This document shows positions 1 through 64,000 of a stretch of 64,000 nucleotides of DNA, piece after piece. Both the position numbers and the translations under genes were made by a program. The stretch spans positions 248,001 to 312,000 of the IMG/VR virus record IMGVR_UViG_3300027770_000025; one strand, given 5' to 3'. Numbering within the stretch: position 1 is the first letter of the stretch; each line of letters begins with the position of its first letter. Below the pieces are notes generated by a model. The model saw only the letters and a list, made by a program, of their open reading frames with translations. It was not told the origin of the DNA and made no database searches.

Positions 1-1514
1 ATGGCACCACTTGATGACCAAGGTGCATAAGCACGATAGTAAACCGTAGTAACCCCAGTTCCGGTAACCCCTCTGGCAATAGTAAGATCCACTGTTGGTG
101 ATAGGAATGGCAAGGTTACCTTGGTTACACAAGAAGCTGAAGCCCCCGTGCCCACCCCTATAAACTTGAAACCTGAAGCTGATGTTGTTGGAGAATCTGA
201 GCTATTGTGAACTGTTATGTCAATCGATTCACCCATTTGAAGTCCTCCAGATCCGCCCCATCCTAAATTAGAGTCATTATATAGCCCAAGACCAACATGC
301 TGTCCTGAAACTATAGCTGGATTTATTATCATGGTATTTCCGTTATTTAAAGGAGATCCTAGCGTTGCAGAAGTTCTAGAAATAAAATACCAATTTATTG
401 CAGTAGCTCCGGAATAACCAACAGTTCTCTGAGTAGTAGACGGATATGATATACCCTCGACTGTTTTATTCATTTTAAGCTTTCCCTTAGTTGAAAGCCA
501 AACTTGCTTTCCTGTAGAGTTCACTAGTTCCAAATGATAAGTAAATTGGGAAATCGTACTATATGTGTCACCTATTCTGGTTGATCTAAATCCAGCTGTT
601 CCGGATGGGGTTATCTGTGTGTGGGGAGATGCAGATGCTACTGTTGCTATTGATCTAATAGGATCAAGAAAGCCTCCGGATACTCCGGATATATTAAGAT
701 ACTTACTTGTTACATTAAGCTGCCCAGTTAAATTGATATTATATCCGCCTGTTGCATATATTCCTGATGTCGAGTCTACTCCGTAGTTTATATCGGTACC
801 TTTTTGTGATTCCATTCTCAAAGATGAAAACCTCGATTCAAATCCCCCGGAAACCCCAATATCTAAAGTACCACCAGGGACTCTTATACCTAATGAATTG
901 TCGGTTGGTATAGTAGAAGGCCAATAAAAATATGGATGTTGTATATAATCGGTCACACTTCCATCTGCTACATCACTTCTAGAAAATTCTAAAAGTGGGG
1001 AATCATTTACAGCTGAATCGTTGGAAATAGAGAATTTAGAAAGCAATTCATTTATAACACCATTCTCAGGTGTAACATCGCTTAGTATAAACAGATAGTT
1101 CTTAGGTAATGTCTGAGCCATTTGTATAGCAGCACCAGTTCCCCCGTTATATGTAAAATCGTCTATTCTGAATAGATCTCCACCCGATCTTATATTATAT
1201 CCCGTTGGGTTCCACCCAGTTAACTCGAGGGTGTATATGTTACTGGTTATCGAGTCTATCCAATAATCCCCCTCCTGAGCGGATCCAGCAGGAGCTAAGG
1301 AAGAAACAAACCATCTAGTTCCTCTCGCACCATCTAATCCAGTATGGCCAAAAGTTCCAGAATCACCTATTGCTCCTCTGTCACCAGTAGGACCTACCGT
1401 ACCCTGAGTTCCCCCGTGTAGCTCCACTGTTTCGTCGAAGTTATTATTCAGCTTATTTATCAGTTGACTTTGGTTGTCGCTGTAGCTTAAGGCCTGTATA
1501 TTAGTATTTGGCAT
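1..1514 (-). CDS. Putative tail fibre/virion protein with short collagen-like segment (3' end runs off window)
   Basis: Not in the ORF track because it is truncated. ATG at 1514, open frame to the window edge: MPNTNIQALSYSDNQSQLINKLNNNF..., then 11 Gly-X-Y triplets (GTQ GTV GPT GDR GAI GDS GTF GHT GLD GAR GTR, about 1314-1412), then a Gly/Ser/Thr-rich body. Confidence 0.75.
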   Translation of the reverse strand, partial: MPNTNIQALSYSDNQSQLINKLNNNFDETVELHGGTQGTVGPTGDRGAIGDSGTFGHTGLDGARGTRWFVSSLAPAGSAQEGDYWIDSITSNIYTLELTGWNPTGYNIRSGGDLFRIDDFTYNGGTGAAIQMAQTLPKNYLFILSDVTPENGVINELLSKFSISNDSAVNDSPLLEFSRSDVADGSVTDYIQHPYFYWPSTIPTDNSLGIRVPGGTLDIGVSGGFESRFSSLRMESQKGTDINYGVDSTSGIYATGGYNINLTGQLNVTSKYLNISGVSGGFLDPIRSIATVASASPHTQITPSGTAGFRSTRIGDTYSTISQFTYHLELVNSTGKQVWLSTKGKLKMNKTVEGISYPSTTQRTVGYSGATAINWYFISRTSATLGSPLNNGNTMIINPAIVSGQHVGLGLYNDSNLGWGGSGGLQMGESIDITVHNSSDSPTTSASGFKFIGVGTGASASCVTKVTLPFLSPTVDLTIARGVTGTGVTTVYYRAYAPWSSSGA

Positions 1515-1517
1515 TTT

Positions 1518-4500
1518 TTATATCTTAGCTATTCTTATGTTAAACATTAAAGAGTAATAAAAACCAACTTCTGTTGGATATTCAAACTCGTATATTAAAT
1601 TAGTAATCGGTGTTAATTTATAGTTGTTATTTATAAAATATTCCAATTTATATCTATCGGTAGCAAATAGATCACCTCTAACTATTTCAAGGTTAGGTAT
1701 TGTTGAGTTTGCGATTTTCTTAACATAAAGATCAAATAAGTCACCTCTGTATATAGGGGCAACGTTTAAATCTATATAAGTGTTGATATCGTCATTTATT
1801 GATAAAGGATTGCCTACGCCAAACTGGGATATCATATTATCAATAAAGACTTTTTTTACCCCTGAATTTAACAGGTATCTTCTGAGTATTCTATCTAATC
1901 TTATTATACCTTTTATATTTCCCTGACCCGATCTATCTGAAAAATTCTGCCAAATAACTTCTGCGTTAGTGAATATTTTAAGATCTAGCTTATCGTAATC
2001 TACTCCAGAAAGATATGGGCCAACAGATCCTATTCCAGTACCGGAATTGCTCCTAGTTATTTCTTGGACACTCTTAATATAGCTGTCTATAGTTTCGTTT
2101 ATAATTTTTACATTTTTGCTACCTGTAGTTCTGGAAATTTCAAGAGTTATGTAATTATTAGCCTGGATAGGGTCGGGGGTCTGCATAACTTTAGAACCAA
2201 AGAAAGTTTTATATTCTTTCATAGCTCTTGTTCCTGCAACAGGAGATCCTGAATTAGTACCAATGTATCTGTTATAATATCCGGCATCCCATGAAGAAGA
2301 GAATATATTAAAATCTTTTTTTGCTATCGGGGTTAATCCTATTAATGGATAAACAGGCCCTTCCGGATACGAGCTTGCCGCAGCCAATATATTAGATCCC
2401 TCAGAAACTTTAGTATATCCTAGGTTTCTTGAAATACCGAAATACTCTTTATCGGGAGCAAAATTACAGTTTCTGAAAGAAAGATCTATCGAACTAGATC
2501 CGATTAATGTATCGGTTTTATCCCGATCAAAATGTATAACCTTTCTGAATATAGGCTCATATTCTCCAGAATATCTCGTCAAAATCGAAGGTCTTGTTGG
2601 ATCTGGGGTTCTTATAGCATATCCTGTTTCTACCCTAGAACCCTTTAAAGTTTGTGGTCCATTGAAATCACGAGAAACCAAAGATCCGCTAGGTTTAGTT
2701 ATCCTGGTTGGTCTTTCGAAATAAAGTTCAAATTCGTCAAGGGTTAATATTGTTGAACTTGAATTAGAGTCCCATTCATGAGTTGAATATTTTATGAATG
2801 GAGAGCTTCTGTTGAATTTATCTGCAATATACGAAACAGAGCATCTTGAAAGTAATCCTTTATAATACCTAGATCCACCTCCTATTTGTATAACTGGCTT
2901 GCCCTTATATACAGAAGATGGTCCGATAGGAACTGTAACAGGATTGGCCGTCGAGAAAGGAATAGTAAATAAGTATGCTGATCCGGTAGCGACCTTACCA
3001 AATTCTATAAAACTGGGACCAACCCCGGTTGGCCATGGATAAGTTGTAGACAGAGCTGAAACAATAAAACTTCCGTCCCCAGTAGAACTCGGTCCAGTAA
3101 CACCGTCCACATTGGGAACATATGTCGTATGTATTTCCTCTCTTAAATCTGTATCGTAATCTGGGTTATTTATTATGTTTATTATCCCGGTTTTTCTAGC
3201 TGTATTAACAACGCTACCTGACGGTAGGGAAAGATCTAAAGCAGCACTTAATTTTATATTATCTATAGAACAGAACTTCTGTGAGGAAGCTAAAGGTGAT
3301 CTTAGTTTCTCCTTGTCATTCAGTGTATAAAGTAGGGTGTAATCTAAAACTGGACTTCCCCCCGTTCCTCCAGTATAGCCAAGATTAAATGTTTTTTGAT
3401 CTTTTACAACAACATCGCAAACAAAAAGTATAAACTTCTGCTGGTCGTTTTCTATCACCTGATATTTAACAGGAGACTGTATAATTGTGGTATCCTCGGG
3501 TATTGCCCTTAATATAGCAGAGAATTTATAATCCTCGTAACCCCTATAGTATTTTATGTACCTGTCAGATTCAACAGATCCATCAAAAAAAGTATCTGAT
3601 CTCTTTTTTAATACTATTTTACAACCTCTGAATATTGTCTCATAATATCCTGATGCTTCGCTATAAACAAGAGGAGTAAATAACTCCTTAGTATAGTATG
3701 TCGTATCTCTAAATTCTGAAGTATAGTCGGAAGGTTCAGGGGTAAAGTATGACGCTAAATATAAAGCATCATCGGGATCAGAGCTTTTGGCTTTATCTAA
3801 ATCTATTTTATAAGGTAGATAACTATTCTGATTGTTCATAAACTCCTTAGGAAAATCTCTAGGTGGTTGTTCTAATAGGAACCATTCATGCGTTAGATAT
3901 TTAGGATCAGGAGTCGTTCTTTCAAAACTTGGTGAAAAGTTAGTAGGGGAGAAAGCCGGACTGCTGTTTAGCCTATACCTATTTCCTCTAGAATCTGTAC
4001 CTAAAGAAGATCCCCATTTATTTATATATGGGACTATTCTTGATATATTAGCTCTTTGTGTTGTGTAATTCTCTCTTAAATATTCGTATTCAGTATTAAG
4101 CTTACCATAATAAAATACCTCTTCCTTTGACGGATCTACGTTTTTAGGATCTAGTAGAATTCCCTGAATTCCTATAAACCCATTGAAAGTTTCTAAGTCT
4201 CCTGTGTATCCTATATTAGAATATGATGCAGAGTTAGTAGAATACGTAACGTTAGAATATTGAGCGGGAAATACAACAACATTACCAGAGGAAGAAGTTC
4301 TCGACTGAAGAGTATTTAATACTGCAGATGATGTGCTGAGATTTAAGCTGGGGTCGGAGACGGAGAACGAGGTATATCCGGTAGCCCCATAGAATAAATT
4401 TCCAGCATTATAAATATTGCCAGTCCCACCATAGCTTATTTGGCCTCTTTTTACAAAGTATGGGATGCCTGGTTTTATTACATTATCTGTATCAGGATTT

Positions 4501-7064
4501 ATCTGAAAATACTTGTAAGTCTCGGGGGTTGGTGAATAGCTATAATCAGAACTCCAGAAATCAAAATTGAATTCTTTTACATCAAAGAAAGTAAATACAC
4601 CTAAATTTAAAGAAGCAGAATCGTATACATTGAAAGATTGGTCTGAGCCTAGATTTATCTGAGAATATATGTCTTGTAGATTTAATACAAGCTTATATTC
4701 AAAATCATTAAATCCTATAATCTTTCTTGTAACAGGATCAATTTTTGGATCATCGACATAGCCATTAACAGAATCTATCATAGAAAATCCAGCATCTGTT
4801 TTAATGTAGTATCCGGGTAAAACTTGATTTGAGTATTTACTATCGAAGATTATTCTATTATTTTTATTTACTGTTCCGCCGATAAAATTAATATTCTTTT
4901 TTATACCCGATGCGTCTGTTCCGTTAATCTTAACATATCCCGGATAATTAAATGTTGAATATTCTTCCCAACTGCTAGAAGCGTCAGGCGAATTTGTGAA
5001 TTGCATACCCACTGTCGGACCAGTAGAACCTGCTATTGAATAATAGGTATTATCATAAAGAACTATGTCATCCGATACGTAATTTGTTATATTATCCCAT
5101 GATCCCTTATATTTTTGAATAAATTCTGGGTAGTTATCGAATATTGATATAGAGTAAGAGTTATTACCATATAATCCAGAATTCTTAACTCTAATAATAG
5201 ATGATTCGCCAGAATTACCATAATCCAGTGTTGAAGAATCTACATCGGAAAGAACCGACGAAAAAGCTAAAGCTATCTCATTGGTTGTACCACTAAAAGC
5301 ATTGAAATAATAGGAATTCCCCGTTGAATAATAAGATCCCCCTACCCATACCATCATCGAAGAATAATCAGCAGAGCTTATCAAATCATATCTTCTGGTT
5401 CCATCTTTTCTAGATCCATTTGGCCAATATAATTTTAACGTTAAAGGTATATTATTATCATATGCCTTTAGAAATTCAATCTCCACATAAGCTTTACCTG
5501 CTTCTTTTGCTAGATCCCCTTTGACAGTAACAAGTTTATCGTCACTTCCCGTGAAGTTCAGAAGATCTATCGTTTGATTTTGTATTACAAGTGATCCTGA
5601 AGTTGCTCCAGTTGAACCTGTTGCAGAGAATTCCCCAGTTGTATAATCAAAAGGTCCGTAAGAATACTTAGGCTCTGATCCTCCATATCCCCCGTAATCT
5701 TCAGTCCTTTTTAAGCTATAGAAACTATCATTTTTATCGGTTAAATAAAATAATTTATTAGGATCTAATAGATTAACATTATCGGATCCTGGTAAAAATC
5801 CAGTTGCATTTTCATAGAATAATCTAATACCCGAGGTAGCACCTATATTATATGGTTCATTGTTATAGTAATATCCAACATTATCTCTCGAAGGTATCGG
5901 GGTGTTTTCATTTCCTGATAAATTTCTATATTCGTAGAAAAATTCCCCATTAGTTCTGATTGTTGCAATGTCATTTCGTGAAACATACATACCAACATAT
6001 CTATTTATAGTATATAAATCTGAATCTGCATCATCAAAGAAAAACTCAAGATTTAATAAATTGGGGCACACAATTCCATTTCTAGAAAATCCAGAAGTTA
6101 TATAATCCTCCAAATCGATCATAGGGTCAGACTTAGCAGACGAAAGATATTGATTTAGTAGCTCTCCCTTTCTTGTATAAATACCTTCCGATACGCTAAT
6201 ACCTTTATAATAAGTATATGAATCATATCCCCAACTTACATCTAATGGCGAATTAGAAAACAGTTTATTATTAAATATCGATCTTATATATTTACCAATT
6301 TTTGTATTCTCTCTAAGATCAAAAGTTTTTATAGCGGTTGCGTTATTTAGTATCTTGTTTTTAAAAGTAGTGGATACATCATCTACGAGTGGAAGATTTT
6401 CAAGTTCAGCATAAACCGCAACCTTACCAGTACCACTTATTATACTATATGTTGAATTATTTGTGTTACCTTTAAAGATTTGCCCATCGTAATAATAAAT
6501 ATCATCACCTGAAGTATTCTTACCGTATGCTATCTTAAATTCTGTTGAAGTGTCATAATCAGCAATCACCTTATACCTCTTAGTTGCATCTATTTGGGTA
6601 ACGTTTGTTGAATATGGATAGGACAAAGGATTATCGAGCTTGAATATAACGAAAAAATCTGGTATCTCATTCTTAATCCATATCGGTGCAAAGTAGCTAA
6701 AGTCCTCGGGATAATTTTTATCTATTAATGCGGAGGCACCACTCGCATAGAAGAAATCATACTGGTCAGAAAAATATTGGGCTGGCTCATTTTCACCATT
6801 TGTGAATTTACCAACTTGAAATATTATATCATTTGAAATTTTACCATTTGAAAAGAAAGTAGAGACATCGCTGGCGTATGAATTTTCTCCTGTTACTGTG
6901 TACTTTTTAAATGCGTCGTTACTCAAAGTGTTGTTAACATCCATTGAATTAAACCAAACGCCACCCCCTGAATCTACTGAAATTTTAAAATTTCCAGTCA
7001 ATTTAGGATTTGTTCTAATAACAGAGAAAGAAGAGTTATAATCAAAAAGTCTGGATTGAGACAT
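1518..7064 (-). CDS. Large virion structural protein (tail/baseplate-associated), 1848 aa
   Basis: Long ORF, Tyr/Asn/Ser/Gly-rich, in a co-oriented structural gene run; no enzyme motif recognised. Confidence 0.65.
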   Translation of the reverse strand: MSQSRLFDYNSSFSVIRTNPKLTGNFKISVDSGGGVWFNSMDVNNTLSNDAFKKYTVTGENSYASDVSTFFSNGKISNDIIFQVGKFTNGENEPAQYFSDQYDFFYASGASALIDKNYPEDFSYFAPIWIKNEIPDFFVIFKLDNPLSYPYSTNVTQIDATKRYKVIADYDTSTEFKIAYGKNTSGDDIYYYDGQIFKGNTNNSTYSIISGTGKVAVYAELENLPLVDDVSTTFKNKILNNATAIKTFDLRENTKIGKYIRSIFNNKLFSNSPLDVSWGYDSYTYYKGISVSEGIYTRKGELLNQYLSSAKSDPMIDLEDYITSGFSRNGIVCPNLLNLEFFFDDADSDLYTINRYVGMYVSRNDIATIRTNGEFFYEYRNLSGNENTPIPSRDNVGYYYNNEPYNIGATSGIRLFYENATGFLPGSDNVNLLDPNKLFYLTDKNDSFYSLKRTEDYGGYGGSEPKYSYGPFDYTTGEFSATGSTGATSGSLVIQNQTIDLLNFTGSDDKLVTVKGDLAKEAGKAYVEIEFLKAYDNNIPLTLKLYWPNGSRKDGTRRYDLISSADYSSMMVWVGGSYYSTGNSYYFNAFSGTTNEIALAFSSVLSDVDSSTLDYGNSGESSIIRVKNSGLYGNNSYSISIFDNYPEFIQKYKGSWDNITNYVSDDIVLYDNTYYSIAGSTGPTVGMQFTNSPDASSSWEEYSTFNYPGYVKINGTDASGIKKNINFIGGTVNKNNRIIFDSKYSNQVLPGYYIKTDAGFSMIDSVNGYVDDPKIDPVTRKIIGFNDFEYKLVLNLQDIYSQINLGSDQSFNVYDSASLNLGVFTFFDVKEFNFDFWSSDYSYSPTPETYKYFQINPDTDNVIKPGIPYFVKRGQISYGGTGNIYNAGNLFYGATGYTSFSVSDPSLNLSTSSAVLNTLQSRTSSSGNVVVFPAQYSNVTYSTNSASYSNIGYTGDLETFNGFIGIQGILLDPKNVDPSKEEVFYYGKLNTEYEYLRENYTTQRANISRIVPYINKWGSSLGTDSRGNRYRLNSSPAFSPTNFSPSFERTTPDPKYLTHEWFLLEQPPRDFPKEFMNNQNSYLPYKIDLDKAKSSDPDDALYLASYFTPEPSDYTSEFRDTTYYTKELFTPLVYSEASGYYETIFRGCKIVLKKRSDTFFDGSVESDRYIKYYRGYEDYKFSAILRAIPEDTTIIQSPVKYQVIENDQQKFILFVCDVVVKDQKTFNLGYTGGTGGSPVLDYTLLYTLNDKEKLRSPLASSQKFCSIDNIKLSAALDLSLPSGSVVNTARKTGIINIINNPDYDTDLREEIHTTYVPNVDGVTGPSSTGDGSFIVSALSTTYPWPTGVGPSFIEFGKVATGSAYLFTIPFSTANPVTVPIGPSSVYKGKPVIQIGGGSRYYKGLLSRCSVSYIADKFNRSSPFIKYSTHEWDSNSSSTILTLDEFELYFERPTRITKPSGSLVSRDFNGPQTLKGSRVETGYAIRTPDPTRPSILTRYSGEYEPIFRKVIHFDRDKTDTLIGSSSIDLSFRNCNFAPDKEYFGISRNLGYTKVSEGSNILAAASSYPEGPVYPLIGLTPIAKKDFNIFSSSWDAGYYNRYIGTNSGSPVAGTRAMKEYKTFFGSKVMQTPDPIQANNYITLEISRTTGSKNVKIINETIDSYIKSVQEITRSNSGTGIGSVGPYLSGVDYDKLDLKIFTNAEVIWQNFSDRSGQGNIKGIIRLDRILRRYLLNSGVKKVFIDNMISQFGVGNPLSINDDINTYIDLNVAPIYRGDLFDLYVKKIANSTIPNLEIVRGDLFATDRYKLEYFINNNYKLTPITNLIYEFEYPTEVGFYYSLMFNIRIAKI

Positions 7065-7088
7065 ATTTTAAGCCCGTATTATGTTTTA

Positions 7089-10000
7089 TTAAAAATTAAG
7101 TGCTTTAACTCCGCTATCAAAATTAGGAGCTACTAAAGTGTCATTTTGATAAGATCCGCTGACCTGAACATCAAAAGAGAATGCGTCATCGTTTCTTATT
7201 TGTATATCTACACCTATTTTTTTAGTGTACGTTATATTGGATAAATTTCCTAGCTTTCTCCATCCTCCTATATAGCCCAATTTATCCACTGCTCTGAATT
7301 GGAATATCAACGGGATGTTTATAGCATTAGTTTCGCCTTCTCCCAGATACGTAACAGATAATGCTGTTGTCCCTGGAACTTGTAATGGGGTATTAGAAAT
7401 TGGTCCAAGATAAAGATAAGCACCACACGAATATTTACCTATTAGATATTGATCATCAGATGAAAATCCTAATTTATTTGCATACATATTATCTTCTCGA
7501 GAAGCAGTTGCTCCAGTAGCAAAATCTATCGGTGTTCTTGATGCTTGCTGAACCCAATATTGGGATAAAGTTGTATCACCCCAGAATGTTTGAGTGTGGC
7601 GGAATGGTGAATAGCTTACTGAAGTTGAGCTAAAAGGTTTAACCATATCAGAGTAGTTAGTGAAAGAATATGCGCTACCAACTGAGATTAAATAAGGGTG
7701 ACTTGTATGAATACAGAATTCTGATAGGTATCCGCTTCCTAGAGGAGATCCCCCAGTCGTACCACTAAATGCGCCATTCCAAACAGCTGCTGCAGTTCCG
7801 CCAATTACTGTAGAATAGTTAGCATATAATGTAGGATCATAAGGGGTAAATATAGTTCCATTCTGAGGATAAGTTCCAGATAAGCCAAAGTTAATCTGTG
7901 CAGAAGGTGAATCCCCATCATATGTATAAGATGAACTATATGAGTTAGTAAAATATTGACCCAAATCACCCACAGATGCATTATAATAAAGTACTTGATT
8001 AAATCCGATATTTCTATATCTAGGATAAATGTATTGTGAATATGCGCTGGAAGAAGCGTAAGGCGGAGCCTGCCTAAAATCAGTTGAGCTCTCAACATCA
8101 TTAGTTACTAGACCTGTTAAAGATATAGGGCCATCCCCATATCTTAGATTAGTATTATATCCTGAAGGAAAGGCAGAAGCTATTGAAGAAGGTGCTTGAA
8201 TTTCTAATCCTCCAGGAATTATCGAAGCAAGTTCAACAGGGGAAGCTTGCTCGTTAAATAACTGGATGCTATAAGATATAGAAGCTATTTTACCTGCGTC
8301 TGTAGTGGTTGCACTAGTAAAGATCTCGTTATAAAATCCTGCATTAAGCTTGATTACAGATCCTTTAGAAACTTTTATCTTGTTATTGTTTGAATCTACG
8401 AGATAAACCTGCAATACACCTTTAGCATTGCTTAATTCAGCTTTCATTAATGTTAACTGATTCTGAAGATCCGTTAGCTTATCGAATAGATTTAAAACAG
8501 TTCCTGAATTATTGTAGAATCCACTGGCAATACCTACTGCATTATGGTAATAAGTGTTATTTCCTGCCGTGTATTGCTCCGATAAATGCAAGTTAAGCCC
8601 CTGTGCATCCAATTGTGCTTGCATTCGAGTAACTGCAGAATCTTCTGTATTTCTTCTTAGTGCTACATCCACCCCGGTAATCGATAGGTTATCAGGAAAA
8701 GAAATTATAACGGTCTGAGAATAATCTGAGGTTAATGGGTTATCAGGCCAGCCTGCTTCAGAAATGGAAGCTATCTGTATTTCTACCTTTTCACCTTTCG
8801 TAATAGCTAGATCTAATTGGTTAATGTTTTGCACATCAGAATTACCTGGATCTTCAGGTGCCCAAACATAAACACCTTTTTGAGGATCGTAAACTTTTTT
8901 TCTAATGTCAGTTTTATATTCCGTCCAGTTTGAGAAAGAAGCATTTTTCTTAGTACCGTCATTATCAAGAAATTCTATTTGATCATTAGGTTGCGCAGAC
9001 CCATTGTCGCTAAGATATCTATATCTAACTTTGAATTGGATAACTTGCTGAGCTCCCGTAGATGGACTAATTTGAGGAGAAGGGAATGCCCAAAATCCTC
9101 TAACCCTATATTTAGGTTGCGTTACTATCTGGGGAACATCAACGCTCAAAGTATTAACCTCAGATACTAAAGATGCGTAAAGTTCTACCTTTTTAATTCT
9201 CTCCTGAATCAGTGAACTTAAGTTTGCTTTAACCGCCTGTACATTAACACCTATTGGTGTTGTTTTTTGTCCAACAACACTAACCGGTGTTATATTGGAA
9301 CCTAAGATAGGACTAGAATTTACGTTTGTTAACTGTAAGGATCCTTCATTTATAGAAGAAAGCCCAGTATTTAATTGAATCTTAGATTGATTGATGGAAT
9401 CATCCAACTGATTTATCTCGCTCTTTAACGAAGACTTCATTGCTAGTTTATCATTAACAACTTTTATTGGAGTTGAATCTGTTATCTGCTTGTTTATCTG
9501 TACTACTCTGAAGTTAGTCTGAGCAATAGTAGGAGCAGTCGGAACTAAACCTTCTATCGCATTGACTTTATTCTCTTTGGCAGCTCCTACAAAAATCTTA
9601 CCCAAATCAGATACCTCAGTTAAATAATAGGTTTCGAGATTTACTATGGTACCACTAGAATTTTTGGTTTGTAGTTCGTTGCTCCAAAATACTATTCCCG
9701 TCGACCAAACTGCTCCAACAATATTAAAGTTATCATCTATAGCTTTAAAGAAAATACCTTGTCTTTCGTTGTATCCAATATTAACTTGTGCATATCTAGG
9801 GCCAAAATCTATCGAAGATATAGAAAGTGTATCTGCACCTATCATGATTGGCTGATATCCAGAAACTCTTTTAGCTTGGATAGATGATTGATCCCTGTCA
9901 ACTGAAGTTACCTGATATTGTGTTCCGTCATTAGTAGAGATCTTATCTCCTACATTAAGTGATCTCCCATCAGTAAATGTACTAAGTGTGTCTGTATAAG

Positions 10001-10739
10001 TGAGATTATCTAATTTATAGTTTCTTCTTGTTTCCTGAAATTGGTTTCCTGCTGCATCAGTAACAGTAACTAAATCATCATAATAAGTCGTTACGCTAAA
10101 TCCACCTACAAATCTTATTGTTCTTAGCGGTAGCTGTTCGATCGATTCGTCTACAAAATAACCTATTCCATTATCGGTTAAATCCTGTATAAATTGATCA
10201 TAAGAAAGGTCGTTTCTGCCCTTTAAACTAGTATCAAAATAGTTTTTTTGAGCATCTGTTGTAGTGTTAGCGATTATTCTCTTAACTACTATTCTATCCG
10301 CTGCATCAGGAACTTGTCCTGTTACGTTTACATTTATGTACAAAAGTGGGGTAAGAAAGCTTTCAAAAAACCAGTTGTCCTTAATATCAAATGTACTAGG
10401 TACCTCTAAATTTGTTAATCTGGCTGGTTCTTTTAATGGTTCACTTTTATAAACCTGTGTGTATGTACCATCAGGATTTCTAACAGTTGCAGAAGATTCA
10501 CTAATACCAGCTAAAGCTTGTATGTTATTATCAATTCTTTGGATTTCTCCTCTCAGAAATCCATAAGAAGGAATGTTTTGATTTTGGGGTAAACCCTGTT
10601 CGTCAAGGTATTCTATCGTAACAGTGTTATTAGTAGATACCGCAACCTCATTTAATCCATTTATGATTTCTAATGAATTTCTTTGGAGTCTCAGAAACTG
10701 AGCTACTAATGAACTTATTGAATTTTGTGTGCCTGCCAT
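7089..10739 (-). CDS. Virion structural protein with coiled-coil segments, 1216 aa
   Basis: Long ORF; coiled-coil-like stretches (LKSEINQLDDSINQSK; LTDLQNQLTLMKAEL); structural context. Confidence 0.6.
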   Translation of the reverse strand: MAGTQNSISSLVAQFLRLQRNSLEIINGLNEVAVSTNNTVTIEYLDEQGLPQNQNIPSYGFLRGEIQRIDNNIQALAGISESSATVRNPDGTYTQVYKSEPLKEPARLTNLEVPSTFDIKDNWFFESFLTPLLYINVNVTGQVPDAADRIVVKRIIANTTTDAQKNYFDTSLKGRNDLSYDQFIQDLTDNGIGYFVDESIEQLPLRTIRFVGGFSVTTYYDDLVTVTDAAGNQFQETRRNYKLDNLTYTDTLSTFTDGRSLNVGDKISTNDGTQYQVTSVDRDQSSIQAKRVSGYQPIMIGADTLSISSIDFGPRYAQVNIGYNERQGIFFKAIDDNFNIVGAVWSTGIVFWSNELQTKNSSGTIVNLETYYLTEVSDLGKIFVGAAKENKVNAIEGLVPTAPTIAQTNFRVVQINKQITDSTPIKVVNDKLAMKSSLKSEINQLDDSINQSKIQLNTGLSSINEGSLQLTNVNSSPILGSNITPVSVVGQKTTPIGVNVQAVKANLSSLIQERIKKVELYASLVSEVNTLSVDVPQIVTQPKYRVRGFWAFPSPQISPSTGAQQVIQFKVRYRYLSDNGSAQPNDQIEFLDNDGTKKNASFSNWTEYKTDIRKKVYDPQKGVYVWAPEDPGNSDVQNINQLDLAITKGEKVEIQIASISEAGWPDNPLTSDYSQTVIISFPDNLSITGVDVALRRNTEDSAVTRMQAQLDAQGLNLHLSEQYTAGNNTYYHNAVGIASGFYNNSGTVLNLFDKLTDLQNQLTLMKAELSNAKGVLQVYLVDSNNNKIKVSKGSVIKLNAGFYNEIFTSATTTDAGKIASISYSIQLFNEQASPVELASIIPGGLEIQAPSSIASAFPSGYNTNLRYGDGPISLTGLVTNDVESSTDFRQAPPYASSSAYSQYIYPRYRNIGFNQVLYYNASVGDLGQYFTNSYSSSYTYDGDSPSAQINFGLSGTYPQNGTIFTPYDPTLYANYSTVIGGTAAAVWNGAFSGTTGGSPLGSGYLSEFCIHTSHPYLISVGSAYSFTNYSDMVKPFSSTSVSYSPFRHTQTFWGDTTLSQYWVQQASRTPIDFATGATASREDNMYANKLGFSSDDQYLIGKYSCGAYLYLGPISNTPLQVPGTTALSVTYLGEGETNAINIPLIFQFRAVDKLGYIGGWRKLGNLSNITYTKKIGVDIQIRNDDAFSFDVQVSGSYQNDTLVAPNFDSGVKALNF

Positions 10740-10752
10740 TTAATTTTTAATA

Positions 10753-12957
10753 TTATTGGTTGTTAGTTAAACTTTTTCCTACTATATCTACTTGAAATTT
10801 TAAATTCTTCTCGTCGATACAAACAATTTCGAAAACTGGCATATAATCATACCCTGAAAATGAGCTATCGTCAAGAGAAATTATCAACGTAGAATAACTA
10901 ACTCCTGAAGGATTGCTTAATGGATATAATCCATCTGCATTTGTTAATATATTTATAATAAAGCCTCCTGGATATACCTGATCTCCAAAAGATATTCTAA
11001 ATCTTTGCCCAGATTTCCATCTAGCATTAGTACTGTCTTTTAATCTTATTGTTAAATCACCAGTTAGAGTTAAGGGTACACCATTATTAACATGCTTAAA
11101 GTAGTTTGAATAAGATACCAAAGGAATCTCATTTAATCCGCTTTGTGTTAATGTACCTTTACTTTGTGTGTCGGATATATTAAAATCCTGAACTGCATTT
11201 ATTACGGAAAGCTGATTGGGTATACTTCTATCTACGATAATACCTGGACCCTGCTTAACTAGGTTAAGATCATATGATATTTCAACGCTAGTTTGATTAT
11301 TTAATATAGCCCTTACTAAATCATAATTTTGATCAATAAGTCCCATTATAGACTGCGTATTGTTAAATAGGGCTTGATTTGCAGCTAATGTTTGTTCTAT
11401 ATTTCCTATCCTTCTATCCATATTGATAGACGTAGGACTGCTTAGTGTTATATTCTCCAAGTTAGTTACCCTATTGCTTAACTCTATGAAATCAGAAGAA
11501 GCGTTATTCAATGTTGAACTTGCATCCTGTAAAACATTCATAGCATCCATGAACATAGAAAGTGAAAAAGGAGAATAGTCATTAATTGCCTGCTCTACTC
11601 CAGTCTGATCGACGTCGGTATCAAATTTAAGATTAATCTTAAATCCGTATGAGTTGCCGTTTAATTTTGTTACTGGATTAGGTCTATATTTCTTTAATCT
11701 AGGAATATAAATGTCCCCACCTTCACTATTTACATCATCTAAGAATAAGACACCATATAGGTTTGTAGCTGACGTAGCAGGATTTGCCGGATCATATACA
11801 TCATAATAGATTAATACTGCGTTAAACTCAAAATCTGCTGCGTCTGCGGTGGCGTTAAACTCCTCCAATGTAGAAATACTGGAGTTGGTTAATATCTCCT
11901 GATATGAGTTTGGATCAAAATCAATACCGATAGAATCCAATTTGCTCCTAGTGTAAACTAGGGTGTTAGAATTATCAGTCTTAGTAAGAATATAGTTAGA
12001 GGGATCTGTAAAAATGTTTTCTGAAAAATAAGTGTTTGCAGTGTCTCTTGGTGAATACCAATTACCAGCTATCGAAGATCCATTTACTCCGGTATCATAA
12101 TAACTAGCAGTAGGTGAACCTAAAACATCATCATCAAAAATTGCTAATGTTGTTAATCCACTAGGATTTGTTTCATCGTAATTTCTACTAAATAGATATT
12201 CATCATTTAAAGGATTACTTGGGTTATTAGTCCATTGATAATCTGGATAGTAATTTTTATCGGTTACGTTCTTAAATAAGACATAGGGTGTATTTCCGTC
12301 CTTAGTAGGAATATAAACATAAACTTCTGAATATGCGTTGGTCGAATTCTTTACAGAGTTAACAATATCTAGATTACCAACATATTGTACAACCCTATTA
12401 TAAGGTGCTCCCGTCATTCCGTAAGCTCCTGTAGTTCCGTAAGGTGCATCGCCTTCAACGTATCTTTTTTGAGTTATAGGAACGTCATTGACAATCGTAA
12501 CAGTATTCTGATCTAACGCAGGGGAAACCTCAGTCGAATCAGCTGCTGAATATCTGATTGCTCCTATTTCTTTTAGCCATTTAAAAAATATTCTTTCCGA
12601 AATATTTTGCTTTAATGAAGAATCGTATTGATCGTCACCTGTTATGGTAGACTCTATGTTTAAACAATAACTCTGAAAACTTTGAGAGAAATCTATATTT
12701 GCATCGCCAGTTATAATTTGCTGAGTGCTATTAGCCCAATCGAGAAATGCGCTATCAGGACCATTCAATCTCACATAGTTGGTTTGGGTAGACGCACTGT
12801 TATCTATATCAGGTATGTTCAATAAGGCAAACTTGGAAAATCTGAATTTACTATCTGAATTATTGAACGTAAATGAAAGATCCTCAGCAGATGAAGAGAA
12901 TGTATAAAATGTTCCGCCTTGTACTTGTAAAGGTCTTATAAATGGTGTCTTTGCCAT
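10753..12957 (-). CDS. Virion structural protein, 734 aa
   Basis: Long ORF with a coiled-coil segment (ELSNRVTNLENI) in the structural operon. Confidence 0.6.
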   Translation of the reverse strand: MAKTPFIRPLQVQGGTFYTFSSSAEDLSFTFNNSDSKFRFSKFALLNIPDIDNSASTQTNYVRLNGPDSAFLDWANSTQQIITGDANIDFSQSFQSYCLNIESTITGDDQYDSSLKQNISERIFFKWLKEIGAIRYSAADSTEVSPALDQNTVTIVNDVPITQKRYVEGDAPYGTTGAYGMTGAPYNRVVQYVGNLDIVNSVKNSTNAYSEVYVYIPTKDGNTPYVLFKNVTDKNYYPDYQWTNNPSNPLNDEYLFSRNYDETNPSGLTTLAIFDDDVLGSPTASYYDTGVNGSSIAGNWYSPRDTANTYFSENIFTDPSNYILTKTDNSNTLVYTRSKLDSIGIDFDPNSYQEILTNSSISTLEEFNATADAADFEFNAVLIYYDVYDPANPATSATNLYGVLFLDDVNSEGGDIYIPRLKKYRPNPVTKLNGNSYGFKINLKFDTDVDQTGVEQAINDYSPFSLSMFMDAMNVLQDASSTLNNASSDFIELSNRVTNLENITLSSPTSINMDRRIGNIEQTLAANQALFNNTQSIMGLIDQNYDLVRAILNNQTSVEISYDLNLVKQGPGIIVDRSIPNQLSVINAVQDFNISDTQSKGTLTQSGLNEIPLVSYSNYFKHVNNGVPLTLTGDLTIRLKDSTNARWKSGQRFRISFGDQVYPGGFIINILTNADGLYPLSNPSGVSYSTLIISLDDSSFSGYDYMPVFEIVCIDEKNLKFQVDIVGKSLTNNQ

Positions 12958-12981
12958 TAAATTTATTTTATTTTTATTCTA

Positions 12982-13896
12982 TTAAACCGTTACGTTGTTA
13001 GCAGATAAAACGATCCAAGAACCGTTTTGGTTTGCTTGTCCCTGTCCAACTCTCGTTTCCCATTGTAGAGTTATTGATGAACGATAGGACTTACTAGCAG
13101 TTACCGTTATACCGGATGTAGAATATCCGCCATAGGCTCCATAGGTATTAAATCCTGTATAGTAACTTGACGATGTACCTGTTATCCCGGTGTAAATAAA
13201 TCCGGCTGCTGCTGAAGTGTTAACGATAGTTACCCTAGTTCCTTGAGGAATATTAGGTAGCGTTCCACCTACTGGTGATGTGCCATCAACAACTTTCATA
13301 AAGAATCCAGTAGGACCGCAGTTTGCGTAGATAACATCTTCTAAACCAGTTATAGCATAAGGTGAGTTTACCGATGTTACATATCCACCGCCACCAATTC
13401 CTGATGTGTTTGCTGCAAATGCTGAACCTGCTGTTAATCCTGTTTTATAAGTTGTATTTGAACTTATAATATGTCCCTGGGTACCTAATTGAAATGCTCC
13501 ATTAGCACTTAGTCTTCCGTTGAAGCTAGAGGTTCCACCTGCTACGAAAATAGAAGATGTTCCTAAAGTTATTGTTCCGTTAAGAACTACCGCTCCTGAA
13601 GCTGTTACGTCTGTTGATTGTAAGCTTACGAACGAAGCTTGACCTAGATTATTTACTGATGCTGTTGGGGTTCCTGTGGAAGGAAGTGATAAAGCATCAA
13701 ATGATCCGATTTTTGCCTGAACCTTACCCGTTGAGGCTCCACTAAGATCTAATATACCATTTACCGTGTCTATACCGAAAACTGTAATGTATCCGTTTAT
13801 CCAGTTCTGTAAGATTAGAAAGTTGGAGTTAATTGTTACTCTTGAGCCTGATATAGAATCAGTGCCTAAAATTTCTGTAATGTTTACTGTTGCCAT
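12982..13896 (-). CDS. Putative short tail fibre/appendage protein
   Basis: N-terminus ITEILGTDSISGSRVTINSNF resembles the INxNF fibre-anchoring motif; Gly/Ser/Thr-rich; late-promoter motif upstream. Confidence 0.55.
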   Translation of the reverse strand: MATVNITEILGTDSISGSRVTINSNFLILQNWINGYITVFGIDTVNGILDLSGASTGKVQAKIGSFDALSLPSTGTPTASVNNLGQASFVSLQSTDVTASGAVVLNGTITLGTSSIFVAGGTSSFNGRLSANGAFQLGTQGHIISSNTTYKTGLTAGSAFAANTSGIGGGGYVTSVNSPYAITGLEDVIYANCGPTGFFMKVVDGTSPVGGTLPNIPQGTRVTIVNTSAAAGFIYTGITGTSSSYYTGFNTYGAYGGYSTSGITVTASKSYRSSITLQWETRVGQGQANQNGSWIVLSANNVTV

Positions 13897-13924
13897 TTTA
13901 TTGTTTTATTTCTTTTTGAAGTGA

Positions 13925-13934
13925 AATATATATC
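13925..13934. promoter_or_regulatory. Putative bidirectional late promoter (GATATATA on minus, AATATATA on plus)
   Basis: aaatatatatc lies between divergent genes (start 13896 on minus, 13958 on plus) and matches the motif found upstream of many genes here. Confidence 0.55.
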
Positions 13935-13957
13935 TACGTCTCAGACAACACTTAAAT

Positions 13958-14125
13958 ATGGCAATACATAAAAACGAACTTACCATAATGGACACCAAAG
14001 ACATATCTTTAAGTCCAAAACCAGTGATTTATTTCCCTAAAACACTAAAAAATTCAGACAATTTTACTAGCATCAAAAAAACCACTCCGATTGGGAGAAA
14101 TCTGTGCGGTTACACAAAAAAATAA
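13958..14125 (+). CDS. Small hypothetical protein (55 aa) upstream of phoH
   Basis: Manually translated MAIHKNELTIMDTKDISLSPKPVIYFPKTLKNSDNFTSIKKTTPIGRNLCGYTKK*. It fills the intergenic gap and stops 7 nt before the phoH ATG; below the ORF-track cutoff. Confidence 0.4.
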   Translation: MAIHKNELTIMDTKDISLSPKPVIYFPKTLKNSDNFTSIKKTTPIGRNLCGYTKK

Positions 14126-14132
14126 ATATAAT

Positions 14133-14900
14133 ATGGCTAACAGAAAAAAAAGAATTACCGACGAAGAATTTTATGAGGATTTCCCTCCTGGATATCAATC
14201 CCCTAATGCATCCAGATTCGATTTGCAAAAATTAAAGGTTGACTTTAAATTTAAAAACGAGAATCAAAAAAATCTCTCAAATCTTATAAATGACAATAAG
14301 ATCACTATCGTAGCTGGCCCAGCAGGAACAGGTAAAACTTATCTAGCATGTGCTCAAGCTCTAAAGCTCATAAAGAATGATACTAGGTTTAAGAAAATAA
14401 TACTAGTAAAAAGTGTAACTGTTTTAGAAGGGGAAGAGGTAGGATTCCTTAAAGGTGACCTTAAAGAAAAAATGTTACCCTTTACCATATCTTTCCTTGA
14501 TAACTTTCATAAAGTTATTGGAGAGGGGTTAACCCAAATTATGTTGGATCAAGGTTATATCGAGGTATTACCTTTAGCTTTTATTAGGGGTAGATCTATA
14601 GACAACGCAATTATAATAGTAGACGAAGCCCAGAATATAACTCAGAAAAATATGAGATCTACTATGACTAGAATAGGTACAGACACTAAGATGATTATTA
14701 CAGGTGACACCAAACAGATAGACATGAAAAATCCAAAGCTATCGTCTCTTGATTTAGTTGTTAAGATATTTCAAAATAAGGATAATATCGGAACAATGCA
14801 CTTTGGTGTTAACGATATAGTTAGGGATCCAATAGTAAAACTTATAGAGGAAACATTCGATGAATGGGAAGAAAAAAATTCAAAGCCAAATAAGGGATAA
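14133..14900 (+). CDS. phoH: PhoH-like ATPase
   Basis: GPAGTGKT Walker A, GFLKGDLKEK, LAFIRGRS, IIVDEAQN, TRIG and GDTKQID motifs. Start moved to ATG 14133. Confidence 0.95.
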   Translation: MANRKKRITDEEFYEDFPPGYQSPNASRFDLQKLKVDFKFKNENQKNLSNLINDNKITIVAGPAGTGKTYLACAQALKLIKNDTRFKKIILVKSVTVLEGEEVGFLKGDLKEKMLPFTISFLDNFHKVIGEGLTQIMLDQGYIEVLPLAFIRGRSIDNAIIIVDEAQNITQKNMRSTMTRIGTDTKMIITGDTKQIDMKNPKLSSLDLVVKIFQNKDNIGTMHFGVNDIVRDPIVKLIEETFDEWEEKNSKPNKG

Positions 14901-14909
14901 TCCGAAGAT

Positions 14910-17900
14910 TTATTCCCTATTGAATGTTGAATCTGGGTTATTTGGAATAACTATAGCAGATCCAAATTGACCTTTATTAGCTTGTAATATTTCCATTTCC
15001 TGATACATTAGATCCTTACCTAATCTCATTGCTTGATAATCCCTTGCAAGGAAAGGTGGATTAGGATATCCATAATCGCTGGAGTCAACAAAATCAGGTC
15101 TAGTGTCATCCGGTCTTTTATCCTTGTGATCTATTACTTTTATGAATCCTGGCTTAGAAACCTCGTAGATGTTTCCTGCAGAATCTTCTACCTGATTGTA
15201 TATCGTATAATATCCAGCATCTACAAAAGTGTAGATAAAGTATGGACTGCCCTTTATGTTAAGAAGCTCGTCTTTTGTTTCGGAGTTACTTAGTATCCAC
15301 TTATTGTTTTTCTTACCGTAAATATTAGAAGCATAGTTATTAAAAACCACGGTGGATAATAACGGAATCTCCATATAGTTATCTGTCGAATGAACATCGC
15401 ACCAGGTCCAAGCTCCTGACCCAGGCCTAGAAATAATATTTCCCAGATTTATACCTAACTCAGGATAGTATTGTTCAGACAGGGTAGAAAATCCTCCTGT
15501 TGAACCAAATGATATAAAACTTCCGGTACCCCCAGTAGAGCCACTAGTATTAACTCCGAAAATAAATACGTTTGAAGAAGTATCCTTAGAGAATGTTAGG
15601 TCGCCTTCAAAAGTACCTAAATTTTGTAGATCTAAATTTTTATTAGCATTATTCGTCTTGAGTAGTGCGACACTATATCCTGTTAATCCTGGTGTGTTTA
15701 TTTGATATGACGTAAAAAATTGGGATTCGTTGATTTTATCAAAAGCTAAAAATCCCATATCCCTATCAAGAACGCCAGTAGAATTATATGAAATATCCCT
15801 TAATGTTCCCTGATCTGTTATTTCAGCTGTGTATAAATAGTTCTGTCCTGTAGAGCCCAATACTATTTGGCTCCCGAAATAAGTACCAGTTACACCCTGA
15901 CCATAGTCTCCCCTAATGGTATTAACATAATAACCCGAATTATCCTTAGCTGTAATTATTTTCTTAATGCCGTTATAAGAGGAAGTACCGCCTATATCTA
16001 CGATTCCCCCAGTTATCCCGTTAGCTGTGGGACCTGAAATTATATAGAATGGATAATTTTTAGAAGCTGAGGGGGATGGATGCAGAATATTAAGCCCCAT
16101 CATATTAAAAGTACCAGATGATTGTCCAGTTATAATAAAGCCATTTTCGTTATTTGATGATTTTATATCTTCTATAGAAAATCCACCAGTTGAACCTGAA
16201 GTGCTTTTTATTTCAACTAAATCTAGATTATCTGAATCAAGTTTAATGTATGCACCAAATTCATTAGAAGCAAGGTCTCCGATATAATAAGGAACCGTCG
16301 ATATATCTCCCGTTCTATCCCATTCATTTTTTAAAGAGCTGAAAATGACAGGTGTGTTTGATGTGTGGGTAATCGCAAGATTCACATGATACCTAGAAGA
16401 ATCTATTTTAGTGCTTACAGTCCCACCTGGATAAGGTAATGCTACGGTTGAAACGGGAGGGAAATATCTAAACGAATTAATTCTATATTTTTTTCTTATG
16501 TTGCTTTCATAATCACCAGTAACCCCGTTTATATCGGTAAATGTAGAGGAACTTCCTAGATCTCTTCCTATTTTAACCACGTACGCTGCATTTGAATCAG
16601 TCTTTGATCCAGCATTAGCTATAGTGTATGGATAAACTGAAGGAGTCCATTGGCAAACTTGAATAGTAATAGATGTTCCGTTTGTATATGGAAATGCTGC
16701 TGTTGCCCCGCTCTGATAAGTTGTACGTATTCCGAATGAATTTGTATCCCTATAAATCTGATCTATTCTATAGTAAGCAGTGTTACCGCCCTGTACGATT
16801 ATTAAACTTTGTCCAGTCAGTCTGTTGTTAATAGATGAAAATTCATTGCCTCCTATTCCGTTTATAAAACTAAGATAGACCAAATTTACATTATCGTAGC
16901 TACCCCCAGTTCCTGCGGGGAATCCGGTAAACCCAAAGTCACAGTAAGTGTTTGCAACCGAATCACCGCTACCTACTGAAACCCTCCATGGGCTATTTAT
17001 GACCACCGTGCCAAATGAGGGTACACCTATCCCAGGATATGTCCCTGCAGTAGCACCGGGAACATTAGGATTGGTAATACCCACCGGTGCCCCAGTTGCA
17101 CCCCCCGTTGTAATTGGAAATCCGTATGCCCCCCAGACAAATTCGCCAACCTCAATAAATCTATTAAAAGTACCGGAAGCATATAAATATAATCCATCCT
17201 CGCTTGAGCAAAGACTTTGAACTTCGGTGCTAAATCCTTTAAATGGAAGTATCGATTCGACATTACCTCTCTCTGAATAAGAAACTATAAACCCGGTTTT
17301 TCCGTTATTAACTGAATTATAAGTTGATAGTGTGCCTGAATTTAAACTAGGTCCATAGTCAGATAATATTGCTGGGGTATTGTCCGCATAATATCCAAAC
17401 TGGATCGAATAATTTCCGGTATAAATATCGGGCTGAATGTAGCCTCCAACATAATATTTCTTCTCTCCTAGAAAAGTCTGTGTTGTCGAAGAGGTTACTC
17501 TAAACATTCCTATGTTACCAGATGCTCCTGAAATATATGAAATAGATTTCTCCCATTCGGAAGCTTGTATAGATTCCGAGATCTGATCTTGCTCAAATGA
17601 AGGCAAAGCCCAATTGTTCCAATATGGTTGTTTACCTGCTCTACCATCAGCTATATCACTTAATTTTGCGGTCAGAAATAAATTACGTGGATCCAGCCCA
17701 GGGTGCTTATATTCAAGGAAAGAGCTATCATAAACCATCCACTCCGGATAAGTCCATGTGTATTTATTTACTTTAGGTAAAGGTGAACCCCCGCCAGTGG
17801 CAGTATGGTAAGTGAAATTCCATCCCGTTGCTCCTGCATATTTAGAAGATCCATAAACGTGGGGCAAATCATAAGCGAAAAGCGAAAGTTGATTATATCC

Positions 17901-18944
17901 AAGAATCCATAAATCATTCGCGTGGATAGTTAGTCCATCCTGATTCGTATTGTGTCCTATTAGCTCTATACCAAGCACAGCATTTGAATTCAATGATGAA
18001 TTTGCTGTATTGAATTGCGTGTGTGATGTTCCATTAAAATGCCAAAGACCGGTTCCATCTCCAAGTTCCCCGTCTCCCATTGAATAAAAAACATGTCCAT
18101 TATCTCTTGCTTTCACACAAGTTATTGGTCCCCCACTAACCCCATAATTCCAGAATTCAAAACCATCAAAATACGAAATACCTATGTCAGTTCCGATCCA
18201 TAGGTTTCCATTCTCGTCAAAGTCTAAACAATATACGTTATCTGATATTATTCCGCTTGTGCTAGTGTTGTAAACTTTTGCCTGCTGGATATATTTTGAT
18301 CCGTTTGTTAAAGTTATGGTTTGTAATTTTCCTTGCGGAACAACAAAAAGTCCTTCCGAAGTTCCCATATAGTAAAGATAATCCTTACCGTCATACCCTT
18401 TAGTTTCTATATCATAGATATGCGGCCAAGTATAATCATCAACGGTTTCATCCCATTGATCTGTTTCTTTAAAATAATAAAATAATCTTCCACCGGTGGC
18501 TCCATTTATTCTTGTATAATCAGATGCACCGGTTCCTCCTACCCCGTTAAGTGGATTGATAAAAGCTAAAATATCGTCACCAAAGGGGCAAGCGTATATT
18601 AATGAAACTTCCTGAGGCTGATTAAAAGTTCCCAAAGCCTGGAATGTCCAGCTATCACCCTCGTCAACTTTATTAGTATTGATCCAAAAAACTGCAACCT
18701 GATTTATGTTAGCATTTCCTGCTGTTGGTCCTTGTGCTACTCCAACCCAGGCTTTATCCTCCGGATCTATTGATATACATCTGGTATCCAGATAGTATGG
18801 TGAAACCTGGGGAACTGCGGAGTTTGTGCTGTCGTAATATTCCCAGATTGACCCGTTGAATCTTCTAACATCCTGACCTGAAGCCCAAGCGTAAAATTCT
18901 TGATCTAGATCTATCTGATTAATATAAAGGGATGAATTAGGCAT
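14910..18944 (-). CDS. Large virion protein with beta-propeller (Reg_prop-like) repeats, probable receptor-binding/appendage protein
   Basis: IISDNVYCLDFDENGNLWIGTDIGISYFDG and FNTANSSLNSNAVLGI resemble two-component-regulator propeller repeats; C-terminal YTFVDAGYYTIYNQVEDSAGN is PKD-like. Confidence 0.65.
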   Translation of the reverse strand: MPNSSLYINQIDLDQEFYAWASGQDVRRFNGSIWEYYDSTNSAVPQVSPYYLDTRCISIDPEDKAWVGVAQGPTAGNANINQVAVFWINTNKVDEGDSWTFQALGTFNQPQEVSLIYACPFGDDILAFINPLNGVGGTGASDYTRINGATGGRLFYYFKETDQWDETVDDYTWPHIYDIETKGYDGKDYLYYMGTSEGLFVVPQGKLQTITLTNGSKYIQQAKVYNTSTSGIISDNVYCLDFDENGNLWIGTDIGISYFDGFEFWNYGVSGGPITCVKARDNGHVFYSMGDGELGDGTGLWHFNGTSHTQFNTANSSLNSNAVLGIELIGHNTNQDGLTIHANDLWILGYNQLSLFAYDLPHVYGSSKYAGATGWNFTYHTATGGGSPLPKVNKYTWTYPEWMVYDSSFLEYKHPGLDPRNLFLTAKLSDIADGRAGKQPYWNNWALPSFEQDQISESIQASEWEKSISYISGASGNIGMFRVTSSTTQTFLGEKKYYVGGYIQPDIYTGNYSIQFGYYADNTPAILSDYGPSLNSGTLSTYNSVNNGKTGFIVSYSERGNVESILPFKGFSTEVQSLCSSEDGLYLYASGTFNRFIEVGEFVWGAYGFPITTGGATGAPVGITNPNVPGATAGTYPGIGVPSFGTVVINSPWRVSVGSGDSVANTYCDFGFTGFPAGTGGSYDNVNLVYLSFINGIGGNEFSSINNRLTGQSLIIVQGGNTAYYRIDQIYRDTNSFGIRTTYQSGATAAFPYTNGTSITIQVCQWTPSVYPYTIANAGSKTDSNAAYVVKIGRDLGSSSTFTDINGVTGDYESNIRKKYRINSFRYFPPVSTVALPYPGGTVSTKIDSSRYHVNLAITHTSNTPVIFSSLKNEWDRTGDISTVPYYIGDLASNEFGAYIKLDSDNLDLVEIKSTSGSTGGFSIEDIKSSNNENGFIITGQSSGTFNMMGLNILHPSPSASKNYPFYIISGPTANGITGGIVDIGGTSSYNGIKKIITAKDNSGYYVNTIRGDYGQGVTGTYFGSQIVLGSTGQNYLYTAEITDQGTLRDISYNSTGVLDRDMGFLAFDKINESQFFTSYQINTPGLTGYSVALLKTNNANKNLDLQNLGTFEGDLTFSKDTSSNVFIFGVNTSGSTGGTGSFISFGSTGGFSTLSEQYYPELGINLGNIISRPGSGAWTWCDVHSTDNYMEIPLLSTVVFNNYASNIYGKKNNKWILSNSETKDELLNIKGSPYFIYTFVDAGYYTIYNQVEDSAGNIYEVSKPGFIKVIDHKDKRPDDTRPDFVDSSDYGYPNPPFLARDYQAMRLGKDLMYQEMEILQANKGQFGSAIVIPNNPDSTFNRE

Positions 18945-19001
18945 CTATCTTTTTTTAAATTGTATTGTATATATTTGAATTTTAATAACAGGGATATTAA
19001 A

Positions 19002-20732
19002 TTATGGACTGCCGAAATACCATCCTCTTACAGGACCAGTAGATCCGGGGTTGGCTATCTGATATGGGTTGGCTATTCTATTTGTATTGAAAGAAATCCA
19101 ATTTGTTTTACCTATGGTTGCTGTTGTAGGAACTCCTCGCCTCCCAGCCCAAGGACCGTTGTCGCTTAGATCTACTGCAGCTAGAAAAAGGCCCGAACCC
19201 CCCCAGTCGTTATCTATAATTGAAATTTTAAGGCCATTAAAAGTATTTGGATCTACTAATCCTATATTATACATCCATGCATAATCGGGAGAAGCCGAAG
19301 CAACAATGTTATTTTCAAACCCGTTTCCATTACTAACTAAAGCAGCATTTATTAGACTTGCAACACCTAATCCTGCTCCTGTATCCTGCATAAATACCAA
19401 TGTACCATCGGGGGAATTTCCCACACCCCCTGAAATTAATATATCAGATATTGTAACATCAACAGTCATATCATAGCCAGATTCGATATTATTTATACAA
19501 GGTGAAACCGTGCTAAATCTCAGGGTTAAATATAGTGTAACAGTACCTGATACATACGATGCAGAGGGAAGACAAGCCCCACCGTATCCCCCACTAGCAC
19601 CTCCTGCGCCATCAAGTTCATATTCATAAGCTACAGGATATTCACCGCTATAAAAGGCTACCTCTAATGCTTTAGAAGACTGGTACCCTATGGAAAATTC
19701 ATTAAAAATTAGATTCGATACCTGTGTACTTGTCCAATACCTGTTACTAACTAAAGATTTTCCATAGCCTTGTATATCAGCAAAATAAAATATATTACTG
19801 AAATAAGTACCAAGATCACCAGGAAGCATATAATTACCCAGTGTGTACCTTGTTAATGATCCCCATCCGGTTGCCCCAGGTACACCAAGAGCATTAAAAG
19901 CAAGACTGGAAGCAATATATTGTCCAGTAAACAAACCATAATTTAAACTGCTGGGCATTGTTATATCTTGCGAAGAAGACCAATATGATGTAATTTCTCC
20001 CTGAGCTCTGAATTGAGTGTTATTTATAGGAATAGGTACCGCAGAACTACCAGTGGTATTTACAGAATATGCATTACCAGAACCTGATATACCTAATGCT
20101 GTTAATAGAATTCCCGTGTCTGCCACGGATTGATAATGCAGGCCTAATGTAAAGGGAGATGCTAAATAATTATAACGCTCAAATAAGCCATTTTTGCTAT
20201 ATGTCACAGTCACGGAAGAAGATGCAGTGTTACCCAAAAGGCTAGTTAAAATAACAGAGGATGTTGATACGTAAGTTGAATATGTAGCACCAGACTCAGA
20301 TCCGGTTAAATCCAACCAGCTGTAAATTAGAGCACCCGTTTGGTTGTTTATCGTGGTAAGATTTGGGTTATTTAAACCAGCAAGGTTCCATGTATAGTAG
20401 GCAGCACTAGCTGTAGATCCTACTGCAGTATATGATACTGTGGTTCCCATAGGGACAACAGTGGTCTGGTTGCTGATCATTGTCATTGAGATATTCTCAG
20501 GGACTACAACAATTATGTTTGACTTCTCGTTGGAAGAACTGATGCTTCCGATGCTTACTGTCAATTTAGCACTAAATCCAGTATTTGATGGAGAAACATA
20601 TCTAACAATAGGATTAGTTGCTGTTGCCCCAGTAGGTGTTCCGCCGGGAAAATTCCAGATCCTTCCAGTAGGTGATCCCTCTGAGATGTCCTGATATAAA
20701 ATGTAATCCCCTTGGCTTATTGATATTGACAT
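19002..20732 (-). CDS. PKD-domain virion protein
   Basis: N-terminal YQDISEGSPTGRIWNFPGGTPTGATATNPIVRY is a PKD/Ig-like signature. Confidence 0.65.
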   Translation of the reverse strand: MSISISQGDYILYQDISEGSPTGRIWNFPGGTPTGATATNPIVRYVSPSNTGFSAKLTVSIGSISSSNEKSNIIVVVPENISMTMISNQTTVVPMGTTVSYTAVGSTASAAYYTWNLAGLNNPNLTTINNQTGALIYSWLDLTGSESGATYSTYVSTSSVILTSLLGNTASSSVTVTYSKNGLFERYNYLASPFTLGLHYQSVADTGILLTALGISGSGNAYSVNTTGSSAVPIPINNTQFRAQGEITSYWSSSQDITMPSSLNYGLFTGQYIASSLAFNALGVPGATGWGSLTRYTLGNYMLPGDLGTYFSNIFYFADIQGYGKSLVSNRYWTSTQVSNLIFNEFSIGYQSSKALEVAFYSGEYPVAYEYELDGAGGASGGYGGACLPSASYVSGTVTLYLTLRFSTVSPCINNIESGYDMTVDVTISDILISGGVGNSPDGTLVFMQDTGAGLGVASLINAALVSNGNGFENNIVASASPDYAWMYNIGLVDPNTFNGLKISIIDNDWGGSGLFLAAVDLSDNGPWAGRRGVPTTATIGKTNWISFNTNRIANPYQIANPGSTGPVRGWYFGSP

Positions 20733-20775
20733 TAAAGAATAAGATAGTTTGATTTATATATCCAGATTAATATGA

Positions 20776-23700
20776 TCATGGATAAAGTTGGTATGTGAAT
20801 TCGGCAACCAATAATCCGCTACCACCTATTTGTGAAGGTGGCGGAGCACTCTGAGAATTGGATACCCCCGAATCATTTACAGAAACATTTATTGGCGGGG
20901 TATTTAAAGGTAAATTACCGCTTTCATTAGGAATCGGTCTATAATAAAAATTCTGAATATTAGGATCCGCTGAATTATTTAGCTGATCTGCTAATTCCCC
21001 TATAGTCAAAGAAGCCGATCCTGGCTGTATAGTCATTCCCGTAGGAAATGGATAAAATTCGTTACCCGTGCTAATCTTTAAGAAATCACCTGGTGTTATG
21101 TTATGTAGTTCATATCCGCCAAGCCAATCGTTATTAAACTCATAATCAAACCATGTATGGGCATAGCCTTCGTCCCATCCATTATCCGTGAATATGTCCC
21201 AATTTATCTTTTTAGTCCCCCAATATTTTAAATTTGCATTGGGTAGAGCTGAACTAGATTCAGACCAATAAACGTATGTTTCGGCAGAACTAGATCCACC
21301 TGATAATCCCACAGAATCTGAAATTACAGAAATAGATCCAGTAGCTTCATATGTTAGTAATACACCATTTTGATCCGCACCTAGTTCATCGGGTGCACTG
21401 ATAACCAAAGTAACGGGATCGTTACTTGGATCCGTGCAAGAAGCAAAATAATCGGGATAGGTTCTAAGCGAATTAACAGAAGATGCTATAGCATTTACCG
21501 TTCTGTATAGGGAATCTCCAGATTCACTAGAACCTACTAATCTTCCACCTACATAGACAGAAATGCTTCCTGCCCCGGTAACATATTGGTTGGTAAATAC
21601 AGCGGAATCTACAGATAATCTGGAAGGTCCGGTTAAGCCTACTGTATTGCTCCACGAAGAACTGATTATTGTGGATACAGTAAAGGTATTATTAGATCCA
21701 GAAGGAACGGTTATTATCCATCTCCCTAGTAATTCCGGTATAGTATCAAATAAGGTTACTTCTTCGCCTGTGCTAAGATTATGTGGGGTAGCACATATCA
21801 CTGTGGCAAAACTATATTGTCCAGATATAATTAGATATGATGTTATCTCCGTTATAGCTATATTCGATTGGGTAAACGAAATATACCCAGTTGCTCCTAT
21901 AGGATCAGTGTTTACCTTAACATAAGCATCTTGTCCCTCTTCTGATTTATTTCCATAGGTAGCAAAATCTAGGATTTCGCTAGGTATGGTCTTTTCTAAA
22001 ACCTCTATCGTCTCACCCTCAGCAGGATATTCCCATATTGAATTATAATCTTCCCATCCCTTAAATACATTTCTCCATGTGTAATCCTCTACCTCTCTAT
22101 ATCTGGTCCACGCATCAATATCTATAATCTTTGGACTCACCGTTATAGCTCCATTCTTTATCGCTACTGTTTTAGCGTTAAAGGCGTCATAGACGTTGCA
22201 TGTTACCTGATAAACCCCAGTGTATGGTACAAAGTGGGCTAAGGTATAAAAGTCCAGTATAGACCCTCTAAATTGGAAATTATAAGGGCTTCCTTGTTGT
22301 GTTGCTGGTTTATTTATTATCCACTCAATATCAACCATGTTAGAGAAATCTACGTTTCTCCAGTTAAGCAAAGAATAATTCTGTATGGTTGAGAATAATG
22401 ATGCTTCGTCTGTGTTTACTGTCGTTGAGTTATCAAGGAAAACAGTATAGATCCCAGTGGAATAACTAACAGCTGTTACTTTACCGAATATGTTTGTTGG
22501 CTTGTATAAAACTCTGCTACCAACTTTAAATACAGGAATAAGAATGGATGACCAATTTATATTCAGCTCGTCCCAAGTCCATCTATCTAAAATAAGCTCC
22601 AATACTATTGGCATACCCAAAGGTGTATCGTAGATTAATCCTGTTGTTGGATCGGTATAAGCTGGTGGATCATATTTTCCATCACCTAATTCAAGCAATT
22701 CGTCATTCTGTTTAAGATCATAGAAATTAGTGATTGCATTCAATAAAGAATCATTCTGGGTAACCGTGTATAATTGCTGATTGGATAAAGGATCTATTAT
22801 ATTTCCCAAATCCGAAATCTCCGCCGGTGCAACTTCTATTATCCCATTAAGTAGGATTTTATTGGGGGAAGAATAATAATATACAGGTGATGTCTGCTGT
22901 GGTGTTACATTCCAAATTAAGCTAGGACCCCCTGAGGTAACTCCGTTATTAATTATACCTAATGGATCTATCTGGGAAAGTCCCGGATCGGTTGTTATAT
23001 AAAAATCAAATTCTGCTGTGGAAATACTAAATTCATAGGTATTACCAGCATTAATATTTAATACCGGGTTAGGTCCATTTAATCCAGTTGGTCCAGTAAG
23101 TCCAGCTATATAAAGCGCACTTCCTGTTCCCCCCGACACCTCCACGTAAGCATCAAACTTATTATAATATGAAGAAGGTGTCTGTATAGAAGTGCTTAAA
23201 GGTCTAGTAGAAAAATTTCTAAGATCCTCGATAAATCCAAAATCCGGGGTAACCTTAATGTCAGTATAAAACCCCGATTCAATATCAGGTCTTTGCATGA
23301 CATCTGTCCATGCCTTAGTATTATAAACGTTGAAATAAATACCCTCACCAGTTATATCAATGATTCTTGCATTAAGTGGTAAATAATCTCTCTTAAGCCT
23401 TTCCTTAAGGGCAAACATTTTTATAAGAACTTCCTCTTGAGTAAATTTAAAATTATCAACAACTTCAGGATACCCGTAATCTGAATCATTTCCCGTGGTT
23501 TTATTTATATCATAATATAGACCGAATAAAGAGGTTTTTTTATACGTTCTGCTAGGTAGAATTGTGGTATCAGAGGAAACATCAAGAACATATTGTCCAT
23601 CAGCATTTGGTCCATAAGTTTGAACCAATTTATATTTACCCGAATTTGGATTGTCTAAAACATCTCCTATCGAATAACTCTGGGTATATCCTCCAGATTG

Positions 23701-24966
23701 CTGTCTTTTTATCGCATTGAGGAATTGCTTATTCTGTTGTAGTGGTGATTCTAATCTTGCACTCCGGTATTGTAGGTTTAGCCAATATTCTTTTATTCTT
23801 AAATCCTGATATCCAAAGAATCTGATTGCATTGATTAGACCCTTGTAACTTCCTATGTAAGGAAATATCTCCTCTCCTGCTATTAATAACTCTTTCCTCT
23901 TATCATTTATTTCTAGGTAATTTGGAAGGGGTTCAGAAGGATCATGATCTCTTAGTATAATTGAATCGTCCTGGTAAAAAGCTCTACCCATGTTTTTTAA
24001 CATGACACTAAATCTCTCATCCTCACCGACTATTTCACCATAAAAATCCATCTCGATTATTTTCACAGGCGTGCCTGTACTAATATCCTCTATGATTAAT
24101 TTTCTCTCATAGATATTAGATGCTAAGTCAGTTGCATTAATAGCAACATTTATGGATAAAGCCTCCGAATTTATTAAAGATGTTGAAACATAACCATTAC
24201 CAGAAAGACTGTCAGTAGGACTGGCATCCACATTATAGACCAAGTTGGGATAGCTAACTATTAAAGGCTGCCCGTCACCCCCTTCAAGTTGGTCTTCTAT
24301 TTTGTATGTGAATATAATTTCAGATACGTCAGTTTCACCATAGCTATCATTATACCATCTGGATCTCCATTTACCAGCAGTAGCTCCAGTGGCTCCCGTA
24401 TGAGGGAGTCCATATTCTAGATTGCCTGAGTTATTAAGCGTCTGAACTATGAATATCTGCTGGTTCTCGTAAAGTCCGGAGGAAACCGGATCAAAATATA
24501 TGTTACCCTTAAAATATCCGCCAGGTCTGTTAGAATAAGTTGCATTAAAATAAATTTGATTATTTAGACTTATCAATCTTTGCCCATTAATAGTATCGAC
24601 TTCAAAGTTAACCCTTAAATATGTTGAATTATTTACAACAGATGATATCTTAGCTTCAAATTCCCCCTGGTTTGCTATTCTACCTTCAATGTATACATCT
24701 GCACCATTAAGTATAGCGCTGTTTATCGAATCACCCCAAGCTACAATGTTAAATCCATTTACATCAGCTATATTCAAATCGATATAAGATGGATTACTGT
24801 CCAGCTGACTAACTGATATCTGGCCCTCTGAAGAAACCGATGATGAAGTTACGTACGTAAACTTTTGATCAAGTTCACTAGGACCTGTTGCCCCAATGTA
24901 GTCAAAGTTTAGCGGACTTCCAGCCTTATCATAAAAATTAAGCCTTCTATAGAAAAATTCTGACAT
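20776..24966 (-). CDS. Large baseplate wedge-associated protein, 1396 aa
   Basis: YIGSYKGLINAIRFFGYQDLRIKEYW resembles the P2 gpI/T4 gp7-type wedge motif; lies two genes downstream of the gp6-like gene. Confidence 0.55.
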   Translation of the reverse strand: MSEFFYRRLNFYDKAGSPLNFDYIGATGPSELDQKFTYVTSSSVSSEGQISVSQLDSNPSYIDLNIADVNGFNIVAWGDSINSAILNGADVYIEGRIANQGEFEAKISSVVNNSTYLRVNFEVDTINGQRLISLNNQIYFNATYSNRPGGYFKGNIYFDPVSSGLYENQQIFIVQTLNNSGNLEYGLPHTGATGATAGKWRSRWYNDSYGETDVSEIIFTYKIEDQLEGGDGQPLIVSYPNLVYNVDASPTDSLSGNGYVSTSLINSEALSINVAINATDLASNIYERKLIIEDISTGTPVKIIEMDFYGEIVGEDERFSVMLKNMGRAFYQDDSIILRDHDPSEPLPNYLEINDKRKELLIAGEEIFPYIGSYKGLINAIRFFGYQDLRIKEYWLNLQYRSARLESPLQQNKQFLNAIKRQQSGGYTQSYSIGDVLDNPNSGKYKLVQTYGPNADGQYVLDVSSDTTILPSRTYKKTSLFGLYYDINKTTGNDSDYGYPEVVDNFKFTQEEVLIKMFALKERLKRDYLPLNARIIDITGEGIYFNVYNTKAWTDVMQRPDIESGFYTDIKVTPDFGFIEDLRNFSTRPLSTSIQTPSSYYNKFDAYVEVSGGTGSALYIAGLTGPTGLNGPNPVLNINAGNTYEFSISTAEFDFYITTDPGLSQIDPLGIINNGVTSGGPSLIWNVTPQQTSPVYYYSSPNKILLNGIIEVAPAEISDLGNIIDPLSNQQLYTVTQNDSLLNAITNFYDLKQNDELLELGDGKYDPPAYTDPTTGLIYDTPLGMPIVLELILDRWTWDELNINWSSILIPVFKVGSRVLYKPTNIFGKVTAVSYSTGIYTVFLDNSTTVNTDEASLFSTIQNYSLLNWRNVDFSNMVDIEWIINKPATQQGSPYNFQFRGSILDFYTLAHFVPYTGVYQVTCNVYDAFNAKTVAIKNGAITVSPKIIDIDAWTRYREVEDYTWRNVFKGWEDYNSIWEYPAEGETIEVLEKTIPSEILDFATYGNKSEEGQDAYVKVNTDPIGATGYISFTQSNIAITEITSYLIISGQYSFATVICATPHNLSTGEEVTLFDTIPELLGRWIITVPSGSNNTFTVSTIISSSWSNTVGLTGPSRLSVDSAVFTNQYVTGAGSISVYVGGRLVGSSESGDSLYRTVNAIASSVNSLRTYPDYFASCTDPSNDPVTLVISAPDELGADQNGVLLTYEATGSISVISDSVGLSGGSSSAETYVYWSESSSALPNANLKYWGTKKINWDIFTDNGWDEGYAHTWFDYEFNNDWLGGYELHNITPGDFLKISTGNEFYPFPTGMTIQPGSASLTIGELADQLNNSADPNIQNFYYRPIPNESGNLPLNTPPINVSVNDSGVSNSQSAPPPSQIGGSGLLVAEFTYQLYP

Positions 24967-24969
24967 ATT

Positions 24970-25500
24970 TTAAAAAACCCTTTTATTATTTTTTTTAACC
25001 GTGTAATTAATAAAATTCTTAATCTGTTTGGTCGTTTCAACTAGACCAAAAACTACCCTATTAAAATATCCGAGTATTCCCTCTTTGATCGGATCTCTAT
25101 AAAGAACGTTAGATAAAGATCTTTTTAATAACTGGTCTTTATAATCAAATCCGTTATAGAGATTGTCATTAAAGCTATCCCTTATATCATAGATATTCTG
25201 TGTGGGATCAAATTCATAGTACCTTCTTTCTACTGGAATTTTTGGCATTAATTTCATAATAGTTTTATATTGCAGCATATCAGAGCAAGGTGCATATTTA
25301 TATTCTCCTAAACCGCTAGAAAGAATTCTTCTATATCCAGAGCATCCTATATTATAAGATCTTTCGGAAGCAAGTTCTGCTGTTGGGTATAAATCCTTAG
25401 CATCGTAGAAAGTAGTGTTATTCGTTTGCGGTTTTATCCCAGCAACGGTATAGTTTATTCCTTTCTTAAGGTCCGGAAAAAATGGTGAATAGTTATCCAT
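24970..25500 (-). CDS. Hypothetical baseplate-region protein with a small two-Cys module
   Basis: ORF coupled to the gp6-like gene (TAATG overlap); contains LYPTAELASERSYNIGCSG...YAPC. Confidence 0.55.
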   Translation of the reverse strand: MDNYSPFFPDLKKGINYTVAGIKPQTNNTTFYDAKDLYPTAELASERSYNIGCSGYRRILSSGLGEYKYAPCSDMLQYKTIMKLMPKIPVERRYYEFDPTQNIYDIRDSFNDNLYNGFDYKDQLLKRSLSNVLYRDPIKEGILGYFNRVVFGLVETTKQIKNFINYTVKKNNKRVF

Positions 25501-27224
25501 TAGTTATTTTTTATAAGTTGAGATTTCATTTCAGCATTTAGAGACATGTTAAAATTCATGGGTATTATTTTAGCAATACTTACATTAAGAGCTCCAGGTT
25601 TACCCTGAATGATTCCCTGTTGATAATCTGTACCATTTCTATCGGTCCATCCTCCTCTTAAAACAACCAAGTCATTTCTACCTATTACAATATCTCCAAA
25701 TTCATTAAGTCCAACCTGGTTTTGTAACTGAGCAGCTGAAACGTTGGTTAAACTTCTAACTAGAGTTTGATTTTTTTCATTAGCTTCACCTACAAAATAG
25801 AAAGAAACCGAATCGACTCCATCAACAGATTCAACTAACGCTATTATATCAGATTTAGGAATGAAATCTCTTCTTTTTAGGTTTAGCATATACTCGGAAA
25901 TTTTCTTTCTTATAGCTTGTCTTATTGTCTCCGGATCATACCCTTCAAACATAGTAATTACCACGTTTGCAACATATCTTTTAATTCGAGGTTCAACTAT
26001 TCTAACAACAGTTGTTGCGATCATAGACCCTGAATCCTCAATAAGATTTATTATTTTATTTTTCTGGTTAGTGCTAAGTAAAAAGTCTGATACTGGAATA
26101 TCGAAATAATCCTCATTAGAAGAGATATTTAAAGTTATATCGGGAACTAAGAAAATATAAACAACGTTATCATCATCAAGATAATCATCATCAAATGTGG
26201 AAAATGCTTGAATCTGAGAGAATATACCAAGTTTATTTAGAAAAACTTCGTAATTTTGCGCATTGGCAAAAACAAAAGATCTGCTGGTCTTTGGTGCAAC
26301 CAATCTTATTAGATTTGTAGTTTCTGGATTGGTTCCGAAAGAAGGATCTATAGCATTAAGAGCATCTATATACTCATTTAGATCTACCTCAGCTCCAAAT
26401 AAATCTGTTCCGCTGGTAACCAATTTATAAGTTAGAGGTTTTTCCTTAGTGGAAATAGCGTTTCCTGATCCTCCTGATGTCTGAAGATATTCTATTCTTA
26501 TTCTCGAGCCTCTTTGCGGAACCATACCAAAATTAGAATTTCCAAAATAAACATCCAGTCCTTCCTGTATTCCCGTTCTAACAATAAATCCCTTTCCATT
26601 TAAAGGAATATCATATAATGAATCATATCTTCTCCATTTTTCCTCGTTAACATAAACATCAACATAGAACTGGTCAAGGTAAGATCCAGCGGAAGACGGA
26701 AGATTAAAACTTTGCAAAGCGTTTCCAGTTCCGGTTACTACAGAACTAATAAAATCCCCCTGTGCTACTTTAACTCTAAGCGGGCTTGGACTACCACTAA
26801 GTTGAATAGTTACCCTTGAAGATCCAAAAACTAAAGAATATAATTTACCATTTTCCTGACATCTTATTTGTGCATGGTTGTTGATTATAACCGCGCTTCC
26901 CCCTATATCTGATTGTCTTCTATTCCAGGATAATGTTACTTCACCTTGTGCAGTACTTGCTCTTCCGGGATCATAGCCGGCTATTCTAGCTAAACTCCTA
27001 ACAGAATAATCTCTAGTTGCTTGTTCTATATTTAATTCCGTTATTGAATCCTCTATAAAATACAGAATCATCTGCGAAAGGTTTTGCAAAACGAAAAGAA
27101 TCTGTCCCCAAGCAGATGCTACGGTAAAGAGATTTGTTGTTTGGTTATACGTGTCCTGCAGGAAAGAAAACGTGTCGTTTAATAGACCGTTAATAAGGAT
27201 ATTATTTTTCTTAAAAATATTCAT
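25500..27224 (-). CDS. gp6: Baseplate wedge protein, T4 gp6/baseplate J-like
   Basis: SVRSLARIAGYDPGR, VYFGNSNFGMVP, IEYLQTSGGSGN and ANAQNYE motifs typical of gp6; follows the gp25-like gene. Confidence 0.8.
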   Translation of the reverse strand: MNIFKKNNILINGLLNDTFSFLQDTYNQTTNLFTVASAWGQILFVLQNLSQMILYFIEDSITELNIEQATRDYSVRSLARIAGYDPGRASTAQGEVTLSWNRRQSDIGGSAVIINNHAQIRCQENGKLYSLVFGSSRVTIQLSGSPSPLRVKVAQGDFISSVVTGTGNALQSFNLPSSAGSYLDQFYVDVYVNEEKWRRYDSLYDIPLNGKGFIVRTGIQEGLDVYFGNSNFGMVPQRGSRIRIEYLQTSGGSGNAISTKEKPLTYKLVTSGTDLFGAEVDLNEYIDALNAIDPSFGTNPETTNLIRLVAPKTSRSFVFANAQNYEVFLNKLGIFSQIQAFSTFDDDYLDDDNVVYIFLVPDITLNISSNEDYFDIPVSDFLLSTNQKNKIINLIEDSGSMIATTVVRIVEPRIKRYVANVVITMFEGYDPETIRQAIRKKISEYMLNLKRRDFIPKSDIIALVESVDGVDSVSFYFVGEANEKNQTLVRSLTNVSAAQLQNQVGLNEFGDIVIGRNDLVVLRGGWTDRNGTDYQQGIIQGKPGALNVSIAKIIPMNFNMSLNAEMKSQLIKNN

Positions 27225-27233
27225 TTCTGTATA

Positions 27234-27605
27234 TTAGGTTATTCTTAATGTAACTAGAGGACTTAAACCCCCGTTAGCTGGTATTTTAAAATCTATAGTT
27301 GCTATGTCTCTCTCTGTTCCCTGATAAAATTTAAGGTCATAAGATCCACCTAGCTTTCTGAAAAGAGGAATATATGTTTTTAAAAACAAATCCAATTCAT
27401 TTCTAATGCTAGATTCGGAAAGATTTAAACTAAATATAAGCTCCTCCAGATTAAGTCCAAATTTAGTGTCGCCAAGTACTTCACCTTTATTAGTAAGAAG
27501 TATCATTTTTAATTGGCCAACGCAAATTTCTACCGGATCGGTTGTTTCGATCTGGTAGGGGTTGTAGCTTGGGTCTAGTGGATCCCTGTTATAAATCTCT
27601 CTCAT
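27234..27605 (-). CDS. gp25: Baseplate wedge/sheath initiator, gp25-like
   Basis: QLKMILLTNKGEVLGDTKFGLNLEELIF matches the GPW/gp25 family pattern; size and position fit. Confidence 0.8.
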   Translation of the reverse strand: MREIYNRDPLDPSYNPYQIETTDPVEICVGQLKMILLTNKGEVLGDTKFGLNLEELIFSLNLSESSIRNELDLFLKTYIPLFRKLGGSYDLKFYQGTERDIATIDFKIPANGGLSPLVTLRIT

Positions 27606-27621
27606 AGAAAATTTTTCATAT

Positions 27622-27629
27622 TATATATC
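27622..27629 (-). promoter_or_regulatory. Putative late promoter GATATATA
   Basis: Motif 16 nt upstream of the gp25-like start, just after a terminator. Confidence 0.6.
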
Positions 27630-27657
27630 TCTGGTTTTAAACACGACGAACGTAAAC

Positions 27658-27693
27658 AAAAAACCCCCAATTTATAAAAAATTAGGGGTTTTT
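27658..27693 (-). terminator. Intrinsic terminator after neck gene
   Basis: Imperfect hairpin aaacccccaattt...aaattaggggttt with a U-tract on the minus strand. Confidence 0.6.
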
Positions 27694-27708
27694 CTGTTAA
27701 TGTTTATT

Positions 27709-28485
27709 TTAATTCCACTGTAAAAAATAGGAAGGAGTGTTCTCACCATTAATCATATCCATAACTTCTTGTAATTCAGCTTCTCCTGTTGTTCTGATAT
27801 CAGAAGCGTTTATCTGAACACCACCAGGTAAATTATAGGTAAATACAGAAAGCATGTTTGCTAATGCTATTTTAGATTTAGCAATGCAATATCTAACAAA
27901 AAGCTCATCTGCAAAAAGATCATCGTCATTTAGTGCAACAAAGCATCTAACAGATACATCAGTACCACCAACCCCAAACCCCTGAGCAAGTTGGCCTTTA
28001 CCGGATCTACCAGGATCCCTACCCAGAATGGTTAATTTTTTGCTATTTTTATTCCATTTAAAAGCAAAAGTCTCTAATAAATATGCTTTAGCTAAATCGA
28101 AATATGAGTACATGACAGTACGATAAACTAGGTTATCCCCAACAAAAGGAGAAAGTAATAATTCAGATCCAAGCAATTTAGAATCACCAAAATCCCTATC
28201 TGGATTACCTGATATACCAGAGCCCCCAACTTCTCTAACATCATATATGCTAATAATTGATTCTGGTAATTTTATTTGTCTGGTTGCTCTAAATTCAGGA
28301 TGTCTGAATATTTCATTTTGTAAAATAAAAACTCTATCCTCAACAGCATATTGATAATTATCGAAAAACCATGCTTTGGCCCTTTTGATTATTCTTTTTG
28401 TTTCTTGCTGATTTAGATTATATGGAAGGGCACAGCTAAAAGAAAGTGCGTCTTCTATTTCTTGTATTAATTCTTCTTCTGTCAT
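27709..28485 (-). CDS. gp13: Neck protein, T4 gp13-like
   Basis: C-terminal YCIAKSK...NLPGGVQINASDIRTTGEAEL matches the gp13 LPGGV motif; size fits. Confidence 0.75.
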   Translation of the reverse strand: MTEEELIQEIEDALSFSCALPYNLNQQETKRIIKRAKAWFFDNYQYAVEDRVFILQNEIFRHPEFRATRQIKLPESIISIYDVREVGGSGISGNPDRDFGDSKLLGSELLLSPFVGDNLVYRTVMYSYFDLAKAYLLETFAFKWNKNSKKLTILGRDPGRSGKGQLAQGFGVGGTDVSVRCFVALNDDDLFADELFVRYCIAKSKIALANMLSVFTYNLPGGVQINASDIRTTGEAELQEVMDMINGENTPSYFLQWN

Positions 28486-28501
28486 CTTTTAGCGGTTATT
28501 T

Positions 28502-29908
28502 TTAAAAGTTCATGTTACCAAATCTTAAATTATTGTATCTATCATTTAGATCTTTTAATCTCTTATCAGTAACGAACCTTTCCTTTCTGAAATCTTCCCA
28601 GCCTTTAACTTTCAGCGTCTCCTTACTTACGTCAGCATTTTCACCAATCTCACCAGCCCTTAGAACTCCATCTTTTATCTTACAGTTAATACTTTTGCCT
28701 TCGCAATCAATAAAGCAATCTTCAAGTTCGTTTCCAAAATCAACAACGCAGTCTTTGATCTTCGAAGATGTAACTATAGTATCATTAACTATATAGCATT
28801 CCTCTATTGAGGATTTTTTTATCTTGGAGCTGTAAATATTACAGTTTTTTATTATACCATTCTTTATGTCGCAAAGGATCAAATCAATATCTTTGAGTTC
28901 CAAAGCCTCTCTACTTCTAGCGTCTTTTAATTGGCATCTTCCTGTGGTAGTGTCATAATTAAAATACCCAGAGGTAACGTTACCCTCAACGATTATATCA
29001 AATATTTTATCCCTGATAACAGACCAGTATGTTTTTATGTTCTCGTCCCATCCTTTAAGATCTACAAAAATATGGAAATCGGGGTAATTTCTAAAGAAGA
29101 AATCAGGATCACTAAAAGATCTAACAACCTTAGTATACTGATTCATCATACTCTGAAGCTTAGCAAGGTCATCTTTTGAGTATCCTGATATTCTGTGGCT
29201 AAGCAAGTCATAAAGGTAAAGAATCACATAATCTATAATCTCTCTTATGTCTTTGCTTTTCTTTTGGTAATCACGATTACCAAGATATCTAAATTCTAAA
29301 TATCCCTTGGGTATTTTTGTGAAGTTTACCCCGTAGTATTTGTCTTCTGGAACTTTAAACATTTTGGGATCAATAGTAGTTAGATTTTCGATCATAGAAA
29401 ATCTATTCCTAGGAACCACTCTTTTTATAGATTTAGCATAAACATTTTTAGATCTATCTCCAAATTTAGAATAGATGAAATTCTCATCAAATCCTAATAT
29501 AAATTTTAACTTGTCTAGATTTTCTATCCTATCCTTAACTTCTTTCCTGAACTTGTCAAAGCTAACAGAGAATTGGAATGCACATCTATCTGTCGTCCAA
29601 CCATTTTCGTCTATCCAATTAAGGACTTTAATTAATATAGTAATAGCTTCATTATAGGGTAGTGGACCAGTAATGAACTCCATCATTTTGCTCCCTCCAG
29701 AATAATCTGGTTCTAGCTTACATGTGCTGGCATCCACAACAATATTAGAGTGGTACCTTTCGGATACCACTACTTTTTTGTTTATTAGCTTGGAAAGGGA
29801 TTCAGCTGTTCTGCCCTTTAGCATATTGGTATAGAATTCAAACTCGAATCCTATTACCGAAGAGCTAAGAGCATGGAGCTTATCAAAATGTGTTCTATTA
29901 TCGCTCAT
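28502..29908 (-). CDS. Amidoligase (COOH-NH2 ligase)-like protein with C-terminal beta-helix-like repeats
   Basis: GFEFEF, EPDYSG, EFITGP, KYYGVNF and YLEFRY motifs; the usual HxH appears as QFS. Confidence 0.7.
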   Translation of the reverse strand: MSDNRTHFDKLHALSSSVIGFEFEFYTNMLKGRTAESLSKLINKKVVVSERYHSNIVVDASTCKLEPDYSGGSKMMEFITGPLPYNEAITILIKVLNWIDENGWTTDRCAFQFSVSFDKFRKEVKDRIENLDKLKFILGFDENFIYSKFGDRSKNVYAKSIKRVVPRNRFSMIENLTTIDPKMFKVPEDKYYGVNFTKIPKGYLEFRYLGNRDYQKKSKDIREIIDYVILYLYDLLSHRISGYSKDDLAKLQSMMNQYTKVVRSFSDPDFFFRNYPDFHIFVDLKGWDENIKTYWSVIRDKIFDIIVEGNVTSGYFNYDTTTGRCQLKDARSREALELKDIDLILCDIKNGIIKNCNIYSSKIKKSSIEECYIVNDTIVTSSKIKDCVVDFGNELEDCFIDCEGKSINCKIKDGVLRAGEIGENADVSKETLKVKGWEDFRKERFVTDKRLKDLNDRYNNLRFGNMNF

Positions 29909-31088
29909 TTACCGGCTCTGCGAAAATTTTTCCGCTAGCGGGTTCAACTTGATAAACCGTAACTAGTAGATCGTCCCCGGGTTTAAGATTATTGGTTTTT
30001 TTACCAATTCTCTCCTGAGGGATAAGAGCCATAAGACCAAATGCTACAAGATCAATAAGAATACCATTTTTTCTCTTGTGTTTAATTTTTGCTTCAATTG
30101 GCTCGCATGTTCCGTCCTTGATTTGTTTATCAAGATCGTGTATAATAACGTTTCTTTCTAGAGGTTTCTCTAGGGTTAATGTTAATCTGTTATTGTCTTT
30201 AATCTCCTTAACGTAAAATTCGATCTCATCACCAGGATTTACACTAGTAATTGAGTTATCCTCGCTGAATTCAGTTTTATGTATAAGTCCAGTATAAACC
30301 TCTTCCCATTCAACAAATACGCCAAAGTTGCTTGTTCCAGTAACATATCCTTTATATTTCTTAGTAAGATCCAATTCCTGAATCTTGCTTTCCATAATTT
30401 TATTAAGATATTTCTTATAAGAAACGATAAAGATGTCCTTAGCTTCAATGTATCCTTCAATCATTACATGTAATTCTTTACCTATATAAGATTCAAAATC
30501 AGTAATTCTATTAGCAGCAGCCAAAGATCCAGGTAAGAAACATTTAATACCAGATAGATCAACAATATATCCACCCTTATTAATGCTCTCTATCTTAACC
30601 AGGTATGCACTAGACTCCTTCTTAATCTGTTCGAATAATTCAACTCTAAGGCTGTGTATGTAATATTCAACAACAGAACCTGAGTATACTCCCCCGCTTT
30701 TTCTAATCTTAGCCTGTAATACATCTCCTGGATTGAAAGATATGTCAGTTATTTTTAATTTGTCAGCGTCTTTTCTCTCCTTCTTAAGATCTATGTAAAT
30801 TGTTTGCCCTGTGCTTGTTTGTGCTAGTGCTTCTGTCTCGGTAACACTAACGACCTTACATGGGTAAATGCTACCCTCGTCAAGATCTTTAGATAAACTC
30901 ACATTTCCAGAAACCTCTCCGAAATAATTATTATAAGCATCTAATAGTTCCTGAGCATAAGGCTCATGACAATAGACTTTAGATCCACTAGGAATCCTTT
31001 TTAGTTTAGTGTTTGGTTTTCTGCCATTCTCTACGTCCCAGTTAAAATCGTCCGGGTTGTGTGTTTTATTTGATGATAAATCGATCAT
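29898..31088 (-). CDS. rpsA: Ribosomal protein S1-like multi-S1-domain RNA-binding protein
   Basis: KGGYIVDLSGIKCFLPGS, GYVTGTSNFGVFVE...GLIHKTEFS and LKPGDDLLVTV indicate 3-4 S1 domains. Confidence 0.85.
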   Translation of the reverse strand: MIDLSSNKTHNPDDFNWDVENGRKPNTKLKRIPSGSKVYCHEPYAQELLDAYNNYFGEVSGNVSLSKDLDEGSIYPCKVVSVTETEALAQTSTGQTIYIDLKKERKDADKLKITDISFNPGDVLQAKIRKSGGVYSGSVVEYYIHSLRVELFEQIKKESSAYLVKIESINKGGYIVDLSGIKCFLPGSLAAANRITDFESYIGKELHVMIEGYIEAKDIFIVSYKKYLNKIMESKIQELDLTKKYKGYVTGTSNFGVFVEWEEVYTGLIHKTEFSEDNSITSVNPGDEIEFYVKEIKDNNRLTLTLEKPLERNVIIHDLDKQIKDGTCEPIEAKIKHKRKNGILIDLVAFGLMALIPQERIGKKTNNLKPGDDLLVTVYQVEPASGKIFAEPVNER

Positions 31089-31120
31089 GTTTTTTTTGTT
31101 TAAGAAGTTATTAATCTTAG

Positions 31121-31128
31121 TATATATC
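31121..31128 (-). promoter_or_regulatory. Putative late promoter GATATATA driving S1-amidoligase-neck genes
   Basis: Exact motif 32 nt upstream of the S1 start. Confidence 0.6.
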
Positions 31129-31161
31129 CAAGCTTAAGTTCCTTTAAAAGTCCGTAATTTT

Positions 31162-32697
31162 TTAAAAAACTACAGGAACAAAACCTACCATAGGAGCAGG
31201 CCCACCAGGGGTTGGTACACCTCCGTTATAAATTAGCTTAAACTCAAGCATATTGGCTGCAAAGGAGAAAGCTAGAGCACTAGAAACTGCGATAGCACTG
31301 ATTCTTCTTTCTGGTATTGTTTTAAAAATTTTTCCTGTATTAAATGCTCTTCTGAGATAATCAGCAAGTCTTTTTCGACTTCCGTAATAAATCGGTGTAT
31401 AGAAACCACCTAAGGGTGGAGGGATTACACAAGGGGGTACAGGGGGAGTTGTAGCAAATGGCTGTAGTATTGTAGATACCCAATAATCTGAAATCCCCTT
31501 AGCCATGATATTATAAGGATCATTAGGATTAGCCTCATCTTCCACCGAAGATCTATCTGCATCAGCAATTGCAGCATCTATTAATTCCTGTACGTATCTT
31601 CTTTTTAGCTCCAAGAATCTTTCTGCCTCTGCTTTATATTCTATAGCCTTAGATTCAGATATACCATCAGATGTGTTTACTATTTCCGAATAAAGCTCAG
31701 ATCCTGTAGATAACCCTTTAACTAGATAATCTAACTGGCCTACTCCAAAAGCATCAATCTCACCACCAAAGAGATTGTCTAGATTAGCATTAGTTAGTAT
31801 ATTGCTTACTTTAAAAGCCTCATCTATATTGGCATCTATCTCGTCATCAGTATCATAATATTCATCTCCAGAATTTATCTCTTCATCAGTATAATAATCG
31901 CTGCTCAAGATTTTTAATTTTTTGAATAGCCCACTATCATACCTTTTATCATAAGTGAACTTAGTTATAAAATCCATTACCATATAATTAGGAATCCTCT
32001 GCGGATCATTAATATGCTCCTCCTGAAATAGCTCCTTAGATATGTTAATATTACGAAGATTCTTAAAATCCTCTATTTTTTTATCGCTGCTAGTTCCTAT
32101 GCTTTTTATAATCTCTATAGATTTATCTACAACTTCCTTTGTCCAATCAGAATAGCTAGGATCGAATCCTATTACATATAACCATTGTATATAATCTGAT
32201 GTTCCGTCATATTTTTGAACTATTCTTCTAGCTATTTCTAAAACTTGCCCACTCCTTGTCTTTGGAAAATTTGGAAATTGTGAGAAAAATATTGAATATG
32301 TAAAATCAGGTATACTTGCCCCGTTTAACTCTGCCCATGCTAAAAATTCAAGATCAAATTTATCCCGATACTCCTCAATATCAATGAGCGGAATTGGCTC
32401 TTTTAGATCCTCATATTTAGGATCTTTTAATTTCTTCTCTAATGTAGGTGATTTTTCGCTCTCAAGCAATTTAAAAGCTTTCGAAAATGCAGTCTTTAAT
32501 AATTCTGAATTCCCCTTCCGGTGTAAGTTACCAAACGGTGTTTGTGCGTTATTGTTTACAGCTAAAACATATTGATCCGCAAGATATGTTGCAAAATCAT
32601 CGACATCCTTTCCTGCAGGATCATAAGGTCCCTGAATCGATTGTCCAGAAAGCTTATTAGAAACATTAGTTATAAAAGAACTCCAATTTGCTGGCAT
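31162..32697 (-). CDS. Hypothetical protein next to the gp5-like gene (likely virion-associated)
   Basis: 511-aa ORF 2 nt downstream of the gp5-like gene; Pro-rich C-terminus. Confidence 0.5.
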   Translation of the reverse strand: MPANWSSFITNVSNKLSGQSIQGPYDPAGKDVDDFATYLADQYVLAVNNNAQTPFGNLHRKGNSELLKTAFSKAFKLLESEKSPTLEKKLKDPKYEDLKEPIPLIDIEEYRDKFDLEFLAWAELNGASIPDFTYSIFFSQFPNFPKTRSGQVLEIARRIVQKYDGTSDYIQWLYVIGFDPSYSDWTKEVVDKSIEIIKSIGTSSDKKIEDFKNLRNINISKELFQEEHINDPQRIPNYMVMDFITKFTYDKRYDSGLFKKLKILSSDYYTDEEINSGDEYYDTDDEIDANIDEAFKVSNILTNANLDNLFGGEIDAFGVGQLDYLVKGLSTGSELYSEIVNTSDGISESKAIEYKAEAERFLELKRRYVQELIDAAIADADRSSVEDEANPNDPYNIMAKGISDYWVSTILQPFATTPPVPPCVIPPPLGGFYTPIYYGSRKRLADYLRRAFNTGKIFKTIPERRISAIAVSSALAFSFAANMLEFKLIYNGGVPTPGGPAPMVGFVPVVF

Positions 32698-32699
32698 CG

Positions 32700-33401
32700 T
32701 TATTTGGTTTTAGATACTTGACTTAAATGCTGAGGATCTGTCATAGGTACAATAGGTACACCAGAAGGTCCTACCCCAGTTGGGTGTGTATGGGCATTAA
32801 AGAAAGTTAGAAAGGTGCTTCCTAAAACTAGTTTCTCTATAGCGGCTTCCCCCAGCTCTATATTTTGAGATTTTACAATCACTTTTTGCTTTGCCCCTTG
32901 TTTTTCCATTCTAACCTCGTCATCATTCAGTTTTAAAACTATTCTAAGTTTCTCTTTATCCGTTCCAGCATTTTGTGTATCAAGTTGAATAGTTGCATCA
33001 CCGAGTTGAAAAACAAGACCTTTTTTTCTTGTGTATATCATCTTCAGAGTTCCTGGTTGAGCCTCCGAGTCATAAATTAAAGCATGTGTACCCTCATATG
33101 AATTATCCTCCTTGAGTTCTGTCATAAGATCCTTAGAAATCTCCTTAATATAGTGATAGCTTATCTTGTAATAATTATTATCCTCAAAATGAACTGCTAC
33201 GACAGAGCCTACTCTAGGTATGCTTATGTTGCCTCCGCCGAAATCTCCGCCAAAAGATAAACCTGCAATCTGTTCTGCCCAGGGCAAATCATCAGAAGGA
33301 ATACCGTCAAATATACCAAAAACTTCTATTTTTGCTCTTCCTTGGTAAAGTGGATCTTCAATATCAACCACCTTACCAAGGTATGTTTTTTCACTTGGCA
33401 T
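32700..33401 (-). CDS. gp5: Baseplate central spike, gp5/gpV-like (OB fold, no lysozyme)
   Basis: YLGKVVDIEDPLYQGRAKIEVFG...LPWA...IPRVGSVVAVHF is the gp5 OB domain; C-terminal AHTHP is the metal-binding apex. Confidence 0.85.
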   Translation of the reverse strand: MPSEKTYLGKVVDIEDPLYQGRAKIEVFGIFDGIPSDDLPWAEQIAGLSFGGDFGGGNISIPRVGSVVAVHFEDNNYYKISYHYIKEISKDLMTELKEDNSYEGTHALIYDSEAQPGTLKMIYTRKKGLVFQLGDATIQLDTQNAGTDKEKLRIVLKLNDDEVRMEKQGAKQKVIVKSQNIELGEAAIEKLVLGSTFLTFFNAHTHPTGVGPSGVPIVPMTDPQHLSQVSKTK

Positions 33402-33403
33402 AA

Positions 33404-35944
33404 TTATTCAAATTTTTCAGGACTAGGATTCATCCCACCTGTGCTAATATTATACTTATCTTTCGATTTTAAATTTCCCATATCTAAAGGGTTTTCGACT
33501 ATAAAATCTCCGCTCGTGTTCGGATAAGCTTTTCCTATATCTCCCCTTGATTTTCTACTCTCCATTTCAGATTTTTGATAAACTGCATTAGGCTTTGTAG
33601 TGAATGTGTTTACTGCATCTCTAAGTTCCCCATTAGAAGCAATTTTTTGTGTTTGTGCATAAACAGGTCCTGCTTCTATAGTTGTTTGATTTGCATTTTT
33701 TACAGCATCAGGATAAACCTTTTGTTCAGTGAGTGGTATTGGATTTTGATTAGGTGGATATACATCGTCTGATATTTGGGGATAAACTCTATCAGGTACA
33801 CCTAGATCAGATCCAGGAACGTTGGAATAAGCATCACCTCCTGGATTAGTGTAAACCCTATCGGGTACACCTAGGTCAGATCCGGGAACGTTGGAATAAG
33901 CATCACCTACTGGATTAGTGTAAACCCTATCGGGTACACCTAGAGCAGTTCCTGGTACATCACTATAAACGTCTCCACCGGGATTAGTGTAAACCCTATC
34001 GGGAACACCTAGAGCAGTTCCTGGTACATCACTATAAACGTCTCCACCAGGATTAGTATAAACCCTATCTGGTACACCTAAGTCTGTTCCAGGTACGCTA
34101 GTGTACGCGTCCCCGCCAGGTGCGGGATATACCCTATCGGGGACTCCTAAGTCTGCTCCAGGCACAGTAGCATAGACGTCACCAGTGGGAACAGGATATA
34201 CCCTATCAGGAACACCTAAATCAGTCCCAGGCACAGTAGCATAGACGTCACCCGTGGGAACAGGATATACCCTTCCAGGTACACCCAAATCTGTACCAGG
34301 TACTTCGTTGTAAGCATCACCCACTGGTGCGGTATAAACTCTATCAGGAACTCCTAAATCAGGTCCGGGTACACTCGTGTATGAGTCTCCCCCGGGTGCA
34401 GGGTAAACCCTACCTTGAATACCAGATACGCTGCTAACACCTAAATCTTGACCCGGTACTTTACCATATACGTCATCTGATACTTTTTTATAAACTCTCT
34501 GTGGCGGACCACCTAAACCTGCTGTTTGTGGATTAGGTAGCTCTGTCTTTTTGAATCCAGCATTAACATTACCTAGTTGATCCAAGAATTGCTGAGCACT
34601 GTTAAATGATAATTTACCTAATACCTGGGAAGGATTCAAGCTATATATGTTACCAAGGGCTAGTGAGTCTAAGCCAGCAACATTAGGTTTTATGAAGCTT
34701 GCAACTCCTTCGTTAATAAGATCATTTAGTGAATTACTTAAAAAGTTAGTTAATAGCTCACCCCCCATAGAAAGAATATCACTACCTAAATTACTAGGAT
34801 TTCTCTGAACCGATGATCTAGCTCCGTCCCAACTATCACCAAGAATCATCGGCTTACCGTCTTGTCTGATATTTGGATATTGGTTTCTCATTCTGACCCT
34901 GCCTACTATAATTCTGAATTTCTGTCCTACTGGTGTTGCTATGTCTGAACCCGCACTGATCTCAGTTGGAATTGCTGTGCTCTCGCTGAAATCGAATTCA
35001 CAATTTCTGCACTCAAAAACTATAACCGGCTTTATGCCTGATTGATCTTGTTGATTTCTAAACATAGACAAATCGTTATCAACACCAGCCCCACCTAAGA
35101 CATTACCTACAAACGAATTAAATCCGCTTGCAGGATTTGTGTCTGATGATCCCCCGTTATTTTCGCTATTCTGTTCACCCGCAACATCTCCTATGTTTGT
35201 CCCTGGGTTATTGCCGGATCCAAGCATCGATGTTAAATTGTCTATCGTAGTTAAAGCAGCAGAAGATCCTATAAGTCTAGATGTCTTGAAAAAATTACGT
35301 ATTTCAGAAACGAAAATATACATAGTAAATTTTCTAAGGTTTCTTGGAACTAACTCTCTCATATTATCATAGTCAAAAGTTGCCTGATTATATAGATCTG
35401 CAAGAGCACTCATTCTCAAATTTAGAGACTCCAATGTGGTAAACTCTAAAGCCTTACTTGCAGTTCTTTGTGAGTTAAATTCACTACCAGACTCAGCAGC
35501 AAATCCCTTTCTTGATACCAAAGATAATTGATCTAATCCTGATATTGTCTGTAAAAACCAAGGTGAATTATTAAGTAAGTCAGTTAAACTATTTTTAAAC
35601 TGTATAAGCATATCTGATCTTTTTCCTCCCCTAGGAAATTGTGCCTCCCTTTCTCTTAGATATGATGTTGCAGAATAAAAATTGATAGCTCCATTTGGTG
35701 TAGTCCTGTAGGAATACTGCGGTTGGCCGAAAGGATTATTTGAGCTAAATCCACTAGGAATATATGATGTTTCTCTAAAAAGAGGACTGGGAGGAAGACC
35801 GTCGTCATCTCTTATTGGGAGTGTACCGAAATCTATCACTATTTTAAATCCAAGATATGTTGGATCCTCGTACTTTCCTTGTTTGGATAGCTTAAAGCCT
35901 TTTAAAAATAGACTCCTTAATTTATCTGTTGCTCCTAGTGACAT
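33404..35944 (-). CDS. Baseplate/tail-tube-associated protein with 23-aa tandem repeats
   Basis: 846-aa ORF in the hub cluster; C-terminal repeats RVYxxPxGDxYxxVPGxDLGVPD. Confidence 0.55.
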   Translation of the reverse strand: MSLGATDKLRSLFLKGFKLSKQGKYEDPTYLGFKIVIDFGTLPIRDDDGLPPSPLFRETSYIPSGFSSNNPFGQPQYSYRTTPNGAINFYSATSYLREREAQFPRGGKRSDMLIQFKNSLTDLLNNSPWFLQTISGLDQLSLVSRKGFAAESGSEFNSQRTASKALEFTTLESLNLRMSALADLYNQATFDYDNMRELVPRNLRKFTMYIFVSEIRNFFKTSRLIGSSAALTTIDNLTSMLGSGNNPGTNIGDVAGEQNSENNGGSSDTNPASGFNSFVGNVLGGAGVDNDLSMFRNQQDQSGIKPVIVFECRNCEFDFSESTAIPTEISAGSDIATPVGQKFRIIVGRVRMRNQYPNIRQDGKPMILGDSWDGARSSVQRNPSNLGSDILSMGGELLTNFLSNSLNDLINEGVASFIKPNVAGLDSLALGNIYSLNPSQVLGKLSFNSAQQFLDQLGNVNAGFKKTELPNPQTAGLGGPPQRVYKKVSDDVYGKVPGQDLGVSSVSGIQGRVYPAPGGDSYTSVPGPDLGVPDRVYTAPVGDAYNEVPGTDLGVPGRVYPVPTGDVYATVPGTDLGVPDRVYPVPTGDVYATVPGADLGVPDRVYPAPGGDAYTSVPGTDLGVPDRVYTNPGGDVYSDVPGTALGVPDRVYTNPGGDVYSDVPGTALGVPDRVYTNPVGDAYSNVPGSDLGVPDRVYTNPGGDAYSNVPGSDLGVPDRVYPQISDDVYPPNQNPIPLTEQKVYPDAVKNANQTTIEAGPVYAQTQKIASNGELRDAVNTFTTKPNAVYQKSEMESRKSRGDIGKAYPNTSGDFIVENPLDMGNLKSKDKYNISTGGMNPSPEKFE
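33757..34498 (-). repeat. Coding tandem repeat, 69-nt (23-aa) unit, 9 full plus 2 degenerate copies
   Basis: Visible in the translation and the DNA (e.g. taaaccctatcggg.acacctag recurring every 69 nt). Confidence 0.9.
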
Positions 35945-35962
35945 TAATAGATTTAATTTTTA

Positions 35963-35970
35963 TATTTATC
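35963..35970 (-). promoter_or_regulatory. Putative late promoter GATAAATA
   Basis: One mismatch to the T4 late promoter TATAAATA, 18 nt upstream of the 35944 start. Confidence 0.5.
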
Positions 35971-35977
35971 TTATTTT

Positions 35978-37537
35978 TTAAACTTCATTTTTAAGAATAG
36001 AAATAGGGAATGCCTTAGGAGCAGCTCCCGAAGAGTTAGCTTTCCATGTTCTTTTAGCTAATACTAAATGTTGCTTCATTCCCGCACTTCCTCTGTTCCA
36101 ATATATTGACATAGAGAAAACGACATAATTACCAGACAAAAACTCATCTTTAGTTGGGCTCATTGAGGTATTATTTTCTTTATTAGGTAGATCTCCAACA
36201 TTCTGTTGTCTTATGCCTCCGCTCGAAACGTAAATAGCTACAGGGATAACCTGACCCCTATAGATTCCAGGAAAGAAATCAGTAAGCTCCACTTCTAGTG
36301 TTAGCTTTGTGCAATCGTTTATATTTATAAGATTCTGATATTTAGCATGAAGGTAATTCTTATGAACACCACCATTATCAGAAACCTGGGTATTTAATAC
36401 TCCAAGCCATTCTCTTCTTTTTTCTTCCTTGTATTCATTTCCTCTGGCTCTACCTTTTTGTAGAATAGCTCCTACACCAACATGCTCAGCTGTAATTGAC
36501 TCTATTGGATAGCTAACATATTTTTGACCAGGATCATCATTTTCTGTATTTTCGTCATAGAATCCTATGTCGGTAATATAACCACTCTGATTTACATTAT
36601 TACCTGCCCTAGAGGTTAAGGTATATCCATTTATAAAATAAGGCACTAAGCCAAATCCTACCCTATTAGTTATAACCAAAGGTACAGTTTGAGCTGTTGG
36701 TGCGGTTCCCTCCGGAAGAGCAGCATCTATTTTATTACCCGCCGAGGTATATCCAGGTAAAATCCTAGCCTCTGCTTTAGGATCTTTATCAAATGCAAAT
36801 TGAGATCCAAGGTTAACAAAATTAAGATTATAATAAGGATCTATCCAGCAATCATAAAAGCTAGTATCGTCGTCTTTATAAGATCTAAGTGAAACCTCCT
36901 GTATGAAATCATAATAAGAATAATTTGGACATATCCAAGTCATTTTATCCGCTAGCGATTTATCATTAGAAGAAAATCCCAGATTCAAATCTTGCGAGAC
37001 CTCAAGCAGAGTATCGTGTGAATTTAAACTACTGAATGATTTTATTCGGTTTGTGTAAATTCCGGGTATTCTGCATTCTGCAACTATATTAAATCTTAAA
37101 TTAATACCCTTCCCCTCAGGATCACTTCCAGATTCAGAGTATTTACTCGATACATCACTAGCAACATTTAGTATATTAAAATCCATTCTTATTGGCTTAT
37201 AGTAATCACCAGGTGCTCTCATGTAGAGAGAAACTATGTCTCCATCTTTAGGGTAATTCACTGATATAAATATGCTTTCAGCTGCAATAAAAGAAAATCT
37301 GATGACTGGCATAAACCCACCAAGATCCATGTCAAATTTAGTAAGATATAGCGAAATATTATAACCATTAATCGAAATAAACGGCACATTTAATCCCGTA
37401 GATTTTTCTGCAGTTTCCCCTGAACTTCTTAATGAATTAACATCACTAGCTCCGTTAGCAAGGTCAGTCTGAACTAGCTCGTCCAGCTTCATGTTGTTTA
37501 GTGCTGAACTAGATATAATTATAGAATCTCTTTCCAT
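35978..37537 (-). CDS. Putative baseplate hub protein (gp27-like)
   Basis: Lies between the gp53-like and gp5-like genes; MTWICPN, CWIDPYYNLNFV and FLSGNYVVFSM resemble hub proteins. Confidence 0.5.
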   Translation of the reverse strand: MERDSIIISSSALNNMKLDELVQTDLANGASDVNSLRSSGETAEKSTGLNVPFISINGYNISLYLTKFDMDLGGFMPVIRFSFIAAESIFISVNYPKDGDIVSLYMRAPGDYYKPIRMDFNILNVASDVSSKYSESGSDPEGKGINLRFNIVAECRIPGIYTNRIKSFSSLNSHDTLLEVSQDLNLGFSSNDKSLADKMTWICPNYSYYDFIQEVSLRSYKDDDTSFYDCWIDPYYNLNFVNLGSQFAFDKDPKAEARILPGYTSAGNKIDAALPEGTAPTAQTVPLVITNRVGFGLVPYFINGYTLTSRAGNNVNQSGYITDIGFYDENTENDDPGQKYVSYPIESITAEHVGVGAILQKGRARGNEYKEEKRREWLGVLNTQVSDNGGVHKNYLHAKYQNLININDCTKLTLEVELTDFFPGIYRGQVIPVAIYVSSGGIRQQNVGDLPNKENNTSMSPTKDEFLSGNYVVFSMSIYWNRGSAGMKQHLVLAKRTWKANSSGAAPKAFPISILKNEV

Positions 37538-37543
37538 TTATCT

Positions 37544-38134
37544 TTAGCTTGTCTGCGGTGTATTGAATCCTCCTCCGCCAGCATTCGGAGCGAATACAAA
37601 GAATCCTTTTTTCTTTAATATTGTCTTTTCCCCTGGTTGTAATACATTAGGTGGAAGATTAAGCTCGGGCTTATTTTTTATTTTATCCTGTAAAAATTTC
37701 TTTCTGCCGTCACTCACTTTAAATTTTTTCTGCTCCTGATTTTTCTTGAATACGTTATTAGGATTTGTATTTGTATTAGAAGTAACCTGCTGATTCTGTA
37801 TTTTCTTAACCCTAAAAGTTTCCTTTACCGTACTGGCATCAGGGATTGCTAAAGCCATACCCTCCTTTAAAGCAAAGGGATTACCTATTGCATTAAACTT
37901 TAATAGCGACCCAACCATACCGGGATCTCCCAGTTTAATAGCTGCTATTAGATCTGGTCTCATTTGATAATACTCGGTAACAATAAAGAAAGAAGCTATC
38001 GATACAGGTAAGTTTTTATATGTTATAGAAGCTTTAGTTAAATCCCATATACCATAGGTTCCCGTTGTATTCAAATCAGTTTGAGGATTGAATACTGATT
38101 TATTCTGGGTGATGGTGTCTATTATTAATGCCAT
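37544..38134 (-). CDS. Baseplate wedge protein, gp53/LysM-like
   Basis: YQMRPDLIAAIKLGD...LLKFNAIGNPFALKEGMALAIP fits the gp53/tail-X LysM-like pattern. Confidence 0.7.
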   Translation of the reverse strand: MALIIDTITQNKSVFNPQTDLNTTGTYGIWDLTKASITYKNLPVSIASFFIVTEYYQMRPDLIAAIKLGDPGMVGSLLKFNAIGNPFALKEGMALAIPDASTVKETFRVKKIQNQQVTSNTNTNPNNVFKKNQEQKKFKVSDGRKKFLQDKIKNKPELNLPPNVLQPGEKTILKKKGFFVFAPNAGGGGFNTPQTS

Positions 38135-38144
38135 TTTATATTAA

Positions 38145-40016
38145 TTAATTTCCTTCCGGACCTAAAGTATCAGGTAAATCGTCAATCTGGCTATTCCATA
38201 AGCCGGTCGATAATGCTTGATCCGGGGTATCCTCGCTAAGTACGTTTCCTGCTACATCAGCAAATGCACCAAAGCTTTGTAAGTTAGCAGATGTTTTTTG
38301 AGTGCTATGATAAAGTCTTCCGTCCCCTCTATTGAATATGCTTTCAATCTCACCCCTTTCCCTGCTTCTTGCGTGTTTGAGTGTGAATGTTGCTTTCATA
38401 GTAGTTGGAAAATCATCAGGTCCTAGCGTGTCACCAAATCCAATAGTAACACCATCACATATTAAATTTCCAATCATTGCAATAGGATTACATGGATTGC
38501 CTATAACTACATGCCATTCTCCTATTGGTGCTCCTGTTAAAAAGCTTAAAGGTGCTTGGTACTTCTCTATAAATTCACCAGTCATAGCTGTTTTCAAGAA
38601 TCTAGAAGCATCGTCGCCTAAAGCATTTGTTATTTCTGCTAGTGTATCTGATATATTATTTCCTGAATTTTTACCCAATCTTGTATAGATCTCCTTTATC
38701 TTAGCAATCGATGCCTCGTCGGTTCCCCCCTGGTCTCCACCTACAGTTTCTGGTGTCTCCGATGAATCGCTACCCCCTGTGACGTTAGCTATCTTGGATC
38801 CATAGGTAAGTAACCATCCCATAGGATCTTTATAGTATTCTTGAAGCCCCTCATCTCCACCAGGAAATCCTATGGCAGGAAAGTTGCTGTTATATCTAAT
38901 ATCCGGAGTTAAAAAATTACCATAATTTGTACCGATCGATAAAAGATTACCCATTAAATCCAAAAAAGCAGCTTTACTATTAACCTCACCAACTGAGCTT
39001 AATTCATATTCAAATATTAGACTTAATCCCTCCCATGTAAAACTAAGACCTGTACCTCTGGTATATCCATCGGTAACAACATCAACAGGGGTCCAGATAT
39101 ATTCCCCCATTATACCAGCTCTTTCCTTAGCAAGATCTCTTAGCCCCTTAGCTCTTATACCCTTAGATATTGTTTCATCCTCGTCAGTTGCAATCATGAT
39201 TCCTTCAGAAAGAGCTGCAGTCGCATCAAAAGCATTACCCATGTCTTCAGATATTTTCTGCATAGCGCCGCCAAAAAATTTAATTGGGCCATCCTGGAAA
39301 AATCCCTTAGAAAAAGCTTCCTGTACTAAAGTAGCTCCCTGAGAACTTGTGCTCCATACTATGCCTGTACTAAATGTAATAAGCTCGGTTAGAGCATTTC
39401 CCGTATTACCTCCAAACCAGGTAACTGCCTGTGCAACAGGTCTTCCTGCTCCCCCTGCATGATATGATTCGCTGCTTTTAATACTATTCTTTTCGCCAGG
39501 TACAGAAAGATTATCCAAAACTGGTGTGGGAAATCTTCTCAGGGTTATCATATAGTTATTCGGGATAGTACCATAGTATTTACAGTACAAGAAGTCTTTC
39601 CAGTAGTAAGGTGCAGAAAGTCCGCCTATTATTGATCCCTCAACGCTACCAAGAAGACCACTTAATATTCCAGTGTTCACGTCGGCTACTGATTCGAATG
39701 TTGCAGTTTCTCTAACAAGAAAACCCGCTGTTGGATTTTTAGATTGTATTGAAGATACCCTAGTGTTATAGTCGGAAGATTCTGATCTGTAATAAGCATC
39801 AATGAAATCGTTTCCCCCGCTTCCTAGCGAATAAAAAAGATATTGCCCATATTTTCCAGGATTCCTCTTAGAAGCCTCGTAGAATAAACTCCTGGCAGTT
39901 GGACCCTTATATGGATTATTAGAACCTAGATTGCTTGCTTCCGATATAATATCATTAGCAGTACCCTGAAGCGTTGCTTCATAGAGTAAACCAATCTTTT
40001 GCTTATCTGCTGGCAT
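38145..40016 (-). CDS. Putative baseplate tail-tube junction protein
   Basis: 623-aa ORF; WHVVIGNPCNPIAMIGNLIC...LGPDDFPTTMKATFTL is a tube-fold-like ending; context. Confidence 0.45.
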   Translation of the reverse strand: MPADKQKIGLLYEATLQGTANDIISEASNLGSNNPYKGPTARSLFYEASKRNPGKYGQYLFYSLGSGGNDFIDAYYRSESSDYNTRVSSIQSKNPTAGFLVRETATFESVADVNTGILSGLLGSVEGSIIGGLSAPYYWKDFLYCKYYGTIPNNYMITLRRFPTPVLDNLSVPGEKNSIKSSESYHAGGAGRPVAQAVTWFGGNTGNALTELITFSTGIVWSTSSQGATLVQEAFSKGFFQDGPIKFFGGAMQKISEDMGNAFDATAALSEGIMIATDEDETISKGIRAKGLRDLAKERAGIMGEYIWTPVDVVTDGYTRGTGLSFTWEGLSLIFEYELSSVGEVNSKAAFLDLMGNLLSIGTNYGNFLTPDIRYNSNFPAIGFPGGDEGLQEYYKDPMGWLLTYGSKIANVTGGSDSSETPETVGGDQGGTDEASIAKIKEIYTRLGKNSGNNISDTLAEITNALGDDASRFLKTAMTGEFIEKYQAPLSFLTGAPIGEWHVVIGNPCNPIAMIGNLICDGVTIGFGDTLGPDDFPTTMKATFTLKHARSRERGEIESIFNRGDGRLYHSTQKTSANLQSFGAFADVAGNVLSEDTPDQALSTGLWNSQIDDLPDTLGPEGN

Positions 40017-40036
40017 TTTTAGCTATCACTATTTTT

Positions 40037-40366
40037 TTACAAATTGTGGATAGCATAATCTATTGTTTCTGGGAATTCCTCAAGAAACTCCTCCAAATTT
40101 GATTTAAAGTCAGGAGGCATGTTTCTATAGCAAACAAGTATACTATCACACTTGTTACTATATATTCCTTGAGTTATTTTATTACGAATTGAATGATTTA
40201 GTATAAATTCTGATTCTGGATTTAGATTAATCGTCTCATACCCAAGATCCCTTATTATTTTGGTTATGTCTATAACATAGAAATCGCAAGAAAAATTTGA
40301 TCTTTTCCTTGCTTCTTTTGGAGAGTTCTTGGAGATATAAAAATTAACATTAGTTCCTTTATCCAT
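40037..40366 (-). CDS. Hypothetical protein
   Basis: ORF in a tightly packed run. Confidence 0.6.
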   Translation of the reverse strand: MDKGTNVNFYISKNSPKEARKRSNFSCDFYVIDITKIIRDLGYETINLNPESEFILNHSIRNKITQGIYSNKCDSILVCYRNMPPDFKSNLEEFLEEFPETIDYAIHNL

Positions 40367-40368
40367 TA

Positions 40369-40647
40369 TTAACTATTTTCTATTTTGTCCCAATCTTTGC
40401 TTAATAGCATCGAATGAAAGCTATCATATTCGTTGGATTCGTTTCGGTAGGTAAATATTTCGTTATCTACAATGCTATTAGGTGTTTCTTTCTTCTGATT
40501 GATTATCTGTTGATTCTTCATATCCTGTAAATTTTGTCTATGAATCTCGTTTCCTGCCTCTATGCTGGAAAAATGTGAAAATTGTTTATTTGGCTTAAGT
40601 AAACCAAACTGTCTGAGTAGCTTTCTTCTCTCTCTTCTATTTTCCAT
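40369..40647 (-). CDS. Hypothetical protein (N-terminal NRRERR motif)
   Basis: ORF in a tightly packed run. Confidence 0.6.
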   Translation of the reverse strand: MENRRERRKLLRQFGLLKPNKQFSHFSSIEAGNEIHRQNLQDMKNQQIINQKKETPNSIVDNEIFTYRNESNEYDSFHSMLLSKDWDKIENS

Positions 40648-40663
40648 TTATAATTTATTTATT

Positions 40664-41251
40664 TTAGATATCTACGCTAAATCCTTTTGATTTACCAAAA
40701 GTTGAATCGTCTCTATTATAAAGATCCATGCCAACTACAAACTTAAAAAGTTTTAAAAATATTGCAGGGACAAATACGTCTTTTGCTTTAACCACGTCGT
40801 TAGCAGGAATGAAAATGAACTCTGATAATCTTTCCGATTCTGTCCCATCTGTCGTAGGAGTACCCCTTTCTATTCCAGTGACATCAACACCAAAGCAAGG
40901 ATGCTCCGCATCCACCATTTTAGAGGCCGTTACCGTGCCTAAAAAGTGCCACTTAGTGTTATCATCAATATCAAATCCTGACTCTTCTTTTAGCTCTCTT
41001 TTAGCTGTTTCTAGGAAGTCCGGATCTTCGTCTTCTGCGGTACCTGATATTAGGCTAATCGAATATCCACCTTCCCTAAAAGGATTTTTTTCTTTAAGAA
41101 CTCCTAGCATTAAGGGTAGTCCTTGATCGTCAGTAATAAAAGGTAAAATCACTACAGATTCTACTGTTGATCTTATTCCTATTTTACCGTCTATCTCAAC
41201 AACATCGAATCTTGGGGTTGTTAAAAGTATTTTTTCCTCAGGGTTATTCAT
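40664..41251 (-). CDS. NUDIX hydrolase
   Basis: Nudix box GTAEDEDPDFLETAKRELKEESGF. Confidence 0.85.
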   Translation of the reverse strand: MNNPEEKILLTTPRFDVVEIDGKIGIRSTVESVVILPFITDDQGLPLMLGVLKEKNPFREGGYSISLISGTAEDEDPDFLETAKRELKEESGFDIDDNTKWHFLGTVTASKMVDAEHPCFGVDVTGIERGTPTTDGTESERLSEFIFIPANDVVKAKDVFVPAIFLKLFKFVVGMDLYNRDDSTFGKSKGFSVDI

Positions 41252-41912
41252 TGTCAGTTTCTTTATTATTTGTTACTAATGTTCTTTTATCTGATGCTCC
41301 AGGAGAAGGAGATTTAGATTTTTCCACCTTTTCGTAATAAGACTTTTTAATAGAATCAGCCAGAGAAGCTTTAATATCCTCTATATCTACTCCATCTAAA
41401 ACAAAGTCTATAATTTCTCTTTCCGCATCTTCAAAAGAACCTGATAAAACTGTATAAAGATCCTTAGGAGGAAGATTCAATTTTATTTTAATTGAAACAT
41501 CAACCATGTTCTTTTTCTGTTTCTTCAGTAGCTTATATATCGGAGAATCGTTTTGTGAGATTTTAGAATCTTCGTATATGATGGATGTAACCGTTGTCTG
41601 CTCATTCGGTCTCGTATGAATCTGCTGATTATTAACGGGAATGACCTGTGCAAGTTGTGCGGGTAGCATAATCACATACTCATTAAGAAGCTCTGAATTT
41701 ATTCTTTTCCCGCTCTGAAATTCTATAAATGAAATATCTCCATTTAATACGATGTCCTTGTATTTTTCATCGATTCCAATGTCATCCCCTTTGATCCACT
41801 GGTAATCAAATGAGCTATAATGTGAGCGAGCATCATTTATTGTTTGTTCACTTATTTCCATTTTTTTCTTTTTTTTATTCCCCTTATTAAATAATGAAGA
41901 TAATATCCCCAT
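41244..41912 (-). CDS. Hypothetical protein
   Basis: ORF overlapping the NUDIX start by 8 nt. Confidence 0.65.
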   Translation of the reverse strand: MGILSSLFNKGNKKKKKMEISEQTINDARSHYSSFDYQWIKGDDIGIDEKYKDIVLNGDISFIEFQSGKRINSELLNEYVIMLPAQLAQVIPVNNQQIHTRPNEQTTVTSIIYEDSKISQNDSPIYKLLKKQKKNMVDVSIKIKLNLPPKDLYTVLSGSFEDAEREIIDFVLDGVDIEDIKASLADSIKKSYYEKVEKSKSPSPGASDKRTLVTNNKETDNE

Positions 41913-41916
41913 AGCT

Positions 41917-42186
41917 TTACTTTTTATCAGATTTTTTAGTAATTGTTTCTAAAGTACTTTGGTTATATAATTCACCGAGGGATCTTATGTTGCTATAAAG
42001 ATCTCCGGTGGTTATCCAGGAGGACTCACCTTTTTTACTTTTTCTCTTATCATATTTCCAGACCTCTATTATATTATCTAGATCCTTATCTGGATGCCGG
42101 GAATACTCTACCGCAGAATACCCTGGAATCTTACTTAAAGTAAGTCTTTCCCCATAGGGTAAAACAAAATTCTCATCTATCTCCAT
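41917..42186 (-). CDS. Hypothetical protein
   Basis: First ORF downstream of a GAAAC-N18-TACAAT element. Confidence 0.55.
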   Translation of the reverse strand: MEIDENFVLPYGERLTLSKIPGYSAVEYSRHPDKDLDNIIEVWKYDKRKSKKGESSWITTGDLYSNIRSLGELYNQSTLETITKKSDKK

Positions 42187-42191
42187 ACCTA

Positions 42192-42220
42192 ATTGTAGAA
42201 ATCAGAAGAGCCTTTGTTTC
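42192..42220 (-). promoter_or_regulatory. Putative promoter GAAAC-N18-TACAAT
   Basis: The same bipartite motif with identical spacing occurs at 62306-62334; both copies are intergenic and upstream of minus-strand genes. Confidence 0.45.
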
Positions 42221-42231
42221 GGTTTACGTAT

Positions 42232-43149
42232 TTATTCTTCTGGCATTTTTGCAGAGATCTCTTCAACTTTTCTTTTGTCGATGAATTCGGAAAGTAATGA
42301 AGCTATATTTTTTAGCATCTCTCTGTCTTGAGATCCTGAATCTACGGATCTTTTATAGTGGTTAAGTAAAGACTCCTCATCAGAATTGCTCTGTATATCC
42401 ATTGCTCTCCTAGTTAAATATTTAATATAAGGATCTGGATTTTTTACATCGCTAAAACCACAGGGAACTGTAATTATACCCATATCTTGAATTTTAAAAG
42501 AGGTTTTTTTATTTAGAGAATCGTTGTTTATATAAACACAAGGATGATGATCGCTAGAATTTAGATATATTTTAAATTCAGATAAAAGATCATCTTTAGA
42601 TCTCTTTGATATCTCGATAAGCATTCCATTATCTAGTGTAGCATCCCAAATATAATCACCGCAGGATTCAAATGATTCTATGGAACCAGGTATACCTATC
42701 AGATCCATAAGCAATTCTACATCGTCTTGTGCATTTTGTTTTATTCTATCTTGTCCTGTGGTTTTTGAATATTCTAAGTGATTTGCAAATTCCTCGATAA
42801 AGTCATCCATTCTTGATTTGTTATCTTCTTTTGATATCCACTTCTTATTCGGATCTAAGTCTAATTCTATTATAGCGCCATCAGCATCTTTTTTAAATGA
42901 AATTGCGTCATTGGGTATCCAAACGTGATCAGATTCTTTGCCATCTGAATCGACATAGCATATAGCTATAGATGTTCCATTTTTCTTAGGAATTATTATT
43001 TTATCTGAGGGTACTTCCTTTTCTCCAGCTGTTAAATCAATTGCGGATATAATATAACCACCGTCCCACGAATCTTTAATCCCGGGGATCTGGTAAGATT
43101 GACTCTCGTTAATTTTATTCTTCTGAAAATCTTTAAATCCTAATACCAT
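42232..43149 (-). CDS. Putative internal head protein (capsid-targeting-like N-terminus)
   Basis: Likely start ATG 43149: MVLGFKDFQKNKINES. Confidence 0.55.
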   Translation of the reverse strand: MVLGFKDFQKNKINESQSYQIPGIKDSWDGGYIISAIDLTAGEKEVPSDKIIIPKKNGTSIAICYVDSDGKESDHVWIPNDAISFKKDADGAIIELDLDPNKKWISKEDNKSRMDDFIEEFANHLEYSKTTGQDRIKQNAQDDVELLMDLIGIPGSIESFESCGDYIWDATLDNGMLIEISKRSKDDLLSEFKIYLNSSDHHPCVYINNDSLNKKTSFKIQDMGIITVPCGFSDVKNPDPYIKYLTRRAMDIQSNSDEESLLNHYKRSVDSGSQDREMLKNIASLLSEFIDKRKVEEISAKMPEE

Positions 43150-43153
43150 ATTA

Positions 43154-43594
43154 TTATACGTTATCGTTTCCAAAAGAAACCGTGATTTTAAAATTCTTTG
43201 GATCCGTAGATTTATTCATATCAATGGATAAATTACTGGGATAAGTAGGCATTACACTAGCAAGCTTTTCCACATTAAGTTGGCTATAATCTATTGTTTT
43301 GCCCGGTATCAAATCTATATCAAATTGTTTATGCTCGTTCGGATAATCATCCACGCTAAACTCTAGCTCTATTAGATCGATATTAAATACGAAATCATCA
43401 ATACCTGATTTTTTAATTATCAGATCAATGCTATATTCAATAAAAGCTTTAGAATCGTCAATGTCGCTATATTCCTCTGGTCTGTTAAAAAGATCGATTT
43501 CAATATATTTTAGTTCCGTGCCAAATGAGTAATCACCTCTAGAACTACCCTTCTTAGAAGAGCTAAATGCAGAATAGTCGTAAATTCTTCCCAC
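43154..43594 (-). CDS. Hypothetical late protein
   Basis: GTG start, GATATATA 19 nt upstream. Confidence 0.6.
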   Translation of the reverse strand: MGRIYDYSAFSSSKKGSSRGDYSFGTELKYIEIDLFNRPEEYSDIDDSKAFIEYSIDLIIKKSGIDDFVFNIDLIELEFSVDDYPNEHKQFDIDLIPGKTIDYSQLNVEKLASVMPTYPSNLSIDMNKSTDPKNFKITVSFGNDNV

Positions 43595-43613
43595 TTTTGT
43601 TAGATTTTTCTTC

Positions 43614-43653
43614 TATATATCCAATTTACTATTTTTAATAGCAGGAATATATA
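43614..43653. promoter_or_regulatory. Back-to-back putative late promoters (GATATATA minus 43614-43621; AATATATA plus 43646-43653)
   Basis: Motifs sit in the divergent intergenic gap. Confidence 0.55.
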
Positions 43654-43682
43654 ATTAAGTATACTAACTAAATAATAAGGGT

Positions 43683-44411
43683 ATGTCAAAGAGCATAAGT
43701 CCTATATGGTTCCTTAGAGAGCCTATAGATCCGGAGCACAAAGAGTATGTGCTATTAGATTACTTAAAAGAAACGAGTAAGGGGTTAAACAAGGAAAATT
43801 GTTACCCTATAATGAAAGAAATATCACGGATTGTAAAAATACTAAACGAATTTAGAAAGGATAAGATAATTAGTGAATCAGTCAAGAAGTCTCTAGGAAA
43901 AGAGGACAGAGAATATATCAATTCTTTTGTCCTTATTAATCTTCTACCAGAGCAAAGGGAAACACTAAATATTATAATAGAAGACTCACTGGATACATTA
44001 TATGATTATTCGGAGATATGTCTGGACATTTTAAAAGAAGAAGAATCTAAAATAAAAATATTTAGAATTCAATCAAAATTTGATGACGCGGATAATCTAG
44101 TAAATTCAGGGATAGTTATTATCAGAAATATGGTAACAGATAAACTACTTAATTATTTCTTTAAATCAAACGTTAGAATGGAAACGCCAGATGGAGAAAA
44201 GGAGGTTTCAATTTTAAAAAAAATACACCTAAAAAATTCATTCTTCTCATTGAACTATGAGTATATCTACCATGAGATACTAAATGAAATAAACACAGAT
44301 AATAAATACTCGCCTAAATTCTATGTTGTTGAAATATACGAGAACTTTGAAGAAACATCAGAGATCTATAAGTTAGCTAAAGAGAAATTCATAGAACATA
44401 TAGGGATATAA
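43683..44411 (+). CDS. Hypothetical protein (WFLREPIDPEHKEYVLLDYL)
   Basis: 242-aa plus-strand ORF with its own promoter motif and terminator. Confidence 0.75.
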   Translation: MSKSISPIWFLREPIDPEHKEYVLLDYLKETSKGLNKENCYPIMKEISRIVKILNEFRKDKIISESVKKSLGKEDREYINSFVLINLLPEQRETLNIIIEDSLDTLYDYSEICLDILKEEESKIKIFRIQSKFDDADNLVNSGIVIIRNMVTDKLLNYFFKSNVRMETPDGEKEVSILKKIHLKNSFFSLNYEYIYHEILNEINTDNKYSPKFYVVEIYENFEETSEIYKLAKEKFIEHIGI

Positions 44412-44418
44412 AGATCAC

Positions 44419-44444
44419 AAAAAAAGAGCCTATTGGCTCTTTTT
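44419..44444. terminator. Bidirectional intrinsic terminator
   Basis: aaaaagagcc-tatt-ggctcttttt between convergent genes. Confidence 0.85.
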
Positions 44445-44462
44445 ATTATAGAGTTATTCTTT

Positions 44463-44807
44463 TTAAAAATTATTTAGTCTTTTAATAAAAGAATTGTTAT
44501 CTAAAGACTCATTAGTATCCATATTAGCAATATTACCAAATCCTGCTACATCCATCATACCGGGTTTCCCGTTGAGATCTATTCTATAACCAGGTGAATC
44601 TATTTTAGATTGCTTAGCAAAAACTGCATCTGCATATCCTGCATAATCGTATGCTGGTTCTCTTTTTATTTCGGATTGTCCCGATTTTGAAGATATCTCT
44701 CCTGTCTGATTTTCACCAGAAAGAGGTTTGTATGTGTTATCATGCACTTTTGAAAGAAACTTCTTAAAATCTAAGATTTCCCTTTGTGTTACGTTTTGTA
44801 TATTCAT
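44463..44807 (-). CDS. Hypothetical protein, possible internal head protein
   Basis: ILDFKKF near the N-terminus and TNES near the C-terminus. Confidence 0.55.
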   Translation of the reverse strand: MNIQNVTQREILDFKKFLSKVHDNTYKPLSGENQTGEISSKSGQSEIKREPAYDYAGYADAVFAKQSKIDSPGYRIDLNGKPGMMDVAGFGNIANMDTNESLDNNSFIKRLNNF

Positions 44808-44824
44808 GTTTTTAGTTTTTAATA

Positions 44825-45487
44825 TTAAGCTTCTTTTTTTCCAGTCAAAGAATTCCAGAAAGTTGAAAGATAATCCATTGCTCCTTTATCAGAATTCGAT
44901 TGTGATGCAGAGCTAGGGTTTCCGTAGAATTGTGATGCCTTATCTCTTGCAATACTAGAAAGCTGATTTTTGTCGGTATCACTTAGTGATGCTAAAGCAT
45001 CTCTTCCGACAGATCCTTTTGCTCCTGGTCCTCCGAATGCTTCTATTAATGCGTTCTCAATTATAGCTTTTCCTTTTTCTGATTGTAATCCTTCTCTCAA
45101 TGTTGAGTAAAGCCATCCGGTAGGTTTTATACCCATTTGGGTAGCTAAACTATCCAAACCTTTTCTTTGTATAAACTCTTGTAAAGCTTTTGCCATTAGC
45201 GGAGCAAGATAATCAACGTTAGCTTTTTCCCCTGTTAATAATTCAGGGTAATCCTCAATCGGAATCTGATCTACAACTTCCTGTACTATAACGGACATAT
45301 TGGAGTTTTCTTCAACACCAATCTGTTCCATTAACTTAGCAGCAACCTTTTGCTTTATAGTTTTTCTTAGACCCTCTCCGGCAAATCCAAGTAAGCCATT
45401 AAAGAATCCGCCTAAATCGCTAAACTGGAATGATTCGTTTGTTTCTCCATCCGAAAATGAATCAAAATTTTTAATAATTCTAGACAT
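44825..45487 (-). CDS. Putative internal head protein
   Basis: MSRIIKNFDSFSDGETNES N-terminus; GATATATA at 45508-45515. Confidence 0.55.
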   Translation of the reverse strand: MSRIIKNFDSFSDGETNESFQFSDLGGFFNGLLGFAGEGLRKTIKQKVAAKLMEQIGVEENSNMSVIVQEVVDQIPIEDYPELLTGEKANVDYLAPLMAKALQEFIQRKGLDSLATQMGIKPTGWLYSTLREGLQSEKGKAIIENALIEAFGGPGAKGSVGRDALASLSDTDKNQLSSIARDKASQFYGNPSSASQSNSDKGAMDYLSTFWNSLTGKKEA

Positions 45488-45545
45488 CTATATTCTTTTA
45501 TTTTATCTATATATCCACAGAAGAATTATTAATCCAAGGGGTATG

Positions 45546-46952
45546 CTATATGTTGTCCAGAAAAAGATCCACAGCTTTTTGTCTGTATTTAAGCTTATCC
45601 TCCTTGATCTCTGGATTTTTTAATGCCTCTTTCTTCCTATTGACAACAGAGTCGGGAAGCATTGGTCCGAATGTGTCTTTTAGAATCTTTTTATCAGTTC
45701 TCCATTCGAGCGGAAGATGTAAAGCAAATCTAACTATATCAAGGTTTAAGAAGGGGCTTCTTAGCTCTAGAGTATGAGCCATAGACATCTTATCCAATCT
45801 AGGTAAATGATAATAAGACAGTTCATCAAATACATCAGATTGCTGGGAGTCATATTCATGTATTCTTGAATATCCTCCAAATAGCTCATCAGATCCATCA
45901 CCACTTAAAACTATTCTATAACCAGATTCTTTCTTAACTGCCTCAAATAAATGATACTGCGGGATCACTGATCCTAAATCCACCGGTGTTTCATTCCATA
46001 GCGTGTATATAAGAGCATTCTTACTTGAATCCATACTATAGTCTAGAAAATTGACAGAAGTGCTTAAATGTGCGCTTAAATCGTTTACAAACGGTGTTTC
46101 CCCATTCTCTATAGTAAACCACGTAACCTTGGCATTCATTTCTTTTAGTACCCCTGCTATAATCGAAGAATCAAGACCCCCTGATACCAAAAGTGATATT
46201 GGGTAGTTCTTAGAGACAAGTCTATTTTTTACGCTCTCAAACATCTTATCCCACAGCCAACTCATGTGTGTCTCGTAATCTGCACCTTCTAGTTCGGATA
46301 TTGGTGATTCCCATGTTCTGTAATAAGGACCATATGTTTGTTCAAATAGAGGAGACGCTATATTATAAAAATAAAACGTATTAGGTAGAATCCTTTTAAT
46401 CGATTTAATCGGTGTTCTGTTGTCCTTATTGTAACCCCATTTTCTGATAGCACTTATATAGGTTTCGTCTAGCTCATCCAATACAGTGGTAAGACCCTTG
46501 ATCTCCGAACAAATCTCACCAAGATCATTCTTATAAAGGCATTTCTTTCCCAATGGATCAGTAAATGCGATTACACTTCCTTTATTAGAATCGTATATTA
46601 CTACCGCCCAAAATCCATCCCATGTTTGTATATGGGGTAAATATGCAGCAGCAAAGAATTCTAGATTTCCCCCTTTATATCCGCTGAATAAACTGCATAA
46701 ATATTCCGTATCAGAAGAAAATGTATTCCTGTCATAATTAAATATTTCCCCATTGAACATCAAATACACCCCGGGAGAAACTTCTCTTGGCTGATTCCAT
46801 TCGTCACCATCGGATGTTTGTATAGGCAATCTATGATGACATAATGTAATCTTATCAAGTTCCTCTACAGATCTTTCAATTCCCCTATGTTTTATCGTAT
46901 CTAAAATTTCAGGATGTTTATCCGCTCTAGTTGTTAATAATATTCCGCACAT
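45546..46952 (-). CDS. asnB: Asparagine synthetase B-like glutamine amidotransferase
   Basis: MCGI N-terminal nucleophile, HRG, FNGEIFNY, SDTE, SGGLDSS, SGDGSDELFGGY and RSPFL motifs. Confidence 0.92.
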   Translation of the reverse strand: MCGILLTTRADKHPEILDTIKHRGIERSVEELDKITLCHHRLPIQTSDGDEWNQPREVSPGVYLMFNGEIFNYDRNTFSSDTEYLCSLFSGYKGGNLEFFAAAYLPHIQTWDGFWAVVIYDSNKGSVIAFTDPLGKKCLYKNDLGEICSEIKGLTTVLDELDETYISAIRKWGYNKDNRTPIKSIKRILPNTFYFYNIASPLFEQTYGPYYRTWESPISELEGADYETHMSWLWDKMFESVKNRLVSKNYPISLLVSGGLDSSIIAGVLKEMNAKVTWFTIENGETPFVNDLSAHLSTSVNFLDYSMDSSKNALIYTLWNETPVDLGSVIPQYHLFEAVKKESGYRIVLSGDGSDELFGGYSRIHEYDSQQSDVFDELSYYHLPRLDKMSMAHTLELRSPFLNLDIVRFALHLPLEWRTDKKILKDTFGPMLPDSVVNRKKEALKNPEIKEDKLKYRQKAVDLFLDNI

Positions 46953-46958
46953 GTTTTT

Positions 46959-47519
46959 TTAATTAAAAAGTATATCCTCAAACATTGAACTAATATTGCT
47001 CACTGATTGATCGTCAAATTTATTTGTAATTGTCCATATTTTATGAAGTCCAGCTTCCTGAAACATAGATATTACTTTCTCATAAGTGTCTCTTTCTCTT
47101 GTATCTCCATCAATGTGATCCCACTGATCTTTGCTTCTATCGGACTTATCCGGATTTTCACCATTTATATAGATTATAGTTATCTCGTCAAGAAGTGAGT
47201 ATTTCTTAACTATCCCTATTTGATCCCTAGCTTCGTCTTCTGTTATTCTACCCTCAAGCAATCCCCACACTAAGACAGTTAATATTCCTCTATCATGTAT
47301 GAATGATTCCCCGGGGATGTCCTTTGCTAACTGCATAAGCATAAACTCTTTACCTAATGAAAATGCATGTGCTTCTTTGCTATCCTCACTTTTTAGATTT
47401 AAGTCGGCAAAGAAATTGGCAAACTTAAACTGAAATCTTGGGATGCTAAAAGATTCTGAGATATATTCAGATAAAAATGTCTTGCCTGAATTTCTTGGGC
47501 CTTCGAATACGTATACCAT
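46959..47519 (-). CDS. P-loop nucleotide (dNMP/thymidylate kinase-like) kinase
   Basis: VFEGPRNSGKT Walker A and FIHDRG motif. Start moved to ATG 47519. Confidence 0.75.
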   Translation of the reverse strand: MVYVFEGPRNSGKTFLSEYISESFSIPRFQFKFANFFADLNLKSEDSKEAHAFSLGKEFMLMQLAKDIPGESFIHDRGILTVLVWGLLEGRITEDEARDQIGIVKKYSLLDEITIIYINGENPDKSDRSKDQWDHIDGDTRERDTYEKVISMFQEAGLHKIWTITNKFDDQSVSNISSMFEDILFN

Positions 47520-47561
47520 ATATTTCTTTTTATGGTGGAACATCGCACATGTTCCACCTAG

Positions 47562-47569
47562 CAAATATA
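47562..47569 (-). promoter_or_regulatory. Bacteroidota-type sigma70 -7 element TATATTTG
   Basis: Matches TAnnTTTG; lies after a terminator and upstream of kinase-asnB. No canonical -33 TTTG seen. Confidence 0.5.
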
Positions 47570-47593
47570 ATAAATTAGTACGGGGAAAGCACG

Positions 47594-47626
47594 AAAAACC
47601 CCGATCTTTATTAAAATCGGGGTTTT
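47594..47626 (-). terminator. Intrinsic terminator
   Basis: aaaaccccgat...atcggggtttt hairpin right after the 825-aa gene. Confidence 0.8.
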
Positions 47627-47628
47627 AT

Positions 47629-50106
47629 TTATTTTGCGTCAATGTTGACGCATTTAAAAGGTGATTGCTGGGGTATCTCATCGAATGAAGTTGAATTCAT
47701 TCTTTTAACGTGTGTTGCTATGCTAGGATAAATGTCAGCAGCTATATAATAGCAGTTATTACCTAGGATGTTTTTTATTCCACTATCAGACCCTTTCATG
47801 TTACTCAATGTACCAATTCCCTCAAGTGCAGATGACACCTGTCTTTTTGAAGTTGTTTTCCTTTTCTTAATATCATCATACTCACCTACAATGATTTTAG
47901 ATCCTTCATAAGTTAATAAAGGTCCGCTGTCCGAGTCATCTTCAGTTAGACCAAATATACTATCCTTAGATATTCTTTTAGCTGTAGAAGATCCTAAAAC
48001 ATTATCATTAATCCATTTTATACAGCTTACAAATTTGCTTCCATCGAAGGTAACACAGTTAGCTATCATTACGAGGAAGTTGTTGATAGCAACAAATTCT
48101 TCCTTACCTAAATCTGGGCTTCTGTCACTTTTTTGTAAAGCAATATTGAAAGCTCTAGATATATCGCTCTTAAGATTATCATAATCAATAAAAGGAATTT
48201 CTTTATTCTTGATAGACGATTCCATCATTTCAAAAGGTCCGGAAAGATCTAGATCATCATTATCTGAATTTTTATTAATTAATTGTTTTATACCATCATA
48301 TCTAAACTGGGGTCTAATCATACCAAATGTTGTCCAGCCTTTAAGATAATTTCTAAGAAATTCCGTTGCGTCTTCGTTACCTAGTGTTTTAATCTGTCTA
48401 GTCTCTGCCCATTTATTCCAGTTGCATGGGGTTTTTAATGACGATGACCCTAGGTTGATATTATAAACTGCACCTTTAGCAAAAAAGTATGAAAATTCTT
48501 CCGCTGGTTTAGCTTTATCTAAAGCTAAATTCCAATCTTTTATAAATTCTGTGCTGTAGGATGATTTAAGAGATCCGTCCTGCTTAACAAAATCCTCAGA
48601 CTCCACTTTTATATTATACTCAGATCTAAGCTTTTTAGCTAATCCCCGTACTCCTGACGCTGATTTTGCATCAGATGATCCAGATGATTTTTCTGGAGAT
48701 GCTATTGCTCCTTGAGCTTTGTATTGAACAGCTAGCTCCTTTTCGAAGTCAGAATTGTTGATAATAATTTTACCCTCATTAACACTAGAGAATAATTCAG
48801 AAATACTTTTAACATATCCTGAATTAGATGTGCTCTCATGCATTTTTGTTCCTATCATGTGCAAAGCTGCATTAATGGCTTTCCTATTCTTAGCTGAAAC
48901 CCAATCAGAAGCAATTATATCAGTTAACAATGCTTGGTCTATCTGACCACTTGCATTTTTATTACCTGATAATTTTTGGATAGTTGAGATAACAGAAGTT
49001 GTAGCTGGGCCATATTTTCCATTAGGACCTCCTTTAGATTTTATCAGCTTACCTGCAGAAGTTATACCGTCACAAAGTGCAGTTTGAATAGCAAAGATTA
49101 ATCCGCTTCCTTTTATCTTCTTATCAGAATCTGAATCCCCTCTTTTTAAAGGAAAAATAGCTTTAGCAGTTTCTACTTCTTTAACCTCATTTTCATCCTT
49201 GATAACCCTAACCGCTATTCCATACTGTGTCTTTGCTCTAGTCATAAGATCTAGTGCTTGACTAACTAAATTAGTAACATCAGAATATGTTGTATAAACT
49301 TCTTCATCATCCTCTAATTTTTGTAAAGACCTATTTGCTGTTTGGATCATAGTGTTGTTAAATTCTTCTTGAAATTTATCAACTTGCTTTTCTAATTCTT
49401 CAAGCATTTTTCTATCCTTGTCGCCACCATCTGTATTATCTAAAGTCTTTCTCTTCTCGTCAAGATCTAAAAATGTTCTTTTCCAATCCCTTCCGTATCC
49501 TGATTTTTGATCTTTACCCTCAGAAGAACTTATTAAATTAGTAAGTAATTTTTTTAGATTATCAACTCTTCTTTTATACCCAGTGAAAATAGATTCATTT
49601 AGTATATCATCAAATTCAAATCCTTCGCTGTCATTTAGCTTTTCAGCTTCTTCTTCTGCTTGTTTAGCTATATTGTCTATCGAATTCTGAAGTTTAGTTG
49701 TAGCCATCTTAAACTGCTTAAATATAACATCATCTTTAGATTTAGAAATTTCCGAAGTCCTATCAAGTGCTTCAGCAAATTTATATAAGCTCTCTAGATA
49801 CAGTCTTTTAGCTTCAGCATATTTAGAATTTGCTAGATCATTATCGTCTGCGTAGTCGATCAATTTAGCGGTTAAAGATTTTACAGTTTTAGAACTTGCA
49901 ACATCAGAAAGCTTAAGTCTAATAACATCGGGATTTCTATCTCTCTTAGGAGCTAGGTCAAAGGTTAATATCTTGAAAGCATTCAAAGCATTATCGCAAA
50001 CCTTAACAAGCAAAGAATCTACTTGTTCATTTTCTAATAGCTTACTATAATACCCTTCTAATAGCTGTTTAGCTACCTGATTGTGAATATATGGATTATT
50101 GTTCAT
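47629..50106 (-). CDS. Putative internal virion protein with coiled coil and peptidoglycan-binding-like domain
   Basis: PLKRGD...IQTAL...GKYGPATTSVISTIQKLSG...SGQID resembles PG_binding_1; several LLE/LNE/VNE sites. Confidence 0.55.
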   Translation of the reverse strand: MNNNPYIHNQVAKQLLEGYYSKLLENEQVDSLLVKVCDNALNAFKILTFDLAPKRDRNPDVIRLKLSDVASSKTVKSLTAKLIDYADDNDLANSKYAEAKRLYLESLYKFAEALDRTSEISKSKDDVIFKQFKMATTKLQNSIDNIAKQAEEEAEKLNDSEGFEFDDILNESIFTGYKRRVDNLKKLLTNLISSSEGKDQKSGYGRDWKRTFLDLDEKRKTLDNTDGGDKDRKMLEELEKQVDKFQEEFNNTMIQTANRSLQKLEDDEEVYTTYSDVTNLVSQALDLMTRAKTQYGIAVRVIKDENEVKEVETAKAIFPLKRGDSDSDKKIKGSGLIFAIQTALCDGITSAGKLIKSKGGPNGKYGPATTSVISTIQKLSGNKNASGQIDQALLTDIIASDWVSAKNRKAINAALHMIGTKMHESTSNSGYVKSISELFSSVNEGKIIINNSDFEKELAVQYKAQGAIASPEKSSGSSDAKSASGVRGLAKKLRSEYNIKVESEDFVKQDGSLKSSYSTEFIKDWNLALDKAKPAEEFSYFFAKGAVYNINLGSSSLKTPCNWNKWAETRQIKTLGNEDATEFLRNYLKGWTTFGMIRPQFRYDGIKQLINKNSDNDDLDLSGPFEMMESSIKNKEIPFIDYDNLKSDISRAFNIALQKSDRSPDLGKEEFVAINNFLVMIANCVTFDGSKFVSCIKWINDNVLGSSTAKRISKDSIFGLTEDDSDSGPLLTYEGSKIIVGEYDDIKKRKTTSKRQVSSALEGIGTLSNMKGSDSGIKNILGNNCYYIAADIYPSIATHVKRMNSTSFDEIPQQSPFKCVNIDAK

Positions 50107-50120
50107 AATTTATTAATCTT

Positions 50121-50393
50121 TTAGTATATATTTTCTTTAGGCCCAGCAGCATCCTTACCCGTATTGTTCTTTTGTATTTCAGCTGAAAGCGTTTTCATCA
50201 AAACCGATATTTCCTGATATATTCCAGCCTGTTGGTTTATACTTGCTATCTCTGAAGCAGTATCTCCAGGTTTTTTAGAATTCTTAGCATTTTTAATTGC
50301 ATCAAATTTTTGGGAAAGAGTTGTTTTTATTCCCTGTATTTTGGTCTCCCCGCTGTCTTCCTCGTTAATAACGAATTCTCTATATTTAAGCAT
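50121..50393 (-). CDS. Small putative internal head protein
   Basis: Likely start ATG 50393: MLKYREFVINEE. Confidence 0.6.
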   Translation of the reverse strand: MLKYREFVINEEDSGETKIQGIKTTLSQKFDAIKNAKNSKKPGDTASEIASINQQAGIYQEISVLMKTLSAEIQKNNTGKDAAGPKENIY

Positions 50394-51321
50394 ACTTTCT
50401 AGCAATTGTTATTTTAGATCTTAGATCTCTTATCTCATCCATATACTTCTCTCTAATCTCCTTTATTCTTTTAGAAGCTAGTTCTCTTGCTCGATCCGGA
50501 CTGGCTGAATTTTCAACTTCTTTATTTAGGATGTCCCTTTCCATATCCATAGCAACATATCTGTCGTTCCTCTCTTTTAAAAGGAAAGAAACAAGTTTTT
50601 TTCCTTGAGCTGGAACGTATTCTTTTATAGCATTTGTAAATTCGACTAAAGGAAGTTTAGCTACGAATTCAAACGAGGCATCGCTTTCATTCCCTGATTT
50701 AGTATAATTATCTGGACCTGATGTTGATTTAGTTGATCCTGATTTATCCTTAAATCTCTCCCCTGCTTCAATGTCTTTAGTCATCAGGTTTCCGTACTTA
50801 TTTCTGAAGTCAATATCTTTCTGCTTAGCTTTTAATAATGCTGCTTTATATTTAGAGTATAATGATCCAGAAAGCGAAGAATCTGCTAGGTTTTTAGCTC
50901 TCTTATACATCTCCTCAGCTATATCAGCATCAACTTTTGTTTTAAGCTTTTCCCAATATATTCTAACTCTTTTATTATCGCTTATGACATCTCTAACCTT
51001 AGTGAATATGCTTTCCGTCTTCTTCTCGTGAGATCTAGACTGAGCATCCATTAACTCATTATTTCTTTGAATCAAACGATCGATTCTTTTTATCTCTGCA
51101 GGATCGCTTTTGGTTTGGGATCTTTCTAGATCTAACTTATCGATCTCAACATTAATATCTTCCCATTTTTCAACATATTCAAGCTCTGCTGATCTGTACT
51201 CATTAGCTAATTTATCTAGTGATTCTATACTGCCACCAAAAGTTCCACTTAGCCAGTTTTTTATAGTGTCGAATATGCCAGCTTCATTTAAGCTGTCCCA
51301 TTCTTTAAATTTTAAAGTCAT
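50386..51321 (-). CDS. Coiled-coil putative internal head/core protein
   Basis: MTLKFKEWDSLNEAGIF N-terminus; charged helical protein; apparent paralog of the next gene. Confidence 0.6.
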   Translation of the reverse strand: MTLKFKEWDSLNEAGIFDTIKNWLSGTFGGSIESLDKLANEYRSAELEYVEKWEDINVEIDKLDLERSQTKSDPAEIKRIDRLIQRNNELMDAQSRSHEKKTESIFTKVRDVISDNKRVRIYWEKLKTKVDADIAEEMYKRAKNLADSSLSGSLYSKYKAALLKAKQKDIDFRNKYGNLMTKDIEAGERFKDKSGSTKSTSGPDNYTKSGNESDASFEFVAKLPLVEFTNAIKEYVPAQGKKLVSFLLKERNDRYVAMDMERDILNKEVENSASPDRARELASKRIKEIREKYMDEIRDLRSKITIARKYA

Positions 51322-51323
51322 AC

Positions 51324-52472
51324 CTAGTTGTTTAGTTTATCTTTTGCAGTTCTTAATTTACTGGCGTCAATATTACCTGAAGGAGTAACGAATACATCAG
51401 AAATTATTTTCTTAGTTCCTGAGTTTGCATCTTCACCATCAGCTATTCCTTGATTTATCATATTAGTTAACTTTGTGAACTCTTGCTCCTTGCTTAATGT
51501 CTTATCTATATCAGATTCAGTTTTGCCTAGATTCCTGAATAATTTTAATAGATTTTTCTTAGAATCCAAAGCTGAGCTAAGTTCAAGTAATTCAATCTTA
51601 GATTTTTCTATGTAAGATTTGCTAACCTTATCTGGATTAGCACCTATTCTTTTCTCCAATACTGTTAACTTTCTCTCGATATTTGCTCTTAAATCAGCAA
51701 TATCTTTTTCAAGTTCCTTTTTTCTCTCGATGATATCTTTTCCTCTTCTCCCCGCAACCTTTTTCTTTTCCTTTTCCGAATCTAAGGAAAGGTCCTCCGT
51801 ATCGGGTCCATTATCCTTCTTTTCTTCTTCCGATTTTTTATCCATTTGATCTTTCAGATTCTGAGCTTTCTCTTCTGCTTCTTTCTTTTTAGCATTAATC
51901 TTATCCTGAAACTTCTTGATGTCTACGTCGTCAGCTTTATCCCTAGCCAATTTATATTCAAGTTCAGCTAATGCAATTTCATCGTCTGCTCTTCCTGCCT
52001 CGTAATACTCTCTTCTTCTAGTGTTATTATCAATAACCTTAGAGACGAAATCTTTTGCTTTTTTTATCTTAAGTGAATGCGACTTAATGAAAGTTTCAAA
52101 CTCTTTCGTTTTAACGTCTCTTTCTCTTTCAACAGAGCTTATTTTTCCCTTGTCGTTTATTGAACTTAAACCATCTATTTCAGATTCCAGTTTTTCGATA
52201 TTTTCTTCGAAATTTGCTCTTTTCTCGATAGCATCAATTTCTAAATCTACAAGAAGCTTTCTTGCCTTATCGATCATTCCTACCCTAGATAAAGAGCCTA
52301 AGAAAAACTTAGAAAGTGAATTTTTAAGGTAGTCACCAAAGATGCCTTCGTTTACTGTGTGATTGGGTTCTGATCTCTCTAGGGAAGCAAACTCCTCACT
52401 AAGTTCACGGTCTACAGTTTCTATCAGAGACTCGTATTTTTTAAAATCATTAAAAGATGGTAGATTCTTCAT
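51324..52472 (-). CDS. Coiled-coil putative internal head/core protein
   Basis: MKNLPSFNDFKKYESLIE...VNEGIF; K/E-rich; GATATATA at 52499-52506. Confidence 0.6.
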   Translation of the reverse strand: MKNLPSFNDFKKYESLIETVDRELSEEFASLERSEPNHTVNEGIFGDYLKNSLSKFFLGSLSRVGMIDKARKLLVDLEIDAIEKRANFEENIEKLESEIDGLSSINDKGKISSVERERDVKTKEFETFIKSHSLKIKKAKDFVSKVIDNNTRRREYYEAGRADDEIALAELEYKLARDKADDVDIKKFQDKINAKKKEAEEKAQNLKDQMDKKSEEEKKDNGPDTEDLSLDSEKEKKKVAGRRGKDIIERKKELEKDIADLRANIERKLTVLEKRIGANPDKVSKSYIEKSKIELLELSSALDSKKNLLKLFRNLGKTESDIDKTLSKEQEFTKLTNMINQGIADGEDANSGTKKIISDVFVTPSGNIDASKLRTAKDKLNN

Positions 52473-52539
52473 TACAAAACAATACTTTTTTTATATTGTA
52501 TATATCCAATTGGAATTTTTATTCTTAACCAGGAAGCAC

Positions 52540-52570
52540 AAAAAAACCCTAGGATAAATCCTAGGGTTTT
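52540..52570 (-). terminator. Intrinsic terminator after the major capsid gene
   Basis: aaaaccctaggat-aa-atcctagggtttt hairpin with U-tract. Confidence 0.85.
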
Positions 52571-52588
52571 AATTATGCGTGAGTTAGA

Positions 52589-54319
52589 TTATGCTAAACC
52601 ACCAGCAGGTACGTTAACAAAGAATGTTAAGTACATAGTTTCTGGTAAGAAACCAGCTTCTACTAATGCGTATCTAGATTTAACTGCGATCTTAGGTGAC
52701 ATTGTTCCTTCAGAGATAGTCTGAATAGACTCTGCCATCATGTAAGGCATAAATTTGATACCTGGTTCATCGTCTCCACCTTTTCTTCCAACTAATACTC
52801 TTGTATCACCGTAGCTCATGTTTTGATCAACATATACAGTCATACCAGCAAGCGAACCTACAGGGTATAAAGTACCATTGTTTTGAGTTAAAGTGTTAGA
52901 GAATGGTGCGAAAGTGAATTGAGAGATATCTTGAAGTGCACTTGCAACTGCAGCGTTTGTAACGATGAAGTTAGCAGGACCTCTTCTACCTCTGTTAGCT
53001 ACCACGTTACCAGCTGCAAGAATTCTTGAGAATAATCTTCTTTGTAAAGTTGATAAGTTCTCATATCCTCCTGATGAAGGACCTGCAGGGATTACCATTG
53101 TAGATGTAGTGTCGTCTTTCTTAACATAAGCAGATGTAGTTGAAACACTACCGTTAATAATTAAGTTTAAGTTAAGGTTTTGGCTTTCTACGTTTAAGAA
53201 TTGTACGTGGTTAGACCATCCTAAAGCAAATGCTCTTGAAAGGATGTGTTTGTTGATTGCTTGAGAAACCTCATTAACCAATGCGTTCTCGATCATTGAA
53301 ATAACATCGATACCGAATTGTTTGTTAAGATCCTGAATTTGCTCAGTTGTAACTGAAGCAGCAACTTGGAAAGTTTCAGCTTCTACGAACTTAGTGAAAG
53401 TCGAAAGACCCATTGAGTTGTAGTAAGTAGATTCTCCAACACCTCTTAACATTGGGTTGTAAGTTTTAGTACCATCAACGTAAGGACCTTGGTAAGCTTG
53501 GTCGTTGTTGAAACCAGCACCAGAATAACCTTGGATGTGATCTTCTAAAGCTTTAACTAATTGTGCAGTTCCAGCTGAGTTTTGAGTGTAGAATCCTGAT
53601 CCACCAGCTCCAGTAACTACTTGATAAGGAGTACCGTTGAAATAAGTAGCAACGGGAGTACCTGATGCAATACCTGTGATTTGGAAGATAGGGAAACCAT
53701 CAATTCTTGATAGACCTACGAAAGTTAAAAGTAAAGTGGTGTTTATAGAAGCTGTAGCACCTACTGTGAAAGTTGTAGCATTAGCACCAGTAGCACCAGT
53801 AGCACCAGGGATACCTGAAGCAATTTGGTAAACTGGGAATTTAATCATTGAAGGAGCAGTAGCTAACTGATCAGCAGCTGAACTAGCAGCAGCAGCACCT
53901 ACTTTACCACCTGCGTATACGTAGTCTAAGTAAGACAGAATACCAGTTGGACCTGACATAGGGATAACAGGAACGATATCAAAACCTACAGTCTTCGCAG
54001 CTACCTGAATAGCTAATGGAAGTAATGAAGGGAATTTATCGCCTGAACCTTGCCAAGTGTTGTTATAAAAACCAGCGTTTGCGCCAGTTGTTAAAGCAGC
54101 AGCACCACCAAATGATGCTCCTGGGAATGCTGGAGGAGCAACAGTACCCATACCGTTTACTACGCCTAGTGAGTTGTATGCACCAGCAGATTCATTTAAT
54201 GAATGGTAATGACAATATTTAGTCAACCACCCTTTTTTGTTCTCGTCTGTGATACCAGCCTTGCTCTCAATAAGAGGTGACCAGGTTTCATAGATTTCTT
54301 GTTCGTTTATCAATTTCAT
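52589..54319 (-). CDS. gp23: Major capsid protein, T4 gp23-like
   Basis: VPVIPMSGPTG, TTEQIQDL, RGRRGPANFIV, FMPY and PKIAVKSRYAL are gp23 motifs. Start moved to ATG 54319 (MKLINE). Confidence 0.93.
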   Translation of the reverse strand: MKLINEQEIYETWSPLIESKAGITDENKKGWLTKYCHYHSLNESAGAYNSLGVVNGMGTVAPPAFPGASFGGAAALTTGANAGFYNNTWQGSGDKFPSLLPLAIQVAAKTVGFDIVPVIPMSGPTGILSYLDYVYAGGKVGAAAASSAADQLATAPSMIKFPVYQIASGIPGATGATGANATTFTVGATASINTTLLLTFVGLSRIDGFPIFQITGIASGTPVATYFNGTPYQVVTGAGGSGFYTQNSAGTAQLVKALEDHIQGYSGAGFNNDQAYQGPYVDGTKTYNPMLRGVGESTYYNSMGLSTFTKFVEAETFQVAASVTTEQIQDLNKQFGIDVISMIENALVNEVSQAINKHILSRAFALGWSNHVQFLNVESQNLNLNLIINGSVSTTSAYVKKDDTTSTMVIPAGPSSGGYENLSTLQRRLFSRILAAGNVVANRGRRGPANFIVTNAAVASALQDISQFTFAPFSNTLTQNNGTLYPVGSLAGMTVYVDQNMSYGDTRVLVGRKGGDDEPGIKFMPYMMAESIQTISEGTMSPKIAVKSRYALVEAGFLPETMYLTFFVNVPAGGLA

Positions 54320-54344
54320 GATTTTAGTTGTTTTTTTTTGTTTT

Positions 54345-56309
54345 TTATCTTTTTGGAAATTTTTGCTCAAGTGCAGAAGCAATATAATTCATATAATCTG
54401 AAGAATATCCTTGTGGTTTTGCAGTCTCGGCTACATTTTCACTCTCGTCAAGTTTTTGTACTCCAACTGTTTTAGCTCCAAGCTGACGTGTTGACCAGAA
54501 ATTTTTGATCTGATAAGGTGTATCTAAATTATAGAAGTTTGACTGAGCAACAATTGATTGCTGATGTCCTTCAGATAAAGATTCCCATACCGGAGCATAT
54601 TCTGCTGGCATTTGGTCAATAAACTTAAGACCTGTTTTAGAGGTGTCTTCTGACTCGTTAAGAGTTGTTTCGTTAGCCTTTTGTGTTTCGGCTGATGTTC
54701 TTACTGCTTTAGCAGCTTCGTTGATATTTGAAGCGGTTTTTTGTGTCTTAACCGATTCTATTAATGAATCAATCTGTGAAGTTAGGTTCTCGTAGTTTCC
54801 AGCAAAGCCAGATTCGTTAAGACCTGCTTCTGCAGATAGATTTACATTTTCTATTAATGATTGCGTAGATCCTATAGGCAATTTGTTAGCAACTGATTCT
54901 GCAATATACTCACTGTAAGCAATACCTTTGTTTAATTTCTCCGCAATGTATTCTGAATAATCTAATCCTTTATTAACATTCTCTGCTAAATAATCAGAAT
55001 ACTCAATGTTTTTGTTTAGATTCTCTGCAATGTATTCAGTGTATTCGATTCCGTTGTTTAATTTTTCTGCAACGTACTCAGTGTAAGCAATACCTTTATC
55101 TAAGCTTTCGCCAAGATATTCTGAATAAGCAATACCTTTATCTACGTTTTCTGCTAGATACTCAGAATATTGAACGCTTTGATCTAATTTTTCTGCTAGG
55201 TATTTAGAATACTCGATGTTCTTATCTACGCTCTCAGCTACATACTCTGAATAAGAAATAGATTTGTCAACATTCTCAGCTAGATATTTAGCATAAGAAA
55301 TATTTTTGTCTAGATTTTCAGCTAAATATTTACTGTAGCTAATATTGCTATCTAAGTTTTCTGCAAGATATTCGCCATACTTAATAGAATCTTCTAAATT
55401 CTCAGCTAAATATTCTGCATATTTTTCAAGCTTAGCAACTCTTTCCTCAAGAGCATCATTAGCTTTACTTAAATCTTCGGATTCGCTTAGCGATGTTTTT
55501 TGGGTTTTAGCCTCTGCGATAGCTGCTTTCATCGAATCCATTTCTTTTTTCAAGAATACTGAATACTGATTAAGCTCCTCCGCAGTAACAAATTCATTGT
55601 TCTCCATAAGGACTGATTTATTTTTATTGTCTGATTTATTCACGATTTTGTTGAATTCTTCGTTATTTTCAACTTTATATATCTTCAGTGAAGATTCTTT
55701 TTCGATACCTAAAGATTCATTTAAGCATTCTAATGAATTTAATATGCTATTATTTTTCATTGCTTGAAAATATTGAGATGTAAACCCTTCACTCTCATAT
55801 ACTCTTTCAAGCTGAGCATCCTTAAATCCAGGATCTGCTACTAGATCATAGGTAAAAATTTTCTTAATCGCCACCTTCTTATCGTTGCCAACGGATCCAG
55901 CTGCTCTTGAAGAAATAGAAAGAGGAACACCAGCATCTACTAGATTCTTAGCTATTCTACCCGCTGGGGTATCAAGAAGCTTAACCTTAATTTTAAGATC
56001 CCTATTGCTTTTGTCGTAGTTAAGATCTGTCACCATATGTGAGATATTCTTAAGTGATACGTCAAATTTCTCCGGGTGATCTAATTCTCCAACTAGTCTA
56101 TTCTGAGATATCTTATCTTTTAAATAATCTAGGTGAGGTAGATATTCGCTCTCTTCGTAAATTCTATTGTTGTTGTTCTCTTTACCGAAAACAGCAGCAA
56201 TACCTTCCAGAACGTAATCATCTTTATCAGACTTTTTAGCTTCTAGAACGGAATTCTGTCTTTCGAGGATGAATACCATGTTTTCGTTTATTGATTGCAG
56301 TTGTGGCAT
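54345..56309 (-). CDS. gp21: Prohead protease (T4 gp21-like) fused to a repetitive scaffold domain
   Basis: NNNNRIY, GELDHP, LLDTPAGRI, ISSRAAGSV and YDLVADPGF motifs, followed by 14-aa repeats; immediately upstream of the capsid gene. Confidence 0.92.
   Translation of the reverse strand: MPQLQSINENMVFILERQNSVLEAKKSDKDDYVLEGIAAVFGKENNNNRIYEESEYLPHLDYLKDKISQNRLVGELDHPEKFDVSLKNISHMVTDLNYDKSNRDLKIKVKLLDTPAGRIAKNLVDAGVPLSISSRAAGSVGNDKKVAIKKIFTYDLVADPGFKDAQLERVYESEGFTSQYFQAMKNNSILNSLECLNESLGIEKESSLKIYKVENNEEFNKIVNKSDNKNKSVLMENNEFVTAEELNQYSVFLKKEMDSMKAAIAEAKTQKTSLSESEDLSKANDALEERVAKLEKYAEYLAENLEDSIKYGEYLAENLDSNISYSKYLAENLDKNISYAKYLAENVDKSISYSEYVAESVDKNIEYSKYLAEKLDQSVQYSEYLAENVDKGIAYSEYLGESLDKGIAYTEYVAEKLNNGIEYTEYIAENLNKNIEYSDYLAENVNKGLDYSEYIAEKLNKGIAYSEYIAESVANKLPIGSTQSLIENVNLSAEAGLNESGFAGNYENLTSQIDSLIESVKTQKTASNINEAAKAVRTSAETQKANETTLNESEDTSKTGLKFIDQMPAEYAPVWESLSEGHQQSIVAQSNFYNLDTPYQIKNFWSTRQLGAKTVGVQKLDESENVAETAKPQGYSSDYMNYIASALEQKFPKR
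54897..55421 (-). repeat. Coding tandem repeat, 42-nt (14-aa) unit, 13 copies
   Basis: Y(S/A/T/G)(E/K/D)Y(L/V/I)(A/G)E counted 13 times at 14-aa spacing. Confidence 0.9.
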
Positions 56310-56336
56310 GTTTTTATACTACTTTTTTATGTTTAT

Positions 56337-56344
56337 TATATATC
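56337..56344 (-). promoter_or_regulatory. Putative late promoter GATATATA for protease-capsid genes
   Basis: Exact motif 27 nt upstream of the gp21 start. Confidence 0.65.
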
Positions 56345-56367
56345 GACAGAAAAAATTATTTTTTTGC

Positions 56368-58992
56368 TTATTCATATTTTATTCTATCCTTTGTCTGCTC
56401 AACAAATCTTTTAGCAAGTTCAAAGGCTTCACCATCTGTCACCCTATATTTTCTTGTTTTATCTCCAAAAGCAGCATATCTGTTTTTAAACTTAACCTCT
56501 GTAGTATCCCCCTTATCATCAAAAAATTCTTTTGCAAAAGTTATTGTTTTCCAATTTTCTATCTTAAGTGCCTCCTTATCCCTTGTGGTTAATATGGTAT
56601 CGAAGAGATTGACACCTCCAGGCAATTGTGTGTCTTTTATAACTGTAGAATTTTTTCTATCCTTAATATCAACGTCTTTGGCATTAGTTTTTATATAATA
56701 ATCATCCGCCTTGATATCTACATCTTTTTCCTTATCCTTATCCTTATCCTTATCATTATTAGAGTCATCAGCATCTTGAACCTCATCTTTGACAACTGGT
56801 TTAATCTCTTCTTTCTTTTCTACGTAATTATAAAGTCCTCTTTTAGTTTCTTCCAGCATCTCATCGGTATTAGGTTCAATCTCAATTGAATCACCATTTC
56901 TAGCCTCCCAGTCGATAGGATCTAATAAGAAGTTGGTAAAATCACCAGTCTCATATTTTCCTCTAAGCTTAGGATCTGCATAATCCCTCTCTACAACAAT
57001 ATAGATTGCTATTTCTGCAGGTCCGCTTTTTTGTTCAGAAGTTAGATCTATCATTTGTGATCCTTTAGAATCCATATCATCCTTTCCTTCTACCGAATTT
57101 CCACTTACTGTTTTAGTCTGAACGTTTTCGTCTTCTAATACAGGATACCCCTGTTTCTTAAAGTCAGAGAATTTAGTTATTACCTGAGACGATGTATTTA
57201 AGTTATCGTTAACCTCTACCTCTACCTTCTCTTCATCCTCAACAGGTTTTTGTTCAGCAGTTTCTATTTTATTTTCAGTCTCTCTTGATAAGGTAACCCC
57301 AAAAATCCTATCAAGATCAGCAGAAGAATATTTAGATAATTCCTCAGTGGTTACTTTTTTACCAACAACATTTATTATATTATCCTCAGAGTCACTGAAA
57401 TGAAACTCATACGATTCTGGTGCATCCGGATCAGATATCAATAATGTTCCAGACGAATTATCAAACTCGGACTCAAATAATTCCCAATCACATGAACCTT
57501 GGTAATTAAACAGAGCATTAAGATCATTCTCGATAGATAACATTTTAAAATCAAGATCTTCATTATCGAAATAGCCTCTTTCTACCACATCACTATTATC
57601 AAATGAGATTAAAGTTAGATCATACTTTGATATTTGCTTCTGTACTTCTTTCGAGTTGATCTGGCTTAATATGAATACTGATTCGGATCCTGTATCTGCA
57701 ACCTTTACTATCTCCATCGTTGTTCTAGTCTCATTGCTGAATAAGAATGAAACAGCCATTCCCCATCCTCCAGCAGGTTGTGACCAACATACGGTGATAG
57801 GCACACCAATCTTTATTGATTTTGGATCGAATGATTCTTTAGCAAAATCATCAACGTTTCCTAATCTAGGAGCTTGATTTCCACTATACCAATTCCAAGT
57901 TGATCCGACAGCATTAATAGCTAAAAGTGCCCAACCTATCGGATTTGTCCATTCTGCTGCTTTAACAATACTGCCTGCGGCTTTAGCTCCAGTAACAAAT
58001 CCTTTGACCATACCTAAAGATTTTGCTGCTATACCTGCATTCTGCATTCTGCCCAATGATCTCTGGAGTTTAGCTCCTTCTACCCCGGCCTTTCCTATCT
58101 TACTCCAGAATGAAACTGCTTTCATTGGATTTACTGCGCTCCAAATTCCCTTTATACCTTTACTGGCTTTAGTAAGCAGGCTAGCTGATTTTACTGCAGT
58201 CTTTCCTGTTCTTAGAAACTTTATTGCTTTCCAACCTCTTCTTAGAACAATTGCACCACCTAAATATTTAAGGCTAGCAAATATTGCGGTTCCTGCTACA
58301 GCATAAGTAGCTACTTTAATACCAGTATTAAGTGCGTCCTTTGCTAAACCAGGTCCAGTAGAATCTTCATCTACTTTTCCAGCTAGTTTTCTGTCACTGA
58401 TGTCAAATAACATAAACTTAGAGTTTTTGTTATTTGTCTCTAGAGGCATCATCTTATAGGCATCCAATGTCTCAATTAGATTAGCCCCAGACTCCTGATC
58501 TTCCAGACAAAGAAAAACAGCTTTTGGATTTCCTGGTGTCTGGCTCTTAACAATAAATTCATTATCCAATTTTCCGTCCGCCTCTAATTTATTATAGGCA
58601 AAGTGGAATTTTACAACCTTTTCCTCTTCTGACTTAGTATTGGCAGCATCTTCAAATACTGAATTGGAAATGAAATCACCAAATTTAGATACCCTTCCTT
58701 CTGGCTGAAATTCATTAGATTCCCTTAATGCTTTTTGCATAGAGTAACCGCTGCCTCCTAAAGATTCCCTAATTATCTCAGAAATATCCCCGTAGTTTGG
58801 TATTTCTTCGGAATCAGCAACCCATTCGCTAGGGTTTTTATCCAACCAATTTTTAAAGTCTGATGAGTATGCCCACCACTGAAAGTCTTCGAGTGATTGA
58901 CTTGTTGCTCCCTCCATTTTAATAGGTATAGTAAACATGGGGAAATCGTTTCCCCTAGCATATTTACCGTCTGTTGCTAATAATATTATCAT
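56368..58992 (-). CDS. Putative internal/ejection protein with a basic-hydrophobic membrane-active segment
   Basis: Acidic protein with a central Ala/Gly/Lys-rich segment ending TNPIGWALLAINAVG; adjacent to head genes. Confidence 0.5.
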   Translation of the reverse strand: MIILLATDGKYARGNDFPMFTIPIKMEGATSQSLEDFQWWAYSSDFKNWLDKNPSEWVADSEEIPNYGDISEIIRESLGGSGYSMQKALRESNEFQPEGRVSKFGDFISNSVFEDAANTKSEEEKVVKFHFAYNKLEADGKLDNEFIVKSQTPGNPKAVFLCLEDQESGANLIETLDAYKMMPLETNNKNSKFMLFDISDRKLAGKVDEDSTGPGLAKDALNTGIKVATYAVAGTAIFASLKYLGGAIVLRRGWKAIKFLRTGKTAVKSASLLTKASKGIKGIWSAVNPMKAVSFWSKIGKAGVEGAKLQRSLGRMQNAGIAAKSLGMVKGFVTGAKAAGSIVKAAEWTNPIGWALLAINAVGSTWNWYSGNQAPRLGNVDDFAKESFDPKSIKIGVPITVCWSQPAGGWGMAVSFLFSNETRTTMEIVKVADTGSESVFILSQINSKEVQKQISKYDLTLISFDNSDVVERGYFDNEDLDFKMLSIENDLNALFNYQGSCDWELFESEFDNSSGTLLISDPDAPESYEFHFSDSEDNIINVVGKKVTTEELSKYSSADLDRIFGVTLSRETENKIETAEQKPVEDEEKVEVEVNDNLNTSSQVITKFSDFKKQGYPVLEDENVQTKTVSGNSVEGKDDMDSKGSQMIDLTSEQKSGPAEIAIYIVVERDYADPKLRGKYETGDFTNFLLDPIDWEARNGDSIEIEPNTDEMLEETKRGLYNYVEKKEEIKPVVKDEVQDADDSNNDKDKDKDKEKDVDIKADDYYIKTNAKDVDIKDRKNSTVIKDTQLPGGVNLFDTILTTRDKEALKIENWKTITFAKEFFDDKGDTTEVKFKNRYAAFGDKTRKYRVTDGEAFELAKRFVEQTKDRIKYE

Positions 58993-58999
58993 TGTATTT

Positions 59000-59809
59000 T
59001 TATTTTTCTGTGTATATTTTATCGTAAGACTCGGAATTTACATCTATTAACTTTTCTATATATCCCTCGTTTCTAAGCTTCTTAAATGTTAAATTCCCTA
59101 TAGAGAACTCACCATCTTTACTTAATCCCTCTTTTCTCATCTTCATAATTTTCTCTTTCAGCTTAGTACTTCTCTTATAAAGCTCTTTTGCATTGTGTGG
59201 TAGAACTGAAGAAGCTACTAGTCTAGTGTGAAGCTGCTCAATCTCGTATGCCATAGCCTCGAATTTTTTATTCACATCCTTCTCGTCTATCTCTGGCGGA
59301 TCAAATACTGGGTTCTTTATCCATTCGTTATTCAGTAGAGAAAATAATCCAGATGAGTTATGGGGGAATTTAGCATCCTGTATATAAAGCTCGACGTCAT
59401 ATCCTCGAATAGCTACATTATGTCTTAGATTCCATATGAATCTAATACCATCTAAAGCTGATTTAAGTATCTGAGGATTTTCATCATCAATCCCCTCAAG
59501 ATTAACTATAACATGAACGTCAAGATCTGATAGATTTGTGTAATTGAAATTGGCTAGTGATCCGGTTAATTGGATATCGACTATATCTTTCTCTTTAAGT
59601 ATTTCGCCGAACTTTTTAAAAAAATCACCTGCTATCCTAAGAAGTTTTTTTCTAACCCTCTGGTCTAATGTCCATTCAATATCATCTCCCTTGGTTTTCT
59701 TAGTCCAAAAAATAGGGTTTAGCTCATCGTGATAGAATGGATTTACCTGTCTCTCTAGTATAGGAGAAGATAAGTTAATGTAATTTTTATAAGATAATAC
59801 TGAACCCAC
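59000..59809 (-). CDS. Pol-beta superfamily nucleotidyltransferase
   Basis: LTGSLANFNYTNLSDLDVHV (GS...DxD) plus VELY. Likely GTG start at 59809, downstream of GATATATA. Confidence 0.8.
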   Translation of the reverse strand: MGSVLSYKNYINLSSPILERQVNPFYHDELNPIFWTKKTKGDDIEWTLDQRVRKKLLRIAGDFFKKFGEILKEKDIVDIQLTGSLANFNYTNLSDLDVHVIVNLEGIDDENPQILKSALDGIRFIWNLRHNVAIRGYDVELYIQDAKFPHNSSGLFSLLNNEWIKNPVFDPPEIDEKDVNKKFEAMAYEIEQLHTRLVASSVLPHNAKELYKRSTKLKEKIMKMRKEGLSKDGEFSIGNLTFKKLRNEGYIEKLIDVNSESYDKIYTEK

Positions 59810-59826
59810 AAAAAAAGCTTTTCTTG

Positions 59827-59918
59827 TATATATCAAAGAAAAGCTTTAGATGTTATTATAAACTGAATATTTAGCTAGGGAAGCATACCTTTAGCATAAC
59901 TTCCATTACTGTACTAAC
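59827..59918. repeat. 92-bp direct repeat, copy 1 (3' end of exonuclease gene plus late promoter)
   Basis: Identical by eye to 60595-60686. Confidence 0.9.
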
Positions 59919-59985
59919 TCGAGAAGATAGTAGGGAAAGAGCTGTTAACTAATTCTCTTGCTTGGTCTAATGTGCGTTTTTCCAT
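59914..59985 (-). pseudogene. Truncated gene fragment (MEKRTLDQARELVNSSFPTIFSS*)
   Basis: ATG with an A-rich leader after a terminator; the frame stops as soon as it enters repeat copy 1. Confidence 0.5.
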
Positions 59986-60055
59986 TTTGTATATAGTTTT
60001 AATTGGTTATGAAGTAAATGTACAAATCCCCTACGTAGGAAAAAACCCTAGGCAC

Positions 60056-60087
60056 AAAAAAAATCCCTGGGGGTTACCAGGGATTTT
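60056..60087 (-). terminator. Intrinsic terminator
   Basis: aaaatccctgg-gggtta-ccagggatttt hairpin with U-tract after the 156-aa gene. Confidence 0.85.
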
Positions 60088-60104
60088 AATTTAATTTATT
60101 GGAA

Positions 60105-60575
60105 TTATCTCCCGAAATAATCTTTAACCTCTTTTGCGGTAAGAAGTTCATATTCAGCATAACCATTCGTTAAAACTAGAAATTTTCCGTTTGGTATGGT
60201 GAAGACAAAACTATCGTCCAGTACTTTAAAATTATCACCTATTTTATAAAGATCGAAAACCCCCTCGCTAAAGCAAGCGAATTCAAAAGTATCCCCCAAA
60301 GATGGAAATACCTGTATACTTATTTGACTGGCGTAATCGGCTCCATATACATCGTCTTTCGATACAAATTGTTCTAACTCTCGTAGGTAAGCTGCCTCTG
60401 ATAGGCTATTTATGGTACCAACTGCTAATCCGCCACCGCCCATATCGGCTATACAAATTACCCCGTTCCTGTAATCATTAGAACCTTCTCTAAAACCTGC
60501 ATTAGGGTTAGGTGTTCCAATTCTTGGATCTTCTCTGAAAGATTCAAATTGTGCAATGTGTTTTGTTCTGTTCAT
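60105..60575 (-). CDS. Hypothetical protein with capsid-targeting-like N-terminus, inside the repeat-flanked insert
   Basis: MNRTKHIAQFESFRED; GATATATA at 60595-60602. Confidence 0.65.
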   Translation of the reverse strand: MNRTKHIAQFESFREDPRIGTPNPNAGFREGSNDYRNGVICIADMGGGGLAVGTINSLSEAAYLRELEQFVSKDDVYGADYASQISIQVFPSLGDTFEFACFSEGVFDLYKIGDNFKVLDDSFVFTIPNGKFLVLTNGYAEYELLTAKEVKDYFGR

Positions 60576-60594
60576 TTTTAGTTATTATTTTACC

Positions 60595-60686
60595 TATATA
60601 TCAAAGAAAAGCTTTAGATGTTATTATAAACTGAATATTTAGCTAGGGAAGCATACCTTTAGCATAACTTCCATTACTGTACTAAC
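60595..60686. repeat. 92-bp direct repeat, copy 2
   Basis: Identical by eye to 59827-59918; overlaps the true 3' end of the exonuclease gene. Confidence 0.9.
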
Positions 60687-61346
60687 ATCGAGTTCACAGT
60701 ACGTTTTAATGTTTTCATAGTCTTTATCAATCCAGAATGAATCATTTACTTTGGATCCGTCCATTATTCCCTTAGGCGATTCTATACCAAGAGAACAAGA
60801 AAGAAGATCCAGGCTTAAGTATTTTTGATGTGTCCAGCTACCGAAAGCAAACACGTCTGATGTATCAACATACGGAATCTCCCATGGCTTCTTGTCCCAG
60901 ATTCTAATATTTGCTGGCGGATTGATTCCATTATAGACCATTCTTTTACCTAAGCAGGGAACGTCAAATCCTTTTATATTATGACCGCACAACTTCCAAT
61001 TTTTTGAAGCTGCATTATTAAGCACCTTAGCTGTTTTAGTTAGAATGTCATGCTCATCGTCCCCGTAGAAAGATGCGAATCTCACCTCTCCTATATCAGT
61101 AAATGATCCAAAAGAAACACACACAACTCTGGAAAATTCAGGCTCTAATCCAGCCTTTTGTTTATAAATAGTTTCAGGATCTTCAGCAGATAATGACGGA
61201 TATGCTCCAAGATAATATGCTTCCCTCTTTTTCCATAGCTGCCATAAACGGGGATTAGCATCATGTAATGTTTCGAGATCCTTATAAAGAGCTGCGGTCT
61301 CAACATCAAAATAAAGATATTTATAAATGTCTTCTTTTTTAAACAT
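60639..61346 (-). CDS. 3'-5' exonuclease related to the PolB proofreading domain (DEDDy)
   Basis: Exo I LYFDVET, Exo II GHNIKGFD, Exo III YCELDV. Confidence 0.88.
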   Translation of the reverse strand: MFKKEDIYKYLYFDVETAALYKDLETLHDANPRLWQLWKKREAYYLGAYPSLSAEDPETIYKQKAGLEPEFSRVVCVSFGSFTDIGEVRFASFYGDDEHDILTKTAKVLNNAASKNWKLCGHNIKGFDVPCLGKRMVYNGINPPANIRIWDKKPWEIPYVDTSDVFAFGSWTHQKYLSLDLLSCSLGIESPKGIMDGSKVNDSFWIDKDYENIKTYCELDVSTVMEVMLKVCFPS

Positions 61347-61360
61347 AATTTGGTTTTTTA

Positions 61361-61368
61361 CAAAGATA
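61361..61368 (-). promoter_or_regulatory. Bacteroidota-type sigma70 -7 element TATCTTTG
   Basis: Matches TAnnTTTG, 14 nt upstream of the exonuclease start. Confidence 0.5.
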
Positions 61369-61391
61369 ATAGAATATCGCGGGAATAAAAA

Positions 61392-62291
61392 TTATTTCTT
61401 CGAATTTTTATTTATTACTATAGGGGGAAGAGATTTATGATCCATTCTGTATTTTAAGCATGCATCTTCTCTTGCTGGGGATTCTATGATTACGTCTATA
61501 TCCAAGCCGAATGTTGGTATCCTTCTTTTGAGGTATTCTGATTGCTTTGGTATAGATGGTATTCCATAAGCATCACATTCTTGTGACTCTGAATGTATAA
61601 ATACAGGTTTTTGCCCAGCCTTCCAGGTTGAGCAGGAAAGAAAAAGGGCTTCTCTTATACTAAGTCCACCATCATTAAACTGATGTGGCAATAGCCTAAA
61701 ACATATTGGAATATTAGATCTGTAGTAAATACCAGATAGAAGATCAGTAACTGAGAAAAGACTGGGTTTGTCATCATTAACAACACAAAGTTTAGAAACG
61801 ACTGTACTGTCCATCTCCGATAATCTCTCACAAAAGAGATCCATAGTATTTCTTCTATTTCCATAAGCTGATCCAACTCTAACCATTATAGACGGGTAGT
61901 TAATCCCAATTAAATCCAGAATGCTAGATAGTCTGGATAGTAACGATATTGTAGAGCTCTTAATATTATCCAATTGCGTACCTAAGAAATATTCCCTGTT
62001 TATACATAGAAATATTCTGAGATCATTTTTAGTTATTGCCGAATTTATCTCATCGATTATATTCGATACAGGGGATTCTTCCTCTATTACCTCATTAAAG
62101 AAATTTGGTGAAAATTTAAAATTACATACATCTATACATGTGATCTCTATATCGAGCTCAAGATTTAATTTTATATTATCTCTAATTACACAGAGAAACT
62201 CCTCATATGAATTTATCGGGTAGTTTATATCATATGATTCAGAGTGTGGACCTATATAAGATAATTTCGGTGGCGTTTGTCCTAATATCAT
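61392..62291 (-). CDS. uvsE: UV-damage endonuclease (UvsE/UvdE)-like protein, catalytically degenerate
   Basis: VGSAYGNR, NDDKPSLFSVTDLL, IPICF, EALFLSCSTW and HSES follow the UvsE motif order, but several metal ligands are replaced. Confidence 0.75.
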   Translation of the reverse strand: MILGQTPPKLSYIGPHSESYDINYPINSYEEFLCVIRDNIKLNLELDIEITCIDVCNFKFSPNFFNEVIEEESPVSNIIDEINSAITKNDLRIFLCINREYFLGTQLDNIKSSTISLLSRLSSILDLIGINYPSIMVRVGSAYGNRRNTMDLFCERLSEMDSTVVSKLCVVNDDKPSLFSVTDLLSGIYYRSNIPICFRLLPHQFNDGGLSIREALFLSCSTWKAGQKPVFIHSESQECDAYGIPSIPKQSEYLKRRIPTFGLDIDVIIESPAREDACLKYRMDHKSLPPIVINKNSKK

Positions 62292-62305
62292 TTAATCTTT
62301 TTAAG

Positions 62306-62334
62306 ATTGTACTGATAAAAGTATTTTTAGTTTC
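62306..62334 (-). promoter_or_regulatory. Putative promoter GAAAC-N18-TACAAT
   Basis: Second copy of the motif at 42192-42220. Confidence 0.45.
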
Positions 62335-62341
62335 TGTTAAA

Positions 62342-62830
62342 TTAGCCCCCTGTTGTTTCCAGTCCTAACTCGGACGAATTATAAACAGTTTTAGAATTAT
62401 ATCCTTTATCAACGATTTCGCTGTTTTTGTATTTGGTTTTTGTGGAAATGTTACCGTGTTCACCACCTTCTGCAAACTTAACGGTATTACCCTTAATCTC
62501 TATAACTCTTTCAGTCTTTTTACCTTTATTATAAACTTGAATGAAATATCTATAGCCTATATTATTAGGATTTCTGAATGCTCTAACAATAACACCAGTT
62601 ACTTTATCCTTTGAATCTAACGGTTCAGCTATTACCACATCACCTATCTTATATTCATCACCCTTTACATTGGTTGGCATATTGGGATCAGTACCGACAG
62701 AAATTGATAAATCGCTAAAAGGTTTATAGTTTATTTTTAGGACGCCATTAGCTCCTCCATAACCATAGGTATCACCAAAAGCTCCGCTTTCTCCACCAAA
62801 GTCCTCGTTTATTGATTTAATATACTTCAT
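62342..62830 (-). CDS. Hypothetical protein with capsid-targeting-like N-terminus and an SH3/KOW-like domain
   Basis: Likely start ATG 62830: MKYIKSINEDF; YKIGDVVIAE...VTGVIVR; GATAAATA at 62836-62843. Confidence 0.6.
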   Translation of the reverse strand: MKYIKSINEDFGGESGAFGDTYGYGGANGVLKINYKPFSDLSISVGTDPNMPTNVKGDEYKIGDVVIAEPLDSKDKVTGVIVRAFRNPNNIGYRYFIQVYNKGKKTERVIEIKGNTVKFAEGGEHGNISTKTKYKNSEIVDKGYNSKTVYNSSELGLETTGG

Positions 62831-62834
62831 TATG

Positions 62835-63392
62835 CTATTTATCTTCGGAGGCCTCACCATTCTGAAGCGCTAGTAGATCTTTTATTTTTGTAGCTAATTC
62901 AAAATTCTCTGTATCGATTGCTTTTTTAAGCATTGCTTCCAGTCTGATAATATCGGATTCATCCTTTGCTATATCATTTTTTTCTGTATTGCCTATTACA
63001 TGAATTCTTTGTGGCGAATAAATAACTTCCAAGCTAGAATCAAATCTTATATTTAATCCCGCTTTTATATCACCTCTAGAAGGTTCATCGTCTTCATCAT
63101 CATAGTCGTCATCACTTAATTCTACCCATTCCCCATTAACCCAGAATATCATCCAAGGTCCATAGAAAAGCTCGGCCACATCATTATCGATAGCATAGTT
63201 AAGCAACATCTTCAGCTCAGATTTAATGTCATTTTTATTTAAAGTATCTGAAAATACCTTTCTCTTAATACCAGGGATTACTGATGTTCCCTCGCCTACC
63301 CCTATCTTAAAGCATTTATTAACCCCGATAATAGAGTCCCAATCCAAGCTGGAAATAACCTTGTCAATTAGTTTGTTATTCGGTTTCTTCAT
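62835..63392 (-). CDS. Hypothetical protein with a C-terminal UVR (UvrB/C) motif
   Basis: LEAMLKKAIDTENFELATKIKDLL matches the UVR coiled-coil motif. Confidence 0.7.
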   Translation of the reverse strand: MKKPNNKLIDKVISSLDWDSIIGVNKCFKIGVGEGTSVIPGIKRKVFSDTLNKNDIKSELKMLLNYAIDNDVAELFYGPWMIFWVNGEWVELSDDDYDDEDDEPSRGDIKAGLNIRFDSSLEVIYSPQRIHVIGNTEKNDIAKDESDIIRLEAMLKKAIDTENFELATKIKDLLALQNGEASEDK

Positions 63393-63405
63393 TTCTTATA
63401 TATTT

Positions 63406-63825
63406 CTATTTTTGAAGCCCTGCCTGGTCTGATATATCAGATACCCAAGAAGCATATTTAGCTGGATAAAAATTCTTAATAGTTTCTATGTCTCTTTTGG
63501 ATACCCTATATTTATCTCTTATGAAAGATTCTATTAATTCTGACGCTTTAACCTCCTCTATCTTAATTCCTTCAGATTTCTTAGTCTTTGTATATAACCA
63601 AACTGGGGGTTTGGAAAACCTTGCTGAAAGAGTTCCGTGCCACCAATCTACCACCGGTGCGGGTACGATTTTCATCTTATTGAACTGATTTGCTTGAACG
63701 GGGAATTGTATAGACATTATCCTGTTGATCATAAAAAAGTTTCTGGACTTATCTATTTTACCAACAGCTTTCCATTCGTTTGCTTTGTTATTAAAAATAA
63801 GTTTTATAATATCAAATAATTGCAT
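63406..63825 (-). CDS. Possible clamp-loader small subunit (T4 gp62-like)
   Basis: FFMINRIMS...QANQFN resembles the gp62 FMxNRxLS...ANxxN motif; size fits. Confidence 0.4.
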   Translation of the reverse strand: MQLFDIIKLIFNNKANEWKAVGKIDKSRNFFMINRIMSIQFPVQANQFNKMKIVPAPVVDWWHGTLSARFSKPPVWLYTKTKKSEGIKIEEVKASELIESFIRDKYRVSKRDIETIKNFYPAKYASWVSDISDQAGLQK

Positions 63826-63831
63826 AGTGTA

Positions 63832-64000
63832 TTATTTTAAGAAATTTTCAAATGGATCAAATCCTTTAGGCTGGACTGGGGTAACTATCCATTCTGTTCC
63901 GTCTAATATTTTTATTCTATCCAGGGTTACTGATTTTTTTTCTAGCTTAATCCCTCTTGTTGTTTCCATTTTACATGAGAAAGAAACATTCTCCGGTATC
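63832..64000 (-). CDS. C-terminal end of a gene entering from the right edge
   Basis: Open frame ...IPENVSFSCKMETTRGIKLEKKSVTLDRIKILDGTEWIVTPVQPKGFDPFENFLK* ending at 63832. Confidence 0.6.
   Translation of the reverse strand, partial: IPENVSFSCKMETTRGIKLEKKSVTLDRIKILDGTEWIVTPVQPKGFDPFENFLK

What the first reader, a model, noticed from the sequence alone, without database searches (positions are those of the whole stretch)
59827..60686. 92-bp direct repeat flanks a 676-bp insert: gene capture that duplicated a late promoter
Both copies contain the last 15 codons and stop of the exonuclease plus GATATATA. Between them lie a 156-aa gene with a targeting-like N-terminus, its terminator, and the first 23 codons of another gene cut off at the junction. 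The junction shows CTCGA microhomology (CTCGAGTTAG vs CTCGATGTTAG on the minus strand). The inserted gene thus gains a late promoter while the nucleotidyltransferase keeps one. Recombination between the copies could excise or amplify the cassette. No integrase or transposase is visible.
Basis: seen in the sequence. Interest (0 to 1): 0.6.

Follow-up and report, generated by a model that had tools for sequence, protein, structure and literature searches.

The report
Captured gene cassette in jumbo phage
A 676-bp piece carrying one small late gene was copied from the variable small-gene region of a related giant phage and joined in between two conserved genes of this phage at matches of only 9 and 5 bases, duplicating 92 bp; it is a real, unusually well documented, but mechanistically ordinary example of how phages pick up extra genes.

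Summary
Two 100% identical 92-bp copies (59827-59918, 60595-60686) flank a 676-bp insert. The window comes from a 348.6-kb T4-like jumbo phage related to Bacteroidota huge phages.

- **Empty site:** 56 of 62 related IMG/VR loci have the exonuclease directly followed by the nucleotidyltransferase. These include 98-99% identical strains, one from a metagenome that also holds the cassette allele.
- **Donor:** related phages carry a p156 homologue followed by an intact 124-aa gene that starts with the truncated peptide. Homology to it stops exactly at both junctions (TGATATATA on the left, CTCGA on the right).
- **Not an artefact:** contigs from five other metagenomes are 100% identical across the cassette, and four of them span both repeats.
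- **Secondary spread:** a distant lineage carries the same right junction, including a foreign window-clade exonuclease fragment, but a different left junction.
- **Promoter:** GATATATA precedes sheath, portal, protease, fibre and lysin genes, so it is a late-type promoter. p156 already had one, and the promoter core was the crossover point.

Verdict: a moron-like cassette captured by microhomology-mediated recombination and polymorphic in the population. The cargo's function is unknown, though it may be a packaged protein. Read mapping could not be run.

The parts
60595..60686 (-). 92-bp repeat, copy 2 (upstream on the coding strand). It holds the last 15 codons plus stop of the exonuclease, the 5' arm of the hairpin, and GATATATA (60595-60602).
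59827..59918 (-). 92-bp repeat, copy 1 (downstream). It holds a non-coding remnant of the exonuclease 3' end, which supplies the TAG that ends the truncated gene, plus the hairpin 5' arm and GATATATA (59827-59834).
59919..60594 (-). 676-bp donor-derived insert. It is 87-94% identical in DNA to the p156 / 124-aa-gene locus of related phages, and the homology ends at both borders.
60595..60603 (-). Left junction: the 9-nt microhomology TGATATATA, shared by the recipient's intergenic element and the donor's p156 promoter.
   Evidence: empty site L003, donor L067 and the window compared
59919..59923 (-). Right junction: the 5-nt microhomology CTCGA, between codon 22 of the donor's 124-aa gene and the exonuclease. 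The recipient's T after CTCGA is missing.
   Evidence: CTCGA occurs only in the window/L003 lineage.
60639..61346 (-). 3'-5' exonuclease (PF10108 DNA_pol_B_exo2), 235 aa, intact.
60105..60575 (-). p156, the cargo gene. It belongs to a family of about 61 clusters, all hypothetical. The N-terminus (residues 1-13) is conserved, followed by a disordered linker and then an alpha/beta domain with no known fold.
60060..60087 (-). Intrinsic terminator of p156: 11-bp stem followed by a T-run.
   Evidence: (-16.6 kcal/mol, z -4.4)
59996..60028 (-). Early-region-type promoter/leader element brought in with the truncated gene (GATTTGTACATTTAC at 60014-60028, TAACCAATTAAAAC at 59996-60009). It is the only copy outside genome positions 74-91.5 kb.
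59914..59985 (-). 5' remnant (22 donor codons, plus 1 hybrid codon and a stop) of a 124-aa gene that is intact in related phages.
59814..59847 (-). 12-bp-stem hairpin with GATATATA in its loop, followed by a T-run. This terminator/late-promoter composite is conserved in diverged relatives and is complete only at copy 1.
   Evidence: (I8)
59000..59809 (-). Nucleotidyltransferase-like gene (weak PF01909; phrog_36119), 269 aa from the conserved GTG start.

Best explanation
The insert is a moron-like gene cassette: late-type promoter, p156, terminator, then the promoter and first 22 codons of the next gene. It was copied from the variable small-gene region of a related jumbo phage and placed between the conserved exonuclease and nucleotidyltransferase genes of the window's lineage.

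Shown: the donor locus, the empty site, and both novel joints, which sit at microhomologies of 9 nt (TGATATATA, the late-promoter core) and 5 nt (CTCGA).

Inferred: the two joins landed 92 bp apart on the recipient, with the return point upstream of the exit point. This fits two template switches, or two illegitimate crossovers among replicating genomes, and it duplicated the exonuclease 3' end plus the promoter.

Consequences (inferred):
- p156 is driven by a hybrid late promoter.
- Exonuclease transcripts now run into p156 and stop at its terminator, because copy 2 lacks the hairpin's 3' arm.
- The intact hairpin at copy 1 still insulates the nucleotidyltransferase, which keeps its own late promoter.

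The cassette is a presence/absence polymorphism in the natural population. It has also been re-joined into a distantly related lineage, using the conserved hairpin as the right-hand homologous crossover.

The 92-bp repeats allow precise loss, or re-insertion, by homologous recombination. That step is inferred and no excision product was seen.
For: **Repeat and anatomy:**

**Empty site:** 56 of 62 relatives have exo followed directly by NTase, including L003/L004 at 98-99% nucleotide identity.

**Donor:** the order DUF932 - 51-aa ORF - p156 - 124-aa gene is found in L067, L068, L069, L073 and L074. Homology with the window runs over 60603..59919 only.

**Independent assemblies:** L099-L103, from five other samples, are 100% identical to the window. 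L099, L100, L102 and L103 span both repeats with unique flanks on each side. Sample 3300028394 yields both the empty allele (L003) and the filled allele (L100).

**Second lineage:** L060 and L072 come from two samples and have exo only 63% identical to the window's. They carry the same right junction plus a window-clade-like exo 3' fragment (95% identical, against 73% to their own exo). Their left junction differs: TATGAAA microhomology, 87 nt further into the donor. Their right boundary lies in the conserved hairpin.

**Promoter class:** GATATATA occurs in 55 of 409 upstream regions against 2.4 expected. It precedes the sheath, portal, S77 protease, neck, fibre and lysin genes.

**Module behaviour:** in L070 the p156 module is bounded by the two promoter motifs.

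**Own genome:** it has the small-gene region but no p156 or 124-aa gene there.
Against: - Junction coverage, allele ratio and circular or amplified forms are therefore untested.
- The order of events is unresolved. The shared right junction with two different left junctions means at least one left junction is secondary. The window's copy may have arrived by homologous recombination from an unsampled cassette-bearing strain rather than arising in situ.
- Diverged patches lie near, but not next to, the cassette (NTase 59250-59750 at 89.8% and exo 61000-61250 at 92.4% identity to L003). They hint at such exchanges.
- Promoter, terminator and 'late' timing are sequence predictions only.
- The six samples may come from one site or time series.
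Confidence: 0.8

Rival explanations
1. This concerns the last step only. The copy in this genome was not made in situ. It arrived either by Campbell-type integration of a small circle (768 bp = one repeat plus the insert) or by double homologous crossover from another cassette-bearing strain. The microhomology joins would then have happened earlier, in a different genome.
For: - Both copies are 100% identical to each other and to the single copy of the empty-site strain L003. The same segment in L060 differs at 4 of 92 positions, while the adjacent 239 nt of the cassette show 0 differences.
- The right junction is shared but two different left junctions exist.
- Mosaic patches are present in both flanking genes.
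- There is a precedent in PeSL mini-circles of T4-type phages (PMC2839356).
Against: No circular or excised form was observed. The left junction lies exactly at a 9-nt microhomology with the donor, which is also what a de novo join predicts. With only 92 nt, the statistics are weak.
Confidence: 0.25
2. Assembly artefact: a chimeric join or a strain-mixing error at the 92-bp repeat.
For: The 27-mer across the left junction occurs only in the window's own contig among the JGI metagenome contigs scanned. A 92-bp repeat is shorter than many assembly k-mers and read lengths, so graph ambiguity is possible. Reads were not checked.
Against: - Independent assemblies of five other samples give contigs 100% identical to the window. 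Four of them span both copies with unique sequence on both sides.
- The right junction also occurs in a different genomic background in two further samples.
- Junction microhomologies of 9 and 5 nt are too short for k-mer-based mis-joins.
Confidence: 0.02
3. A self-mobile element (a transposon with a target-site duplication, or a homing-endonuclease cassette).
For: Direct repeats flank the insert. A second small cassette in the genome is flanked by a perfect 43-bp direct repeat.
Against: - There is no transposase, integrase or nuclease domain: p156 has no Pfam, PHROG, NCBIfam or PADLOC hit.
- There are no terminal inverted repeats.
- Duplications of 92 and 43 bp are far longer and more variable than transposase staggered cuts.
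- One end of the insert is a truncated gene.
- In donors, p156 is a resident gene in a conserved context.
Confidence: 0.03
4. p156 was ancestral between exo and NTase and was lost many times.
For: Two divergent lineages carry it at the same place. The 92-bp repeats would allow precise loss.
Against: - 56 loci across the whole tree lack it.
- The insert ends in a truncated gene that is intact in the donor context.
- The distant lineage carries a foreign (window-clade) exonuclease fragment, which only transfer explains.
- p156 is absent from three complete relatives.
Confidence: 0.04

Closest known systems
Phage morons. [quoted passage not shown] The original description by Juhala/Hendrix (2000) is recalled from memory.
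   Same: An extra ORF with its own predicted promoter and terminator sits between two genes that are adjacent in 56 relatives. No mobility enzyme is present.
   Different: Morons were defined in temperate phages and are often expressed from the prophage. Here the phage is a lytic-type T4-like jumbo phage, the promoter is a late-type one, and donor, empty site, both joints and a 92-bp target duplication are all identified.
PeSL (promoter-early stem-loop) cassettes and mini-circles of T4-type phages (Arbiol et al. 2010, PMC2839356; Comeau et al. 2014, PMC4122927)
   Same: - Composite promoter/stem-loop motifs mark the places where modules are exchanged.
- The donor region is a hyperplastic array of small genes, each behind a repeated promoter element.
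- In L070 versus L067 the p156 module is bounded by promoter motifs.
- Direct repeats flanking an ORF could excise it as a circle.
   Different: - The motif used is the 9-nt core of a late-type promoter lying in a hairpin loop, not a roughly 100-bp sigma70-like early PeSL.
- The right joint is in coding sequence (CTCGA), so that join is illegitimate rather than PeSL-homologous.
- The target lies in a conserved core block, not in a hyperplastic region.
- Mini-circles were not tested.
Microhomology-mediated template switching or illegitimate recombination (MMBIR/FoSTeS-type models, recalled from general knowledge; for phage mosaicism see also PMC2327257)
   Same: There are two novel joints at 9 and 5 nt of identity, one base is lost at one joint, and the recipient segment between exit and re-entry points is duplicated.
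   Different: The mechanism is inferred from the product only. The enzymes involved are unknown.
T4 internal proteins carrying a capsid targeting sequence (CTS) (PMC9026906, PMC3012670)
   Same: - p156 is small, late-promoter driven, sporadically distributed and highly exchangeable.
- Its conserved N-terminal peptide has aromatic residues three apart, followed by a variable disordered linker.
- The genome encodes a gp21-type S77 prohead protease.
- The same kind of N-terminus is found on 34 of 52 GATATATA-driven ORFs.
   Different: There is no sequence homology to IPI-III. Packaging and cleavage are untested. This comparison concerns the cargo's function, not the rearrangement.

Membership tests
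Moron | The segment is present here but absent between the same two genes in related phages. | tested here: met
   56 of 62 related loci have exo directly followed by NTase, including strains 98-99% identical to the window.
Moron | The ORF is flanked by its own promoter and terminator. | tested here: met
   GATATATA lies 19 nt upstream of the ATG, both here and in every native context. A strong intrinsic terminator lies at 60060-60087. These are sequence predictions only.
Moron | Composition differs from the flanks (a frequent but not obligatory feature). | tested here: not met
   The insert has GC 0.364, against 0.34-0.37 in the flanking genes. This is expected because the donor is a related phage.
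PeSL-mediated modular shuffling | A repeated composite promoter plus stem-loop motif is found at module borders. | tested here: inconclusive
   The left border lies in the promoter core, inside a conserved hairpin loop. The right border lies in coding sequence. The donor region has about 20 repeated promoter elements.
PeSL-mediated modular shuffling | Exchange occurs by homologous recombination between two flanking PeSLs. | tested here: not met
   The original joints share only 9 and 5 nt. Only the secondary transfer into L060 used a conserved element, the hairpin, as one crossover.
PeSL-mediated modular shuffling | Circular excision products (mini-circles) exist. | not testable with these tools
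Transposable element with target-site duplication | A transposase or integrase, terminal inverted repeats, and a short duplication of fixed length. | tested here: not met
   No such domains, no terminal inverted repeats, and a duplication of 92 bp.
T4-type late promoter (a single -10-like 8-mer, TATAAATA in T4; recalled) | An 8-nt AT-rich motif, without a -35 box, lies upstream of virion and lysis genes. | tested here: met
   55 of 409 upstream regions carry the motif against 2.4 expected. Among the 12 of 20 scanned GATATATA-driven proteins that got a PHROG annotation, nine are virion or lysis proteins: sheath, neck/connector, protease, portal, three fibre-type proteins and two lysins.
T4-type late promoter | Late timing and dependence on a gp55-like sigma factor. 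| not tested
   There are no transcript data, and a gp55 homologue was not searched for.
CTS-bearing packaged internal protein (for p156) | A conserved N-terminal targeting peptide and a gp21-type protease in the genome. | tested here: inconclusive
   The motif [LIVMT]xx[FY]xx[FYLW] occurs in the first 16 aa (IAQFESF in p156). It is enriched 13-fold among GATATATA genes, P = 2e-15. Residues 1-13 are conserved and residues 1-32 have pLDDT below 50. Peptidase_S77 scores 31.1 bits. Presence in virions is not testable here.

The most novel reading that the evidence does not exclude
In this family of Bacteroidota-type jumbo phages, the late-promoter core, often embedded in a terminator hairpin, may act as a portable recombination site analogous to PeSLs. 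Through it, genes for N-terminally tagged, probably capsid-packaged and ejected, proteins would hop between hyperplastic regions and conserved core positions and between lineages only about 60% identical. Small repeat-flanked circles might be the vehicle. The 92-bp and 43-bp repeat-flanked cassettes would then be two footprints of one recurrent process.
Probability: 0.2. Interest if true: 0.65.

Novelty: new member of a known kind. Interest (0 to 1): 0.45.

Why it matters
Phage genomes are mosaics, but the individual events that build them are rarely caught with every component in hand. This case has:
- the donor locus;
- the empty target;
- both novel joints;
- the duplicated target;
- co-occurring filled and empty alleles in one natural sample;
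- a secondary transfer of the same product into a lineage only about 60% identical.

It shows that, in uncultivated T4-like jumbo phages related to Bacteroidota huge phages, a 9-nt promoter core is enough to seed a join, and that a conserved promoter/hairpin element then serves as a landing pad across lineages.

It also gives three working definitions for a phage group with no cultured member: a late-type promoter (GATATATA), an early-region promoter array, and a candidate N-terminal targeting motif.

Tried and rejected
- **Read mapping:** Junction support therefore rests on independent assemblies.
- **Function of p156:** there were no hits in Pfam, PHROGs, NCBIfam or PADLOC and none by tblastn against cultured phages. 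The AF2 model (pLDDT 71.5) has no match in PDB by Foldseek (best E 0.19), by VIA-align wide (best Z 3.4) or in the ESM Atlas (TM 0.33 or less). The atlas feature search gave only a sub-threshold PP2C lead (0.84), which is not adopted.
- **Donor search by the 23-aa peptide:** the query was too short for the search for related loci. A degenerate 14-codon DNA pattern found only L060's contig. The donor was found instead through p156 homologues.
- **Donor in the same genome:** rejected. Neither the peptide nor p156 occurs elsewhere in the 348.6-kb genome.
- **Donors' whole records:** they could not be searched for exo/NTase.
- **Right-junction 20-mer in IMG/VR:** found only in L060's contig.
- **The 43-bp repeat's 38-mer:** no match in IMG/VR.
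- **Literature:** a search for GATATATA as a phage late promoter found nothing relevant.
- **Not used or not encountered:** the large representative-protein search was not needed. Only genetic code 11 was used.

Full report
**1. The observation**

The window is positions 248001-312000 of a 348,582-bp IMG/VR virus record, identical to JGI contig Ga0209086_10000002. The repeat finder gives two 92-nt copies, 59827-59918 and 60595-60686, 100% identical and 768 nt apart. They are the only copies in the genome. Apart from one 43-bp pair, this is the only long perfect direct repeat.

All genes in this region lie on the minus strand:
- UvdE-like endonuclease, 61392-62291;
- PF10108 3'-5' exonuclease, 60639-61346;
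- a 156-aa ORF (p156), 60105-60575;
- a 23-codon ORF, 59917-59985, that ends at a TAG inside copy 1;
- a nucleotidyltransferase-like gene (NTase);
- an 874-aa acidic protein.

Copy 2 contains the last 15 codons and stop of the exonuclease plus 44 nt ending in GATATATA. p156 is followed by an 11-bp-stem terminator with a T-run at 60060-60087 (-16.6 kcal/mol, z -4.4).

**2. What kind of genome this is**

GC content is about 35%. The genome encodes a T4-type portal (Portal_T4, 191 bits), a gp21-type prohead protease (Peptidase_S77) and a T4 neck protein, as well as a long tail sheath, fibres and lysins.

The portal is closest to the uncultured huge phages LR756500-504 (up to 43% identity) and to the Prevotella Lak megaphages (35%). 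The exonuclease is closest to those huge phages and to Cellulophaga and Flavobacterium phages. The window therefore comes from an uncultivated T4-like jumbo phage. Its host is probably a member of the Bacteroidota; this is inferred from relatives only.

**3. The empty site**

A scan of IMG/VR with the exonuclease returned 62 related loci.
- In 56 of them the NTase gene starts 35-90 nt after the exonuclease stop.
- Two loci end too early to tell.
- Three are too distant.
- One (L060) is filled.

The nearest relatives, L003 and L004, are 98.3-98.7% identical to the window in DNA on both sides. They carry a single copy of the 92-bp segment that is 100% identical to both window copies.

**4. The donor**

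p156 belongs to a family of about 61 protein clusters, all unannotated. On long contigs (two 331-kb records, L067 and L068) and several short ones, the homologue lies in an array of small genes in the order DUF932 - 51-aa ORF - p156 - 124-aa gene. The 124-aa protein begins MEKRTLDQARELVNSSFPSIFSKEDV, which makes it the intact version of the truncated ORF.

DNA homology between the window and this locus (87% to L067, 94% to L073) covers window 60603..59919 and stops there at both ends.

A three-way comparison of empty site, donor and window shows the two joints:
- **Left joint:** within TGATATATA, which is present both downstream of the exonuclease and upstream of p156 in the donor.
- **Right joint:** within CTCGA, which is shared by codon 22 of the 124-aa gene and the exonuclease. 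One T of the recipient is lost.

CTCGA occurs only in the window/L003 lineage; other relatives have CTTGA or CTGGA.

The window's own genome has a homologous small-gene region at 74-91.5 kb, but it holds no p156 and no 124-aa gene. p156 is also absent from five relatives' records, three of them complete.

**5. Reality of the structure**

I did not try another route.

However, the exact p156 protein is on record on six contigs from six JGI metagenomes. The five that are not the window's own (L099-L103) are 100% identical to the window over 915-4166 nt. L099, L100, L102 and L103 each run from unique exonuclease sequence through copy 2, the insert and copy 1 into unique NTase-side sequence.

Junction identities of 9 and 5 nt are too short to create k-mer mis-joins. 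The right joint also exists in another genomic background in two further samples (see section 6). An assembly chimera is therefore very unlikely.

Metagenome 3300028394 produced both the empty-site contig L003 (68.6 kb) and the filled contig L100. Both alleles therefore co-occur in one sample.

**6. A second lineage with the same product**

L060 (IMG/VR 3300012017) and L072 (ENA ERZ28593823) are 98.6% identical to each other. They belong to a lineage whose exonuclease, NTase and 874-aa protein are only 63%, 59% and 43% identical to the window's. Their nearest empty-site relatives are L033 and L034.

They contain a 795-nt stretch that is 97% identical to the window's cassette. It includes the same truncated gene, the same CTCGA+GTTAG joint, and a fragment of a window-clade exonuclease 3' end. 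That fragment is 95% identical to the window's exonuclease but only about 73% identical to their own. They have no direct repeat.

Their left joint is different. The donor-derived part reaches 87 nt further upstream, into the 3' end of the donor's 51-aa ORF. It is fused inside their own exonuclease's last codons at a TATGAAA microhomology, which changes that protein's C-terminus. Their right boundary lies in the conserved hairpin and T-run upstream of the NTase.

The right joint therefore arose once, in a phage with a window-clade exonuclease. The product has since been re-joined on its left side at least once and has been moved across lineages.

Which left joint is older cannot be decided.
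- Of the 20 differences between the window's and L060's cassette, all lie in the first two thirds of the donor-derived segment (19 of them within p156), and at most of them L060 agrees with the donors.
- The next 239 nt are identical.
- The 92-bp segment then differs at 4 positions.

This pattern is compatible with later recombination or gene conversion in either lineage. In L072 the truncated ORF has accumulated several further substitutions, as expected for a dead remnant.

**7. The motif**

GATATATA is the most enriched 8-mer upstream of ORFs: 55 of 409 upstream regions against 2.4 expected, and 77 sites in the genome. It often directly follows terminators. It lies either 4-7 nt or 16-30 nt before the ATG.

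Twenty GATATATA-driven proteins were scanned. The annotated ones are the tail sheath, a neck/connector protein, the prohead protease, the portal, three fibre-type proteins and two lysin-like proteins, plus one helicase, one metabolic enzyme and one protein with only weak matches. By association it is therefore a late-type promoter, comparable in form to T4's TATAAATA (recalled from memory). Timing was not measured.

p156 carries this motif in all of its native contexts. It therefore did not acquire a promoter; the promoter core was the crossover site.

**8. Regulatory consequences (inferred)**

At the empty site and at copy 1, the motif sits in the loop of a perfect 12-bp hairpin followed by a T-run (59814-59847). 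This is the strongest such hairpin in the genome, and it is conserved in relatives whose coding sequences have diverged to about 60%.

Transcripts coming from the exonuclease would contain both arms and could terminate there. Transcripts starting at the motif would lack the 5' arm and read on.

Copy 2 has only the 5' arm and does not fold. Exonuclease transcripts should therefore continue into p156 and stop at its terminator.

The cassette also imported the promoter/leader element of the truncated gene (59996-60028). About 20 copies of this element class precede the small genes at 74-91.5 kb, and this is the only copy elsewhere. Its TAnnTTTG-like box resembles the Bacteroidota -7 element (recalled from memory). 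Transcripts from it would meet the intact hairpin before the NTase.

The NTase probably starts at the conserved GTG at 59809, because the TTG frame is not conserved in L033. JGI calls it as 269 aa.

**9. The cargo**

p156 has no family, defence-system or fold match. Residues 1-13 are conserved, residues 14-33 are variable and gapped, and residues 1-32 are modelled with pLDDT below 50.

Its N-terminus (IAQFESF) fits the motif [LIVMT]xx[FY]xx[FYLW] within the first 16 residues. This motif occurs in 34 of 52 GATATATA-driven ORFs against 45 of 357 others (odds ratio 13, P = 2e-15). The control, residues 41-56 of all ORFs, gave 21 of 409.

The phage has a gp21-type protease. In T4 a 10-residue N-terminal capsid targeting sequence, with key residues 4 and 7, directs diverse internal proteins into the head (PMC9026906; PMC3012670). 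I put this at roughly 40%. It is not needed for the main conclusion.

**10. Mechanism and comparison with known systems**

The product is what a moron is defined to be (PMC3029335). The joints are classical illegitimate joins at microhomology.

The duplication follows if the re-entry point on the recipient (CTCGA) lay 92 bp upstream of the exit point (TGATATATA). This would happen with two template switches in one replication event, or with two crossovers involving different recipient molecules.

The setting resembles the PeSL cassettes of T4-type phages (PMC2839356, PMC4122927). The donor region is a hyperplastic array of promoter-flanked small genes. In L070 versus L067 the p156 module is bounded on the left by GATATATA and on the right by the early-type promoter. 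The secondary transfer also used a conserved promoter/hairpin element.

It differs from PeSL exchange in three ways: the original joins share only 9 and 5 nt, one of them lies in coding sequence, and the target lies in a conserved block.

There is no transposase, integrase, homing nuclease or terminal inverted repeat. The insert's GC content equals that of its flanks.

**11. Verdict**

This is a new, very well documented member of a known kind of event. Interest is moderate.

Read mapping is the main check left undone.

Noticed in passing
G000:C1:74400-91500 (outside the window); one copy in the window at 59996-60028: About 20 copies, all on the minus strand, of a composite element: a T-run followed by ATCCC, then CTTATATTTGCAT, then TAACCAATTAAAAC, ending 8-12 nt before the ATG. 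Each precedes a small gene. This is a PeSL-like early-region promoter array. Its TAnnTTTG-like box resembles the Bacteroidota -7 element (recalled).
   Followed up: partly
G000:C1:80350-80777 (outside the window): A perfect 43-bp direct repeat (80350-80392 and 80735-80777) flanks a plus-strand 100-aa gene (80427-80729). The gene is preceded by TGATATATA and sits among minus-strand genes. This is a second repeat-flanked cassette with the same architecture. A 38-mer of the repeat has no other match in IMG/VR.
   Followed up: partly
Whole genome; in the window for example p156 (60105-60575) and NTase (59000-59809): An N-terminal motif, typically MKNLKxFxxFxE and generalised as [LIVMT]xx[FY]xx[FYLW] in the first 16 aa, occurs on 34 of 52 GATATATA-driven ORFs against 45 of 357 others (P = 2e-15). 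It is a candidate capsid-targeting or propeptide signal for the S77 protease. The NTase N-terminus (from the GTG start) also fits it.
   Followed up: partly
Whole genome (list): At 19 of the 60 GATATATA sites that precede an ORF, the motif ends only 4-7 nt before the ATG. This implies leaderless or nearly leaderless late mRNAs.
   Followed up: no
window 59250-59750 and 61000-61250: Against the otherwise 99-100% identical empty-site strain L003, two patches are much more diverged: 89.8% identity in the NTase gene and 92.4% in the exonuclease gene. No better match exists among the sampled relatives. These are mosaic tracts from an unsampled lineage on both sides of the cassette, though not adjacent to it.
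   Followed up: partly
window 59809-59836: The ORF list starts the NTase at a TTG that overlaps GATATATA. The conserved start is the GTG at 59809, after the hairpin's T-run. In L033 the TTG frame is closed, and JGI aa.
   Followed up: yes
G000:C1:158269-158434 and 160187-160352 (outside the window): A 166-nt direct repeat, 97% identical, covers the promoter and the signal-peptide-like 5' ends of two paralogous minus-strand genes. They are separated by a GATATATA-driven plus-strand gene whose upstream region is also duplicated at 156276. This looks like a tandem duplication of a divergent two-gene unit.
   Followed up: no
G000:C1:1400-6850 (outside the window) and window 54897-55421: Long internal tandem repeats occur in two places. 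One is about 5.4 kb of 70-81% self-similar sequence beside the collagen-like tail-fibre gene. The other is a shorter repeat array in the C-terminal half of the 654-aa prohead-protease gene (offset self-matches).
   Followed up: no
L073:2530-3000, L075, L076: In some donor-type contigs a 74-aa ORF just upstream of p156 is a diverged partial paralogue of p156 (about 73% DNA identity). p156 therefore also duplicates in tandem in its native region.
   Followed up: no
L072:5590-5660: In the second member of the distant cassette-bearing lineage, the 23-codon remnant has several substitutions (it reads MEKCTLDQAKELVNNFSPSIFAS) and the joint reads CGCGA+GTTAG. This is consistent with neutral decay of the truncated gene.
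   Followed up: yes
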